Assembly: GCA_964624435.1 (NCBI GenBank)
Contig: CAZUYV010000001.1
Span: forward strand, 1-46,054
Direction: 5' to 3'
DNA: 46,054 bases
DNA from: an uncultured Micavibrio sp.
GTDB taxonomy: Bacteria; Pseudomonadota; Alphaproteobacteria; Micavibrionales; Micavibrionaceae
This document shows, piece by piece, positions 1-46,054 of this stretch. The position numbers and the translations under genes are program-made. Position 1 is the stretch's first letter. Every line of letters starts with the position of its first letter. The notes beneath the pieces were generated by a model, which was given only the letters and a program-made list of their open reading frames with translations, searched no databases and was not told where the DNA came from.

Positions 1-55
1 CAAAAGCCGGCTGAATACGATTTTCACGAATATTTTTAAGCACCGGTGCAGTCTT
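1..55. repeat. Terminal overlap copy 1 (identical to 46000..46054)
   Basis: Exact 55/55 match of first and last 55 nt. Confidence 0.95.
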
Positions 56-571
56 CTCTAAGAGGTTGTAACCGGCTTTAATGGGTTTTGCAACCATGCC
101 TGCGCTACTTTTCACCCCTCTGGCAAGCACCCCTCCGGGGATATAGGTAAGCGGATCAGTTGCAATATCCAGACCGAGCCCGAGAGCAAACTTTCCGACT
201 TTGTTATTGACTCCGAAATCCTCAGCTAAATCGGCGCCAGTTACCTTCTCTTGACCGCTGAAACCTTTCCAAGCTGCTTCTCCGAGGTTTTCGGTCTTGT
301 CCATGATATTCTTATCAATAACATTCTTTACAGCGTTGCCTGGTCTTCCTAAGAGCTCTAATGTGTCGAAAAACCAGTTTTGTTTTTGTGGTAGATTGGT
401 TGCTTTCTCGAACCAGTTGCGCTTATCGGCATCCGCTTTTTCATAACCGGCATCCTGAATCCGTTGATCCGCATTTGCAATTTGCCTATTCACGCTCTCC
501 GTATCATACGGATTTTCTGCCGAGAATAGGCCTTTTCCTTTGCGTTTAACATTCTTATCAAATAGGCCCAT
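1..571 (-). CDS. 5' part (N-terminal ~190 codons) of a 1044-aa virion/ejection-type protein that wraps the contig junction
   Basis: ATG 571..569 behind AAAGGGGTGA SD; hand translation MGLFDKNVKRKGKGLFSAENPYDTESVNRQ... has no stop down to base 1 and is in frame (528 nt) with ORF 43436..46042 through the overlap. Confidence 0.8.
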   Translation of the reverse strand, partial: MGLFDKNVKRKGKGLFSAENPYDTESVNRQIANADQRIQDAGYEKADADKRNWFEKATNLPQKQNWFFDTLELLGRPGNAVKNVIDKNIMDKTENLGEAAWKGFSGQEKVTGADLAEDFGVNNKVGKFALGLGLDIATDPLTYIPGGVLARGVKSSAGMVAKPIKAGYNLLEKTAPVLKNIRENRIQPAF

Positions 572-582
572 GAGTCACCCCT

Positions 583-1998
583 TTATGGCATAATCTTCTG
601 ACTCTTGAAGAAATCTATCCAATAGTTGTAATTGTCCTTAAGCGTTCCGGGTATGCTCTTAATTAAATCGCCCGTATCCTTTAATCGCTCGCTTGGGGAT
701 TCGGTGCTAAATAAGAAGTTCCCGCTGCCTGTTCCGCTTGATGGTGTAGACACAGGCTTCTTATTTGTCAGGTATGACTCTACTGCTTTCGCCTCTTCTG
801 TTGACCAACCTTGTTGAGTTTTCAAACCGGCAACGAACATTTTTATTTCCTCCGGTTTTGCCTTTGCGGGATTTATGCCGGCTTGCTTCGCTAAAGTCTC
901 GACCTGGAGCAAATCATATTCATCGATAGGCGTAGGTTGTTCAGTTTTACCGTTTAGGTTATCGATCTGAGCTTGCTTATAACGATTGTCCAATGAATTC
1001 GGGTCATTCGCTGCTTCTCTGTCCAATTGTCTTTGGGCCTGATCTGCTACAAACTCTTGCTGACGTTGATTCAAATTGGCCCATTGAAGACCTTGCGATG
1101 CTGCGAATTGTTCGCCGGCCCTGTTGTATTCTTGGAACCATTGTTGATCACCAACACTAGCGCGTTCAGCCCTAAATTTCTTTTCTTCTTGAAGATTCGT
1201 TTGCGCAAGCTTATCCTGCTCCTTCTTATACGCAAACTCGTCAGTGTATCTCGAATTCTCAATCGAATCCTGACCTCTTTGATAGTTGGTTTCGTCCAGA
1301 TTAGTCGCATATTCCTGAGCCTTGTCTGAGCGATTCGTGAAGTAATCCAGGATATCCCCGGAACGGTTCAGGCTATTTTCATTTCTTGTATCGTACAAAC
1401 CTTGCTGACCACTCAGCGCAGTGAGTAAGCTCATTAGCCCCTGTGTCTTTCTCTCTTCCTCCGCTTGTAGTTGCTGTTGAATCTGCGGAACGAGTTGTGT
1501 TTGCAGGTATTGATTCGCATCGTTTTGAATCCGTTGGGCCCTGTCTGTGACGATGCTAGAACGGGCGAGGCCCGAGCCTCCAAGTGACTCCTGAGCGCTC
1601 CGTATACCTTGGTCCGCACCTTGTTGTACCTGCGCTTGCGCAGCTGTGAATTGCGGCGTTCCGTAAGGGTCAACGCTAACGGGATTAGTGGTCCGTTGTG
1701 TAATTTGGGCGAGAACGTCCTGCACCCTTTGATCGATTGGATTTACATAAGGTTCAGGATTCAGAAAATTGGTTTCCGCCGTCTTTTGTTTGCTCGCAGC
1801 ATCGTATGCTCCATAGTCCGCACCGAATTGCGTCGGGCTCGTGTAAGCTGTATCATTTTGGTTTTTATATGCTTTGATAGCTTTTTGTCCGTCTATCGTT
1901 ACATATTGGGTTGGAACATCGAATCCGATCCGTTCGTTAGAAATATTTCTTTCATTCAACGCCTTGCGTATACCCATTGTGTATAAGTCTTCTGCCAT
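583..1998 (-). CDS. Gln-rich 471-aa virion protein (putative internal/ejection or tail-associated protein)
   Basis: Long ORF with SD AAAGGAGCAACC before ATG 1998; low-complexity Q/N-rich coiled regions; sits between the tail genes and the 1044-aa protein. Confidence 0.6.
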   Translation of the reverse strand: MAEDLYTMGIRKALNERNISNERIGFDVPTQYVTIDGQKAIKAYKNQNDTAYTSPTQFGADYGAYDAASKQKTAETNFLNPEPYVNPIDQRVQDVLAQITQRTTNPVSVDPYGTPQFTAAQAQVQQGADQGIRSAQESLGGSGLARSSIVTDRAQRIQNDANQYLQTQLVPQIQQQLQAEEERKTQGLMSLLTALSGQQGLYDTRNENSLNRSGDILDYFTNRSDKAQEYATNLDETNYQRGQDSIENSRYTDEFAYKKEQDKLAQTNLQEEKKFRAERASVGDQQWFQEYNRAGEQFAASQGLQWANLNQRQQEFVADQAQRQLDREAANDPNSLDNRYKQAQIDNLNGKTEQPTPIDEYDLLQVETLAKQAGINPAKAKPEEIKMFVAGLKTQQGWSTEEAKAVESYLTNKKPVSTPSSGTGSGNFLFSTESPSERLKDTGDLIKSIPGTLKDNYNYWIDFFKSQKIMP

Positions 1999-2019
1999 TT
2001 GGTTGCTCCTTTCTGAATG

Positions 2020-2049
2020 AAAAAGAGCCTACCAATGGCAGACCCTTTT
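2020..2049 (-). terminator. Leftward-specific intrinsic terminator
   Basis: On the minus strand GGGUCUGCC-AUU-GGUAGGCUC (9 bp with 3 G-U pairs) followed by UUUUUC; on the plus strand the same pairs become A-C mismatches. Confidence 0.45.
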
Positions 2050-2115
2050 ATGCTATATTAGTAATTAGTGGAAACGGTGGACTTGCTCATGGTGTGCCTC
2101 GAAAGGAGGGATGCT

Positions 2116-2226
2116 ATGAGCCTTGTTGAATCGATTATTAAGTTACTTACTGCCATCATACTTTTGTATAATGCCGTAAAACCTCTTTTTAAACGACAAG
2201 ACAGAGAAAAACCACCGAAAGTTTAG
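2116..2226 (+). CDS. 36-aa hydrophobic peptide with basic tail, type I toxin-like
   Basis: AAAGGAGGG SD 5-6 nt before ATG 2116; MSLVESIIKLLTAIILLYNAVKPLFKRQDREKPPKV; upstream extended -10 TGCTATATT (2052..2060); stop codon sits inside the terminator loop. Confidence 0.5.
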   Translation: MSLVESIIKLLTAIILLYNAVKPLFKRQDREKPPKV

Positions 2227-2246
2227 CAGCCATTGGTGGTTTTTTC
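2207..2246. terminator. Bidirectional intrinsic terminator
   Basis: AAAAACCACC(GA) ... (TT)GGTGGTTTTTT: stem flanked by an A-run and a T-run, so it is usable on both strands. Confidence 0.6.
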
Positions 2247-2303
2247 TGGGGTCCATCTCATTGATTATTCCGGTACATCATAGGTGTCCACTGTTTTCAT
2301 CGT

Positions 2304-2334
2304 CACGGGTGCGCTAACGCCCGTGATTCTTTTT
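2304..2334 (+). terminator. Intrinsic terminator (rightward)
   Basis: CACGGG(U)GCG-CUAA-CGCCCGUG followed by AUUCUUUUU. Confidence 0.6.
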
Positions 2335-2398
2335 GTAATCAAATGCAGATTCTTTTATGAATCTATAATACATCTTTTTAAAGCACGGTGCAATGGAT

Positions 2399-2490
2399 CC
2401 ATTACATTTTTGTAGATATTCCATTTTGGGGACGCTCCATTTTTTATTAATTGGGTCAACCCCATTTTGGAACAGACTCCATTCAAAAGT
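2399..2490. repeat. Five CCATT motifs, including an imperfect ~42-bp tandem duplication
   Basis: CCATT at 2399, 2421, 2437, 2462, 2479; unit 1 CCATTTTGGGGACGCTCCATTTTTTA, unit 2 CCATTTTGGAACAGACTCCATTCAAAA. Confidence 0.6.
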
Positions 2491-2590
2491 AAAGAGCCTT
2501 CCGCACGGAAAGCCCTCGTTAATATTTTCCTTTTCTGATAGAATATAAATTGTCGAATTTTGTATCTAACAGCGAAAGGAGGAGAGGAAA

Positions 2591-2854
2591 ATGAATATTT
2601 ATATCATTACTTATGATCTAAACAACGAAGGAAAGGACTACACTCACTTAATTAAAGAAATCAAATCACTCGGAATTTGGGCGAAGCCGTTAAAGTCAGC
2701 ATTCATTGTAAAGACATCGCTAACGACCACCCAAATATCACAACGTTTAAACCCCAAAATAGACGGGGATGACGGGCTATTTATTTGCCAACTGGTGAAG
2801 AATGCCACTGGTCAAATGACAAAGGAATTTTGGGCTTGGTTTAATGCGCTATAA
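2591..2854 (+). CDS. 87-aa hypothetical protein, Cas2/VapD-like ferredoxin-fold pattern (weak)
   Basis: AAAGGAGGAGAGG SD; own extended -10 TGATAGAAT (2536..2544); MNIYIITYDLNNEGKDYTHLIKEIKSLGIWAKPLKSAFIVKT... follows a beta-alpha-beta-beta pattern. Confidence 0.55.
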   Translation: MNIYIITYDLNNEGKDYTHLIKEIKSLGIWAKPLKSAFIVKTSLTTTQISQRLNPKIDGDDGLFICQLVKNATGQMTKEFWAWFNAL

Positions 2855-3045
2855 GTTTCAAACGACATGGGACGATTATCTACCAAATACTTAACCGCCC
2901 GTTCTTTTTCGGAGCTGTTCAACTCTGGCAGCTCCACATTTTTTTCATATAAGGGTGTATTGCAGAACCTACAAAGTCCGTTTAATTCTGAATCGAACCG
3001 TGGCGTTTCACAGTGTTGACAAAATGTTGTTTTTATTGTTAGCAT
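2812..3045 (-). CDS. 77-aa zinc-ribbon protein
   Basis: CQHC...CRFC motif; AAGGAGGAATTGAA SD; its 3' end overlaps the convergent ORF 2591..2854 by 43 nt. Confidence 0.6.
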   Translation of the reverse strand: MLTIKTTFCQHCETPRFDSELNGLCRFCNTPLYEKNVELPELNSSEKERAVKYLVDNRPMSFETYSALNQAQNSFVI

Positions 3046-3139
3046 TTCAATTCCTCCTTATGGTGTTAATGCGGATTAAATATTTGTTAATGAATGTCGA
3101 TAAAGAATATAGCAACTATTAAAAGATTAGAGGTGAATC

Positions 3140-3385
3140 ATGGATAAAAAAGAATACGGTGAAGAGGATACTCTAAAGTCAAACAAGTACGGCGTTTTAA
3201 TATTCCTTTTTATCTTCTTCTTGGTGTGGTTTCTAATCTCCAAGAAATCCAACAACGAACCAACTACATACGTACCGAAAAGTAATCCGTCCAAAGCACA
3301 AGTAGAAAAATGGAATAAAGAATATTACGAAAACGGAGATGCTGATCCTGACGCCGATATCAGCCAACAATATGGCGGTAGATAA
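3140..3385 (+). CDS. 81-aa single-pass membrane protein
   Basis: AGAGGTGA SD; hydrophobic segment VLIFLFIFFLVWFLI; acidic C-terminus. Confidence 0.55.
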   Translation: MDKKEYGEEDTLKSNKYGVLIFLFIFFLVWFLISKKSNNEPTTYVPKSNPSKAQVEKWNKEYYENGDADPDADISQQYGGR

Positions 3386-3386
3386 G

Positions 3387-3866
3387 TCACTGACTTAATG
3401 CCGCTTTTTGTTGTTCGGCAGCTTTCAAAAACTCTTCATACTTGACAATAGCCTCTTCATATTTTCCGATTGTGAAAGTGTCAATTGGATCGCCTTTTTT
3501 TAAGTGTTCAATAGCATCTTTGTACATGCCAATGGATTTTTTTAATGAAGCTATCTTTTCATCAAAATACTCCGAAGTGTAGACCACTTTAGTTTCCGTT
3601 GGATTTACCTCCTTTTTGTTCATAGCAATACCGAAATAAGGATCGAACGAAACCTCGTACCCAATCCTCTCAGCCAAAACGCGGTTAGGTAAGTAACTTG
3701 TACCGTTGATGACAACGGCAAATTTTTCGAGCTGTTCTCCATCAACCAATACGGGATACTCCCCCTGTATTTTCGCTCCAATAAGACTCTTGAAATCGTC
3801 TGCAAAAGCGCTGGAAGCAATCGTCAATGCAACTCCGATCAACATTCCTACCAAATACTTACGCAT
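3387..3866 (-). CDS. Secreted protein with a copper-amine-oxidase-N-terminal-like (stalk) domain
   Basis: The ORF extends to 3908, but MRKYLVGMLIGVALTIASSAFA (signal peptide) starts at 3866 behind GGTGGGA; the segment VLVDGEQLEKFAVVINGTSYLPNRVLAERIGYEVSFDP resembles a stalk domain. Confidence 0.55.
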   Translation of the reverse strand: MRKYLVGMLIGVALTIASSAFADDFKSLIGAKIQGEYPVLVDGEQLEKFAVVINGTSYLPNRVLAERIGYEVSFDPYFGIAMNKKEVNPTETKVVYTSEYFDEKIASLKKSIGMYKDAIEHLKKGDPIDTFTIGKYEEAIVKYEEFLKAAEQQKAALSQ

Positions 3867-3907
3867 AATATCCCACCATTCGAGGTTTTTACGCGTATTA
3901 TACCACA

Positions 3908-4456
3908 TTATGCCAAAAGAATGGTGTTTGCATAAACATGTTTACCTGCTCCTGTAACTGTGTTTAAGTTAATATCTCCAGCGGCGGAATCTATTGTTAT
4001 GTTTCCTGCTCCAGTGATCACAATGTCGCCAAGGCCGACGTCAATTTCCAAGACTCCGCCAATAACAGATATCACTGCGCTTGATAAAAATATTTTTCTG
4101 TCGAAAGATCCAAAACCAAGTATCAAATTATTCCCAATCGTTACATCCTGAGTAATGTTAATATTCGCCCCATTAATCGTAACCGCATTAATCACGCCGG
4201 CCGTGATTGTGCCGAGGTCAGCTGCAATAGCAGAAAGCTGGCTCACACTCATTTTATCAGCCGTAATCGTATTCGCCATGATCTGCAATGCAGTAATAGA
4301 GCCGGCAATGATCACTTTTGCATCCAGGCGATTGATATTCAACGTGTCCAGGTTCTCAAGCATGAAATTTAAATCTCGTATCAACTTAACGATGTAATCC
4401 TGAATCTCTTTTGTGCTCGGGTTTCCTCCAAGCGGTCTAAACGTGGGTGTTGGCAT
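3908..4456 (-). CDS. Tail fiber/needle-like protein (182 aa)
   Basis: Repetitive I/V/G/N/T-rich beta-type sequence (ITAGVINAVTINGANINITQDVTIGNN...); lies in the tail module. Confidence 0.5.
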   Translation of the reverse strand: MPTPTFRPLGGNPSTKEIQDYIVKLIRDLNFMLENLDTLNINRLDAKVIIAGSITALQIMANTITADKMSVSQLSAIAADLGTITAGVINAVTINGANINITQDVTIGNNLILGFGSFDRKIFLSSAVISVIGGVLEIDVGLGDIVITGAGNITIDSAAGDINLNTVTGAGKHVYANTILLA

Positions 4457-4465
4457 ATTTACCTC

Positions 4466-5869
4466 CTAATGTTGGGTATTCATGACTCTATACATACGCT
4501 GGGTTTGATAGAGGATAACCGGTCCCGTTCCTGACAGCCTGTAACGCATCCAGAAGGCCAGTGGAGTCGTGTCCAATGGAATGATCATGTTCCGGTTCTG
4601 CGCCTCTGAGGCTGCCGTTGTGGGATCGTAATCAATCGTTTCGAAGTTCTCGCCACGGTCCGTTGTGGAAATGCTCGCTGTCAATGTCGTACCGGTTGGA
4701 AAGTATCCTTGTGTATGGAGCTCCTTATACATCTTTTCAGCTTCTCCTATGCCTTCATCGAATGGCCTTGAAGTGATTTCCCAAGCTTGAGAAGGGCCGG
4801 TTGCCGAATCATTGAATGTATAGGTTTGTCCGGCAGAATCCCCCACATAAGCCACGTTATTGATTCTCGTAGCATACCGGTAGTTTTCGTTTTCGCCCGG
4901 GACGCGCCAAATACTGTAACGCGGATCGTAGACCAGCCGGATATTGGGCTCTGTGTTGGCGCCGGTCACAAGGCACAGGTAATACCGGATGCCGTCTGTA
5001 ATCGCACAGCACTTGCTTAAATGGGTTTGGTTGATGTTGTCCAGGTAATACCGGATATTCTCGCCAATGGGCTCAGGTGAACCGCCACGGAAAGCATAGA
5101 CATCATTCTGACCCAACCAAAACAGTGTATCTCCGACCTCTTGAATGGTTTTAAAGGATACGCAGCCGATATCATTGGAGATTTCAGCTAATCTAAAATT
5201 GAAATAGTCCGTTCCTTGTATGAGGGCCATGCTGTCCTTTTTCCAAATGTACTTGTCAGAATAAAAGTTCCGCAAAGCTGTGATATTGCCGCCTGTACTC
5301 GTGTAATACTCAATAAATCCCGAATCCTCCGCAGAACTCCAGTCCTCCCCGTCCAAATAGGCTGAAAAATACAGAATGTCATCCTTTGCAATCCACAATC
5401 GGACTGTATCGTTGCAAATGTAACTTCCAACCGGTGGCGTCCCGCCTAAATTGGCTAATACAGTGCCGTTCCAGAACTTCGCCACATCCGTTCCATTGAC
5501 CATCACAAGCGCCTGAGCGCCGTCTACCTCGAACATGGTCGAGTCCCATGACGTATTTGTAAACGTACCTGAAATGGCTGCCCACGTGGTTCCCGTGCTG
5601 TTGTATTGCAGTGCAGTTCCAACTGAGCGAACTAAATGGGTATTATTGAAGTTGGCTAAAAGGTTTGTAACAGCCGCTCCGCTCGTTCCGTATACGCTGG
5701 ATGATTTGGCGCTGGATATAAACGGGTGATTGTCCGTATCAAAACCCACTTCATCGATACTTTGATTTTTGTTGATGCCTAAAGGGTCGATGCCGGTATT
5801 AATGCCGCCACTGAAATTATTTTCGCCTCGCAGCTTGTCGTTACTTGGATTTTTATAGATCGCCCCCAT
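4466..5869 (-). CDS. Tail structural protein (467 aa)
   Basis: Long ORF with GGGGGTTATC SD in the tail module; no family recognised. Confidence 0.5.
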   Translation of the reverse strand: MGAIYKNPSNDKLRGENNFSGGINTGIDPLGINKNQSIDEVGFDTDNHPFISSAKSSSVYGTSGAAVTNLLANFNNTHLVRSVGTALQYNSTGTTWAAISGTFTNTSWDSTMFEVDGAQALVMVNGTDVAKFWNGTVLANLGGTPPVGSYICNDTVRLWIAKDDILYFSAYLDGEDWSSAEDSGFIEYYTSTGGNITALRNFYSDKYIWKKDSMALIQGTDYFNFRLAEISNDIGCVSFKTIQEVGDTLFWLGQNDVYAFRGGSPEPIGENIRYYLDNINQTHLSKCCAITDGIRYYLCLVTGANTEPNIRLVYDPRYSIWRVPGENENYRYATRINNVAYVGDSAGQTYTFNDSATGPSQAWEITSRPFDEGIGEAEKMYKELHTQGYFPTGTTLTASISTTDRGENFETIDYDPTTAASEAQNRNMIIPLDTTPLAFWMRYRLSGTGPVILYQTQRMYRVMNTQH

Positions 5870-5878
5870 GATAACCCC

Positions 5879-6568
5879 CTATGTGACCTCTGGTATTAAA
5901 TCAGATAAGTAACGACCTCTACGTCCGTAGTTTCTTCGTTGCGGCAATACATTCTTCGTTTTGATGTACTCCGGTAAAACCTCTTTGAACTGATCCATAT
6001 ACTCTCGCATGAGAATGTTGAAGTCGGCTGCAAAATTGTTTTTATCCGTTATTTCACCACGAGCTCTTGCGATTCTTTCGAGAACTCCCAGTTCAAGAAG
6101 CTCATGAAAATCAACTTCTAAGTCTGGCGTTGCCGCCAATCCGGCATCCGTTGAACTCAGTGCAGTCGGCTTTTTATTGTAAATAACGTAAACATTCTTG
6201 CCTTCTGTTTCATCTGTGGGAATGGGGTTAATAAATATGTTCTCATTACCTTGAATGGAGTAGAATTGAAGGAGCTCACTCACAATTTCATTGCTGCTGA
6301 CATTTTTGAAGTTGAGTGTTACATATTTTTCTGAATCTGCTTTCGTTTCAATTGTGACCTCTTTAACGCCTTTAGGATCGCAATCGCTTGGCAGTGGATA
6401 AAAAGCATACCCCGAAACCGTAGTAAATACATACGGCGGCGCCTCATGCTTCACCTTTTGGAATATTTGCCTCTGGACTGTGTCCATCCAATCGACTTTT
6501 TGCGAAGGTGTATAGGAATTTCTGTATTGCAGGTCAACTTTTGTGAGTATTTGTTGAACTGTGGACAC
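5879..6568 (-). CDS. Structural protein (adaptor/tail-associated), probable GTG start
   Basis: The ORF runs to ATG 6616, but GTG 6568 has SD AAGGGGTGA and reduces the overlap with the protease gene to 35 nt. Confidence 0.5.
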   Translation of the reverse strand: MSTVQQILTKVDLQYRNSYTPSQKVDWMDTVQRQIFQKVKHEAPPYVFTTVSGYAFYPLPSDCDPKGVKEVTIETKADSEKYVTLNFKNVSSNEIVSELLQFYSIQGNENIFINPIPTDETEGKNVYVIYNKKPTALSSTDAGLAATPDLEVDFHELLELGVLERIARARGEITDKNNFAADFNILMREYMDQFKEVLPEYIKTKNVLPQRRNYGRRGRYLSDLIPEVT

Positions 6569-7259
6569 TATAATCACCCCTTGCTTCGTATAGAAAATAA
6601 CTGATTGCGGGTACATCGATAGCGATACTTATTTTAGGCGTTGCGCCTGATGTCGCCCGATTCATGCCAACAAGTTCGCCGTTTAGGTTTACCACCGGAC
6701 CGCCCGAACTACCGTCATCAATCGATGCATCGTGCAAAAGTCTACCCTCTTCCAGAAGCCCCACAATGCCTTTAGAAGCGAAGAACTCGTAATACATCGG
6801 ATCACCCATGGATAGGACGGATTGCCCAACCTTTACTGACTGAGCAAGCGGAATAGGCTTTCCGGAGCATTCTGTCTTTAGTAGTGCTAAGTCAGCATCG
6901 GATTTAGCGAAAATGACGTCAGCCAGGCATTGTTTACCGCCGTGCTGTTTGATCAATACAGCCTTTGCGTTTTTAACAACATGTTGATTGGTGATTAATT
7001 CATGATCACTGATATAGAAACCTGAACCCCCTCCCTGCCAGACCGTGATAATGACGGTTGATTGCAACAGGGATTCAACGGCTTGGATCGTTTTGGCTTC
7101 CTCGTCCAGGTAATCCGCAGTTGTCGATTGAGAGAAAAGAAAAAGGACTATACCAATGATGGCAAGTCCCTTCAATTTTCTATGATGATACCAATATCGC
7201 GGGGATCGTTTATCCGGCGTCCAATGTAAAACGCGCATCATCCAGTGAAATAGTTTCAT
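6534..7259 (-). CDS. Membrane-anchored trypsin-like (S1/HtrA-type) serine protease
   Basis: N-terminal anchor LAIIGIVLFLF; catalytic-triad contexts TNQHVV, SDADLALL and DDGSSGGPV. Confidence 0.75.
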   Translation of the reverse strand: MKLFHWMMRVLHWTPDKRSPRYWYHHRKLKGLAIIGIVLFLFSQSTTADYLDEEAKTIQAVESLLQSTVIITVWQGGGSGFYISDHELITNQHVVKNAKAVLIKQHGGKQCLADVIFAKSDADLALLKTECSGKPIPLAQSVKVGQSVLSMGDPMYYEFFASKGIVGLLEEGRLLHDASIDDGSSGGPVVNLNGELVGMNRATSGATPKISIAIDVPAISYFLYEARGDYSVHSSTNTHKS

Positions 7260-9010
7260 TAGCTCACCGCGTTCGCTGTTTTAAACACAGCAGCCGAATA
7301 AGCTACGGCAGCACCTGAAACTGTTGCATTCGCATTGCTGTTTACCGTGACCACCAATCCAACGATAGTAATGATTTGCTTAACGCCACTGACTCCGACA
7401 ATGGTTATAAAATTCCCGACCTTCAAACCTGTTACGGTATTTACAGTCAATGAGGACGAACCGGAATTAATACTTCCCGTAACGCCGGATAAGGTTCCTT
7501 GTGTACCTGATGTGGTGCACTCCCATTCTGCAAATCCCCCGGATGTAACGCCTGTATTTATTATCTTATCCCCGATAATCCATGTTCCGTTTGACGGTGT
7601 TGTGCTGCCGTGAGTGATAACAGGGCAACCAAAAATAATATTGCCAACTTCTACATTTCGAGCTATGGAGTTTCCGAATGAACCGAACCCACTTAAATCC
7701 GAAGTGTTTCCTGCATTGACAAACCCTTCACCACCCTCGTTACGGACGATATATTCAGTGATTCTTGCTGTAGAATTCCCTACGACCGACATTTGATCCA
7801 TGTATGTGCTGGATACGCCGTTGTTGATGATTGCGCTCTTGGTGCAATCTGTAACAAGATTGGCGTTTACTACGGCACGATTTCCTTTGCTTGCGAAGAA
7901 TATTCCGTCTCGTACATTTTTTATCGTACACCCCACAATTCCAATATCTTCCACTGTATTCCCGCGCACATCAATACCACGGCTAAAATCCTGCACAGTT
8001 GGATAGAACTTAAAATTCCTGATAGACACACGTTTTCCAAATGTCGAATCTCCAGCAGCCCCTATCTCGATGCCAATTCCGCAAAATTCACCGTCTGTAA
8101 GGACATCTGAAATGATCACATCATTTGCATATACAGAGATTATCGAATACATCTGGCTTGCAAGCGGAAGCATCTGTGCGAAAATCCCTCTTATTTCAAT
8201 ACCGGAAGCCTGCAGTTTTATAGCTCTTTTGGAACATCGGTAAAACCGGCAGTCAGTTACAGACGAATGGACATTCAATGTTGCATCACCACTCGCTGTC
8301 TGAAATACGATGGCATCCCCATCCGCAACAGGAGTAATGTCTGTAAAAAGAGAATTCGAGATGTGGACATTTTGGTAGGTTGTATTTCCTCCCGCATCAT
8401 ACCCCCCTGCCCAGATGCCCCTTGCAATGCCTGTTGCGGCGGCGGAATCAATAGTGTTTATTTCGCTGTGCATGACATAGACATGTGAGGCGCCAGCAGA
8501 AACGATAAGGCCCGTTGCAGCTACAGTGTCGCCCGTTTGCTGCTTGCTTTTTGTGAATACGCATTGAAAGAAGGTAACATTTGATGCCGTGTAACCTACA
8601 TGAACAGTATTGATTGATGTATTATTACCATCAAATGTGATGCCGAAAACATTTATGTTGCTTCCCATTATTTTGAATGTACTTACACCTTTGTTTACGC
8701 CATTTTTGATCGTTGCTTGATAACCTTGAATTGTTATATTACTTGCACTAATAGATATGCGTGGTTGATCAGCGGTTCCAAGGCTATCAGATGCGCTGCC
8801 AATTACGTACACTCCAGGAGGAAAAAACAAAGTTCCTCCGGTAGTCGGTATAGCAGCAAGAGCTCTATTGATATAGGCTGAATCGTCTGTTATGCCGTCC
8901 CCCTTGGCACCATAAGATTTGACATTATATATGATGCCGCCCCATGTTTGCTCATTAATAATTGCGTTAGAAATATTCTGACTCATTAATTCACTCACTG
9001 TTCTCCCCAT
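7259..9010 (-). CDS. Tailspike/depolymerase with a pectate-lyase-type right-handed beta-helix
   Basis: YNVKSYGAKGDGITDDSAYINRALAA...GGTLFFPPGVYVI signature followed by repetitive beta-helix sequence. Confidence 0.75.
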   Translation of the reverse strand: MGRTVSELMSQNISNAIINEQTWGGIIYNVKSYGAKGDGITDDSAYINRALAAIPTTGGTLFFPPGVYVIGSASDSLGTADQPRISISASNITIQGYQATIKNGVNKGVSTFKIMGSNINVFGITFDGNNTSINTVHVGYTASNVTFFQCVFTKSKQQTGDTVAATGLIVSAGASHVYVMHSEINTIDSAAATGIARGIWAGGYDAGGNTTYQNVHISNSLFTDITPVADGDAIVFQTASGDATLNVHSSVTDCRFYRCSKRAIKLQASGIEIRGIFAQMLPLASQMYSIISVYANDVIISDVLTDGEFCGIGIEIGAAGDSTFGKRVSIRNFKFYPTVQDFSRGIDVRGNTVEDIGIVGCTIKNVRDGIFFASKGNRAVVNANLVTDCTKSAIINNGVSSTYMDQMSVVGNSTARITEYIVRNEGGEGFVNAGNTSDLSGFGSFGNSIARNVEVGNIIFGCPVITHGSTTPSNGTWIIGDKIINTGVTSGGFAEWECTTSGTQGTLSGVTGSINSGSSSLTVNTVTGLKVGNFITIVGVSGVKQIITIVGLVVTVNSNANATVSGAAVAYSAAVFKTANAVS

Positions 9011-9022
9011 ATCACCACCACC

Positions 9023-9397
9023 TTATAGGATCGTACAAGCGCCCACGCTGTAGGTTATAGAATCTGTATCTCCGTGCGTCGCCGTAACTCTCCAGTCTAT
9101 AGGCAAAACGTCATTCACCGTAACGTTCGTTGCTGCCGTTGAATCTGGATATATAGTTAGTAGAGTTTTTCCGGTCCCTGTCTTTGCTGCACTTGTGAGC
9201 AGTGTGTAATACTCTCCGCTTAGAAAATCCTTCCCCTCGACGGTGAAAACTACGCTCGGGGTGTCTGAAGCATCCGTAATGTTAATCAGTAACTTAATGC
9301 CTCGACATTGAAGGTTTTCAAATACTTGACTTGATTCTGTCGCAGTCCTTGCCTGACTTTTAAATACTGTTATTCGTTCATTATGGTATGCCCCCAT
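9023..9397 (-). CDS. Head-tail completion/structural protein (124 aa)
   Basis: GGAGGTGGATC SD; located between the capsid gene and the tailspike. Confidence 0.45.
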   Translation of the reverse strand: MGAYHNERITVFKSQARTATESSQVFENLQCRGIKLLINITDASDTPSVVFTVEGKDFLSGEYYTLLTSAAKTGTGKTLLTIYPDSTAATNVTVNDVLPIDWRVTATHGDTDSITYSVGACTIL

Positions 9398-9445
9398 GAT
9401 CCACCTCCAAAAGAATAAGGGAGCTGTAGGAGCCTCCCTGGTTGA

Positions 9446-9910
9446 TTATCTTGAAATCGTTAATGCATAACTTACTGGCATAACCGGTGAGCCGGCGCCG
9501 TCTGAAGCAATTTCTATTACTTGTCCGGCAGTCACTACATTTGCGGCAGTGGGAACGACTGATGAAGCAACGCCTGCTGCTTGTGTGATTGCAATTTCCC
9601 ACGCAGGAGCCGTAACCGTCACCCCGCCAATCTTGGCGAGCAAAGTTGTCTTAACGGTAGTATTGGCGACATTATTAACCGCTGCCAGCTTAACGATTGT
9701 GCCGGCATGAGGAGCGATTACGAAAATGGAGCCGGCTGTATTTGCATCTGCTTGATATCCCGGAACGGTATATTCATTGATTTCTGCTCCCGTTGCATTC
9801 AGTTTCACGCCTCCCTGGTACAGGTTTCCATCTGTATCGATTGCAGTTACAGTTATACCTTCTGCCGTAGGGCTTGATTTCATTTGGAGATTGTCAATTA
9901 ATTTAGTCAT
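9446..9910 (-). CDS. Structural protein (154 aa), A/V/T-rich
   Basis: GGAGGGG SD; immediately downstream of the capsid gene. Confidence 0.5.
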   Translation of the reverse strand: MTKLIDNLQMKSSPTAEGITVTAIDTDGNLYQGGVKLNATGAEINEYTVPGYQADANTAGSIFVIAPHAGTIVKLAAVNNVANTTVKTTLLAKIGGVTVTAPAWEIAITQAAGVASSVVPTAANVVTAGQVIEIASDGAGSPVMPVSYALTISR

Positions 9911-9921
9911 TCAAACCCCTC

Positions 9922-10815
9922 CTATGCTCCCTGGCTGGCTACAAGGCCGCGTGGATCGATGTAACCAACGTCATAACGTGTTACGCCGTACATGAAGAAG
10001 TCGATTGTCTTGGGCAGCGTCTGCGAATCATAGAAAGGACGCTCCCTCCATTTGAACATGAGGTTTTCAATATTGGGATCCTTGATGCCCCATGTGTCTC
10101 CGGTGATGTAGTCCATGATGACCGGCTGCAAGCCCTCGATTACATTCTTGGTGTTGGATAATTCAAAGGCTTGGTTGGTGGACTTGGTGATTTCCAACAC
10201 CGTGAATTCCAATTCCGGACCGGCAAACAACTTCTTCCCGCGCGCTTGGATCAATACGCCGGCTTCGTTGACCTGTTGGCGCATAAGCGTCATGGCCAGT
10301 TTCAGATTGGTTGGTGTCAAGGCGCCTGTCAGGAGATTAACCAGTACATCCGAAGAGTCTGTTAAAGGGTGATCATTGGCAAATAGCGCCTTTCCATCAT
10401 AACCGGTGTTCGAAAACCCGTTGTTTATGACATCAGCTGCGTCAGTTTCCAACGTGGCGCGTAGACCGCGGCCTAATTCCTGGGCTGTCATTCCTTTACC
10501 GCGACCACCCAGAACGCCATACAAATCGTCCTTCGTGAGCTCCCACGTGATGGAATAACCTTTATCCCGGCGTTGCGCTGTGAAAGTCGCTGTGTCACCT
10601 TCGTTGATTTCGTCTTCGTTGATTGTGTTACCTTCGGTATTGGTTCCCCATAGGCCGAACGCTCCGATATGCGGATAGGTTTCAGTCGCTTTCACCATGT
10701 TTCCGATTTGGAATAGTGCCGGATACTGCTCAGGAACTTGGTTATAGCTGTCGTTAATGATTTTCTTGTGAATCGGAGTGAGCAAGTCTTGAAAATTATC
10801 TCTGGTTAATTTCAT
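9922..10815 (-). CDS. Major capsid protein (HK97-fold type inferred)
   Basis: 297 aa, follows the scaffold gene and a small head protein; strong SD AAGGGGGAAC. Confidence 0.75.
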   Translation of the reverse strand: MKLTRDNFQDLLTPIHKKIINDSYNQVPEQYPALFQIGNMVKATETYPHIGAFGLWGTNTEGNTINEDEINEGDTATFTAQRRDKGYSITWELTKDDLYGVLGGRGKGMTAQELGRGLRATLETDAADVINNGFSNTGYDGKALFANDHPLTDSSDVLVNLLTGALTPTNLKLAMTLMRQQVNEAGVLIQARGKKLFAGPELEFTVLEITKSTNQAFELSNTKNVIEGLQPVIMDYITGDTWGIKDPNIENLMFKWRERPFYDSQTLPKTIDFFMYGVTRYDVGYIDPRGLVASQGA

Positions 10816-10829
10816 TTGTCAGTTCCCCC

Positions 10830-11276
10830 TTATGTCAATTGAACGCGGTTTTTGATTGAAAAATTGCCGCGACTCGGTTTATTTGGTACTAATCCCATAA
10901 GCTCCAGTACGCCGCCAGTTGTATCGTCCAAGTCCGCAGAGTATGCATTCAAGCAGTCGAATACGGATCCGATATCAGAAGCTGTCAGCGTAGTCTTTGA
11001 TCCAGTGGTATTGTGTGGCATTTCATAGACGGACATCGGATTCACATCAATTTTAATAACGTCCGCCGCAGTTACAGTGCCACCGGTTGTTATAGCTTGA
11101 TAAGCCACGCCCCAGACTGTACCAGCTGACGGTGCATCTCCGATTACACTCGCTTTACCTGTTGTCTTGACCACAAGCGAACCCTTTACAATCGTCTGAT
11201 TGATATTAACCGGTACATCTTTTAAAATAGGGCCCGATCCATCTAGGCTCCCGGAGTAAACCATTCTTTGTGCCAT
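10830..11276 (-). CDS. Small head protein (decoration/DUF2190-like pattern)
   Basis: 148 aa between scaffold and capsid; G/V/T-rich with a GVAYQAI-type motif. Confidence 0.4.
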   Translation of the reverse strand: MAQRMVYSGSLDGSGPILKDVPVNINQTIVKGSLVVKTTGKASVIGDAPSAGTVWGVAYQAITTGGTVTAADVIKIDVNPMSVYEMPHNTTGSKTTLTASDIGSVFDCLNAYSADLDDTTGGVLELMGLVPNKPSRGNFSIKNRVQLT

Positions 11277-11287
11277 GTGTCATAACC

Positions 11288-12148
11288 TCACTTTTTCTTG
11301 TTTTTGTAGTAATCCGCTTCCGATATGCCGGCTAATTTTGCAATCGCCCGTTCGTCTGCGGTCAGTTCGATTTTTTGTTTCTTCGCACCTTCACCGCTTG
11401 GGGTTGGGTCAATTTTGACTTTGTTCTTCTTGGCTTGGCTGTTCTTCAAACGCTGCTCGACTTCGGTTTCATATTCCTTCATGCGGACTCTGCCGCGCTT
11501 GGACATATAGACTTCTTCAAGTGTTTGGCCTGTTCTGGCTGCAATCGGTTCGAATTCTTCCCGGTAATCTTCGATATCTGCAAAGAAAGCGTCAGCTTTG
11601 AGGGTTTTAACCTCATTGTCAAACCCTTGCTTTTGCAGCTTCTTCTCCATATCCGTTAGCCGGTTACGGTCCTCGATGCTTGCCAGTGCTTGTTGTGGCG
11701 TGATTCCTCTGTCCTTGGCGATTTGATTGGCCTCCAAGATGTCCAAATGCTGTTGGAGCTCGTCCAGATTGGTTAGTCCGGTCATTTTCAGCATTTTTTC
11801 GATCAATGGATTGGATTTGCTCGTGGTTTTCGTCGCTTCCTCAAGCTTGGCCTGCCATTTCTTTCGCTCCTGGATAACTGCGTTGGCTGTTGGATTCTTA
11901 TCCTGTTGTTCTGTTTTAACTGTTGTTTCTTTTGTTTCAGTTCCATCTTTTGTTCCTTCTGCATCCTCTTCATCTTCAAGTTCTTCGTCCAGATCATCAT
12001 CCTCGTCCGGGATTTCAATAGCTCCGTCATCCGTTTGAATGGGTTCACTCCGCTCGTTATCATCGATTTCAAACGTCTCTCCATCGACCACAACGGTTTG
12101 TTCTCCGGCGAATAATTGAAGGTTTAAAGGGAATCTGAATTTTGACAT
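11288..12148 (-). CDS. Capsid scaffolding protein (DUF4355-like)
   Basis: N-terminal PLNLQLFAGE motif typical of Firmicute phage scaffolds; acidic tract and coiled coil. Confidence 0.75.
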   Translation of the reverse strand: MSKFRFPLNLQLFAGEQTVVVDGETFEIDDNERSEPIQTDDGAIEIPDEDDDLDEELEDEEDAEGTKDGTETKETTVKTEQQDKNPTANAVIQERKKWQAKLEEATKTTSKSNPLIEKMLKMTGLTNLDELQQHLDILEANQIAKDRGITPQQALASIEDRNRLTDMEKKLQKQGFDNEVKTLKADAFFADIEDYREEFEPIAARTGQTLEEVYMSKRGRVRMKEYETEVEQRLKNSQAKKNKVKIDPTPSGEGAKKQKIELTADERAIAKLAGISEADYYKNKKK

Positions 12149-12270
12149 GTAACTTCCTCCTTGGTTTTAACGCGAACCCTCGAATGTGCTATTTTTCGCA
12201 TGAATAGATAACACGGATGTTTTGGGCGGTCTTTTCTGACCGAAGCATTGTTCTGAGCCACAATGAAGGC

Positions 12271-12297
12271 AAAAGAAAAAGCCGCCTATTCAGCGAC
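12271..12297 (-). terminator. Weak intrinsic terminator/attenuator upstream of the scaffold gene
   Basis: GUCGC-UGAAUAG-GCGGC followed by UUUUUCUUUU on the minus strand; the stop codon lies in the loop. Confidence 0.35.
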
Positions 12298-12687
12298 TTG
12301 TATAGCTAGTTCCCTTAATCTGGGCTCGCCCCATTGTGGGACATACTCGATTTCCTTGCTGTCCAGGAACGCTCTAAGCTGCGTCTTATCCATTCCATTG
12401 AATCGGGAGGTATCCATGTTCGCAACCTTTTCTGTTTCCTCTTGCGGCTGTTCTACGTCTTCTCTGAGGCTTATGGTAAGCACTCGATAAGTGTTGTGTT
12501 CTGGCTTTAGCCATAGAACGTATCTCTTTCGGCATTCCGGGCAATCGGCAAAGCTGAAGCTCTTGGCATTCCCGCCGTATAGCCTATGGTCATTCGTTCC
12601 AAGAGCTTTCATTTGATTCATCATTGGAACCTTGATATCTCTTGCGGTAAAGGTATGATCACAACACTTTAATCCTAAAGCTTTCAT
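12286..12687 (-). CDS. 133-aa Cys-rich protein with a C-terminal HeH/SAP-like motif
   Basis: KCCDH...CPEC motif; C-terminal MDKTQLRAFLDSKEIEY...LRELAIQV. Confidence 0.55.
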   Translation of the reverse strand: MKALGLKCCDHTFTARDIKVPMMNQMKALGTNDHRLYGGNAKSFSFADCPECRKRYVLWLKPEHNTYRVLTISLREDVEQPQEETEKVANMDTSRFNGMDKTQLRAFLDSKEIEYVPQWGEPRLRELAIQVAE

Positions 12688-12689
12688 AT

Positions 12690-12932
12690 TTACCTCCTGT
12701 ATAGTTTTTCTTCCATGTATTCATAGAAAGTTAATGTTGCCTTGAATGTGCGGTGACAATTTGGACAGTGGGACCGCTTTTCTTCTGTCCATCCTTGATC
12801 CCTCAAAGCTATTTTCTCGCATCCCGGGCACATTGGATGATTCTTATACTTCACCGGTATCTTATCGATCCATGGGTGCGACAATGCATAACTTAAAAAG
12901 TCCTGCGGCGCCAAATCTTCGACATCTAACAA
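12690..12932 (-). CDS. 80-aa zinc-ribbon protein
   Basis: CPGC...CPNC motif. Confidence 0.55.
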   Translation of the reverse strand: MLDVEDLAPQDFLSYALSHPWIDKIPVKYKNHPMCPGCEKIALRDQGWTEEKRSHCPNCHRTFKATLTFYEYMEEKLYRR

Positions 12933-14837
12933 TTATATCACCCCTCTCAAAGCAGGAGCCCCGCCTTGTGTCAAGCCTTGTACGTTGGCATTTGGCACTT
13001 GGCCCGGAGCCATTGGCCCTTGAATACCTAACTCCATCATCAATTCAGGAGGCAGGTTTTCTTCAACCGGCAGGCCGGCATATTCGCGTATCAATTTACG
13101 ATACTCCTGTAAGCTTATAGCTTTATCCCTACGCGCTTCTTTGATCAGGTTATATACAAATGCCTTATTGCTCGGTAAACCTGCCCCAACGCTCACCGTG
13201 ACGTTCAGAGCTATCTTTTTAGTGATAGCTTCACCTTTTTCGTCAGTTAATGGCATGTATTTAGGTGCAGCTTCTGAATTAGGCATCGTTTTCAGGAAAT
13301 TGGTCTTATACGATTCGTTCGCCGGTATCAATTGCGGTATATTCAACATATCGCTTGGACGGAAGAAATCAAACTCTCCAGGCTTCTCGGTGACTTCGAA
13401 GAACTCCTGCTCATCCCAGTAATACATGCAAAGCTCGAAGCAATACGCGAACATATCCGCCATCGTTTCCTCAAGCAGCAATTTAGAATGATTGATACCT
13501 TGAGAACCTCCCTGCTGCAACGATAGGGATTCTGTAGCTGTGTCCACCCCTTCTTGCTTGACCCCGTTCATTTGATCACTGAACCTCGTTTGAATCTGCC
13601 GCTCCTGGAAAGCTTGATTCCTGCGATTGATCACATATTGAGGCATTGCGGAAGGCTGAACGAGCTTCCAATCTTCTACTGAATCGGCGGTTACGTTTAA
13701 TCCCGGTTCATTCGTCCACTTATCTGGGTCAATCCCCGAATTGGCGCCAATGATTTTTTGAACATTTCCAGTCATGCGAGCATTGATCCTGATTTGATCA
13801 TCCAGATCATCAATCAGATCCTGCGTATTGGTCAGTAACTCCGAGCTCGACTTTGCCCACACCGTGCCGTCCCTTGCCATATCCGGTGTTGCAAAGTAGG
13901 GGTACAAGGTTGAAGGGAATATCGCTTCCCCTGTCTCATCTTCTTCCTCTTGCTTTTTGGTATCGCTCAGGATCACTCCGCAACCGCTCATTTGAATCAA
14001 GCGCAAGCGCAACTCTTTGGTTTTCTTTCCCTCTTCGTTGGTTGACTTCTTCCAGTATCGAGTGAAGATGAACATATGCAGGTAACTGTCATGACTGATT
14101 TCGTCAGTGTCCCCGTCCTCCTCGCCGAATAAGAATTCAGCTTCCATCGGATGATATCCCGGTTGGATCGCATCAACCAGCTCTTCGTTGAAGTTGTCAC
14201 GCGCAAAGGCGAGTGATTTATTGACACCTTCCAAAGCAAACCTGCCTTCTTGAATCTCGTAAATGTCCGTAACAGCTGGATCAAAGAATACATAGGCCGG
14301 ATGGCAAGTCTTGATAATCGGCAAACCCATGCCATCCAAGCAATCGGGATCAAACAGAACTCTGAATATGCCGGTCCCGTACTTCTTACGCCGGCGCTCA
14401 TGTACATCCAACTTACGTTTAAGCTTGTTCTGATCCTTCACGAACTCCATTGTGATTCTAGCCCTGTTTGCAAATGGGACGTCACTGGCGCCTCGTGGCG
14501 TGGCTGTAATGGCAATGTTCTGCTCGACCAAGTAGCCGACCTGTCCTTCAACATTCGGATTGACGATGTTCGTATTGGATCCCGGGTCGCTGTCACTCTC
14601 GGGAGGATGTGCTTCACCTTCCCAGTACAGGTCAATCATTTCCCATTTATCAAACAATCCTCGCGCTTCCTTATCGCCGTGACCGCTGCGGTACCATCGC
14701 AAGAACTCTTTGGCTTCTTCGCGCTCGGATTCGCTCATGACCTTCTCTTTCTTGATGTCATAGGCGCTCTGATTGGTTTTGAAGGGATACTCTTTATCTA
14801 ATTCATTCACTGTTGCAGCTCCTTTCAACATCCCCAT
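12933..14837 (-). CDS. Portal protein
   Basis: 634-aa ORF between TerL and the scaffold; size and position are typical of a portal. Confidence 0.75.
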   Translation of the reverse strand: MGMLKGAATVNELDKEYPFKTNQSAYDIKKEKVMSESEREEAKEFLRWYRSGHGDKEARGLFDKWEMIDLYWEGEAHPPESDSDPGSNTNIVNPNVEGQVGYLVEQNIAITATPRGASDVPFANRARITMEFVKDQNKLKRKLDVHERRRKKYGTGIFRVLFDPDCLDGMGLPIIKTCHPAYVFFDPAVTDIYEIQEGRFALEGVNKSLAFARDNFNEELVDAIQPGYHPMEAEFLFGEEDGDTDEISHDSYLHMFIFTRYWKKSTNEEGKKTKELRLRLIQMSGCGVILSDTKKQEEEDETGEAIFPSTLYPYFATPDMARDGTVWAKSSSELLTNTQDLIDDLDDQIRINARMTGNVQKIIGANSGIDPDKWTNEPGLNVTADSVEDWKLVQPSAMPQYVINRRNQAFQERQIQTRFSDQMNGVKQEGVDTATESLSLQQGGSQGINHSKLLLEETMADMFAYCFELCMYYWDEQEFFEVTEKPGEFDFFRPSDMLNIPQLIPANESYKTNFLKTMPNSEAAPKYMPLTDEKGEAITKKIALNVTVSVGAGLPSNKAFVYNLIKEARRDKAISLQEYRKLIREYAGLPVEENLPPELMMELGIQGPMAPGQVPNANVQGLTQGGAPALRGVI

Positions 14838-15058
14838 TTTTCTTCAATCGGAAATACCGGAAGCCCTACATAGTATGGGACACCTCCAGAAACCACTAAA
14901 ATTGGTCTATCGCAATCGTCACATCGCCAGGTGTCATCTTCGGCAAAGTGCAGTTTATTTAAATACTCATGATGACCACACTTACAAATAATTCGGCAAC
15001 CCCAATCAATGTAATTTCCTGCACCTAACTTTACCTTAATTGTTTTCGTTCGATTCAT
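14825..15058 (-). CDS. 77-aa zinc-binding protein
   Basis: CKCGHH...CDDC motif. Confidence 0.5.
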   Translation of the reverse strand: MNRTKTIKVKLGAGNYIDWGCRIICKCGHHEYLNKLHFAEDDTWRCDDCDRPILVVSGGVPYYVGLPVFPIEEKWGC

Positions 15059-15061
15059 GGG

Positions 15062-15313
15062 TTACCTCCCCACTTCCACGCCATCCTTTTTCTCGCCTTT
15101 CGGTTTGACGGGCGCATACAAATTACTATCCTTCGTCTTGAACCTCGTATACTCTTCCCGTGTAGGCCGTAAAGCATTGCGAAGGTTAGGCTTCACGCGC
15201 TTCATCATGACCGTTTCTTCCTGCTGCTTGGCTGAACCCTTAACCTTGACTGTAAAGTAACACAGCGCGTATCCTGCGATGAATACGAGCAGGTATATGA
15301 TGGACTCGATCAT
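15062..15313 (-). CDS. 83-aa single-pass membrane protein
   Basis: Start MIESIIYLLVFIAGYALCYF at 15313, coupled by an ATGA overlap to the upstream ORF; the listed start at 15361 would overlap that ORF. Confidence 0.5.
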   Translation of the reverse strand: MIESIIYLLVFIAGYALCYFTVKVKGSAKQQEETVMMKRVKPNLRNALRPTREEYTRFKTKDSNLYAPVKPKGEKKDGVEVGR

Positions 15314-15468
15314 GTCTTTACGACCTCCACATACTGAGCTACATAGCCGCATGCGTTGCATACATGATGGTACATGCGTCTCGGCTTATGCTTTTCAGTC
15401 TTCACGAATCCCGAATCATTCTTGGCTTTCACTACATCATTCGATTGGCACGCTACACATTTTGTCAT
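15310..15468 (-). CDS. 52-aa zinc-ribbon protein (below the ORF-track cutoff)
   Basis: MTKCVACQSN...CNACGY; its ATG overlaps the TerL stop (TAATG). Confidence 0.5.
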   Translation of the reverse strand: MTKCVACQSNDVVKAKNDSGFVKTEKHKPRRMYHHVCNACGYVAQYVEVVKT

Positions 15469-16961
15469 TATTTCACCTTCCTAATTGCGTTTTTGGCTTG
15501 CTTCAAGTCTTCCAGTTCGCTTTTGGTATAGAAGCCTTCACGTTCCTTCTGCTTCTCCGGCAGCATGCCGACGATTAACTCTTCAACGTCTGCCATGCAA
15601 TCAATCAGATCGTCTGTGCGGCCTCGTGGAAACATGGTGAGCTCATCTTCAATCTCTTTCATGTCCTCGCCAATAAAATAAGCTCCGTTCTCGAAGACCG
15701 GAGCCAAGCGTAATTCAATTCGATCCTCTTTGGATTGTCTGGACCGTTTCATTTCCGTAATGCCAATGAAGTAATTTTGTTTTCGCATTTCCTCTTTGAG
15801 GAAGAATAGCAACGACTTCTGATAGGCCACCGTTTCGATAGTCGACTTCTTTGGCTGATACTTGCGATGTAGCCGAAAGAACTCTTTAATGAACTCGCCA
15901 GGCGTCAAATGCTCCCTCACAAACTCGATAGTGTAGCGGTTGCGTTCCTGGTCCACTCCAGTGATCATGAGCACATTGTAGTCGCTGCCCTCACTATCGC
16001 CGGCTAAGTCTGTCGTGAGATAGTAATTCAATCTATGCGGCAACGTCTTCCACTTCTGGAACCACTCTCGCTTAAACTTGGCTCTCTCATCATCCACCGG
16101 CTCATTGTCATACTGGCATGAATAGATGTACGATCCTTGCTCTCTTCGAATGTCTTTCAAATCTTCAAGAGTGTATTTGTTCGGATAAATCGGCTTTCCA
16201 TTCTCGATTGCCTTGCGCTTGTAGATCAGATAACTCTCTGGATTCAATTCGATGTCACCGTACAGGTCATTGTAATGCCAACGTGTACCTATGATGTCAA
16301 TGTATCCTCCTGGCTCCAGCAGCGAGAACGTTGTCTTGTACCAGTTCTTCGTCTTCTCCATCTGTTCTTTTGTTGTTACAGTTTCCTTATTGACAATATC
16401 ATCAAACTTCATCCAGTCGTAATGCCTGGATGTAAGTGAAGTTTCCGTGCCGGCTGTTTCAATCGTATGTTCTTTGGCTTTACTCGTTCTCAACTCTCTG
16501 GGAGCTCGTATAATATCCTCGTTCCACTTCTCCCATTTCTCGCTAGCCCATTCAGGAAACAGCCACCTGAACAATTCGTTCTTTTCGAAATGCTCTTTGA
16601 TTTCCTTCAGAAACCCTTTTGCCAGTGAGTTAGAGCCCGAACCGATTAAGCCACGCGTGTTAGGGTCGTTCAGAATACGCTTAATGCTATCCCCAACGTT
16701 TAGGATCGTCGATTTCAAATGTCCGCGAGGTATTAAGAACAATTTCTTTTTGATATCCTTCCGCTGTACGTTCTCGGTTAGGTCCCAATGCACATTTATA
16801 TCAAGCGGCGGCGTTTGAGGATTGTTCACATCCCTTAGTATCGCATCACATAAAAAAAAGAGATCTGATTTAGCTCTTTCCCTCAGATACTCCCTTAGCT
16901 GCGATTCGGGTAATGATTGCAGATATTCCGCTAATTGTTCCTCTGTCGATTGAATGCTCAT
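15468..16961 (-). CDS. terL: Terminase large subunit
   Basis: 497 aa; Walker-A-like LIPRGHLKST and a C-terminal nuclease-type region; located downstream of TerS. Confidence 0.85.
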   Translation of the reverse strand: MSIQSTEEQLAEYLQSLPESQLREYLRERAKSDLFFLCDAILRDVNNPQTPPLDINVHWDLTENVQRKDIKKKLFLIPRGHLKSTILNVGDSIKRILNDPNTRGLIGSGSNSLAKGFLKEIKEHFEKNELFRWLFPEWASEKWEKWNEDIIRAPRELRTSKAKEHTIETAGTETSLTSRHYDWMKFDDIVNKETVTTKEQMEKTKNWYKTTFSLLEPGGYIDIIGTRWHYNDLYGDIELNPESYLIYKRKAIENGKPIYPNKYTLEDLKDIRREQGSYIYSCQYDNEPVDDERAKFKREWFQKWKTLPHRLNYYLTTDLAGDSEGSDYNVLMITGVDQERNRYTIEFVREHLTPGEFIKEFFRLHRKYQPKKSTIETVAYQKSLLFFLKEEMRKQNYFIGITEMKRSRQSKEDRIELRLAPVFENGAYFIGEDMKEIEDELTMFPRGRTDDLIDCMADVEELIVGMLPEKQKEREGFYTKSELEDLKQAKNAIRKVK

Positions 16962-17373
16962 GGTCCACCTTCCCGCTTATATCGACCTTTTCTTTAAACA
17001 TGCCCAGGTACTTACCAATGTTTTCAACCGCTTTGTTTGCACCGCCCGAGTCGAATCTATATTCCCCAGTTTCGTTACCCTCTCGATCCAATACCGGTTC
17101 AGCCTGCATACAACGTTCAGCAATCGATTTAAAGCTATCAATTACCCATTGAACACTTATTCCGGTGTCTCTTTCAACCTTTTTGTTGATTTCAGCCTGT
17201 CTTCGCTCAATTTCGCTCTTAATGTCTTCATTTGTCATCAGTCTTGATCCGTTTTTGCGCGCTGCATCGTCAGTACATCCATAAACCTTCTTGTAGGCTG
17301 CTGTTACATTCTGGCTTCTCAGATATTCATTCACGAACAAAATATGCTTTTCTTTCAAAGCCATTTCAATCAA
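16870..17373 (-). CDS. terS: Terminase small subunit (Terminase_2-like)
   Basis: LFVNEYLRSQNVTAAYKKVYG...ARKNGSRLMTNEDI signature; overlaps terL by 92 nt. Confidence 0.8.
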   Translation of the reverse strand: MIEMALKEKHILFVNEYLRSQNVTAAYKKVYGCTDDAARKNGSRLMTNEDIKSEIERRQAEINKKVERDTGISVQWVIDSFKSIAERCMQAEPVLDREGNETGEYRFDSGGANKAVENIGKYLGMFKEKVDISGKVDHEHSIDRGTISGISAIITRIAAKGVSEGKS

Positions 17374-17384
17374 CTCCCCTCATG

Positions 17385-17447
17385 TATTCACTCAATATTC
17401 ACTACAAAAAGTATAACGCCGTGTATTTTCCCATATTTGTGAATATT
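17385..17447. promoter_or_regulatory. TATTCAC repeat cluster upstream of terS (late-operator or pac candidate)
   Basis: TATTCAC at 17385 and 17396; inverted copy GTGAATATT 17439..17447, complementary to AATATTCAC 17394..17402. Confidence 0.35.
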
Positions 17448-17454
17448 TATTCAT

Positions 17455-17688
17455 TCAAATGTTGATTTTATACGACTTTAACCGCTTTTTATTCGCTTCA
17501 TCCTCTTTCATCGCTTCGTACACCCATGGCGGCACAATGCGAATCGGCATACTCAATTCAATGCGCTCTGACAGCTCTATTGGCTCTCTCAGCCGTTCTC
17601 TTAGTGTTGGGCCTATGAATGGCTCGGCTGCATTTGTTTGCGTCATAGGGCCTGCGTGAATGGGTCTGTTGCTGAATAGTGGATTCAT
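17455..17688 (-). CDS. Hypothetical protein (77 aa)
   Basis: ATGA-coupled to the upstream ORF. Confidence 0.5.
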   Translation of the reverse strand: MNPLFSNRPIHAGPMTQTNAAEPFIGPTLRERLREPIELSERIELSMPIRIVPPWVYEAMKEDEANKKRLKSYKINI

Positions 17689-17855
17689 TTCGTCAACTCC
17701 CTATATCTCGGATTTTGTGGTGGTTTACGCTTTAAATTCTCAATATCTACCTGGTTGTGCTCGCTTAAATGCTTTAACATCTTGTCTGCGCTTGTTGTGG
17801 AATAGCCGCAGTCGCAGGTCTTGTGGGATACTCCGTCGATTAGCTCTACTCGCAT
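17685..17855 (-). CDS. 56-aa C2H2-like zinc-finger protein (below cutoff)
   Basis: MRVELIDGVSHKTCDCGY...HLSEH. Confidence 0.45.
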   Translation of the reverse strand: MRVELIDGVSHKTCDCGYSTTSADKMLKHLSEHNQVDIENLKRKPPQNPRYRELTK

Positions 17856-18082
17856 TCTATTTGCCCTTGTACTTTCTCATGCTGCCGAATGGCTGTCGTA
17901 GCGGCCTTGATGGCGTCCTCAGCGCTCAATACGTCCAGTTCGTACAATTCAGCCACCTTGGTTAATTTGTTGCTCAGGCTGGCCTCAGCACGTCTCTGTA
18001 AGGCTATCAATTTCTCTTCCATGTAAGCATGTGGCGGCATCGCTAACCCCATTTGTGCTTCTCTTCCATCTGTTAAATTCAT
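17846..18082 (-). CDS. Hypothetical protein (78 aa)
   Basis: AGAAAGGATGA SD. Confidence 0.5.
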   Translation of the reverse strand: MNLTDGREAQMGLAMPPHAYMEEKLIALQRRAEASLSNKLTKVAELYELDVLSAEDAIKAATTAIRQHEKVQGQIECE

Positions 18083-18113
18083 CTCTTATCATCCTTTCTG
18101 GGTATGTATGCAT

Positions 18114-18139
18114 GAAAAAAGCGCCTAAGCGCTCTCTGG
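18114..18139 (-). terminator. Intrinsic terminator
   Basis: Minus strand AGAGCGC-UUAG-GCGCUUU followed by UUUUC. Confidence 0.65.
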
Positions 18140-18154
18140 TTAATCTATTGGAAA

Positions 18155-18268
18155 TTATTTGTATTCTTCTACCTTGATTTCATGGTCCAGTCGTTCGATT
18201 TCTTTCTTGACTGCCTTCTTCTTTTTGCTGACCCGTGCCCTTGCTTTCCAAATCCATCGGCCTATCAT
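18155..18268 (-). CDS. 37-aa highly basic peptide
   Basis: MIGRWIWKARARVSKKKKAVKKEIERLDHEIKVEEYK. Confidence 0.3.
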   Translation of the reverse strand: MIGRWIWKARARVSKKKKAVKKEIERLDHEIKVEEYK

Positions 18269-18287
18269 CTTCTTTCATTCCCTTCTG

Positions 18288-18662
18288 TTAATCAGCGTGA
18301 TATCCAGCCATTTCGATCACGAATGCCAATGTTTGCTCGGGTGTTTCGTTTTCATGCGTTTTCGTTGACCTGATGCCCTGCAGGGATTGCATTCTCTTCA
18401 AATTCTTGTTTACAACCGCCTTGATCGTGTAGAATGTGCGCGGGTCATAAGGTATCCATTTATCATCGACAAAACCATTTGTGCTTGCGTTGCCAATGTG
18501 GCGGCGTTCGTGATCTCGCATACCTTCATACTCAACATTTTGAATAGTTACCCTCTTATCATCGGCGCTTACGATCAGCATGGGCTTGTCCGTATAGGAC
18601 CAATCCGTGCCACATTTATCAACTCTGAATGCCAATTGTCCGATTAACTCTTTTGGGTACAT
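18288..18662 (-). CDS. Hypothetical protein (124 aa)
   Basis: GGGAGAG SD; coding-like composition. Confidence 0.55.
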   Translation of the reverse strand: MYPKELIGQLAFRVDKCGTDWSYTDKPMLIVSADDKRVTIQNVEYEGMRDHERRHIGNASTNGFVDDKWIPYDPRTFYTIKAVVNKNLKRMQSLQGIRSTKTHENETPEQTLAFVIEMAGYHAD

Positions 18663-18667
18663 GGTCT

Positions 18668-18841
18668 TTACTCTCCCTTCTGGAATGAATCCGAATCGTT
18701 CTCGACCTCAACCCAATAACTATCAAACACCCGTTTAACCGTAATATAGACTAAATCCGAATTGTCAGATTCAAATAATTCCTGAACCTTTTGCATTGCT
18801 TCCGCTTGATCCGCGCACTTTATCTCTTTTATGTGTTCCAT
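18668..18841 (-). CDS. 57-aa acidic protein (below cutoff)
   Basis: MEHIKEIKCADQAEAMQKVQELFESDNSDL...; GAAGGGAGC SD. Confidence 0.45.
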   Translation of the reverse strand: MEHIKEIKCADQAEAMQKVQELFESDNSDLVYITVKRVFDSYWVEVENDSDSFQKGE

Positions 18842-18868
18842 TTGGTCTTGCTCCCTTCTGTTGTAAAA

Positions 18869-18920
18869 AATCCTCTACGGCCTCCAGGCTAAAGCCTTAA
18901 GCTTATTCGGTCGCAGGATT
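18869..18920 (-). promoter_or_regulatory. Structured intergenic element, copy B (terminator-like)
   Basis: Minus strand AAUCCUGCGACCGAAUAAGCUUAAGGCUUUAGCCUGGAGGCCGUAGAGGAUU followed by UUUUUU; shares CCGAA, GCUUA and GGAGGCCG with copies at 29405, 32520 and 20024. Confidence 0.55.
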
Positions 18921-19161
18921 ACTTAAAAAGCGTCAAACCTTTCTGCGTGAGGTCATACGACAGCACATGTGAGTAATTTTGGATGACGGTGGCAATGTAT
19001 TCCTCCATCAGTTTACGGTCTGCAATCAATTTGATGACAGTGTCTCGCACAAAGTGTTCATCGTATTCAACAGCCAATGGTTGGTCGTTACCGTCTATTG
19101 GGATTGTTTTTATCTCTTTCTCCAGTTCGATAAGTTTTTCCTGATTGAAGTATAAGTTCAT
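18919..19161 (-). CDS. Hypothetical protein (80 aa)
   Basis: ORF with SD. Confidence 0.5.
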   Translation of the reverse strand: MNLYFNQEKLIELEKEIKTIPIDGNDQPLAVEYDEHFVRDTVIKLIADRKLMEEYIATVIQNYSHVLSYDLTQKGLTLFK

Positions 19162-19190
19162 GTCTATCTCCCTTCCCCTAAAAACTGGAT

Positions 19191-19319
19191 TTATTCAAGC
19201 AGCTTGTCGCAAAGTTTTTTCCATTCTTCGTCTGCTTTAACCGTGTCCACTTCGCCTGATTGTTCTAAAGCTCTGTAGCTTTCATGGTTCGCTATAGCTT
19301 CTCGTAAAGTGTCATCCAT
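19191..19319 (-). CDS. 42-aa acidic protein (below cutoff)
   Basis: MDDTLREAIANHESYRALEQSGEVDTVKADEEWKKLCDKLLE. Confidence 0.35.
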   Translation of the reverse strand: MDDTLREAIANHESYRALEQSGEVDTVKADEEWKKLCDKLLE

Positions 19320-19605
19320 CTGTATCCCTCCCGTCCTTAATGCCTGGTATGATGCGCTTTCCTTTACATTTGTGGCACGTTACATGCGACCCGATAAATA
19401 TTACACCTGTGCCGCCGCATTCATCGCATTGTACCGCTGTCTCTGATGTAATGGGCTCTTGTTCTGCTTCTCCCTCTGATTCAGTGGGAATGGATTGCAT
19501 GAATGCCTTTAAATCCGCCATGGCGTCCGCATATCCGAAAACTCCGCTGCGTCCTTCTGTCCAATCTATTAACGCCTTACGGCTTACGGTATCCTTTTTA
19601 TCCAT
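19312..19605 (-). CDS. 97-aa protein with a DnaJ-type CxxCxGxG zinc finger
   Basis: CDECGGTGVIFIGSHVTCHKCKGKR. Confidence 0.55.
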   Translation of the reverse strand: MDKKDTVSRKALIDWTEGRSGVFGYADAMADLKAFMQSIPTESEGEAEQEPITSETAVQCDECGGTGVIFIGSHVTCHKCKGKRIIPGIKDGRDTDG

Positions 19606-19626
19606 TACTCTCAGATCCTTTCCGGA

Positions 19627-19980
19627 TTAGGCCATTACGCCATCTTTGCTTAAATCCACCCATATTACTGCGCCTTGTGGATGTTTGTATGGGATTGGCT
19701 TTTTGAATAGAATCGGCGAACTCATTACCCATACATGTTGTTTGGCATATGGAATATGATTCGATTCAGGTATGCGGTGATTATCGAATCCTTGCCGCAA
19801 AGCCGAATCCGTTACATGGAAGCTGTCGGTCAAAACAGCCGTGCCGAATATCATTCCCGTTCCGCTTTTGATCAGCGCTATGGTTCCGCGAGTCTTTGTA
19901 TTGCTGCCGCGAATCTCCCAGGTCTTCTCCTCGTTCAGGATCATGGTAATCCACGGTTCTTTAATAATGAGCCCTTTCAT
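19627..19980 (-). CDS. ASCH (PUA-like) domain protein
   Basis: MKGLIIKEPWITMILNEEKTWEIRGSNTKTRGTIALI pattern. Confidence 0.65.
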   Translation of the reverse strand: MKGLIIKEPWITMILNEEKTWEIRGSNTKTRGTIALIKSGTGMIFGTAVLTDSFHVTDSALRQGFDNHRIPESNHIPYAKQHVWVMSSPILFKKPIPYKHPQGAVIWVDLSKDGVMA

Positions 19981-20023
19981 GTCTCTTCTCCTTTATCCCT
20001 GTATCGTAAAAAAATATGAAGTT

Positions 20024-20068
20024 CCGTCGGCCTTCAGTCGCTTTGTAGCCCTTCGGTCGTTCAAGGGC
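20024..20068 (-). promoter_or_regulatory. Structured intergenic element, degenerate copy C
   Basis: Minus strand GCCCUUGAACGACCGAAGGGCUACAAAGCGACUGAAGGCCGACGG. Confidence 0.35.
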
Positions 20069-20315
20069 AAGGTACAAAACCGTGCTTGTCATATAGTCTA
20101 CGGAATGTTGCCAAATCACATGTTTTCCTTTCACCCTTCTTCAAGTAGACTACTTGCTTGTCGGTAACCTCGATTACTGGGCGTTCAACACAATATCCTT
20201 CGGCTGCGCCATATTCACTGAAATAGTATGTCCTGCCTGCTTCGATTTGAGGGTAAAGAAGCTCTTTCACCCTTTGTTCAATTTTGGCTACGGTTGAAGG
20301 TTTTAGTTTACTCAT
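20061..20315 (-). CDS. Hypothetical protein (84 aa)
   Basis: AAAGGAGGA SD. Confidence 0.55.
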   Translation of the reverse strand: MSKLKPSTVAKIEQRVKELLYPQIEAGRTYYFSEYGAAEGYCVERPVIEVTDKQVVYLKKGERKTCDLATFRRLYDKHGFVPCP

Positions 20316-20363
20316 GATATCCTCCTTTGATCTTGCATCCCCCGCTCTATAGGAGGGTGTTTA

Positions 20364-20654
20364 TTAGGCTGAGCATTCCGCTTTGTTCTTTGACAGCATT
20401 CGCTCAACTTTTTGTTTGTGCCGTTCAGGCATTTCAAATTCATTCCACTTAACAATGCTCGTAGCGCTGGCTATGCAATATGTGTTTTTGATTGTATGCC
20501 CATCTTCACCACAGCGACGCTCTGTCTTAATTATCGATGCGCAAAGCTCACCGGCTGTGCCGTGCATCGTCCTGCGAAACCATGTATTTAGCGTACAATC
20601 TCCAAAAGGTTTCGTTTCAAGGGTTGTACCATGCGTAGCGACATTAAGGTCCAT
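20364..20654 (-). CDS. Hypothetical Cys-containing protein (96 aa)
   Basis: AAAGGAGAG SD. Confidence 0.5.
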   Translation of the reverse strand: MDLNVATHGTTLETKPFGDCTLNTWFRRTMHGTAGELCASIIKTERRCGEDGHTIKNTYCIASATSIVKWNEFEMPERHKQKVERMLSKNKAECSA

Positions 20655-20711
20655 TGCATCTACTCTCCTTTAAATGATTTGGTGGATAAGGGGAGCTTTT
20701 TAGGCTCCCGA

Positions 20712-20864
20712 TTATTTCCTTGGATATTTTGTGAAAACTAATCCCTTTTCGTAGAACGAAACATACCACTTTACGCCGTCAAATTGCATCGTTGAGTAAC
20801 CGTTTTTATCTTTTTCGGCACCGTGCTTTTCATAAGCTGCTTTCTTCTCCTCATAGCTACTCAT
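20712..20864 (-). CDS. 50-aa protein (below cutoff)
   Basis: MSSYEEKKAAYEKHGAEKDKNGYSTMQFDGVKWYV...; ATGA-coupled. Confidence 0.4.
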   Translation of the reverse strand: MSSYEEKKAAYEKHGAEKDKNGYSTMQFDGVKWYVSFYEKGLVFTKYPRK

Positions 20865-21013
20865 GGCATCATCACGTAGTGCACTGTCCGCTTTTCTCCG
20901 TCAACTCGGATATCGTTTCGCACATATCCCTGCTTTGTCATTTCCTTGTCATGCAAATCCATTTCCGCTTCATTGTCGTATTCGTATACCTGTTCTTCTC
21001 TGATCCATCTCAT
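20861..21013 (-). CDS. 50-aa protein (below cutoff)
   Basis: MRWIREEQVYEYDNEAEMDLHDKEMTKQGYV... Confidence 0.4.
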   Translation of the reverse strand: MRWIREEQVYEYDNEAEMDLHDKEMTKQGYVRNDIRVDGEKRTVHYVMMP

Positions 21014-21143
21014 TCCTTATATCCCCTTTCAGGGAGCGATAGGCTCCCAAATATTTACATTCCTTTACGGCTGCCGTTTCACTGGGTGATTCGGTCTGTC
21101 TCGATGGCGCTTTGCTCAAGTTCAAGGGCCCGAAGGCTCCGTG

Positions 21144-21311
21144 TTAAATTTCTACCTCGACTTTGAATCCAGTTTCTGTTTTGAATTCTTCGATTGCTTC
21201 CATGCTTTCGAAGTATCTTTTATAAGTCGCCGGAAGACCGTTACCCCACTGGATTTCATACACCGTTGCAAAGATCATGTTGTCCCACGCTACATTTTTA
21301 TTAGTTTTCAT
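21144..21311 (-). CDS. 55-aa protein, first gene after the leftward promoter at 21356..21384
   Basis: AAGGAGGA SD 10 nt before ATG 21311; MKTNKNVAWDNMIFATVYEIQWGNGLPATY... Confidence 0.45.
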   Translation of the reverse strand: MKTNKNVAWDNMIFATVYEIQWGNGLPATYKRYFESMEAIEEFKTETGFKVEVEI

Positions 21312-21355
21312 TCCGTTCATTCCTCCTTGGCGTTAGCCGATTACTTGATATTTAT

Positions 21356-21384
21356 AGTATATACACCGTGTGCACACCTGTCAA
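21356..21384 (-). promoter_or_regulatory. Near-consensus sigma-A promoter, leftward (toward late genes)
   Basis: TTGACA (21384..21379) -17- TATACT (21361..21356); the spacer contains ACACCGTGT and a TGCACACC repeat. Confidence 0.65.
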
Positions 21385-21402
21385 CAATTATTTTGCACAC
21401 CG

Positions 21403-21432
21403 TTGACATACCGTGTATACACCATATATATT
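21403..21432 (+). promoter_or_regulatory. Near-consensus sigma-A promoter, rightward (RHH gene)
   Basis: TTGACA (21403..21408) -18- TATATT (21427..21432); the spacer contains ACCGTGT and an ATACACC repeat. Confidence 0.65.
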
Positions 21433-21463
21433 ATAAGTAATTCAAATTCAGGAGGAATCGGAT

Positions 21464-21616
21464 ATGGCAGTTCCACCAGGAACAAAAAAAGTAGTTTTTT
21501 ATGTAGAAGAAGATATTAAAAACCGTTTAGTCAAAGTATCTAAAGCAGACGGTCACACAGTTTCTAGTTTTGTCGCCAAGATAATTAGAGATGTGGTCGA
21601 AGATAAATCCAAATAA
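21464..21616 (+). CDS. 50-aa ribbon-helix-helix (Arc/CopG-like) DNA-binding protein
   Basis: MAVPPGTKKVVFYVEEDIKNRLVKVSKADGHTVSSFVAKIIRDVVEDKSK (beta strand plus two helices); CAGGAGGA SD. Confidence 0.65.
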   Translation: MAVPPGTKKVVFYVEEDIKNRLVKVSKADGHTVSSFVAKIIRDVVEDKSK

Positions 21617-21622
21617 AGTTAA

Positions 21623-21654
21623 AAGCCCACTCGGATTGAGGGGCTTCTTTTTTT
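21623..21654 (+). terminator. Intrinsic terminator after the RHH gene
   Basis: AAGCCC(A)CUC-GGAUU-GAGGGGCUU followed by CUUUUUUU. Confidence 0.7.
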
Positions 21655-21806
21655 GGTTGCATTGGGGTTGGGTTCGTGCGCGACCTCTTCCTTACCGCTA
21701 ACCTTTACTATGAATTTGTTAAGCGCCTTACATCGTTGCGCGTTTATTTTGCAGAAGGTGATGTGTCCCTCTGCGCGTAAACTTTTGATAATACAATAAT
21801 ATCATG

Positions 21807-22355
21807 TCAAGATGCTTGAAAACCGCCCAATAACATCCCAAAATCTTTAATTTTCCGTTGTTTTTCGACAGCGCCAAGTCGTTCCTTGTAAGGCGAGAAT
21901 AGCAGCGAATCCAAGTATTGCTCCGTGATGCATAACGGGTTCAAGCACGCTGTCATGGATTCGAGCGCTATCCGCTGCACGTAATTATACTTGTGTTCCT
22001 TGATGTGCATTTTACCGCATACGTAAATGACCGTGTTGTCATCAAAGTACCTCAGTTGTATCAATTGCCGCTGATCATCGTTTAGCGTCAAAGCGGCCCT
22101 GCTGATGGCGTCTATGATGGTGTTAAGCTCTCCGACAATCCATTTCAGGTGTCGGATTTTGCCTACAGTATCCTCTTCCTGGATGAACTCCGTTTCGATC
22201 CGGTTGGATGGCAGAGAACTGCGGATGTACCAGTTTTCATCAGACCGATAGCGTCTCTCGCGTTCTTCGAGCGAATCGATTGCAATTAAGGCGTTTCTCC
22301 GGGCTTCTGCCATTTGCTTATTCTTGTACAGGAGCTTTTTGACATCGATGTTCAT
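21807..22355 (-). CDS. ArpU-like / sigma-70 region-4-like late transcriptional regulator
   Basis: C-terminal LNDDQRQLIQLRYFDDNTVIYVCGKMHIKEHKYNYVQRIALESM pattern. Confidence 0.5.
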   Translation of the reverse strand: MNIDVKKLLYKNKQMAEARRNALIAIDSLEERERRYRSDENWYIRSSLPSNRIETEFIQEEDTVGKIRHLKWIVGELNTIIDAISRAALTLNDDQRQLIQLRYFDDNTVIYVCGKMHIKEHKYNYVQRIALESMTACLNPLCITEQYLDSLLFSPYKERLGAVEKQRKIKDFGMLLGGFQAS

Positions 22356-22375
22356 GGATTATTCTCCTTTCCGCA

Positions 22376-22579
22376 TCATTTCTTCATTAGTCCGAAAACT
22401 TTAGAACAATCAATTACGCCTTTTTCCCAAATGAGGTATCCTTTTCCTTGCAATAAATATGTTTTGTAAGCATCCAGGAGGTCTATATCTGTTTCGATCC
22501 AGTACATGCTTGTATTCCCGAACCCATTGAATAGCATCAATTCAAAATTATATTGTGGTTTGTATGTCTTTTCATCCAT
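22376..22579 (-). CDS. Hypothetical protein (67 aa)
   Basis: Coupled (TAATG) to the upstream ORF. Confidence 0.5.
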   Translation of the reverse strand: MDEKTYKPQYNFELMLFNGFGNTSMYWIETDIDLLDAYKTYLLQGKGYLIWEKGVIDCSKVFGLMKK

Positions 22580-23661
22580 TACACCACCGCCTCTAAAGCC
22601 GCAACCCTTGCCTCTAAGGCACTGTGTCTCTCGTACAGCTGCGCCAATTGCTGATCTAATGGTTTAGGTTCTATCGAGCCTTCTGCCACCACTTCCGCCA
22701 TATCTCCGTTTCCTTGAACTGTCTGATCTTCTCCGTTGGAGTCGGCTGCCACTTGATTACTCTCGGGAAAGGTTTTTTCCTCAGCTGGCGCTTCCTGTTC
22801 TTTAAGCTTTTCTATATTCGGGAATTCATAAACAGGCTCAACATCGGATACATGAGCTACTTCCTTGTTACCTTCGGAGTTGATTCCTTCCACCCAGTTT
22901 GCGCCGATGGATTTCACGTTTGCCAGCTGCAATTTGGAATTCACTTTTGCTTTGGCAATTCGATCCTGTAAGGATTCGCTCGGGATGCTTGGCGTGATGT
23001 CGATTACTTGCGGCACCGTTTGGAAATTGGCGATTTGCTTCTGTAAGTCAAATATGTGCTGATTCAAGCGCTGGATTTCCTGAACATTCTGCTCAATCGC
23101 CCCGTTCCGATCCTCAACATTTTGCTCAAGCGTTTGTATTGAGTATTGCTGAAATTCAACTTGCTCCGCCAGTTCGGCATTCACTTTGAGGTAATCAGCA
23201 ACTTCTTCTTTCGCTGTATCCAATTGCCTCTGAGTTTCCAATCCCTGAACGGACAACAACCGGATTTTTTCATCCTTCTCAGCCAATTGCCTCTGGAATC
23301 CGGCTATCAATAGGCTCTGATTTTCATCGACCGCCTGATCAACCATGGAGTTGAATTCCTGAATGGCTGTCGTATTTTCCGTGAGTCCTAATACCCGGTC
23401 CATTAATTCCTTGAGGTAAACTGCATCCCTTATGTTGAGTATGGTTTCCTTCAATCCGCCGATTTGTTCCGCTGCAGCTGTTTCCGCCCGCAACCTGTCC
23501 TGCTCTGCCCAATAGGGGATAGATTCCTCCAACTCTTTGGTATACCGCATTTCCTCATTCCGAAATACGGTTGTGTCTACGCCAAGTCCCGCATTCGCAA
23601 TAGCCTCTCTCATTTTGTCTCTATCGTCGTGAATTGCCTGTAATTCTCTGTAAGTTGACAT
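22579..23661 (-). CDS. 360-aa coiled-coil protein
   Basis: Long E/Q/L-rich heptad-like sequence; GGAGGTCAAAC SD. Confidence 0.6.
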   Translation of the reverse strand: MSTYRELQAIHDDRDKMREAIANAGLGVDTTVFRNEEMRYTKELEESIPYWAEQDRLRAETAAAEQIGGLKETILNIRDAVYLKELMDRVLGLTENTTAIQEFNSMVDQAVDENQSLLIAGFQRQLAEKDEKIRLLSVQGLETQRQLDTAKEEVADYLKVNAELAEQVEFQQYSIQTLEQNVEDRNGAIEQNVQEIQRLNQHIFDLQKQIANFQTVPQVIDITPSIPSESLQDRIAKAKVNSKLQLANVKSIGANWVEGINSEGNKEVAHVSDVEPVYEFPNIEKLKEQEAPAEEKTFPESNQVAADSNGEDQTVQGNGDMAEVVAEGSIEPKPLDQQLAQLYERHSALEARVAALEAVV

Positions 23662-23683
23662 TGTTTGACCTCCAAATGTAGTT

Positions 23684-24205
23684 TTATATAATTTTGTACC
23701 TGTAAATCAATTCGAACTTTTCCTTTTGATCATTCCAAATACGTTCTTTTTTTACTTCTACCTTTGATTTATCACCGACTCTTTTATTCGGTTTAAAAAC
23801 AATGTCTTTTTCCCTCAGGACAACGGACTTTTCATTCGCCAACTGTTTATTCAGCCCTATGTGCCAATCCTGTGCAACCTTGCTTTGTTTTTTGACATTT
23901 TCCGTAGGTGTTATTATTTGCAGATTGCATTTTCTATTGTCCAGAGTGTTGTGATTTATGTGATCTGGGACCATGCCTTCCGGGCAATTGCTAACTAATC
24001 TGTGCAGCCTGTAAACAACTTTATTAATACAACCATTTACATACGCTGTATTCGCACCTCTTTTCTTGTCGAGACATACTACCCAATTAACATGACCAAT
24101 ATTGAGGACTTTTTCCAAATCATCAGTATCAATTACGGTGACAAGCCCATACTTTTTTATGTGTATTTCGGTAATATCTCCTTTGATCTCATAAAAATTT
24201 TTCAT
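23684..24205 (-). CDS. HNH_3-type homing endonuclease
   Basis: VPDHINHNTLDNRKCNLQIITPTENV motif; locally AT-rich, with an AT-rich upstream spacer 24206..24271. Confidence 0.85.
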   Translation of the reverse strand: MKNFYEIKGDITEIHIKKYGLVTVIDTDDLEKVLNIGHVNWVVCLDKKRGANTAYVNGCINKVVYRLHRLVSNCPEGMVPDHINHNTLDNRKCNLQIITPTENVKKQSKVAQDWHIGLNKQLANEKSVVLREKDIVFKPNKRVGDKSKVEVKKERIWNDQKEKFELIYRYKII

Positions 24206-24271
24206 TAGTCCTCCTTACAGCAAATAATGATATTTTTATAGTAATATATCAATAATTATAACATATTTTGC

Positions 24272-24409
24272 TTATTTATACCCTTTTATTAAATTGTTCC
24301 ACAACATTTTTCGCATTGATTTTTCCACTGCGCCTATCCGATTTTTGACCAATCTTCCTCGTTTTCCGTGTGCGTATCCGTGTTCATTTCTTCTTTTTGA
24401 CTTTTCCAT
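24272..24409 (-). CDS. 45-aa very basic protein (below cutoff)
   Basis: AGGAGGAGGTGG SD; MEKSKRRNEHGYAHGKRGRLVKNRIGAVEKSMRKMLWNNLIKGYK. Confidence 0.45.
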   Translation of the reverse strand: MEKSKRRNEHGYAHGKRGRLVKNRIGAVEKSMRKMLWNNLIKGYK

Positions 24410-24445
24410 TTAACCACCTCCTCCTAAGAATCTCGTAATGACCTT

Positions 24446-24595
24446 CTAAACCGCTTGTTTATCCTCGGCAGGTCTTTGTTCCAACTTTGTATTTAAATCG
24501 ATCTGTGGCGATTCCAGACGTCTCAGAATGTACGTGATACTGATAACCTGCTTGCCACTTTCCTGCATCTGCTTTAATTCGTCTGTTAGGTTCAT
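24446..24595 (-). CDS. 49-aa protein (start trimmed to MNLTDEL)
   Basis: AGGGAGGCG SD before ATG 24595. Confidence 0.45.
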   Translation of the reverse strand: MNLTDELKQMQESGKQVISITYILRRLESPQIDLNTKLEQRPAEDKQAV

Positions 24596-24596
24596 T

Positions 24597-24761
24597 TCAC
24601 GCCTCCCTATGCAAAACGGCCTTCCCACCTTTGGTGACATACAACTGATAGGATCTATTCCCGCGCTTGATCCTAAAGAACACTCTGCCTTGCTTATCCT
24701 CCGACATACAGATCAGTTCCGCGTCATACCATTTCAAACCATGTTCGGTGCGTGTAATCAT
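24597..24761 (-). CDS. 54-aa protein (below cutoff)
   Basis: MITRTEHGLKWYDAELICMSEDKQGRVFFRIKRGNRSYQLYVTKGGKAVLHREA. Confidence 0.45.
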   Translation of the reverse strand: MITRTEHGLKWYDAELICMSEDKQGRVFFRIKRGNRSYQLYVTKGGKAVLHREA

Positions 24762-24763
24762 GC

Positions 24764-25000
24764 TCACGCCCCCTTTCTCATCAATCCGCTAATCTCCATG
24801 TCAATCAATGTCATTTCGACTTGGCTGCATACGGATTTTAAAACTTGCTTGCCTTCATGCTCTCCGGTGACCACATACCATTCGTCCGGTTCGCCGCTGT
24901 CGGCTACGATTACGGTTGAGCCGATCTTGTTGGCGTACCAGTAGAATTCATTGGGGCAGCTATTGATTTTTACTTCGTAGAGTTCTCCGCCTGCTCGCAT
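24764..25000 (-). CDS. Hypothetical protein (78 aa)
   Basis: ORF in the operon series. Confidence 0.5.
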   Translation of the reverse strand: MRAGGELYEVKINSCPNEFYWYANKIGSTVIVADSGEPDEWYVVTGEHEGKQVLKSVCSQVEMTLIDMEISGLMRKGA

Positions 25001-25179
25001 AATAATCTTGCCTCCCTTATTTGATCAAGCCAAATTTTTCGCATTTCACGGTTTGCGGCGTCAATTGTCCGCTGCCATTCAATCTGCGTTCTTGGCTTCT
25101 GTTCGTGAATGTATTTCTGGTTGTCCATGCAATTTAACAAGTGTTCCAATTTGTCTGCGTCAACCGTTACCGTTATCAT
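24970..25179 (-). CDS. Hypothetical protein (69 aa)
   Basis: ATGA-coupled to rusA. Confidence 0.5.
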   Translation of the reverse strand: MITVTVDADKLEHLLNCMDNQKYIHEQKPRTQIEWQRTIDAANREMRKIWLDQIREARLLCEQAENSTK

Positions 25180-25559
25180 CCAGTTACCTCCTTGATCTCG
25201 ATTTCAATTTGCGCGCGCATCCCATACATTTTCATTTCCGAGCTTTGCACGACTTGGCTATCATCATTCCAAGCTATGCCCGTTGCTGCATCGAATACCC
25301 CTTTGATCATGTTGTCGATGTCCGGCTTTTTCGTATGCCATTCTCCAGCCTGTTCCGGTTTCATTTTTTTGGTCATTGGCATTACAAAGAGTACGTTGAC
25401 GCTGACGGGTCCGGTTAATGGCTCTTTGATTTTTTCGTGCAGTTTCCAGGCTATAAAATCCTTGTAATGCCGATACCGCTGCGCGGCCTCGTCTTTGAAT
25501 TTTTGGCGTTGCGTTGTTCTGACTGCGCCCATCGGTTCAATATCGATGATTAATTTCAA
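25176..25559 (-). CDS. rusA: RusA-type Holliday junction resolvase
   Basis: KKPDIDNMIKGVFDAATGIAWNDDSQV motif. Confidence 0.8.
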   Translation of the reverse strand: MKLIIDIEPMGAVRTTQRQKFKDEAAQRYRHYKDFIAWKLHEKIKEPLTGPVSVNVLFVMPMTKKMKPEQAGEWHTKKPDIDNMIKGVFDAATGIAWNDDSQVVQSSEMKMYGMRAQIEIEIKEVTG

Positions 25560-25780
25560 TTCGCTTTCCTCCGATGCTTCGCACCCAATTGTGCATCCAT
25601 GATATAACCGGACTTCTTCATGCGCTTGGTTGCGATATTGTTCAGGTGATCCTGTATCTCTTGCGGGTACTCGTATATCATTTTCGTGATGCAGGGGCTT
25701 GGCTGCTCCCTCGGGTAATAAATCGGCTGAGGGACTGGGTAATGGGTTTCATGGATCATGTTTTCCGGCTCCCCTCCCAA
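25556..25780 (-). CDS. Hypothetical protein (74 aa)
   Basis: ORF coupled to rusA. Confidence 0.45.
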   Translation of the reverse strand: MGGEPENMIHETHYPVPQPIYYPREQPSPCITKMIYEYPQEIQDHLNNIATKRMKKSGYIMDAQLGAKHRRKAN

Positions 25781-25971
25781 AGCGCAGTGACCGCAATAGC
25801 AGCCAAGAAAGCAAATCCGACAAATACCGAATGCTGCCCGTAAGTCATGATCTTTTTACCGGTTGCCGTGTACGGCCTCATGGCGAATTCAAGGATGAGC
25901 AGCCATTTGCAGAGCCAAGAAAAGCAATAGGTTAGAACAGCGAATAGGACGATAAACTTTAATTGTTTCAT
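25756..25971 (-). CDS. 71-aa two-TM membrane protein
   Basis: FIVLFAVLTYCFSWLCKWLLIL and FVGFAFLAAIAVTALW. Confidence 0.5.
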   Translation of the reverse strand: MKQLKFIVLFAVLTYCFSWLCKWLLILEFAMRPYTATGKKIMTYGQHSVFVGFAFLAAIAVTALWEGSRKT

Positions 25972-26029
25972 GCCGGGATCCCCTTTCCAGGATAAAAGGG
26001 ATATGGATTGGGTTTGGGTGCTTTCTTTT

Positions 26030-26407
26030 TCATGGTGTCACCTCCGCCGAAGATTCGTAGATGTTGCCGATTACTTCAACCGCGTTTAAATTGTCAGTTC
26101 CCAGCTCTATCCACATCCTGCAAGAATTGAATGGAGTCCAACAAGCTGATGCGTCACTATACGCAACTTGTTTAATATGCTCGATATCGCAAAAGTGGTC
26201 AGAATAGCCGCCCATGATTTTGACTCGAACAATATCCCCTTCGTAAATCTCCTTGCCGTTTTTGTCCTTTAAGCCTGTGTATTGATAACTCGGAATATCT
26301 TGTGCACCGTTTCCCGTTAGTGGACTTTCAAAAATTGCTCCGTTTATCCCGATTCCCCAGTAATGCCATTCGCCATTGAATGGTTGTCTGAACTTAATTT
26401 CTCTCAT
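26030..26407 (-). CDS. YopX family protein
   Basis: MREIKFR...YQYTGLKDKNGKEIYEGDIV...EVIGNIYE. Confidence 0.8.
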   Translation of the reverse strand: MREIKFRQPFNGEWHYWGIGINGAIFESPLTGNGAQDIPSYQYTGLKDKNGKEIYEGDIVRVKIMGGYSDHFCDIEHIKQVAYSDASACWTPFNSCRMWIELGTDNLNAVEVIGNIYESSAEVTP

Positions 26408-26592
26408 CCCGTCTTCTTCCTCCCCTCAACTGCTTCCACATGTGCAACATCGCAGTATACATTTGCTGCTATTCGTTCTTTTGCCACGCCAGCTGCTAAA
26501 TGCTGCCGGATATAAAAGATGTCTTCGTGGTCGAGATAGTCTTCAACCAGGTTGGGGCGTTTGCGTTTTCGCATTGGTTTGTCGGTTGTCAT
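26404..26592 (-). CDS. Hypothetical protein (62 aa)
   Basis: ATGA-coupled on both sides. Confidence 0.5.
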   Translation of the reverse strand: MTTDKPMRKRKRPNLVEDYLDHEDIFYIRQHLAAGVAKERIAANVYCDVAHVEAVEGRKKTG

Positions 26593-27002
26593 GTCAGCAC
26601 CCCGTATCCGATCAGCAGCGATATGATAAATATCCGGGTGTAATGCACCGTCTGATCAATCTCGATAAGGACGAAAAACGGTAGTTTGCTGATATCGAAA
26701 CCTTTGTTTCCGACAATATTTTCAAGCGTGTCCTTGTACCAAAGGATGGGTAAACGGCTGTCGATGATGTAATGCTCGATAAAAGTTATCAGGAAAACAG
26801 CCGCTGCAAGCCAGTAATCAAAGGCGAATAACGTTAAGGCCGCAATTGTCACCGAATATACAAAGCAATGTTTGGTTCTGGCCCATGACCACAGTGCATT
26901 TGCCTTGTTCTGAGCCTGCATATCCGTTTGGAAAAGGTAATCCCCGATTCGGTGACCGACAAACTGTAAGATAAATGCTGTGCAAAATAAGATTAAATTC
27001 AT
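26589..27002 (-). CDS. DUF3307-like polytopic membrane protein
   Basis: GHRIGDYLFQTD motif plus 3-4 TM segments. Confidence 0.55.
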   Translation of the reverse strand: MNLILFCTAFILQFVGHRIGDYLFQTDMQAQNKANALWSWARTKHCFVYSVTIAALTLFAFDYWLAAAVFLITFIEHYIIDSRLPILWYKDTLENIVGNKGFDISKLPFFVLIEIDQTVHYTRIFIISLLIGYGVLT

Positions 27003-27196
27003 ATTGCATCCTCCATTTTCGCTTTTTTAGCCATAGAATCCGGCTTTTCCACAAGATTTAAATCTGCAAAGAACTTCTGGATCTCGGCGTACCGTACCCG
27101 ATCCTCCGGTGTTACTCTCCCGGCATCCATCCGCTTTTCGATTTCGTGCGCCTCCTCTGCCATGTTTGCTTTCTTTTGTCGTAAAGTGACTCCCAT
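26999..27196 (-). CDS. Hypothetical protein (65 aa)
   Basis: Coupled ORF. Confidence 0.5.
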   Translation of the reverse strand: MGVTLRQKKANMAEEAHEIEKRMDAGRVTPEDRVRYAEIQKFFADLNLVEKPDSMAKKAKMEDAI

Positions 27197-27205
27197 TTGA
27201 CTCCC

Positions 27206-27409
27206 CTATTTCTTTGTTTTTAGATAATCTGCATAGCCTGGTAATGCGGCATGAATGTCCATCGGTGCAAAGTCTGGCTTGCTTGGTTGCTTATGCCTCC
27301 GTCCGAAGTAGTTAATCATGTCGTTTGTAAACTTTTGTGCAGCAGGGCCCTTTAAACCCTGCTCCTGTAGCTGCTTCTCAATCCATTTGCGTTCGTCCGG
27401 TGTGATCAT
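27206..27409 (-). CDS. Hypothetical protein (67 aa)
   Basis: ATGA-coupled to the replication gene. Confidence 0.5.
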   Translation of the reverse strand: MITPDERKWIEKQLQEQGLKGPAAQKFTNDMINYFGRRHKQPSKPDFAPMDIHAALPGYADYLKTKK

Positions 27410-28287
27410 CGCCTATCCTCCGTCCCAGTGTCCTTGCCGTCCAGCCTGCGGGCTTTTTCGAGCATTTCTGCTCGTTTTTCAGCGGTTATCGGATTGCTTT
27501 TTGGCACATCCGCGATAATGGGAATTTGTGGCTTTCGGCTTAATCCTGATCGATTGTCGCGTTGTGATTTCGCTTGACCACCTTGTACAACAATTAACTT
27601 TTTATCAAGGTTATTCTTGTGCCATTTACGGATCATTAAATTGTGATCCTTATAATCTTTGATTCTTGTCGGCTTTTGGGTGAACCAGTAATTTATATCC
27701 TCTATCAATTTTTCAACGATAGGTTCGGATAAATCTTTGTTCAGTTTTTCAAATTGTTCAATCGTTAAAAGGACGTGTTCACCGTATAATGTTTTAATTA
27801 CTTTGTTTTCTTTATTACCTTGTTTACTTTGTTCTTGTGTGGTCGCTCGCTGGTCGCCTGCTGGTCGCTCGCTGGTCGCTCGTTGGTCAGTCTGCTGGTC
27901 GCCAAAGTCCATTTCTCCTTGCTGTGACTGGTCTGGCTGCTGGTCACTCTGCTGGTCGTTTTTTACGTGGTACTTCGCAAAATTGACCACTTTGTATACC
28001 GAACACTTGCGGTACTTATTTACGACCTCGATCATTCCGTCTTTAATCAGCTTTTCAAACAGCGTTCGAATACGTCTTTCGGATACTTTCAGGCGGTCGC
28101 TCCATTTGATTCTTCCAAAGACGAAATGACCGTATTCGATAGTTACAAGCTCGCCCTCAATGAGTTTTTTTTCAGTTTCCTTGCTGTAGCGAGTCCGAAG
28201 TAAAATCTCAAACCAAACCTTGAAATACTCGGGATCTTGGTAAATCCAATGGTGTTCTATCTCTCGGTCAATACCTATGAAAGCCAT
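27406..28287 (-). CDS. Replisome organizer / DnaD-like replication initiation protein
   Basis: N-terminal wHTH-like region (YFKVWFEILL...RRIRTLFEKLIKDGMIEV), Q/D-rich linker, C-terminal DnaD-like region (...DHNLMIRKWHKNN). Confidence 0.7.
   Translation of the reverse strand: MAFIGIDREIEHHWIYQDPEYFKVWFEILLRTRYSKETEKKLIEGELVTIEYGHFVFGRIKWSDRLKVSERRIRTLFEKLIKDGMIEVVNKYRKCSVYKVVNFAKYHVKNDQQSDQQPDQSQQGEMDFGDQQTDQRATSERPAGDQRATTQEQSKQGNKENKVIKTLYGEHVLLTIEQFEKLNKDLSEPIVEKLIEDINYWFTQKPTRIKDYKDHNLMIRKWHKNNLDKKLIVVQGGQAKSQRDNRSGLSRKPQIPIIADVPKSNPITAEKRAEMLEKARRLDGKDTGTEDRR
27840..27957. repeat. Iteron array (candidate phage origin) inside the replication gene
   Basis: TGGTC core at 27840, 27851, 27862, 27873, 27884, 27896, 27929, 27941, 27953 (11-12 bp phasing; unit GCTGGTCGCTC); flanked by an AT-rich tract 27780..27838. 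Confidence 0.7.
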
Positions 28288-28335
28288 TCAATATGTTCAC
28301 CGCCGTTCCTTAAGATTCAACAAATTTTGCGCAAT

Positions 28336-28590
28336 CTACCAACGGAAAATCTCGATTTTTTCAGCAGCTATTTTTGCTTCTTCGAGCGTCGTGAACACAT
28401 TCTTAGGAAGATAATTTCTATTTCCAGAAATGTAATGCCTTACATTGCCGTTCCGAAATAGACGGACTTCAGTAATTGTAATTTTAATGACCTTTGGTTG
28501 CTCGAATTGCCCTGTTTCGCTGTTGAATTTCTTGGAAACAGAATATACCTTGCTACCAAGCGCAATTGGTAAAATAATCGTTTGTTCCAT
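28336..28590 (-). CDS. Hypothetical protein (84 aa)
   Basis: GGGGGAGGGTGAG SD. Confidence 0.55.
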   Translation of the reverse strand: MEQTIILPIALGSKVYSVSKKFNSETGQFEQPKVIKITITEVRLFRNGNVRHYISGNRNYLPKNVFTTLEEAKIAAEKIEIFRW

Positions 28591-28681
28591 GCCTACTCAC
28601 CCTCCCCCAATGAATCCCACCAAGTTATAACCGCCGCTATTACCCCTGCCGGAAAATGCCGCATTCGCTCCCATAAGGTCA

Positions 28682-29065
28682 TTAGTACGTCCTCGCAATC
28701 GTGTTGATAATGCCCTCAATCACATTGGCCGTAGTGTAGTTTTTATTTGTGAGTGCAGCTGAAAACGCATTGTTCAGTTCCTTTACGGCTATTTCTGTAA
28801 TAGCCTTGAGAGATTCAATTTGATCTCTTAATTGTGATTCAATCCGTATGCTTTCCTCGCTGTACCCTTCGTGAAATTCTTTTTGATTCGCTATTTCTTT
28901 CCTGAGAGATTCGATTTCTCCCTCGGATTCAGTTGAGGGGAAAGCATCTGCTTCGATTTTTTTAATCACGTAGTCAAGCGCCTTTCCAGATTGTGACAGT
29001 TTGTTTTCTTCATAGTTTGCGTAAAGGAATTTCAACAATGCTTTCCGGCTCACTAATTCACTCAT
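28682..29065 (-). CDS. Hypothetical coiled-coil protein (127 aa)
   Basis: ORF with SD. Confidence 0.55.
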   Translation of the reverse strand: MSELVSRKALLKFLYANYEENKLSQSGKALDYVIKKIEADAFPSTESEGEIESLRKEIANQKEFHEGYSEESIRIESQLRDQIESLKAITEIAVKELNNAFSAALTNKNYTTANVIEGIINTIARTY

Positions 29066-29086
29066 TTATTTATCTCCTTCCTGTAA

Positions 29087-29377
29087 CTAAGAGTTCAAGT
29101 ACAAAGCTTTCAACTTCTCATATTGGATTTTTAAGTCTGTTATTTCTTCCTTTTGGGATTCGATTAGCTTTTGTTTGTCCTGTAAATCCAATAGTTGCAA
29201 TCGTTTTACTTCCTCATTGCCTCGAATATGGGTGTTCATTTGTTCTTGTAGGGATTCGATAGTGGCGATAAGGGAAAGAATATCCTTTCTTGCCAACTGG
29301 ATAATATCGAATAGGCTTCCTTCGGTGAATGTGATTATTTCGCCAGTTGAACGTTGCCAAAACGTCTGTATATTCAT
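29087..29377 (-). CDS. Hypothetical coiled-coil protein (96 aa)
   Basis: AAAGGAGTG SD. Confidence 0.55.
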   Translation of the reverse strand: MNIQTFWQRSTGEIITFTEGSLFDIIQLARKDILSLIATIESLQEQMNTHIRGNEEVKRLQLLDLQDKQKLIESQKEEITDLKIQYEKLKALYLNS

Positions 29378-29404
29378 TTCATCACTCCTTTAAAAGTATT
29401 GGGG

Positions 29405-29450
29405 CGGCCTCCGGGCTACGCCCTAAGCGGATTCGTTCGGATCGGAGGCC
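29405..29450 (-). promoter_or_regulatory. Structured intergenic element, copy A
   Basis: Minus strand GGCCUCCGAUCCGAACGAAUCCGCUUAGGGCGUAGCCCGGAGGCC; 8-bp closing stem plus inner GGGC-GUA-GCCC hairpin. Confidence 0.55.
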
Positions 29451-29461
29451 TGCGGCAAAGA

Positions 29462-29641
29462 TTAATTCAAGTTCAAAGACACAGTATCTTCGATCTCAGC
29501 AATACCATATTCAACTTGGCTGCCATAATGTTTAACCTGCTCGCCAAATTCTTCCATGCGTTCCTTAGCTTCTTTCCGATCTCCATAAAAACCAAATCCA
29601 TCGGTTCCGTCTGCATAGCGATAGAAAAACAGATAATTCAT
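29462..29641 (-). CDS. 59-aa protein (start trimmed to MNYLFFYRY)
   Basis: GGGAGGA SD before ATG 29641. Confidence 0.5.
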   Translation of the reverse strand: MNYLFFYRYADGTDGFGFYGDRKEAKERMEEFGEQVKHYGSQVEYGIAEIEDTVSLNLN

Positions 29642-29973
29642 GCTATTTCCTCCCAATTTTTACGATGATGTTTGATGTAAAACAAAAGCCTTGGCTGCCA
29701 TAACTTTTTGTTTTTATGGACAATTGGGTTATGACAGAATACACAGAGTTGAACGCAGTTTTCTAAGATGTATAAACCTCGCGGATAAATGACTCGATGG
29801 ATCTGCAAGCCGCCTTTCGGTCGTCCGCAGAGTAAACACCAGTCTCCGTCCCGTTCAATGATCTGTTTGCGGAGCTTTTTCTTGTTGGTGTTCGGGTTTT
29901 CCGAATAGCTCGCAAGCTGCGATTCCTTTGTGCACGTATATGCTGGTTGGTTAGCTAAGGAGTGTATGATCAT
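29638..29973 (-). CDS. HNH endonuclease
   Basis: CLLCGRPKGGLQIHRV...CVFCHNPIVH. Confidence 0.6.
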   Translation of the reverse strand: MIIHSLANQPAYTCTKESQLASYSENPNTNKKKLRKQIIERDGDWCLLCGRPKGGLQIHRVIYPRGLYILENCVQLCVFCHNPIVHKNKKLWQPRLLFYIKHHRKNWEEIA

Positions 29974-29974
29974 G

Positions 29975-30799
29975 TTAAAAATCCAAATTGTCAGTATCTA
30001 TTGGTTCACCGTCACCTGTAATATCGATGATTTCGCTCATGTCCTCTGCAATTTCGGTCTTAATGGTTTCATCCATGGCAACCTTGTTTTGGATTTCAAC
30101 TGAGATGGGCATGTATTTGACAAGCGCCTTGATCACCGTCTTTTTCGCCATTTCGTCAAATTGGTCAACCCAAGGGCCAAATTTTGCGGTTTTTGAATAA
30201 AGGTCGCGATGGCGTTCAATATCCGGTTTGCCCATAACCAAAAACGAATAGCCGCCATTCTTGAATTTCGCATAAGCGTAATAGAGGTACACCGCGCCCC
30301 TGTCACCTTCCAGCTTCGGGATGTGCTTTAGGTTTTCATTTAGCCCATATTCAAACTCAAACACATCATTTTTGTGTACGGCATGGGCAGCAATGCTGGA
30401 TATTTCCCCTGTACGGCGAACCAAGTCCAGAAGCCCTTTGTAGCCAATCTGGAATTGTGCCTCCTGCTCCCAATATTCCTTGCCGTTTTTGTCTTTTTTC
30501 TTGTTGTTGTAAGGAATCAGGTAAGCATGTCCCAACACTCCCGGCTCCAATCCCAATTGCGCGCACTGCATGACCGATGCTAAGAGAGAAACCGCCGTGC
30601 AAGCCTTTAGCTTGGGATTGGTTTTAATCGCTGTTGTGGCGATCCTGAGAAGCCGATCTGGCGTCATATGTTTAGGGATGGCTTGTTGAATGGCTGGCAT
30701 CATATCCTTAAAAAGTTGGTCTATCGTCTTCCCTTCCCTGGTTCCTGCTTTGGCTTTTTCCGCCAATTGTGCATTTAAGTTTGTTTGATCCACAGACAT
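29975..30799 (-). CDS. recT: RecT-family single-strand annealing protein
   Basis: ...LLASVMQCAQLGLEPG...AYLIPY...IGYKGLLDLVRRTGEI pattern. Confidence 0.85.
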   Translation of the reverse strand: MSVDQTNLNAQLAEKAKAGTREGKTIDQLFKDMMPAIQQAIPKHMTPDRLLRIATTAIKTNPKLKACTAVSLLASVMQCAQLGLEPGVLGHAYLIPYNNKKKDKNGKEYWEQEAQFQIGYKGLLDLVRRTGEISSIAAHAVHKNDVFEFEYGLNENLKHIPKLEGDRGAVYLYYAYAKFKNGGYSFLVMGKPDIERHRDLYSKTAKFGPWVDQFDEMAKKTVIKALVKYMPISVEIQNKVAMDETIKTEIAEDMSEIIDITGDGEPIDTDNLDF

Positions 30800-31671
30800 T
30801 ACTCTTCGCTCCCAACTGCCCGGAATGACCGGACACCTTTTTTATTTGCTTTCCAAGTGAACTTTAATTCACCTTGCCAGTACGCTTTTTCCTTATGCCC
30901 CATCATGCCCTTGATTTGGTTTTTGGCAGTCTCCTTCGCCATCTCTGCAACCGCCATTGCTCTATCTGCATCGTGGTAATCTTGGATAATGGGGTAAGCT
31001 TCCTCCGGTAAATCTATGCACGATTCTGCTATGGACTCGCGGTAGGTTTCTTTTAAATAATCGCTGTCCTGATGTGAAAAGGCGGGAGGTATTTTAGCTA
31101 AAACGTGGTCATGCCAGAAGTCATGCTCAATCTTGATTAAGCTCTGGATTAGCGCTTCATCACGCTCTACCACGCGCCATTGAAAATCCCACCCCCCGAT
31201 TAAAACCGCTATATACCAGCGCTCTGCCCCCGTGACCGCCATGTAATGATTACACTGCAAAACGTACTCTGTAGGCGCTTGTGTGCCCTCCCAATCCCCC
31301 CTGCAATATTCTGCTGTGTTCTTTACTTCAAGCCCGGCATTCTGCCCTGGAAGCCAGCGGTCGATATTGGCTAACATGTGCGGATGTTGCTTATGCTGAA
31401 AAATGGCATTCTGCTTCATGACCTTCATGCCCGTTTCTTCTGCGAACCAATCTGCGACAACTGGCTCCAAGATGCGCCCGGCTTTCATTTTGGGGTTATC
31501 TTCAATCGGAGGGATTTCCCCCAGCTTGTCCAGAAAAACCTCTATAGGCGACTTATAGCGGCTCATACCGCATATAGCAGCAATATCAGATCCACCCAAG
31601 CCAGTACGGCGAACGTCAAGCCATTCCTCATGGGATTGATTTATAGTTGAAACCAATCTAAGTGCATTCAT
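30799..31671 (-). CDS. YqaJ-type (lambda Exo-like) recombination exonuclease
   Basis: EEWLDVRRTGLGGSDIAAICG...GLEVKN...QCNHYMAVTG pattern. Confidence 0.85.
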   Translation of the reverse strand: MNALRLVSTINQSHEEWLDVRRTGLGGSDIAAICGMSRYKSPIEVFLDKLGEIPPIEDNPKMKAGRILEPVVADWFAEETGMKVMKQNAIFQHKQHPHMLANIDRWLPGQNAGLEVKNTAEYCRGDWEGTQAPTEYVLQCNHYMAVTGAERWYIAVLIGGWDFQWRVVERDEALIQSLIKIEHDFWHDHVLAKIPPAFSHQDSDYLKETYRESIAESCIDLPEEAYPIIQDYHDADRAMAVAEMAKETAKNQIKGMMGHKEKAYWQGELKFTWKANKKGVRSFRAVGSEE

Positions 31672-31831
31672 ATGGTCACTCTCCCAAATGTGTTGTATAA
31701 TTGCGGTATACCTTTTCCAAAGGGTTACTCGGTCGCTGCTGATACAGCGGCTTCTTTCTTGTGCTGATTCCTCAATAGGATGATAGTCATTAATCTGTGA
31801 AGATGGAGCCGCCTAGCCATTTGCAAATAAG

Positions 31832-31987
31832 TCACCCTTCTATCCCCTTTACAGTAAGACCTTGGAGTTTTAACACGGTTCTAATTGCTTCCATGGACTC
31901 CGATGCTCCTGATTCCCTGCATTCTTCGTAATAATCACTTAGCCGCTCTCTCCACATAAAATTTAATTCCTCAGTTACTTGGCTCAT
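31832..31987 (-). CDS. 51-aa protein (start trimmed to MSQVTEE)
   Basis: AAGGAG SD 6 nt before ATG 31987; the 81-aa version would overlap the upstream gene by 107 nt. Confidence 0.45.
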   Translation of the reverse strand: MSQVTEELNFMWRERLSDYYEECRESGASESMEAIRTVLKLQGLTVKGIEG

Positions 31988-32276
31988 TGATTGCTCCTTC
32001 CAGACATTTTCTTGCACGCTTGCCTTCATCATGGAGAACTTGTCGTCCTTGAAATAAATCGGGATCATTGGTTTCAATCACTTCTGCGTAATTGAATGGA
32101 TTTGCATACCATTCAAGAGTCTTTTGCATTTCCTTAAATTGGTGTTCAATTTTAATCAGATCATCGAGCAATAATTTCTCACGATCTTGTGAAGCTTTGA
32201 GTAATTCCATTGCAGGTTTTTCCGCTTTATCCATGTAAAAGGACAATTCTTCAAATGTGTATAATCCGTCTTTCAT
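31971..32276 (-). CDS. Hypothetical protein (101 aa)
   Basis: GGAGGGTGAG SD. Confidence 0.55.
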   Translation of the reverse strand: MKDGLYTFEELSFYMDKAEKPAMELLKASQDREKLLLDDLIKIEHQFKEMQKTLEWYANPFNYAEVIETNDPDLFQGRQVLHDEGKRARKCLEGAINEPSN

Positions 32277-32310
32277 TCCGTTTTCTCACCCTCCGATAAA
32301 ATAAAATGCT

Positions 32311-32490
32311 TTACCATGTCCGATCACGTAATGGAATGCGCTCCAATTGGTTTTTCTTCTTAATAAACTCGCTCTGAAGGGCTTTGAACATGTCGGGATT
32401 TCCCTTGCCAGCCTGTACCAATTCCAGACGCATACTGTCCAACTGCGGCATGCTTTCGCAGTCTTTGATTTTCTTAATCAATTGATTCAT
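32311..32490 (-). CDS. 59-aa protein (below cutoff)
   Basis: MNQLIKKIKDCESMPQLDSMRLELVQAGKGNPDMF...; AAAGGAGAAA SD. Confidence 0.45.
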   Translation of the reverse strand: MNQLIKKIKDCESMPQLDSMRLELVQAGKGNPDMFKALQSEFIKKKNQLERIPLRDRTW

Positions 32491-32519
32491 TTGTAATTTC
32501 TCCTTTGAATTTGATTTTG

Positions 32520-32565
32520 CCGAAGGCCATCAATCGACTGAATATGCTTAGTGAAACGGAGGCCG
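32520..32565 (+). promoter_or_regulatory. Structured intergenic element, copy D (opposite orientation)
   Basis: Plus strand CCGAAGGCCATCAATCGACTGAATATGCTTAGTGAAACGGAGGCCG. Confidence 0.4.
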
Positions 32566-32575
32566 AAAAGGTTTT

Positions 32576-32755
32576 TTAATATTGACCTAAATCTGCTCCG
32601 CTCATGCTGCGACCCAACTTTTGCACATAATCAGGATCAACATTTTCATCTAAATCTATTAATCCTCCGCCGCATTTACATGTAGTCAAACAATTCAGTT
32701 CTACAACAAGCCAATCATAATTACGTTTGCATATTGCACATTTAAATCCCGTCAT
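32576..32755 (-). CDS. 59-aa zinc-ribbon protein (below cutoff)
   Basis: MTGFKCAICKRNYDWLVVELNCLTTCKCGG... Confidence 0.5.
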   Translation of the reverse strand: MTGFKCAICKRNYDWLVVELNCLTTCKCGGGLIDLDENVDPDYVQKLGRSMSGADLGQY

Positions 32756-32904
32756 GACGCTATAGCCTCCTTAACTTCATAATCCGAAATATCCTCACAA
32801 ACTACTGTGCCGCACACTTCACATTCACCAAATCGGTTATAAGCTGTTGTATGACTCTTACAAGTAACACAATATCCTTCTGGTACACTATCCCATGGGT
32901 TCAT
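32752..32904 (-). CDS. 50-aa zinc-ribbon protein (below cutoff)
   Basis: MNPWDSVPEGYCVTCKSHTTAYNRFGECEVCGTVVC...; ATGA-coupled on both sides. Confidence 0.5.
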   Translation of the reverse strand: MNPWDSVPEGYCVTCKSHTTAYNRFGECEVCGTVVCEDISDYEVKEAIAS

Positions 32905-33188
32905 GAAGCTATAGCCTCCTCATGTTCAGCATCCAAGCTGAGGCGTTCGTATCCATCCGCCAGTTTGCCGAAAAACGTTTCGTTATCGACATGTTTCATA
33001 AGCTCCGCTATCTCCAAATCCCTCGCTGCTAACCTGTTTTCATAGTCAGCTGCCATTTGGCGTAAGCCCTCGATAGCGCCCTCCAGATCGAATTTAGCGA
33101 AGTCCAGTAGGCATTGCATGGATACCAACGGGGAACACGTTAAATTGTCTTGTAGAGCTTGTAATACGGTAATAGGTGGTTTATTCAT
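32901..33188 (-). CDS. Hypothetical acidic protein (95 aa)
   Basis: Coupled ORF. Confidence 0.55.
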   Translation of the reverse strand: MNKPPITVLQALQDNLTCSPLVSMQCLLDFAKFDLEGAIEGLRQMAADYENRLAARDLEIAELMKHVDNETFFGKLADGYERLSLDAEHEEAIAS

Positions 33189-33483
33189 AGAATTTCACTC
33201 CATTCTCTTCCAAGTTTTCAGCCTCGTAACGATAATCGCACCACGCCCGAACGAACTTTTCTCCCTCTTCTGTTTCCAAATAAATGTTGTTCGCCCAGCC
33301 ATCCAGTTCCATATCCCAACGGGTATGTTTGGTAATTATGATGTAGCCGCACAAATCGCCTTTCTTTGCTCCGTTTGCCGTGTCTCTTGTTTCAAATTGC
33401 TTTTCGATATGTGATACATCTGCCATGGGAATGATCATAGTTTTTCCGCTGAAAATGGATTCGCTGATTTTACCTTTTGTCAT
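33181..33483 (-). CDS. 100-aa protein (start trimmed to MTKGKISES)
   Basis: GAGGGAGGA SD; ATGA overlap with the upstream stop. Confidence 0.55.
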   Translation of the reverse strand: MTKGKISESIFSGKTMIIPMADVSHIEKQFETRDTANGAKKGDLCGYIIITKHTRWDMELDGWANNIYLETEEGEKFVRAWCDYRYEAENLEENGVKFYE

Positions 33484-33791
33484 TTCAATTCCTCCCTCTT
33501 TTGTTTGAACCACTCAAAATCCTGTTCGTCCTCCAGAGTTTCGCCGGATCGAATGACGGACCGCAAAAACCCTTCGTACATAGTGCGAGCAATATTCTCT
33601 GAATTAAGGACATCATTCTCCTGTACTAACATCCGGTTACGTTCGTTAATGGCTCGGTGGGAGGAAATCAAATCCTCGACTTGTCCGTGATCGCGTTGCG
33701 TAATGTTCTTTCCTTGGAAAAGGAGTTTATAATCACGCTCAATCGCCCGTATTTCTTCCTCCGTTAGTATCTGATTAGTCATGATTGACAC
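33480..33791 (-). CDS. Hypothetical protein (103 aa)
   Basis: ORF in the operon. Confidence 0.55.
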   Translation of the reverse strand: MSIMTNQILTEEEIRAIERDYKLLFQGKNITQRDHGQVEDLISSHRAINERNRMLVQENDVLNSENIARTMYEGFLRSVIRSGETLEDEQDFEWFKQKREELK

Positions 33792-34012
33792 CTGCCCATG
33801 AACTGAATTTGCTTTTTAACGATAATCGTTTCCTCATTGTGAGTGAGTAAGTTGTTCCATCCGCGATCCATCTGCCAATAATTAGTCGTCCTAACAAATT
33901 GAACCCCTTTTTCCCATCGCTGCGCCAATCCGTGGTAAACTTCATCGGCGTAAAGGAAATGTTGTATTCCACAAACTCCATGTGGTTTAGCTCGCTCTTG
34001 GATATTGTCCAT
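33779..34012 (-). CDS. Hypothetical Trp-rich protein (77 aa)
   Basis: AAAGGAG SD 9 nt before ATG 34012; the alternative frame 33775..33981 has no SD. Confidence 0.5.
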   Translation of the reverse strand: MDNIQERAKPHGVCGIQHFLYADEVYHGLAQRWEKGVQFVRTTNYWQMDRGWNNLLTHNEETIIVKKQIQFMGRCQS

Positions 34013-34226
34013 CTGTAGAGGCTCCTTTCAAAAGGTGTTGTAAGGCTATTCCAATGGCTTCTGCAAGCCGATGACCGCTGTCTCCATCGCTTGGGTCAAG
34101 TAAATATGAAATGTATTCTTCGCTGACGGTGTCGTATTTCGTGAGGTGTTCCAAGTGGCTTTTGTGGTGTTGGAGTAATTGCGCTGCCTCTGCATCGGAC
34201 ATTTTTGAGTTACTCGTGGGTATCAT
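33987..34226 (-). CDS. Hypothetical protein (79 aa)
   Basis: ATGA-type coupling. Confidence 0.5.
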   Translation of the reverse strand: MIPTSNSKMSDAEAAQLLQHHKSHLEHLTKYDTVSEEYISYLLDPSDGDSGHRLAEAIGIALQHLLKGASTDGQYPRAS

Positions 34227-34684
34227 GCTGTCACCTCAACGTTTCTGAAAATATCGTTGAATTTGTTGACCACAGCGCCTATTTCCTTGTTCTTCTCACG
34301 CTCAATATCCCTACCGATTTCCGCTTGCTGCTCGTCATATTTGGCGATTTCCTTTTCGAGTTTCATGATGAATTGCAGGATCGGTTTAACCCATGTTCCT
34401 TTTTTTGTCCAACCGTATGATTCAGTCCAACCGGGTTGCCCACTTACAATTCCATAAACCTCAATTTTTTCACTTCCATCAATCAGCCAAATTTTAAATG
34501 TATCGCCGCGGGCGTGATGATCAAGCAAGAAGTGGACAATGCCCCATTTATAAATTTTATGTGCATAACCACCATACTTATTGATGAATTCTCGCGAAAC
34601 ATCTTCTAGACTGTCGATAAACAATTTTTTATTTCCGGCTTTATGAAAAATGCTGTGATACTTTCTGGCTCCGTTCATCTTCAT
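34223..34684 (-). CDS. Hypothetical protein (153 aa)
   Basis: AAAGGAGAATG SD; no family recognised. Confidence 0.6.
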   Translation of the reverse strand: MKMNGARKYHSIFHKAGNKKLFIDSLEDVSREFINKYGGYAHKIYKWGIVHFLLDHHARGDTFKIWLIDGSEKIEVYGIVSGQPGWTESYGWTKKGTWVKPILQFIMKLEKEIAKYDEQQAEIGRDIEREKNKEIGAVVNKFNDIFRNVEVTA

Positions 34685-34701
34685 TCTCCTTTGGTTTTAT
34701 A

Positions 34702-34818
34702 TTAGGCTGATTCCTTTTTGGCCTGCTCTGCCGCTTCAATTGCCTTTTTCCGTTCAACTTCCGCCTTGATCTCTGCGAGTTTATGATGATTGGGCCCTAT
34801 TTGAGTGAATTTAAGCAT
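34702..34818 (-). CDS. 38-aa helical peptide (below cutoff)
   Basis: MLKFTQIGPNHHKLAEIKAEVERKKAIEAAEQAKKESA; AAAGGAGATACCC SD. Confidence 0.35.
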   Translation of the reverse strand: MLKFTQIGPNHHKLAEIKAEVERKKAIEAAEQAKKESA

Positions 34819-34887
34819 TTGGGTATCTCCTTTCCGCGTTTCGACAACCTTTTTATTTACTTTGTGAGATAGTTGTGATATGAAAGG

Positions 34888-35634
34888 TTAGTTGGCTATT
34901 TTTTGGCCTTTGAACTTATTGATAAAGTACACTTGGCCTTTTCCAGTTATTTTGGGAGTGCGTGTAATGCGTATGGTGCCGTCTGAACCGTTGCGTGATC
35001 CGGTCTTGACTTCCATTAGTTTGAGATCCATTGAGCGTTGTGTGGGCATGTTATACTGCTCTCCGTGGCTCATGAGGTATCCTTCTTTGCGGAGTGTGAT
35101 GAATAGGCGATTTTGACCGATGTCGATACCGTTCTGCTTCAGCAGTTTAGCGAGTTCGCCGACAAGGATTGAATCATTTGAGATTTGGAGCGATTCTGCG
35201 AATAGTTTTAATGGCTTGTCCGCTTCAATTTGAGCTTCCAGCTGCTCGGTCTTCTCGACTTGTCCGACAAGAGCAATTAAAGCTTCTTTGTAGTTCTGGG
35301 GTAGTTGGGGATTTTGTTGATACGATCCAGTTATGCGAATTTGAGGCAAAACTTCGTGAGTGATCCAGCGTTTGAATGCTTTGGCTTCGGGCTTGCGGCT
35401 ACCTAAGATTAAGGTGTACATGCCGTATTCGTTAACAATATGGACTTCTCCCTGACGACCTATGTTGAACATAGACCGTTCATCATCTTCTAATCTGGCA
35501 ATTGCTTGCGTTGGATTAGAAATTTCTAAGATGTCGCAAAGGTCTTTAGCAACCATCCAAGGTTGCCCATTAATGATTACGGTGCGAACTTGTGCGCCTT
35601 CATACATAAATACTTGAGTTAGCATTTTCATCAT
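34888..35634 (-). CDS. Antirepressor (BRO-N domain plus KilAC/ANT C-terminal domain)
   Basis: FMYEGAQVRTVIINGQPWMVAKDLCDILEI...KAFKRWITHEVLPQIR, then an ANT-like C-terminal half. Confidence 0.8.
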   Translation of the reverse strand: MMKMLTQVFMYEGAQVRTVIINGQPWMVAKDLCDILEISNPTQAIARLEDDERSMFNIGRQGEVHIVNEYGMYTLILGSRKPEAKAFKRWITHEVLPQIRITGSYQQNPQLPQNYKEALIALVGQVEKTEQLEAQIEADKPLKLFAESLQISNDSILVGELAKLLKQNGIDIGQNRLFITLRKEGYLMSHGEQYNMPTQRSMDLKLMEVKTGSRNGSDGTIRITRTPKITGKGQVYFINKFKGQKIAN

Positions 35635-35638
35635 CCTC

Positions 35639-35860
35639 TCAATTAGCTTGCTTCAATACGGGGCATTTTTCATCAAAAAAAATCTGCCAATTGAATTTTA
35701 ACGCCTTTGCAATCTTCTTTGCCACAGATACACTTAAACCTTTGCCACGTTCAACATTGGAGTAGGCGCTTCTGCTTATTCCAGCTAACATAGCAACTTG
35801 TTCTTGTGTGAGCGACCCTCTTTTTTCTATTAACCACAACCGTTCAACCATTCTTATCAC
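35639..35860 (-). CDS. Cro-like XRE-family HTH regulator
   Basis: LTQEQVAMLAGISRSAYSNVERGKG; first gene of the leftward early operon. Confidence 0.8.
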   Translation of the reverse strand: MIRMVERLWLIEKRGSLTQEQVAMLAGISRSAYSNVERGKGLSVSVAKKIAKALKFNWQIFFDEKCPVLKQAN

Positions 35861-35869
35861 CTCCGATTG

Positions 35870-35884
35870 GCTTCATATTGAAGC
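35870..35884. promoter_or_regulatory. Operator palindrome O1
   Basis: GCTTCATATTGAAGC (perfect 6-3-6). Confidence 0.6.
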
Positions 35885-35897
35885 ACCTTATGACATA

Positions 35898-35926
35898 AAT
35901 ATAATGCTTCGTAACGAAGCTGTCAA
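35898..35926 (-). promoter_or_regulatory. Early lytic promoter (cro operon), with operator O2 in the spacer
   Basis: TTGACA (35926..35921) -17- TATATT (35903..35898); spacer = palindrome GCTTCGTAACGAAGC (35906..35920). Confidence 0.7.
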
Positions 35927-35946
35927 GCATTACTTTTACTTCTTTT

Positions 35947-36011
35947 TGAAGCATCTGTATATGATTCGAAATGAAGCCATTATAATAGTATTTTGAAAGG
36001 GGCTGAAGCAT
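35947..36011 (+). promoter_or_regulatory. Repressor-gene promoter region with TGAAGCA half-sites
   Basis: TATAAT at 35981..35986 with a poor -35; TGAAGCAT at 35947 and 36004, TGAAGCCAT at 35972. Confidence 0.4.
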
Positions 36012-36012
36012 T

Positions 36013-36336
36013 GTGATTGGAAAAAAGATTACTGAATTAAGAAATAAAAAGGGGATGACGCAATTACAAGCTGCTAAGAAATTAAAGATGCCCAGGAGTA
36101 CCTACTCTAATTATGAGCTAGACAAAAGAGAACCGGATTTTGAAATGGCGCAGAAATTGGCTTCATTCTACGAAGTTTCAGTGGATGAATTGTTGGGGAA
36201 GCCCGAAGTTTCCGCACCTAAACAAGAAACGGAGGCAGATGCTAAACGGAGAAAGGCAATGGAATTATTGGCAAAAATTAAAGATGAAAACCTGGAGCAT
36301 ACTTTGTTTCTACTAAGACAACTCAACAAGGAATAG
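36013..36336 (+). CDS. CI-like XRE-family repressor lacking a peptidase S24 domain
   Basis: GTG start; ITELRNKKGMTQLQAAKKLKMPRSTYSNYELDKREP; only 107 aa. Confidence 0.8.
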   Translation: MIGKKITELRNKKGMTQLQAAKKLKMPRSTYSNYELDKREPDFEMAQKLASFYEVSVDELLGKPEVSAPKQETEADAKRRKAMELLAKIKDENLEHTLFLLRQLNKE

Positions 36337-36338
36337 CC

Positions 36339-36372
36339 AATCCTCCAACCTATGGAGAAACGAATGAGGATT
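36339..36372 (+). promoter_or_regulatory. Anti-SD leader hairpin 1
   Basis: AAUCCUC-caaccuauggagaaacgaau-GAGGAUU; the 3' arm is the SD of ORF 36377. Confidence 0.5.
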
Positions 36373-36376
36373 GAAA

Positions 36377-36763
36377 ATGGCGAACGATTACAAAGATGAC
36401 AGAATCGATATGAGAGAATTGGACGATGCCTTTAACAAAGTCACCGAAAAGAGAATTGAAACGGAGCGCGAAGAAAAGAATGTAGTCGGTGCAGCTATTC
36501 TGATGACAATCGTCTATTCGATAGTGACTACTGTTATTTATGGGATGTTTTTTTATCGTGGCGGCCTGATAGAGGTTGGTGTTGGTGGATACCTTCTCGA
36601 TTTAATCGTAATTGGATTTATAGTTTATGCCGTCACTTACGAGCAAGGAAAAAATAAACCTACAGAAATCTTCTTCGGGACAATCCTTTTGACTGGAGGA
36701 GACGTGTTAGCAAAGTCTTTTATTCTCTATCCTACAATCATTGATATTTTAGGAATGAACTAG
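36377..36763 (+). CDS. 128-aa membrane protein (3 predicted TM), in the repressor operon
   Basis: ATG 36377 (MANDYKDD...); TM segments AAILMTIVYSIVTTVIYGMFF, GGYLLDLIVIGFIVYAV, IFFGTILL... Confidence 0.65.
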   Translation: MANDYKDDRIDMRELDDAFNKVTEKRIETEREEKNVVGAAILMTIVYSIVTTVIYGMFFYRGGLIEVGVGGYLLDLIVIGFIVYAVTYEQGKNKPTEIFFGTILLTGGDVLAKSFILYPTIIDILGMN

Positions 36764-36765
36764 CA

Positions 36766-36800
36766 AATACCTCAACCGATGGGGAAACAACAGAGGTTTT
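36766..36800 (+). promoter_or_regulatory. Anti-SD leader hairpin 2 (paralog of hairpin 1)
   Basis: AAAUACCUC-aaccgauggggaaacaaca-GAGGUUUU; the 3' arm is the SD of ORF 36804. Confidence 0.5.
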
Positions 36801-36803
36801 AAT

Positions 36804-37376
36804 ATGAACGAGACAGGTTACAGGCAAGGATACTATATAGGACTTTTCGGAAGATTTCTATGGCTTTTTTTTATTTATTTTTTGATACATTCAATGATAC
36901 TTTATACTTTCGATGTTAATTGGTTTACTTATTGGGGATTATCAGTAATCTTTTCTTTTCTAATCAATACCTCAATGCCAATGGGGCAATCGTACGCTTT
37001 CTTAAGGCATGGATTTATATTTTTTTGTTTCATACTTTCTTATAATTACATCTCTTATTCTCTAATATCAGATTTGTACAGGTTCTTTGCCCCGCCAACA
37101 TTTTGGCAAATTTTATTAATTGCAAGCATCCCATTCGGAATAGCGACATCGTTTGGAAGATACGGAAACGGTACTTACAGCAAAAACATTGAAGTGATTG
37201 GTAATTTTATATTGTTAATATTCTTGGCATTGGGATTTGTATTTTACTGGTGGAAAGGTGCGGTAGTATACTTGGTTTTTCGTATTTTATTCATCTTTGT
37301 TGAAACCCTTGTTGCAAACTATATGCTAAATCACTTTAGGGATGCGAATGAGTCAAACTATCGCATTGAGCAATAA
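36804..37376 (+). CDS. 190-aa polytopic membrane protein (5-6 TM), aromatic-rich
   Basis: Very hydrophobic, F/Y/W/I-rich; AT-rich gene. Confidence 0.65.
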   Translation: MNETGYRQGYYIGLFGRFLWLFFIYFLIHSMILYTFDVNWFTYWGLSVIFSFLINTSMPMGQSYAFLRHGFIFFCFILSYNYISYSLISDLYRFFAPPTFWQILLIASIPFGIATSFGRYGNGTYSKNIEVIGNFILLIFLALGFVFYWWKGAVVYLVFRILFIFVETLVANYMLNHFRDANESNYRIEQ

Positions 37377-37394
37377 AAAAGCGCCCGAAGGCGC
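37374..37394 (-). terminator. Intrinsic terminator (strong leftward; stem only on the rightward strand)
   Basis: AGCGCC-CGAA-GGCGCU; a U6 tract follows only on the minus strand. Confidence 0.6.
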
Positions 37395-37531
37395 TAATCA
37401 CTTTCATCTATGTAATCGCCAGTGTCAGATGCGGTATGTAGGATATGAAGCAGTTGGTCTAATTTACCCTCTTCCGTTGTTAGAATAATTAAAGTAATCT
37501 CATCCCGTGCGCTGTCATTCATCCGCATCAT
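37394..37531 (-). CDS. 45-aa acidic protein (below cutoff)
   Basis: MMRMNDSARDEITLIILTTEEGKLDQLLHILHTASDTGDYIDESD; AAGGTG SD; candidate promoter TTTACA-17-(TGC)AATAAT further upstream on the minus strand. Confidence 0.4.
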   Translation of the reverse strand: MMRMNDSARDEITLIILTTEEGKLDQLLHILHTASDTGDYIDESD

Positions 37532-37552
37532 CACCTTATCATATAGTCGCAA

Positions 37553-37581
37553 CGAACATTAAATATGGAAACAAATGTTCG
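37553..37581. promoter_or_regulatory. 8-bp perfect inverted repeat built from Cheo-box half-sites
   Basis: CGAACATT-N13-AATGTTCG. Confidence 0.5.
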
Positions 37582-37901
37582 ATCCCTCTGGGACTTTCAT
37601 TATTGCATGTCCCGAGTATTTTGTAAACTATTTTCTAAGCAATTCGACACAAAACGATTACTATGTAAAGGGTGGTAACTTGGCTCTCCGTTTGGGGAGA
37701 AGCCGCGTTAATGAATTCCTTAAAAAGAGGGGATATTCCCAACTCGATTTAGCGCTTCACCTTAACGTCACTGAGGGTTACATATCGCAAGTATGTAATA
37801 GCACCGCCAATCTATCAGTCTTCAAAATGAAGAAAACGGCAAGGTTTCTTGGCTGTAAGATGGACGACCTCATTGACTGGGATGAAGAAATATTCAAATA
37901 A
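37575..37901 (+). CDS. XRE-family HTH protein upstream of the integrase (possible excision/RDF regulator); true start probably TTG 37680
   Basis: HTH core RGYSQLDLALHLNVTEGYISQVCN; AAAGGGTGG SD precedes in-frame TTG 37680. Confidence 0.6.
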   Translation: MFDPSGTFIIACPEYFVNYFLSNSTQNDYYVKGGNLALRLGRSRVNEFLKKRGYSQLDLALHLNVTEGYISQVCNSTANLSVFKMKKTARFLGCKMDDLIDWDEEIFK

Positions 37902-37976
37902 CGCGGATGTGAGCTTTTAAGCTCCTCCTCCCCAATTGAGTTTAGTCATTAGTAAAGAAAAAATCAAACAGAGACG

Positions 37977-38041
37977 AAAAAACCGCTAAAATAGCGGCTA
38001 CAAAATATGAATGCTCTCGATGAGAAAACGTTTACAATGTA
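37977..38041 (-). ncRNA. Candidate ~65-nt small RNA upstream of and antisense to the integrase leader
   Basis: Minus-strand promoter TTGTAA (38076..38071) -17- TATACT (38053..38048); terminator CCGCU-AUUUU-AGCGG plus U6 at 37997..37977; no ORF. Confidence 0.3.
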
Positions 38042-38133
38042 CCAATCAGTATAGCGTTTAACATAAATATTTACAATAGTTTTTTCGACATAGTCTGACA
38101 TACCCATGTTATATATTAGATTGGAGGAATATT

Positions 38134-39561
38134 ATGAAAGCAGCTGCATATATTAGGGTTTCGACTGACGAACAAGCACGTCAAGGCTACTCTTTAGCCG
38201 GACAAGAAGAGGCTTGCATACGTTATTTAAAGGAACATAATCACGAATTGGTAAAGTGTTACATAGATGATGGATATACTGCCAAGCATACGAAACGTCC
38301 GGCTCTACAGGAAATGTTAGAGGATATCCGGCAGAAGAAAATTAAGTTTGTTGTGGTCTGGAATTCGGATCGATTAACCCGTACCACGATTGATGGACTG
38401 ACCATGGTTACCCTGCTATTCAATCCACATGGAGTGGGCTTTGCATCCGTTACAGAGGACATTGATACATCTACACCTGACGGTATGATGATGTTTACTA
38501 TACGGCTTTCATTGGCTCAGAGAGAGCGCGAAAAGATAGCGGAACGTGTATCATTGGGACAAACCCGAAAGGCCAAGACGGGGAAGCGTGTGCACCTGGG
38601 AGCCATATTTGGTTATGATGTAATCGACGGAAAATTGATCATAAATGAAATCGAGGCGGAAGTTGTCAGGCTTATTTTTGACCTCTATGTGTATAAAGGC
38701 TGGGGCTATGGTAAAATCTCAACTTATCTCAATGATGAGGGAATGAAGGCTAAGAAAACCGTCTGGTATGCCTCTACAGTTAAAGGTATCTTATTGAACG
38801 TTACGTATGCCGGATATAACGCGCATACTCCGGTTGGCGGCAGCACGACTATAGAAAAAGGCGAACACGATCCAATCATTTCATTGGAGTTGTCGAGCAT
38901 GGCGATTAGCCAGCGCACCAGACGCGGCAACCAAGATATGAGCCGATCCAGCTTTAACTATCCCTTCTCTTCTATCGTCAAATGTGGCGAATGTGGAAGT
39001 TCTTACACGGCCTATTACACCAAGAAGCCAAAGGACAAAGAGAAATATTGCAATTACCGCTGCCAGAATAAGAAATCGGGATTGTGCCATGCTTCAGACA
39101 TTGCCGGGATGAAGTTGGAAAAGCTCTTTTTTGACTACTTTGACCGCGAGGAAAGAGAGGTCGAAACCTATGTACCCGAACTATCTAAAGATGAGTTGAA
39201 GGAAATAGACAAAGAGAAAAAGCGAATAGAACGAGAAATGAATAAGCTGAACTCTCGCAAAAGTAATTTATTGGATCAACTCGGGGATAACATCATTACA
39301 AGTGCAGATTATACATCGAAGGTTGACGAAATAAGCAACTCGCTAAAATCACTGAAAGAGAAGCTAGATTCATTCGTGGATGTCTCGCCTAAAGAAGTCG
39401 TTTCTAAAGAAAGTGTTGTTGAGATGGTCGAACAACTACGGGAAGATTGGAAATACATGGAGGATAAACAGAAGAAGTTTGTCATTCAAATCATGTTTAG
39501 GCGCATTTTGATCAAGAAGATCGAAGACGTGTGGACAATCAAGGAGTTAATTGCCATGTAA
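38134..39561 (+). CDS. int: Large serine recombinase (integrase)
   Basis: N-terminal resolvase domain AAAYIRVSTDEQ...GYSL; recombinase domain; Cys-rich zinc ribbon CGECG...C...C; C-terminal coiled coil. Confidence 0.9.
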   Translation: MKAAAYIRVSTDEQARQGYSLAGQEEACIRYLKEHNHELVKCYIDDGYTAKHTKRPALQEMLEDIRQKKIKFVVVWNSDRLTRTTIDGLTMVTLLFNPHGVGFASVTEDIDTSTPDGMMMFTIRLSLAQREREKIAERVSLGQTRKAKTGKRVHLGAIFGYDVIDGKLIINEIEAEVVRLIFDLYVYKGWGYGKISTYLNDEGMKAKKTVWYASTVKGILLNVTYAGYNAHTPVGGSTTIEKGEHDPIISLELSSMAISQRTRRGNQDMSRSSFNYPFSSIVKCGECGSSYTAYYTKKPKDKEKYCNYRCQNKKSGLCHASDIAGMKLEKLFFDYFDREEREVETYVPELSKDELKEIDKEKKRIEREMNKLNSRKSNLLDQLGDNIITSADYTSKVDEISNSLKSLKEKLDSFVDVSPKEVVSKESVVEMVEQLREDWKYMEDKQKKFVIQIMFRRILIKKIEDVWTIKELIAM

Positions 39562-39563
39562 TA

Positions 39564-39637
39564 TCGGGTTAGCCGGATTCGAACCGACGGCCTCATTCAC
39601 CCCAAGAATGCGCGCTACCAAGCTGCGCCATAACCCG
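39564..39637 (-). tRNA. trnP: tRNA-Pro (anticodon GGG), complete cloverleaf, no encoded CCA
   Basis: Hand fold of CGGGTTA-TG-GCGC-AGCTTGGTA-GCGC-G-CATTC-TTGGGGT-GAATG-AGGCC-GTCGG-TTCGAAT-CCGGC-TAACCCG-A; all four stems pair; G37; T-loop TTCGAAT. Confidence 0.85.
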
Positions 39638-39741
39638 TTAATCCGTTCTATTCTACATGTCACGAGGCTGTCATGTATATTAGTATGGAATAAATATTTT
39701 CTTCATCCCCTCTTTATCTTCCATATGGAGGGGTAATGTGG

Positions 39742-39773
39742 TATAATAGTTGTATCATGATGCATTGATACAA
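39742..39773 (+). promoter_or_regulatory. Extended -10 promoter plus palindromic operator
   Basis: TGGTATAAT (39739..39747); TTGTATCA (39750..39757) -N8- TGATACAA (39766..39773), lying between the -10 and the SD. Confidence 0.55.
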
Positions 39774-39782
39774 GGAGGCTAT

Positions 39783-39920
39783 ATGAGGATACCCGTTATC
39801 ATACCGGATGAACATCACGAGGAATTGCGAAGGATAGCTTTTGAAAAGAAATCGAGCATGGCTGAAGAAATTCGCAAGGCAATTGCTTTATACTTAGAAA
39901 AGGAGCGTGAGAATAAATGA
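39783..39920 (+). CDS. 45-aa ribbon-helix-helix protein (antitoxin/repressor-like; below cutoff)
   Basis: AAGGAGG SD; MRIPVIIPDEHHEELRRIAFEKKSSMAEEIRKAIALYLEKERENK. Confidence 0.65.
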   Translation: MRIPVIIPDEHHEELRRIAFEKKSSMAEEIRKAIALYLEKERENK

Positions 39921-40273
39921 ATTTTTTTGATGTATTCGCCGGAATAAAAAATCCGAACTATGTTGTGCAGAAGATAGAGACAGAGGAAGAAAGGTCGCGC
40001 ATACCTGCCGAACACTTGGAAAGAAGGAGGAAGCAGGAGTTTCATAACCTTTTAGTCGATGAAATCACAAGATCCGGCAAATTTAAAATTGAATCCGAAC
40101 ACGATCCGTTTGATATTGGTGATCCGCGAAATGTCAGATACCGGGCGGAAGTATTTGTTTTGACCCGTGATGAAATCCACCGATTGGTACAAAACACTTC
40201 AACTTATTCGCAGCACGAGATTCTTTCATTCATTTCTAAGCTTCAAGCTGATACAGCCACTGATACACATTAA
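39917..40273 (+). CDS. 118-aa protein of unknown family, translationally coupled to the RHH gene
   Basis: ATGA overlap at 39917..39920. Confidence 0.65.
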   Translation: MNFFDVFAGIKNPNYVVQKIETEEERSRIPAEHLERRRKQEFHNLLVDEITRSGKFKIESEHDPFDIGDPRNVRYRAEVFVLTRDEIHRLVQNTSTYSQHEILSFISKLQADTATDTH

Positions 40274-40298
40274 GGGATATGATAAAGGAGGAATAAGG

Positions 40299-40523
40299 GT
40301 GAAGAGTAATCTAACCACCGGACAAATGATAGATGAATTACAGAAAGGTGAAATTGCCGTAGGCATGAACGGTTTCCTTGAAAAAACGCGATTAAAACGG
40401 ACGGACTATGACGAGATCATCTATGTGGATGGCGATATAGGATCAAACAATGATTTTTTCAAGTTAAACACGTTCGCACATAGTACACGATGGAAAATAA
40501 GAAAAGCGGTTAAAGGCGAATGA
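40299..40523 (+). CDS. 74-aa protein (GTG start), weak DUF2829-like N-terminal pattern
   Basis: AAAGGAGGAATAAGG before GTG 40299; VKSNLTTGQMIDELQKGEIAVGMNG...RWKI. Confidence 0.5.
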   Translation: MKSNLTTGQMIDELQKGEIAVGMNGFLEKTRLKRTDYDEIIYVDGDIGSNNDFFKLNTFAHSTRWKIRKAVKGE

Positions 40524-40527
40524 CCCT

Positions 40528-40740
40528 CTACCTTAACAACCGCATCGTACGACCGCGAGCACTCTTTTTAGTCCAATCAATAAACCCGTTTTGCTTCAAT
40601 CTCTCCAGGTAAGCATGAACGGTACTAAGTGACGTTAACCCTGTCATAACGCTGATTTCCCGGACTGTCGGAGCCTTTTGATTCTCTCTTATGTAATTTT
40701 CAATCTTAGCCAATACGTCAAGCTGCTTTTGGGTGACCAT
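40528..40740 (-). CDS. LexA N-terminal DNA-binding-domain-only protein (70 aa, no S24 peptidase domain)
   Basis: MVTQKQLDVLAKIENYIRENQKAPTVREISVMTGLTSLSTVHAYLERLKQNGFIDW... is collinear with the LexA wHTH; GGAGGG SD before ATG 40740. Confidence 0.8.
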   Translation of the reverse strand: MVTQKQLDVLAKIENYIRENQKAPTVREISVMTGLTSLSTVHAYLERLKQNGFIDWTKKSARGRTMRLLR

Positions 40741-40767
40741 AAAATCCCTCCACATCAATTTAACCAC

Positions 40768-40796
40768 ATTATACCGAACAAACATTCGCATTTCAA
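40768..40796 (-). promoter_or_regulatory. Near-consensus promoter of the LexA-like gene
   Basis: TTGAAA (40796..40791) -17- TATAAT (40773..40768). Confidence 0.7.
40775..40788. promoter_or_regulatory. Cheo (Gram-positive SOS) box
   Basis: CGAACAAACATTCG versus CGAAC-N4-GTTCG: 9 of 10 fixed positions match. Confidence 0.65.
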
Positions 40797-40814
40797 GCGA
40801 AATTGTGGTAATAT
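40785..40814 (+). promoter_or_regulatory. Rightward promoter of the 5-gene operon
   Basis: TTCGCA -18- extended -10 TGGTAATAT (40806..40814); the -35 overlaps the Cheo box. Confidence 0.5.
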
Positions 40815-40844
40815 GGGTTCAAATAATGTGATGGAGTGATCGGA

Positions 40845-40976
40845 ATGCACCCACAATTGGTTGAAGATTGGCTGCTGAAACAGAAACGGGATTCAACACC
40901 GGAGGTTGCAGACTTCATTGATGATTTTATCCTGATGATGCAGCTTTGTATTTTCGAGGCTGATCCACAGGAATGA
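40845..40976 (+). CDS. 43-aa acidic protein (below cutoff)
   Basis: MHPQLVEDWLLKQKRDSTPEVADFIDDFILMMQLCIFEADPQE; GGAG SD. Confidence 0.45.
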   Translation: MHPQLVEDWLLKQKRDSTPEVADFIDDFILMMQLCIFEADPQE

Positions 40977-41167
40977 TGCGTCAATATCCATCCTATGATG
41001 CAGCTGTAGCTGATCTACATACCAAAGGCAAGTTCACCTTTCGCGGATCGGAAGCAGAGGAAGATATATACACGTTGGATATACAAGGAGTTAGGTATAT
41101 ATTGAAGATATCCAAAGAAGGTAAAGTAAGAATGCTTTATGAGATTAGTCCGTGGAGGGGTGATTAG
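40973..41167 (+). CDS. Hypothetical protein (64 aa)
   Basis: ATGA-coupled. Confidence 0.55.
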   Translation: MMRQYPSYDAAVADLHTKGKFTFRGSEAEEDIYTLDIQGVRYILKISKEGKVRMLYEISPWRGD

Positions 41168-41168
41168 G

Positions 41169-41462
41169 ATGGAAATTACATTTACAATGAACGAATTCAG
41201 CCTTGAGACATCGCCATATGTTGATCGGGCAACTTTGTTGGATATGCTTTCCCGTTCCGCATGGCATGAACTGCAAAAGACAAGTGATAGCGAAATTGTT
41301 GTCAGAGCAGACATGGGTGAACATAAATTGGAAGTATACTTGGAAAAGCATCCAGGTGCGGTTGATGACGGATTTATTACAATGAAGGACTATTTACATG
41401 ATCGCATTAGCGCATTAATCTTATCTATGTATCGTACAAGGGATTTGGAGGTTACGCAATGA
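41169..41462 (+). CDS. Hypothetical protein (97 aa; start MEITFTMNEF)
   Basis: GGAGGGGTGA SD before ATG 41169. Confidence 0.55.
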   Translation: MEITFTMNEFSLETSPYVDRATLLDMLSRSAWHELQKTSDSEIVVRADMGEHKLEVYLEKHPGAVDDGFITMKDYLHDRISALILSMYRTRDLEVTQ

Positions 41463-41809
41463 ACAAAAAGGATGCTCGGGAATTGATCGAATTCGCAATA
41501 GACAACAACGTTATTATGAGCCCGGACCGGGCCAGATTCCTCTATGAACATGCTGAATATCCGATGCCGCAGTACTTGATTCCAGAAGAGTTGACCGACG
41601 AAGAGCGAGAAAGGCGCTCTAAATTAGCTGAATGGCTGTTTTATCCGGCTGATGTACCGCCTAATCACTCAAATAATGTGACGCAGCGTTTCGTTAAAAG
41701 CCCGTTAGAGGACGCAATAAGGGTGCAAATTAACGGTGGTACTGATGAAGAAATCAAGAGGGAATTGCGCGGGTATGCAAGAGTATACTGGGATAAGGAA
41801 GGTGAATAG
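41459..41809 (+). CDS. Hypothetical protein (116 aa)
   Basis: ATGA-coupled. Confidence 0.6.
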   Translation: MNKKDARELIEFAIDNNVIMSPDRARFLYEHAEYPMPQYLIPEELTDEERERRSKLAEWLFYPADVPPNHSNNVTQRFVKSPLEDAIRVQINGGTDEEIKRELRGYARVYWDKEGE

Positions 41810-41810
41810 A

Positions 41811-41972
41811 ATGGATTGCCCGGTATGTGATAAAAAATTAGTTATGGCGACCGAAAACAGATTAGGTGGTGTAATGGTGTATGCCTGCTGCAAAACCGCA
41901 AGGTGCAGCTATGTATCGGAAGGATTTATTAGTCAAACAGAATTTAAGAAAGTAGCCCCTACCAATCAATAG
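41811..41972 (+). CDS. 53-aa zinc-ribbon protein
   Basis: MDCPVCDKKL...ACCKTARC; AAGGAAGGTGA SD. Confidence 0.5.
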   Translation: MDCPVCDKKLVMATENRLGGVMVYACCKTARCSYVSEGFISQTEFKKVAPTNQ

Positions 41973-41988
41973 TAGAGGCTATTTTTTT
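41953..41988. terminator. Bidirectional terminator shared by the 5-gene operon and the endolysin
   Basis: TAGCCCCTAC-N9-GTAGAGGCTA (one mismatch) followed by T7. Confidence 0.65.
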
Positions 41989-42736
41989 ATGGATTCATTA
42001 ATTCCTCAGCAATCATAAACGCCTCAATCTTCTCCAATTTTTCTAAAGCTGTATCGCTGTACGGCACATTCGGATCCTTCGCTTTCTGATACAATTCAAT
42101 CACTCGATTCGTCGTAGTCAGGGCCTTATTGACTCGCAATGATCGGGTTGCATCCACAGATAAAGATAGCTGCAGGCTGTCTACGTCCTTTCTCACTCGA
42201 TTGTAGTCATAACCCGGACACGAGGTATTCGTCAGCTCCCGGTGCGCCTTGATGTCCTTATAGTTCGGCAATAGGCTCTGTAAGGCGATAATAACCCCAT
42301 AGAGGGCTAATCGGTCAGGATCGGTCAATACATCGTAATTCATATAATCGCCGCATACCATGACATGTACGGTGTTTGCGTTGTTGCTGGCAACTCCATA
42401 TGTCCGCGATAGGATATCGTTGACCTGGTAGGCTTGCCCGTTGCGAATCATGAAGTGATAGGCAATCCCCGGCTCTCCCTTCGGTTCGTCCTGCGTTTTG
42501 GCGATATGACCGTTTGCAATGATTGTTGCCATTTGGAGATCGTTATATTTCAACGTGTTCTTTTTCGGGTAGGCATCGTGGTGCAAGACGATTCGGGTCA
42601 AGGCTCCGATATCGCGGATCCCCGTCAGCTGCTGCCAGGTATAGGCGGGATTCACTGGCAGTTGTTCGGTAATATCGAATATCTGCTTGCAACCAATTTT
42701 ACTTATTTGATTCGGTGTTAGTTGTAGAGATAGCAT
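41987..42736 (-). CDS. Endolysin, N-acetylmuramoyl-L-alanine amidase (Amidase_2/PGRP type)
   Basis: IVLHHDA...GIAYHFMIRNGQAYQV...AHRELTNTSCPG. Confidence 0.8.
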   Translation of the reverse strand: MLSLQLTPNQISKIGCKQIFDITEQLPVNPAYTWQQLTGIRDIGALTRIVLHHDAYPKKNTLKYNDLQMATIIANGHIAKTQDEPKGEPGIAYHFMIRNGQAYQVNDILSRTYGVASNNANTVHVMVCGDYMNYDVLTDPDRLALYGVIIALQSLLPNYKDIKAHRELTNTSCPGYDYNRVRKDVDSLQLSLSVDATRSLRVNKALTTTNRVIELYQKAKDPNVPYSDTALEKLEKIEAFMIAEELMNP

Positions 42737-42914
42737 CGGTTACCTCCGCCCTCTTTCCGTCTACATAGGATTCTCCGCTAATCCACACTGCGATCAGTCC
42801 AGCGAACGCCAGCACGGTTTCGGAAGAGATACCCATATCTAACCCTTCGTTTAAAATGATCAAAATGGCTCCAACCACGGCTAGAATAAATTTACGACTT
42901 TTGAATTTGCTCAT
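42699..42914 (-). CDS. Holin (LL-H / Phage_holin_1-like), 71-aa short form
   Basis: GAGGAGGA SD 8 nt before ATG 42914; MSKFKSRKFILAVVGAILIILNEGLDMGISSETVLAFAGLIAVWISGESYVDGKR. Confidence 0.7.
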   Translation of the reverse strand: MSKFKSRKFILAVVGAILIILNEGLDMGISSETVLAFAGLIAVWISGESYVDGKRAEVTDAISTTNTESNK

Positions 42915-43286
42915 GCTCTTTTTCCTCCTCAAATTGATGTATCGTTTGGTGAATCGGGCAATAGATCGCACCATTCGTGACCACATGGAACGCTTGAATA
43001 AGATTCGGCGAATATTTATCCTGTATGGCTTTGATGTAGGCGCAATCCATGGCTGCCCTCCTAGCTTGATAATCTCGTTTTCGTGATGCTCCATTTGCAA
43101 TTCAGACATGGGCTTTTGCTGCATGCCCAGTGTCTTCATGATGTAATTAACCGCCAGTTTCGTGCCAATCCGCTTGCCGAGAATAACCCCGGCGCCAGAA
43201 GCGAGCATCGTAAACGTCAACTCTTTCCAGCGATCAAAAACAAACATGCATAAGTCGATAAAGGCGAGGATAACGTAATAAATCAT
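42699..43286 (-). CDS. 195-aa in-frame long form (extra N-terminal 124 aa with hydrophobic segments plus the holin)
   Basis: No stop between ATG 43286 and the holin ATG 42914; ATGA-coupled to the upstream ORF. Confidence 0.5.
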   Translation of the reverse strand: MIYYVILAFIDLCMFVFDRWKELTFTMLASGAGVILGKRIGTKLAVNYIMKTLGMQQKPMSELQMEHHENEIIKLGGQPWIAPTSKPYRINIRRILFKRSMWSRMVRSIARFTKRYINLRRKKSMSKFKSRKFILAVVGAILIILNEGLDMGISSETVLAFAGLIAVWISGESYVDGKRAEVTDAISTTNTESNK

Positions 43287-43423
43287 TCATCAACCACCCG
43301 GGGAATTAAAAGCTTATCCTTACACTTGGGACCATCCAGATGTAACACTTGACGGAGTGCATCGGGTGATAAGTCGGAATCGGAAAATTCTTCTTCGTCC
43401 ATGAGGATTTCAGGTTCTTTCAT
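43283..43423 (-). CDS. 46-aa acidic protein (below cutoff)
   Basis: AAAGGAGCC SD; MKEPEILMDEEEFSDSDLSPDALRQVLHLDGPKCKDKLLIPRVVDE. Confidence 0.45.
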   Translation of the reverse strand: MKEPEILMDEEEFSDSDLSPDALRQVLHLDGPKCKDKLLIPRVVDE

Positions 43424-43435
43424 GATGGCTCCTTT

Positions 43436-46054
43436 CTATTTGGCATCTTTTTTGATTTCATTTATTGTTCGTGGCTTCTCGCCCGTCTGCTGCTCGATGA
43501 ATAAGATTAGATCCTGCATTTGTCTGAGCTCATTTAGTTTTTCATAGTAGGCATATTGTTCCGCATCAAAATCCTTTGTTAATGAGTTGATACCCAAAGA
43601 TGGCAGCCGGACCTTAGAATCTTGGTCCGCATCCTCCGGTTTTTGGAGCAATCCACTGAGTCCGCGCCCGATTTGTCCGGTAGCTTGCTCCAATGCATAA
43701 GCTGTCTTTATCGGGATGCCTACTTCATTACCAAATAGATCATATTGCTTGTCCTGCCCTTCAAAATTCTCGATCTTTTTACCTCTGAACATGTTGTAAT
43801 TTGTTGATAGCTCGATTGGCGTTTTCAACAATGGAGAAATGGCGTCCACAATCGTTTTTCCTGGGCGCGACAACTTAGTTAAATCTCCTATAGGTAGATT
43901 CAGCCCAAGCATCTTACCCTTTCCTTCCTCTCCAAAAAGGGGAATTGAAAAGTTTTCTTTCATGTAATCCGGGATATTCTCATCATCCAATCCAACAACA
44001 TCCTGCGCGTTCAACCTCGCTTTATTCACGTATTCATATTTGCGAGGATCATTCACAAACTGTTTAATCTGAAACGGAATATTGTTCTTCATCCAGCGGT
44101 AAAACGGCAGTACACGGGCTACTGTGCGACTTTCAAAAGGTGTAGTTTTGCTGTAATCAAACTGCACCTCTCTGACCTTTTTAGCTGCTTCTTCGTAGCT
44201 CATGCCCTTCTTTTCAACCGCCCATTTAAACAATGCGAACCGGTTGGCCTGATCGAAAAAGTTTCCGACTTCTTGAGAGGTTTGGAAAGCATTAAGCGGA
44301 TTTAATCGCTGCGTTACTTTCTCTTTTGGACTCTTGCTTAGATTCTTGATGGTTTGCTCAATTGCTTTTTCGGGCTCTTCACCAAACTTCGCAAATTCAA
44401 CCTGGGATAAGGCCGAAGCTGACAAGCCTTGTTTGCGATATTCGGTAAATAGAGCCGACTCTTTCCCTCCAAGAGCCTTGGCAACCTCTTCAAATCCTTG
44501 CTTGGTGTATTTGGCGATTGCTCCAGGACTCATACCACCGACATAATTATTGAACATGGCGCCGGCCTGATTCCGAACATGATAGCCCAATGAAAATAAA
44601 GCTCCGCGCTTCCAGAAGCTCTGTATCTTGTCGTATGCTTTCAGGAATGCCTTTGTTCCTTCATCCGTATTCACCGCTTGGTAACGGTCCAGAAGCTGTT
44701 TGGCGGCCTTGGTTACAATGTATTGTCCTCCTATATTGTCTGCTTGTACAACGCCATCAAGTGGATCCCCGGTTTCTTTAAGGAATTTATAATTGTTGCT
44801 GTCGATAATTTCGGCATTCTTCGGAACCGACATTCCTTTTTCATACGGAATCGCAAAGTTGGTATCGCTCAGAACCTTTCTTCTAAAGCTCACTGCATGG
44901 ATATAGTCGATTAGGCGTTTTTGTCCTATGGCAGAAGCAAAGAATGCATTGGGCTCCGTGTGATTATGACCTGCCGGCCGCGCGCCTGATTCTACCATTC
45001 TTTCGCTGATATCCTCTGCGCTACCGGTCAAAGTACGTTGATTCAATATCGCCTTTTTCGGATTACCTGTATTGTATGATCCTTGGTCTACCCGGGTTAT
45101 TTTGTCTCGAAACGCCCTTTCTTCTTGGCTCCACACATGAGTCATGTATCCTTCCATTTCTGAAATGGGGATATCGTTTTGGTAAGCAAAATCACGAATG
45201 TCATCGTTACTTTCCATGATACTTTTTGCTGCTTGCTGAATTTTGGGATCGCTCGATAGTTCTCGCACCGGCCGTTTTATCTCTTGTTGAATCATAACAG
45301 GGTTCTTTGCGGACTGTTTTAATTCCTCAATATCACTGACCAGTTTTTGAATCCGGTCAATCTTTGTGGTATTTACCGTTTGGGATTCAGTCCTCAGCTT
45401 ATCCAATTGCGTTTTTAATTCGTCCCTACGTTGCGTCAAGTAATTGAATGCCGGGCTAGGCGAAAGATCAGCAAATGCTTTATCTTTTGCTAATTGTTCC
45501 GCATTTGGAGGGACAACCTTTTTCGCATTCATTTGACGAAGATTTTTATTTTCTTCTCTGAAATACAAACGCGCCAACTGACGATCTATTTTATCCAGTT
45601 CCTGCGCACTCTGACTTATCGCAGTTTCATAAGACCTCCGCGTTTGATTGACTTCTTTGCCGAGCGATTCAACTTCTTTCCGGTGGTTGTCCATTTCCGA
45701 AAACAACTCTTTTTTGTCTGTTGTACGTCTGGATCCACCGGGGAATTCATAGCCCTTAACGTCTTCATATTGCCGTAAAGGTGCTTCAACAATTCTTCCT
45801 ACCTCATCACCCTTTTCAAGCCCGCCTGCATCCCTGGCGATTTTCCCAACCTTCAGCATATTTTCATCATTCATATAGGCCAGACTATTATCCGTCTGTT
45901 GCGCCAAATCCCGCATTGCAGTACTGGTCCCGCCTGATAATGTGTCTGTATCCCGGTAACCCTTTTTAAACATGTATCCGAGAGCGTCTTTTCCACTCTC
46001 AAAAGCCGGCTGAATACGATTTTCACGAATATTTTTAAGCACCGGTGCAGTCTT
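43436..46054 (-). CDS. 3' part of the 1044-aa virion/ejection-type protein (continues from 571..1 across the junction)
   Basis: Open frame to the contig end; the listed start at 46042 is internal. Confidence 0.8.
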   Translation of the reverse strand, partial: KTAPVLKNIRENRIQPAFESGKDALGYMFKKGYRDTDTLSGGTSTAMRDLAQQTDNSLAYMNDENMLKVGKIARDAGGLEKGDEVGRIVEAPLRQYEDVKGYEFPGGSRRTTDKKELFSEMDNHRKEVESLGKEVNQTRRSYETAISQSAQELDKIDRQLARLYFREENKNLRQMNAKKVVPPNAEQLAKDKAFADLSPSPAFNYLTQRRDELKTQLDKLRTESQTVNTTKIDRIQKLVSDIEELKQSAKNPVMIQQEIKRPVRELSSDPKIQQAAKSIMESNDDIRDFAYQNDIPISEMEGYMTHVWSQEERAFRDKITRVDQGSYNTGNPKKAILNQRTLTGSAEDISERMVESGARPAGHNHTEPNAFFASAIGQKRLIDYIHAVSFRRKVLSDTNFAIPYEKGMSVPKNAEIIDSNNYKFLKETGDPLDGVVQADNIGGQYIVTKAAKQLLDRYQAVNTDEGTKAFLKAYDKIQSFWKRGALFSLGYHVRNQAGAMFNNYVGGMSPGAIAKYTKQGFEEVAKALGGKESALFTEYRKQGLSASALSQVEFAKFGEEPEKAIEQTIKNLSKSPKEKVTQRLNPLNAFQTSQEVGNFFDQANRFALFKWAVEKKGMSYEEAAKKVREVQFDYSKTTPFESRTVARVLPFYRWMKNNIPFQIKQFVNDPRKYEYVNKARLNAQDVVGLDDENIPDYMKENFSIPLFGEEGKGKMLGLNLPIGDLTKLSRPGKTIVDAISPLLKTPIELSTNYNMFRGKKIENFEGQDKQYDLFGNEVGIPIKTAYALEQATGQIGRGLSGLLQKPEDADQDSKVRLPSLGINSLTKDFDAEQYAYYEKLNELRQMQDLILFIEQQTGEKPRTINEIKKDAK
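46000..46054. repeat. Terminal overlap copy 2 (identical to 1..55)
   Basis: Exact 55/55 match. Confidence 0.95.

Follow-up and report, generated by a model that had tools for sequence, protein, structure and literature searches.

Truncated LexA proteins of phages are common in databases, and only gp6, which has an altered specificity, is known to have been studied; for the type that keeps the canonical recognition helix, no study was found. Encoded by GIL01 (Betatectivirus), gp6 is a truncated LexA homologue that was characterised as an activator with changed specificity (PMC6182141). In LexA itself, the N-terminal domain (NTD) still binds SOS boxes and represses, and ClpXP must remove it for SOS induction (PMC10584840). 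A different phage logic is found in the TF-smORF modules of Vibrio and Aeromonas hosts, where a factor activates its target independently of SOS (Silpe et al. 2023; PMC10432266). LexA-controlled antirepressors are poorly documented in Bacillota. Here, we describe a phage gene for a 70-aa LexA-domain protein through which the phage probably detects, and later dampens, the DNA-damage alarm of its host. The window (the whole 46,054-nt stretch of DNA that was analysed) is a complete circular ~46-kb genome of a temperate Bacillales-type phage. RecT and the relatives of the LexA domain place the phage among Bacillales, with RecT pointing to Geobacillus and Bacillus phages; a comparison of the tail-like protein gave no host assignment.

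The 70-aa gene (40528..40740, minus strand) has the RBS GGAGGG (40746..40751, minus strand, by direct sequence reading) 5 nt 5′ of its ATG at 40740, and its annotated frame ranked best among six by codon usage. An 87-aa longer frame was dropped, as its ATG lies inside the promoter and has no RBS and the homologues begin at the Met of the 70-aa protein. The protein matched Pfam LexA_DNA_bind (PF01726) at E = 2e-15 (56.7 bits; cut-off 23.7) and PHROG 3502 at E = 1.7e-18. The NCBIfam model TIGR00498 aligned at model positions 4-65 of 203 only, with a score (50.8 bits) under its cut-off of 110.95. When an AlphaFold2 model (pLDDT 84) was used to search the PDB with Foldseek, the best nine matches were all LexA (3jso, TM 0.86, rmsd 1.8 Å); LexA chains were not reached by phmmer with the single 70-aa sequence against PDB sequences, but were reached by this structure-based search. 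Compared with the LexA repressor proper (TIGR00498; MEROPS S24), the N-terminal winged helix-turn-helix is present, while a hinge with an Ala-Gly cleavage site and the C-terminal Ser/Lys domain for autoproteolysis and dimerisation (S24) are absent, the protein stopping at residue 70. Alignment with full-length LexAs revealed nothing past the wing, which forms the C-terminus (...TMRLLR) and is 2 residues longer than in the full-length proteins. The protein consists solely of a LexA DNA-binding domain (DBD). A first-pass annotation, made from the letters of the DNA, had already read the minus-strand ORF from 40740 to 40528 as a LexA N-terminal winged helix that does not extend into the hinge, Ala-Gly cleavage site or S24 domain, and both readings were confirmed: the coordinates agree, the profile match is significant, the predicted structure has LexA as its nine best PDB matches (TM 0.86), and the partial TIGR00498 match and the alignment end where it had said. 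The 11 residues of the recognition helix, STVHAYLERLK, are identical between the 70-aa protein and a full-length Firmicute LexA (locus L014), with an overall identity of 50%. Because the helix is shared with a LexA whose own gene has three canonical boxes upstream, it is plausible that the 70-aa protein reads a Cheo-type box.

A 104-bp intergenic region (40741..40844) separates the 70-aa gene on the minus strand from ORF1 on the plus strand, and within it lies a Cheo-type SOS box, CGAACAAACATTCG (box 1; 40775..40788, both strands), which matches the consensus at 9/10 fixed positions and has a G-to-A change in one core half-site. The recA operator of B. subtilis has the same CGAAT/ATTCG half-site variant, a likeness that we do not use as an argument. 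Box 1 fills the 17-nt spacer of a leftward promoter, P_L (40768..40796, minus strand; TTGAAA at 40796..40791, TATAAT at 40773..40768; 11/12 to consensus), starting 2 nt after the -35 and ending 1 nt before the -10. A candidate rightward promoter, P_R (40785..40814, plus strand), was read directly from the sequence and consists of a weak -35, TTCGCA (40785..40790), an 18-nt spacer and an extended -10, TGTGgTAATAT (40804..40814). Its match to consensus (8/12) is under the threshold of the promoter scan, and P_R may therefore be weak or activator-dependent. The box overlaps the -35 region of P_R, with its centre at about -39.5 relative to this promoter. Thus placed, it is of the repressor type for P_L, and either outcome is allowed for P_R. 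The box and the elements of both promoters are all present where the first-pass annotation had put them.

By simple count the boxes were not enriched in the genome, with 1 found and 0.97 expected at ≤1 mismatch, as by chance, and 12 found and 16 expected at ≤2 mismatches. The host is placed only through RecT and LexA-domain relatives in Bacillales, and its own LexA and box consensus may differ. A weight matrix was then built from boxes of other loci only. On this matrix the best site in the 46-kb genome was a second box (box 2; 37568..37581) at 17.65 bits, followed by box 1 at 15.5 bits and a third site at 11.3, and 0/60 shuffles had a second-best site as good as box 1. The two boxes are the only ones at strong promoter-like sites, and both are among the 15 strongest such sites; the promoter-association test by itself gave P ~0.05. 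Box 1 exceeds chance by quality and position, though not by count.

The operon downstream of P_R comprises five translationally coupled, codon-consistent ORFans on the plus strand. ORF1 (40845..40976), called by the gene caller on contig L004, encodes an acidic protein of 43 aa and has GGAG 8 nt upstream. It is followed by (i) ORF2 (64 aa, 40973..41167), which overlaps ORF1 through ATGA at 40973; (ii) ORF3 (97 aa, 41169..41462) after a 1-nt gap; (iii) ORF4 (116 aa, 41459..41809), with an ATGA overlap at 41459; and (iv) ORF5 (53 aa, 41811..41972), again after a 1-nt gap, with a zinc-ribbon-like CxxC...CC...C pattern. The frame of each was the best of six by codon usage. None of the five had a match above cut-off in Pfam, PHROGs, PADLOC or NCBIfam, the Pfam match of ORF5 to Lar_restr_allev being sub-threshold (E = 0.008, 16.8 bits; cut-off 28.6). 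For ORF3 and ORF4, tblastn against 50,697 phage records gave noise only and IMG/VR scans gave nothing; a search of 5.8 billion proteins with ORF4 returned the self-match only, and tblastn of the operon proteins against all 44 fetched loci gave nothing. A single-sequence AlphaFold2 model of ORF4 (pLDDT 55) was unusable for fold search. At its 3′ end the operon shares a bidirectional intrinsic terminator (41953..41988, both strands, by folding) with the endolysin gene that converges on it (41987..42736, minus strand; Amidase_2 match). The plus-strand hairpin (41953..41981) is followed by U7 and has a folding energy of -18 kcal/mol (z = -5.6), with -18.4 kcal/mol on the minus strand. The couplings and the common terminator had been described in the same form from the letters, as had the want of a family for any of the five proteins.

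Box 2, which reads CGAACATTTGTTTC on the minus strand, had been missed in that reading, and the claim of a single box was wrong. It lies at about +12..+25 of a strong promoter on the minus strand (37599..37627; TTTACA, 17-nt spacer, TGcAATAAT; 10/12 to consensus with a TG extension) that precedes a 44-aa acidic smORF, MRMNDSARDEITLIILTTEEGKLDQLLHILHTASDTGDYIDESD (37394..37528, minus strand; gene caller on contig L003), a candidate LexA-controlled antirepressor. The smORF has the RBS AAGGTGAT, a reading frame that is the best of six by codon usage, and an intrinsic terminator directly 3′ (37380..37395, minus strand; -11.4 kcal/mol, then a U-run); no family match was found in PADLOC and NCBIfam searches. 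The unit is located between the immunity region and int. The presumed target of the antirepressor is the CI-like repressor (36013..36336, plus strand), 107 aa with HTH_3/HTH_19 only in the domain search and no S24 domain, as had been noted before. No ImmA-like protease is adjacent to CI, and inactivation of CI by this type of protease was ruled out because such a gene is absent. Since CI is without a cleavage domain, SOS input would have to come via genes under LexA control, which is the arrangement in 186, N15 and the Gifsy phages (PMC3121763). From its sequence features, the smORF unit appears to be a better and more economical candidate for the SOS trigger than the five-gene operon.

DBD-only LexA clusters number in the hundreds, and some are annotated already in Bacillus phages. 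The 70-aa protein falls within this family (NCBI 'LexA family protein'), having a single LexA_DNA_bind domain and a length within ~65-100 aa. The rarity implied by the first-pass annotation was thus mistaken, as the family is large and annotated and has a characterised precedent in gp6 (PMC6182141). The closest relatives of the 70-aa protein are mostly 64-100 aa long and 45-52% identical to it. A word-indexed homologue search returned the query itself only, an IMG/VR scan with a smaller alignment found one locus, and a JGI metagenome scan found none; close relatives of the phage were not found in these three scans. Among the related loci, nine encode a DBD-only protein in which the S-x-ST[VI]H helix is conserved, and Cheo-like boxes were present at the operon promoter in seven of them (L001, L002, L005, L010, L021, L043 and L044), compared with 0/4 loci where the helix is altered. 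In L005, the promoter is again TTGAAA-17-TATAAT, with 2 nt between the -35 and the box and 1 nt between the box and the -10, identical to P_L, and in PVJ1 the placement is offset by 1 nt from that of P_L. The cassettes of PVJ1, L005 and L010 carry a Y-family polymerase and/or YolD, and this classic SOS cargo argues for control of the cassettes by host LexA.

We propose that host LexA represses the module and that the 70-aa protein is an SOS-induced, RecA-proof surrogate repressor, a reading we hold tentatively and at a little under an even chance. It starts from the observed domain identity, absent cleavage module, conserved helix, quality and position of the box and recurrence of the design, and adds to these a presumed occupant of the box, a presumed direction of regulation at P_R and a presumed role for the five proteins. 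In the lysogen, host LexA on box 1 would shut P_L, because the box fills the spacer between the -35 and -10, and would probably shut P_R as well, because the box overlaps its -35 region. After DNA damage, RecA*-stimulated cleavage of LexA would free P_L, P_R and the smORF promoter. The 70-aa protein would then accumulate and re-occupy the Cheo boxes regardless of RecA*, and it is through this re-occupation that it would serve as an SOS-induced, non-cleavable surrogate, holding down or resetting the expression of the 70-aa gene itself and of the operon and smORF, and perhaps of SOS genes in the host. As a monomer that lacks the dimerisation domain, the DBD may have too little affinity for DNA to repress. 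Of the interpretation given in the first-pass annotation, the uncleavable LexA domain, the box in a repressor position and the HTH-only CI are retained here, and the single box, the rarity and the operon as trigger are not. In its fullest form, the proposal becomes a self-limiting induction circuit, in which LexA cleavage would fire the smORF antirepressor, the operon and the surrogate together and the surrogate would re-close all Cheo boxes, those of the host as well as those of the phage, at any level of RecA*; we consider this possible but doubtful.

The 70-aa protein could instead bind box 1, repress its own promoter and activate P_R, so that a small protein then inactivates CI or serves the lytic programme. 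The poor -35 of P_R and its 8/12 match overall would suit such a switch, as would ORF1, a 43-aa acidic smORF, and phages have been described in which a factor activates a divergent smORF whose product is an antirepressor of CI (PMC10432266). The sole characterised DBD-only LexA, gp6, is an activator with changed specificity, and a box over the -35 at about -39.5 is the geometry of gp6 activation at P3 (PMC6182141). This is a class-II activator position too, and on both counts these observations speak against a surrogate repressor. The gp6 helix SHKTAHRYL and its site, GaCACAnnTGTGtC, however, differ from the canonical helix here, the genome holds no gp6-type site, the conserved box in the promoter spacer of co-directional cassettes is a repressor design, and a promoter with an extended -10 can work without an activator, such that the switch seems unlikely. 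In another arrangement, 70-aa protein that is constitutive in the lysogen and autoregulated out-competes host LexA at the phage boxes and keeps the operon and smORF off even in SOS, which, if true, would mean a higher induction threshold or a form of immunity. Basal expression from the near-consensus P_L could be high, the canonical helix is kept, and there are precedents for phage factors that dampen SOS or induction (GIL01 gp7, PMC4551915; AriS, PMC9043618). Yet host LexA on box 1 would itself keep P_L off in the undamaged lysogen, and a permanent lock leaves a phage with a non-cleavable CI without an obvious induction route; we regard this arrangement as distinctly unlikely.

The suggestion of the first-pass annotation, that the operon supplies the missing DNA-damage trigger, was weakened once a smORF unit with the top-scoring box was found beside the immunity region. 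That the five-gene operon, and not the smORF, couples SOS to CI inactivation would be in keeping with the non-cleavable CI, with the overlap of box 1 and P_R, and with the Gifsy antirepressors, whose genes belong to multi-gene units that are under LexA control and lie outside the immunity region (PMC3121763). Nonetheless, no operon protein resembles known antirepressors, and a dedicated unit with the best box, a strong promoter and a terminator adjoins the immunity region, which makes an operon-borne antirepressor quite unlikely. We also considered that the box is fortuitous, in which case the 70-aa protein would be a generic winged-helix regulator that acts on other targets, or the operon would be an unregulated moron. 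The count at ≤1 mismatch (1 found, 0.97 expected) and the failure of single-sequence phmmer to find solved LexA chains are what this would predict, but the weight-matrix ranking and shuffle test favour a real box, the promoter geometry is identical to that of L005, and boxes recur in 7/9 comparable loci. We judge a fortuitous box very unlikely.

If the surrogate-repressor proposal and its self-limiting circuit are true, a sustained SOS signal would be converted into a timed pulse, with host SOS functions off during lytic growth, and the same logic would extend to the SOS-boxed cassettes with a DBD-only lexA that are widespread in Bacillales prophages, those with YolD and Y-family polymerases among them. 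A LexA-specific surrogate under a LexA operator would, if true, be a simple and transferable SOS-editing device that could cap or reset SOS, set the timing of prophage induction and restrain the expression of mutagenic polymerases or toxic cargo. The operator pair and the 44-aa candidate antirepressor make a compact test case for the induction of Bacillota prophages whose repressors cannot be cleaved. Should the 70-aa protein prove to be just an autoregulator that acts locally on a moron operon, the value would be that of routine annotation.

Compared with full-length LexA, the 70-aa protein has the same fold (TM 0.86 to 3jso, 1lea) and likewise has an operator in its own promoter, whereas its gene is a separate, phage-borne one without the hinge, Ala-Gly site and S24 domain of the full-length protein. 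The cleavage-made C-terminus directs the E. coli LexA NTD to ClpXP, and unlike that NTD the 70-aa protein has no cleavage-generated C-terminus. It shares with gp6 of GIL01 a phage origin, a length of ~66-70 aa and the LexA winged helix only, at 33% identity, and the promoter at which gp6 acts is also under the control of host LexA (PMC6182141). The two differ in that (i) gp6 has a diverged helix, SHKTAHRYL, with K38, and binds GaCACAnnTGTGtC, whereas the helix of the 70-aa protein is SLSTVHAYL; (ii) the gp6 gene sits within the early operon and its product activates a late promoter, whereas the 70-aa gene lies in an accessory region between int and the lysis genes; and (iii) the 70-aa gene, unlike that of gp6, has its own promoter around a canonical Cheo box. 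A late activator working through gp6-type sites was rejected, as 0 such sites at ≤2 mismatches were present in the 46-kb genome. The good boxes, at 37568 and 40775, are not near structural or late genes as in the gp6 arrangement, though the -35 of the promoter that heads the five ORFans does lie partly within box 1.

In 186 (Tum), N15 (AntC) and the Gifsy phages (GfoA/GftA), a non-cleavable repressor is combined with LexA-boxed units outside the immunity operators, as here (PMC3121763). The corresponding hallmarks in this phage are a CI without an autocleavage domain and predicted host-type LexA boxes at strong promoters outside the immunity operators. Those modules are Gram-negative, with E. 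coli-type boxes and no LexA-domain paralogue of their own, and no homologue of Tum, AntC or GfoA was found among the window proteins by Pfam, PHROGs, PADLOC and NCBIfam. The TF-smORF modules likewise pair a small factor with divergently transcribed ORFan small proteins at a variable accessory locus, and differ in that the shared operator here is an SOS box in repressor position for the factor's own promoter. A literature search found no paper on the class of SOS-boxed DBD-only lexA cassettes. The Bacillales cassettes (Bacillus phage 11143, Psychrobacillus phage PVJ1, L005 from IMG/VR, Paenibacillus L021, L010, L043 and L044) usually lie beside a lysis module or recombinase at a prophage end. 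Their cargo is co-directional, in several with a small partner protein and YolD, with or without a Y-family polymerase, and they often have a tandem box pair, whereas the 70-aa gene has one box and a divergent cargo of five ORFans. They likewise encode the canonical helix and have Cheo-like boxes in the operon promoter, which in L005 is identical in geometry to that described here.

The 70-aa protein, encoded on the minus strand from 40740 to 40528 behind a GGAGGG ribosome-binding site, was found to be a LexA head standing alone. The first-pass annotation had placed the gene, the box, the promoters and the five ORFs of the neighboring operon, all correctly, and its reading of the product as a LexA N-terminal domain was borne out by profile (Pfam LexA_DNA_bind, E = 2e-15, 56.7 bits against a cut-off of 23.7) and by structure prediction. 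The NCBIfam lexA equivalog was matched at model positions 4 to 65 of 203 only, with a score under the cut-off. The AlphaFold2 model, built on a 72-sequence alignment (pLDDT 84), consisted of three helices and a two-strand wing; its best nine PDB matches were all LexA, with a TM score of 0.86 and an rmsd of 1.8 Å to the E. coli LexA-DNA complex 3jso and TM scores of 0.86/0.84 to the isolated DNA-binding domain 1lea. As had been claimed, the protein ends at the wing and is devoid of the hinge, the Ala-Gly site and the S24 domain. Its recognition helix reads SLSTVHAYLERLK, and a full-length Firmicute LexA that includes S24 (locus L014; domain identity 50%) has the stretch STVHAYLERLK unchanged; three canonical Cheo boxes lie upstream of the gene for that LexA. 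The shared helix argues that the recognition surface of the 70-aa protein is LexA-like rather than like that of gp6, the truncated LexA homologue of phage GIL01.

LexA homologues reduced to the DNA-binding domain (DBD-only) are no rarity. When 1.84 billion representative proteins were searched exhaustively with HMMER, 955 matched the 70-aa protein, the closest being 45-52% identical and mostly 64-100 aa in length. A profile search gave 202 matches at E ≤ 1e-8; among the matches listed most were short (~65-110 aa), and some carry the NCBI name 'LexA family protein'. Annotated DBD-only examples occur in Bacillus phages 11143, Wrath and BMBtp15 and in Psychrobacillus phage PVJ1. In some other proteins (P0152, P0007 and P0002) the LexA DNA-binding domain occurs in tandem in two, three or more copies, with S24 absent by Pfam; they resemble 'covalent dimers' in which LexA heads are linked in one chain. 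In a further subgroup (loci L006-L009, L045 and L046), the DBD-only gene lies within phage early operons, either preceded by ExoX-like or Sak-type genes or flanked by cro and Bro-N/ANT. The recognition helix is altered and the promoter lacks a box in L006-L009 and L046, which may encode gp6-like regulators; in L045 the helix is still canonical, and a Cheo box is absent from its 2.2 kb.

An exact 55-bp direct repeat at both ends of the window (1..55 and 46000..46054) indicates a circularly assembled, complete phage genome of ~46.0 kb (G+C 43.7%). The minus-strand lytic genes start with a Cro-like HTH and a Bro-N/ANT protein (~35.8 kb), include RecT and extend across the junction to an 868-aa protein (43436..46042), a 195-aa protein and an Amidase_2 endolysin ending at 41987; the 868-aa ORF probably continues across the circular junction. 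On the plus strand, a 107-aa CI-like HTH protein is followed by two membrane proteins, then an XRE-type protein and finally a large serine recombinase, and the LexA-like module occupies an accessory region with the recombinase on one side and the endolysin on the other. The host is probably in the Bacillales, because RecT is closest to Geobacillus and Bacillus phage RecTs (54% identity) and the nearest genomic relatives of the 70-aa protein are from Paenibacillus, Cytobacillus and Xylanibacillus. The established SOS operator of Bacillales is the Cheo box CGAAC-N4-GTTCG. A complete tRNA-Pro(GGG) gene (39564..39637, minus) lies on the strand opposite to the recombinase gene and begins 2 nt past its stop; its identity to tRNA-Pro genes of Agathobaculum phages is 77-80%, and it could be phage-borne or attP-related. 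Convergent with the LexA-like gene, with 4 nt between the stop codons, is a three-gene unit (39783..40523, plus) for a ribbon-helix-helix/Arc-like protein of 45 aa (PHROG, E = 1e-4) and ORFans of 118 and 74 aa; the unit may be a toxin-antitoxin-like or regulatory moron. The Bro-N/ANT (KilAC) protein, directly downstream of cro (34888..35634, minus), shares its domain type with AriS, a Listeria phage protein that dampens SOS in the host (PMC9043618); more than one SOS-modulating factor may thus be encoded in this genome.

The leftward promoter of the 70-aa gene, P_L, matches the consensus at 11 of 12 positions (TTGAAA-17-TATAAT, 40768..40796, minus), and the rightward promoter of the operon, P_R (TTCGCA plus TGTGgTAATAT, plus strand), is a plausible extended -10 promoter. 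Box 1 (40775..40788) is a Cheo-type predicted operator. Counting alone revealed no enrichment of such boxes, with 1 seen against 0.97 expected at ≤1 mismatch and 12 against ~16 at ≤2 mismatches. However, a weight matrix trained on 15 boxes at lexA and DBD-only lexA promoters of other loci, none from the window, ranked 37568 (17.65 bits) and 40775 (15.51 bits) as the top two sites in the genome; the third-best scored 11.3 bits, both leading scores were within the range of the training sites, and a second-best site as good as 15.5 bits arose in 0 of 60 shuffles. Among the ≤2-mismatch boxes, only these two came within 30 bp of any of the 15 strongest promoter-like sites (P ~0.05 for promoter proximity taken alone). 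A protein bound in the P_L spacer must block RNA polymerase, and the 70-aa gene would therefore be negatively controlled through box 1. At P_R the box is centered at ~-39.5, where a bound protein could repress by occluding the -35 or act as a class-II activator.

The design was found to recur in other loci. Of nine loci whose DBD-only protein retains the S-x-ST[VI]H helix, seven have Cheo-like boxes at the promoter of the gene's operon, frequently two in tandem at a distance of 28-34 bp, compared with none of the four altered-helix loci, all inside early operons of other phages. The TTGAAA-17-TATAAT promoter of L005, with its box 2 nt past the -35 and 1 nt short of the -10, has exactly the geometry of 40768..40796, and in PVJ1 this layout is displaced by one base. 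Thus, the box is supported by weight-matrix ranking, promoter position and recurrence in other loci. Identifiable partner genes in related cassettes were YolD and Y-family polymerases, with most others lacking assignment. One SOS-boxed cassette recurs in Bacillales phages (L002, 3741..5805; L005, 3706..4556; L010, 1649..2522), comprising a ~70-aa small protein without a family match (L005 copy blank in Pfam), a DBD-only LexA, YolD and in some cases a Y-family polymerase, behind tandem Cheo boxes 29-34 bp apart.

The box had been described as single, which did not hold: box 2 (37581..37568, minus), reading CGAACATTTGTTTC, had been missed, outscores box 1 and is the best in the genome. It belongs to a self-contained minus-strand unit (37380..37627) of promoter, box, 44-aa acidic ORF (smORF44, 37394..37528) and terminator, positioned between the immunity region and the integrase gene. 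The promoter is strong (TTTACA-17-TGcAATAAT) with box 2 at ~+12..+25, and smORF44, called by the gene caller and codon-consistent, has a good ribosome-binding site and a terminator immediately after. The CI repressor (36013..36336, plus) proved HTH-only, in line with its reported lack of S24, and an ImmA-type protease looked for nearby was not found; the smORF44 unit therefore looks like a Gram-positive counterpart of the LexA-controlled antirepressors of phages 186, N15 and Gifsy (PMC3121763), with smORF44 as the candidate antirepressor for CI. A 108-aa XRE/HTH_3 ORF (37575..37901) has its listed ATG within box 2, and its first ~35 residues overlap the divergent smORF44 promoter; the real start is probably later, at a TTG near 37680 behind AAGGGTGG.

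Of the four junctions between the five operon ORFs, two are ATGA overlaps and two are 1-nt gaps; a hairpin (-18 kcal/mol, z = -5.6) with U7 behind it is common to the operon and the convergent endolysin gene. With a codon model trained on long genes of the phage, the annotated frame was the best of six for all five, several of which also have independent gene calls. Their lack of a family, noted earlier, was upheld in four HMM libraries (no significant match, 5/5). No match to the five proteins was found in the fetched loci, nor a homologue of ORF3 and ORF4 in phage records and IMG/VR, or of ORF4 in a 5.8-billion-protein collection; a model of ORF4 from its sequence alone was too poor to use. 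The cysteines of ORF5 follow a zinc-ribbon pattern, and a Lar-like match to it fell below threshold.

Our leading, if tentative, explanation is that host LexA represses the boxed units and that the 70-aa protein is an SOS-released, uncleavable repressor that closes the response. In a lysogen both boxes would be held by host LexA; DNA damage would release smORF44, the operon and the 70-aa gene, and the uncleavable protein would then re-occupy the Cheo boxes. The free LexA N-terminal domain can repress in vivo and normally must be destroyed by ClpXP (PMC10584840). A gp6-like or TF-smORF-like activator at P_R, a role with which the class-II position of box 1 is compatible, appears unlikely. It is rather unlikely that the five-gene operon is itself an antirepressor module, the home previously suggested for the missing induction trigger, a suggestion weakened by the boxed smORF44 unit. 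That the protein forms a constitutive, SOS-insensitive lock seems quite improbable, and a fortuitous box, which would agree with match counts at chance level, is very improbable in light of weight-matrix rank, promoter position and recurrence.

Among phage DBD-only LexA proteins, gp6 is the one characterized member; it switches on the late promoter P3 by binding GaCACAnnTGTGtC, and its recognition helix contains K38 (PMC6182141). It is 33% identical to the 70-aa protein and differs in that helix (SHKTAHRYL versus SLSTVHAYLERLK), and no gp6-type sites were found across the window. Phage-encoded truncated LexA and LexA-controlled phage units are already known in kind, and the literature searched contained no characterization of the present variant, which combines a canonical helix, a promoter of its own enclosing a canonical SOS box, a divergently transcribed ORFan operon and a second box at a smORF.
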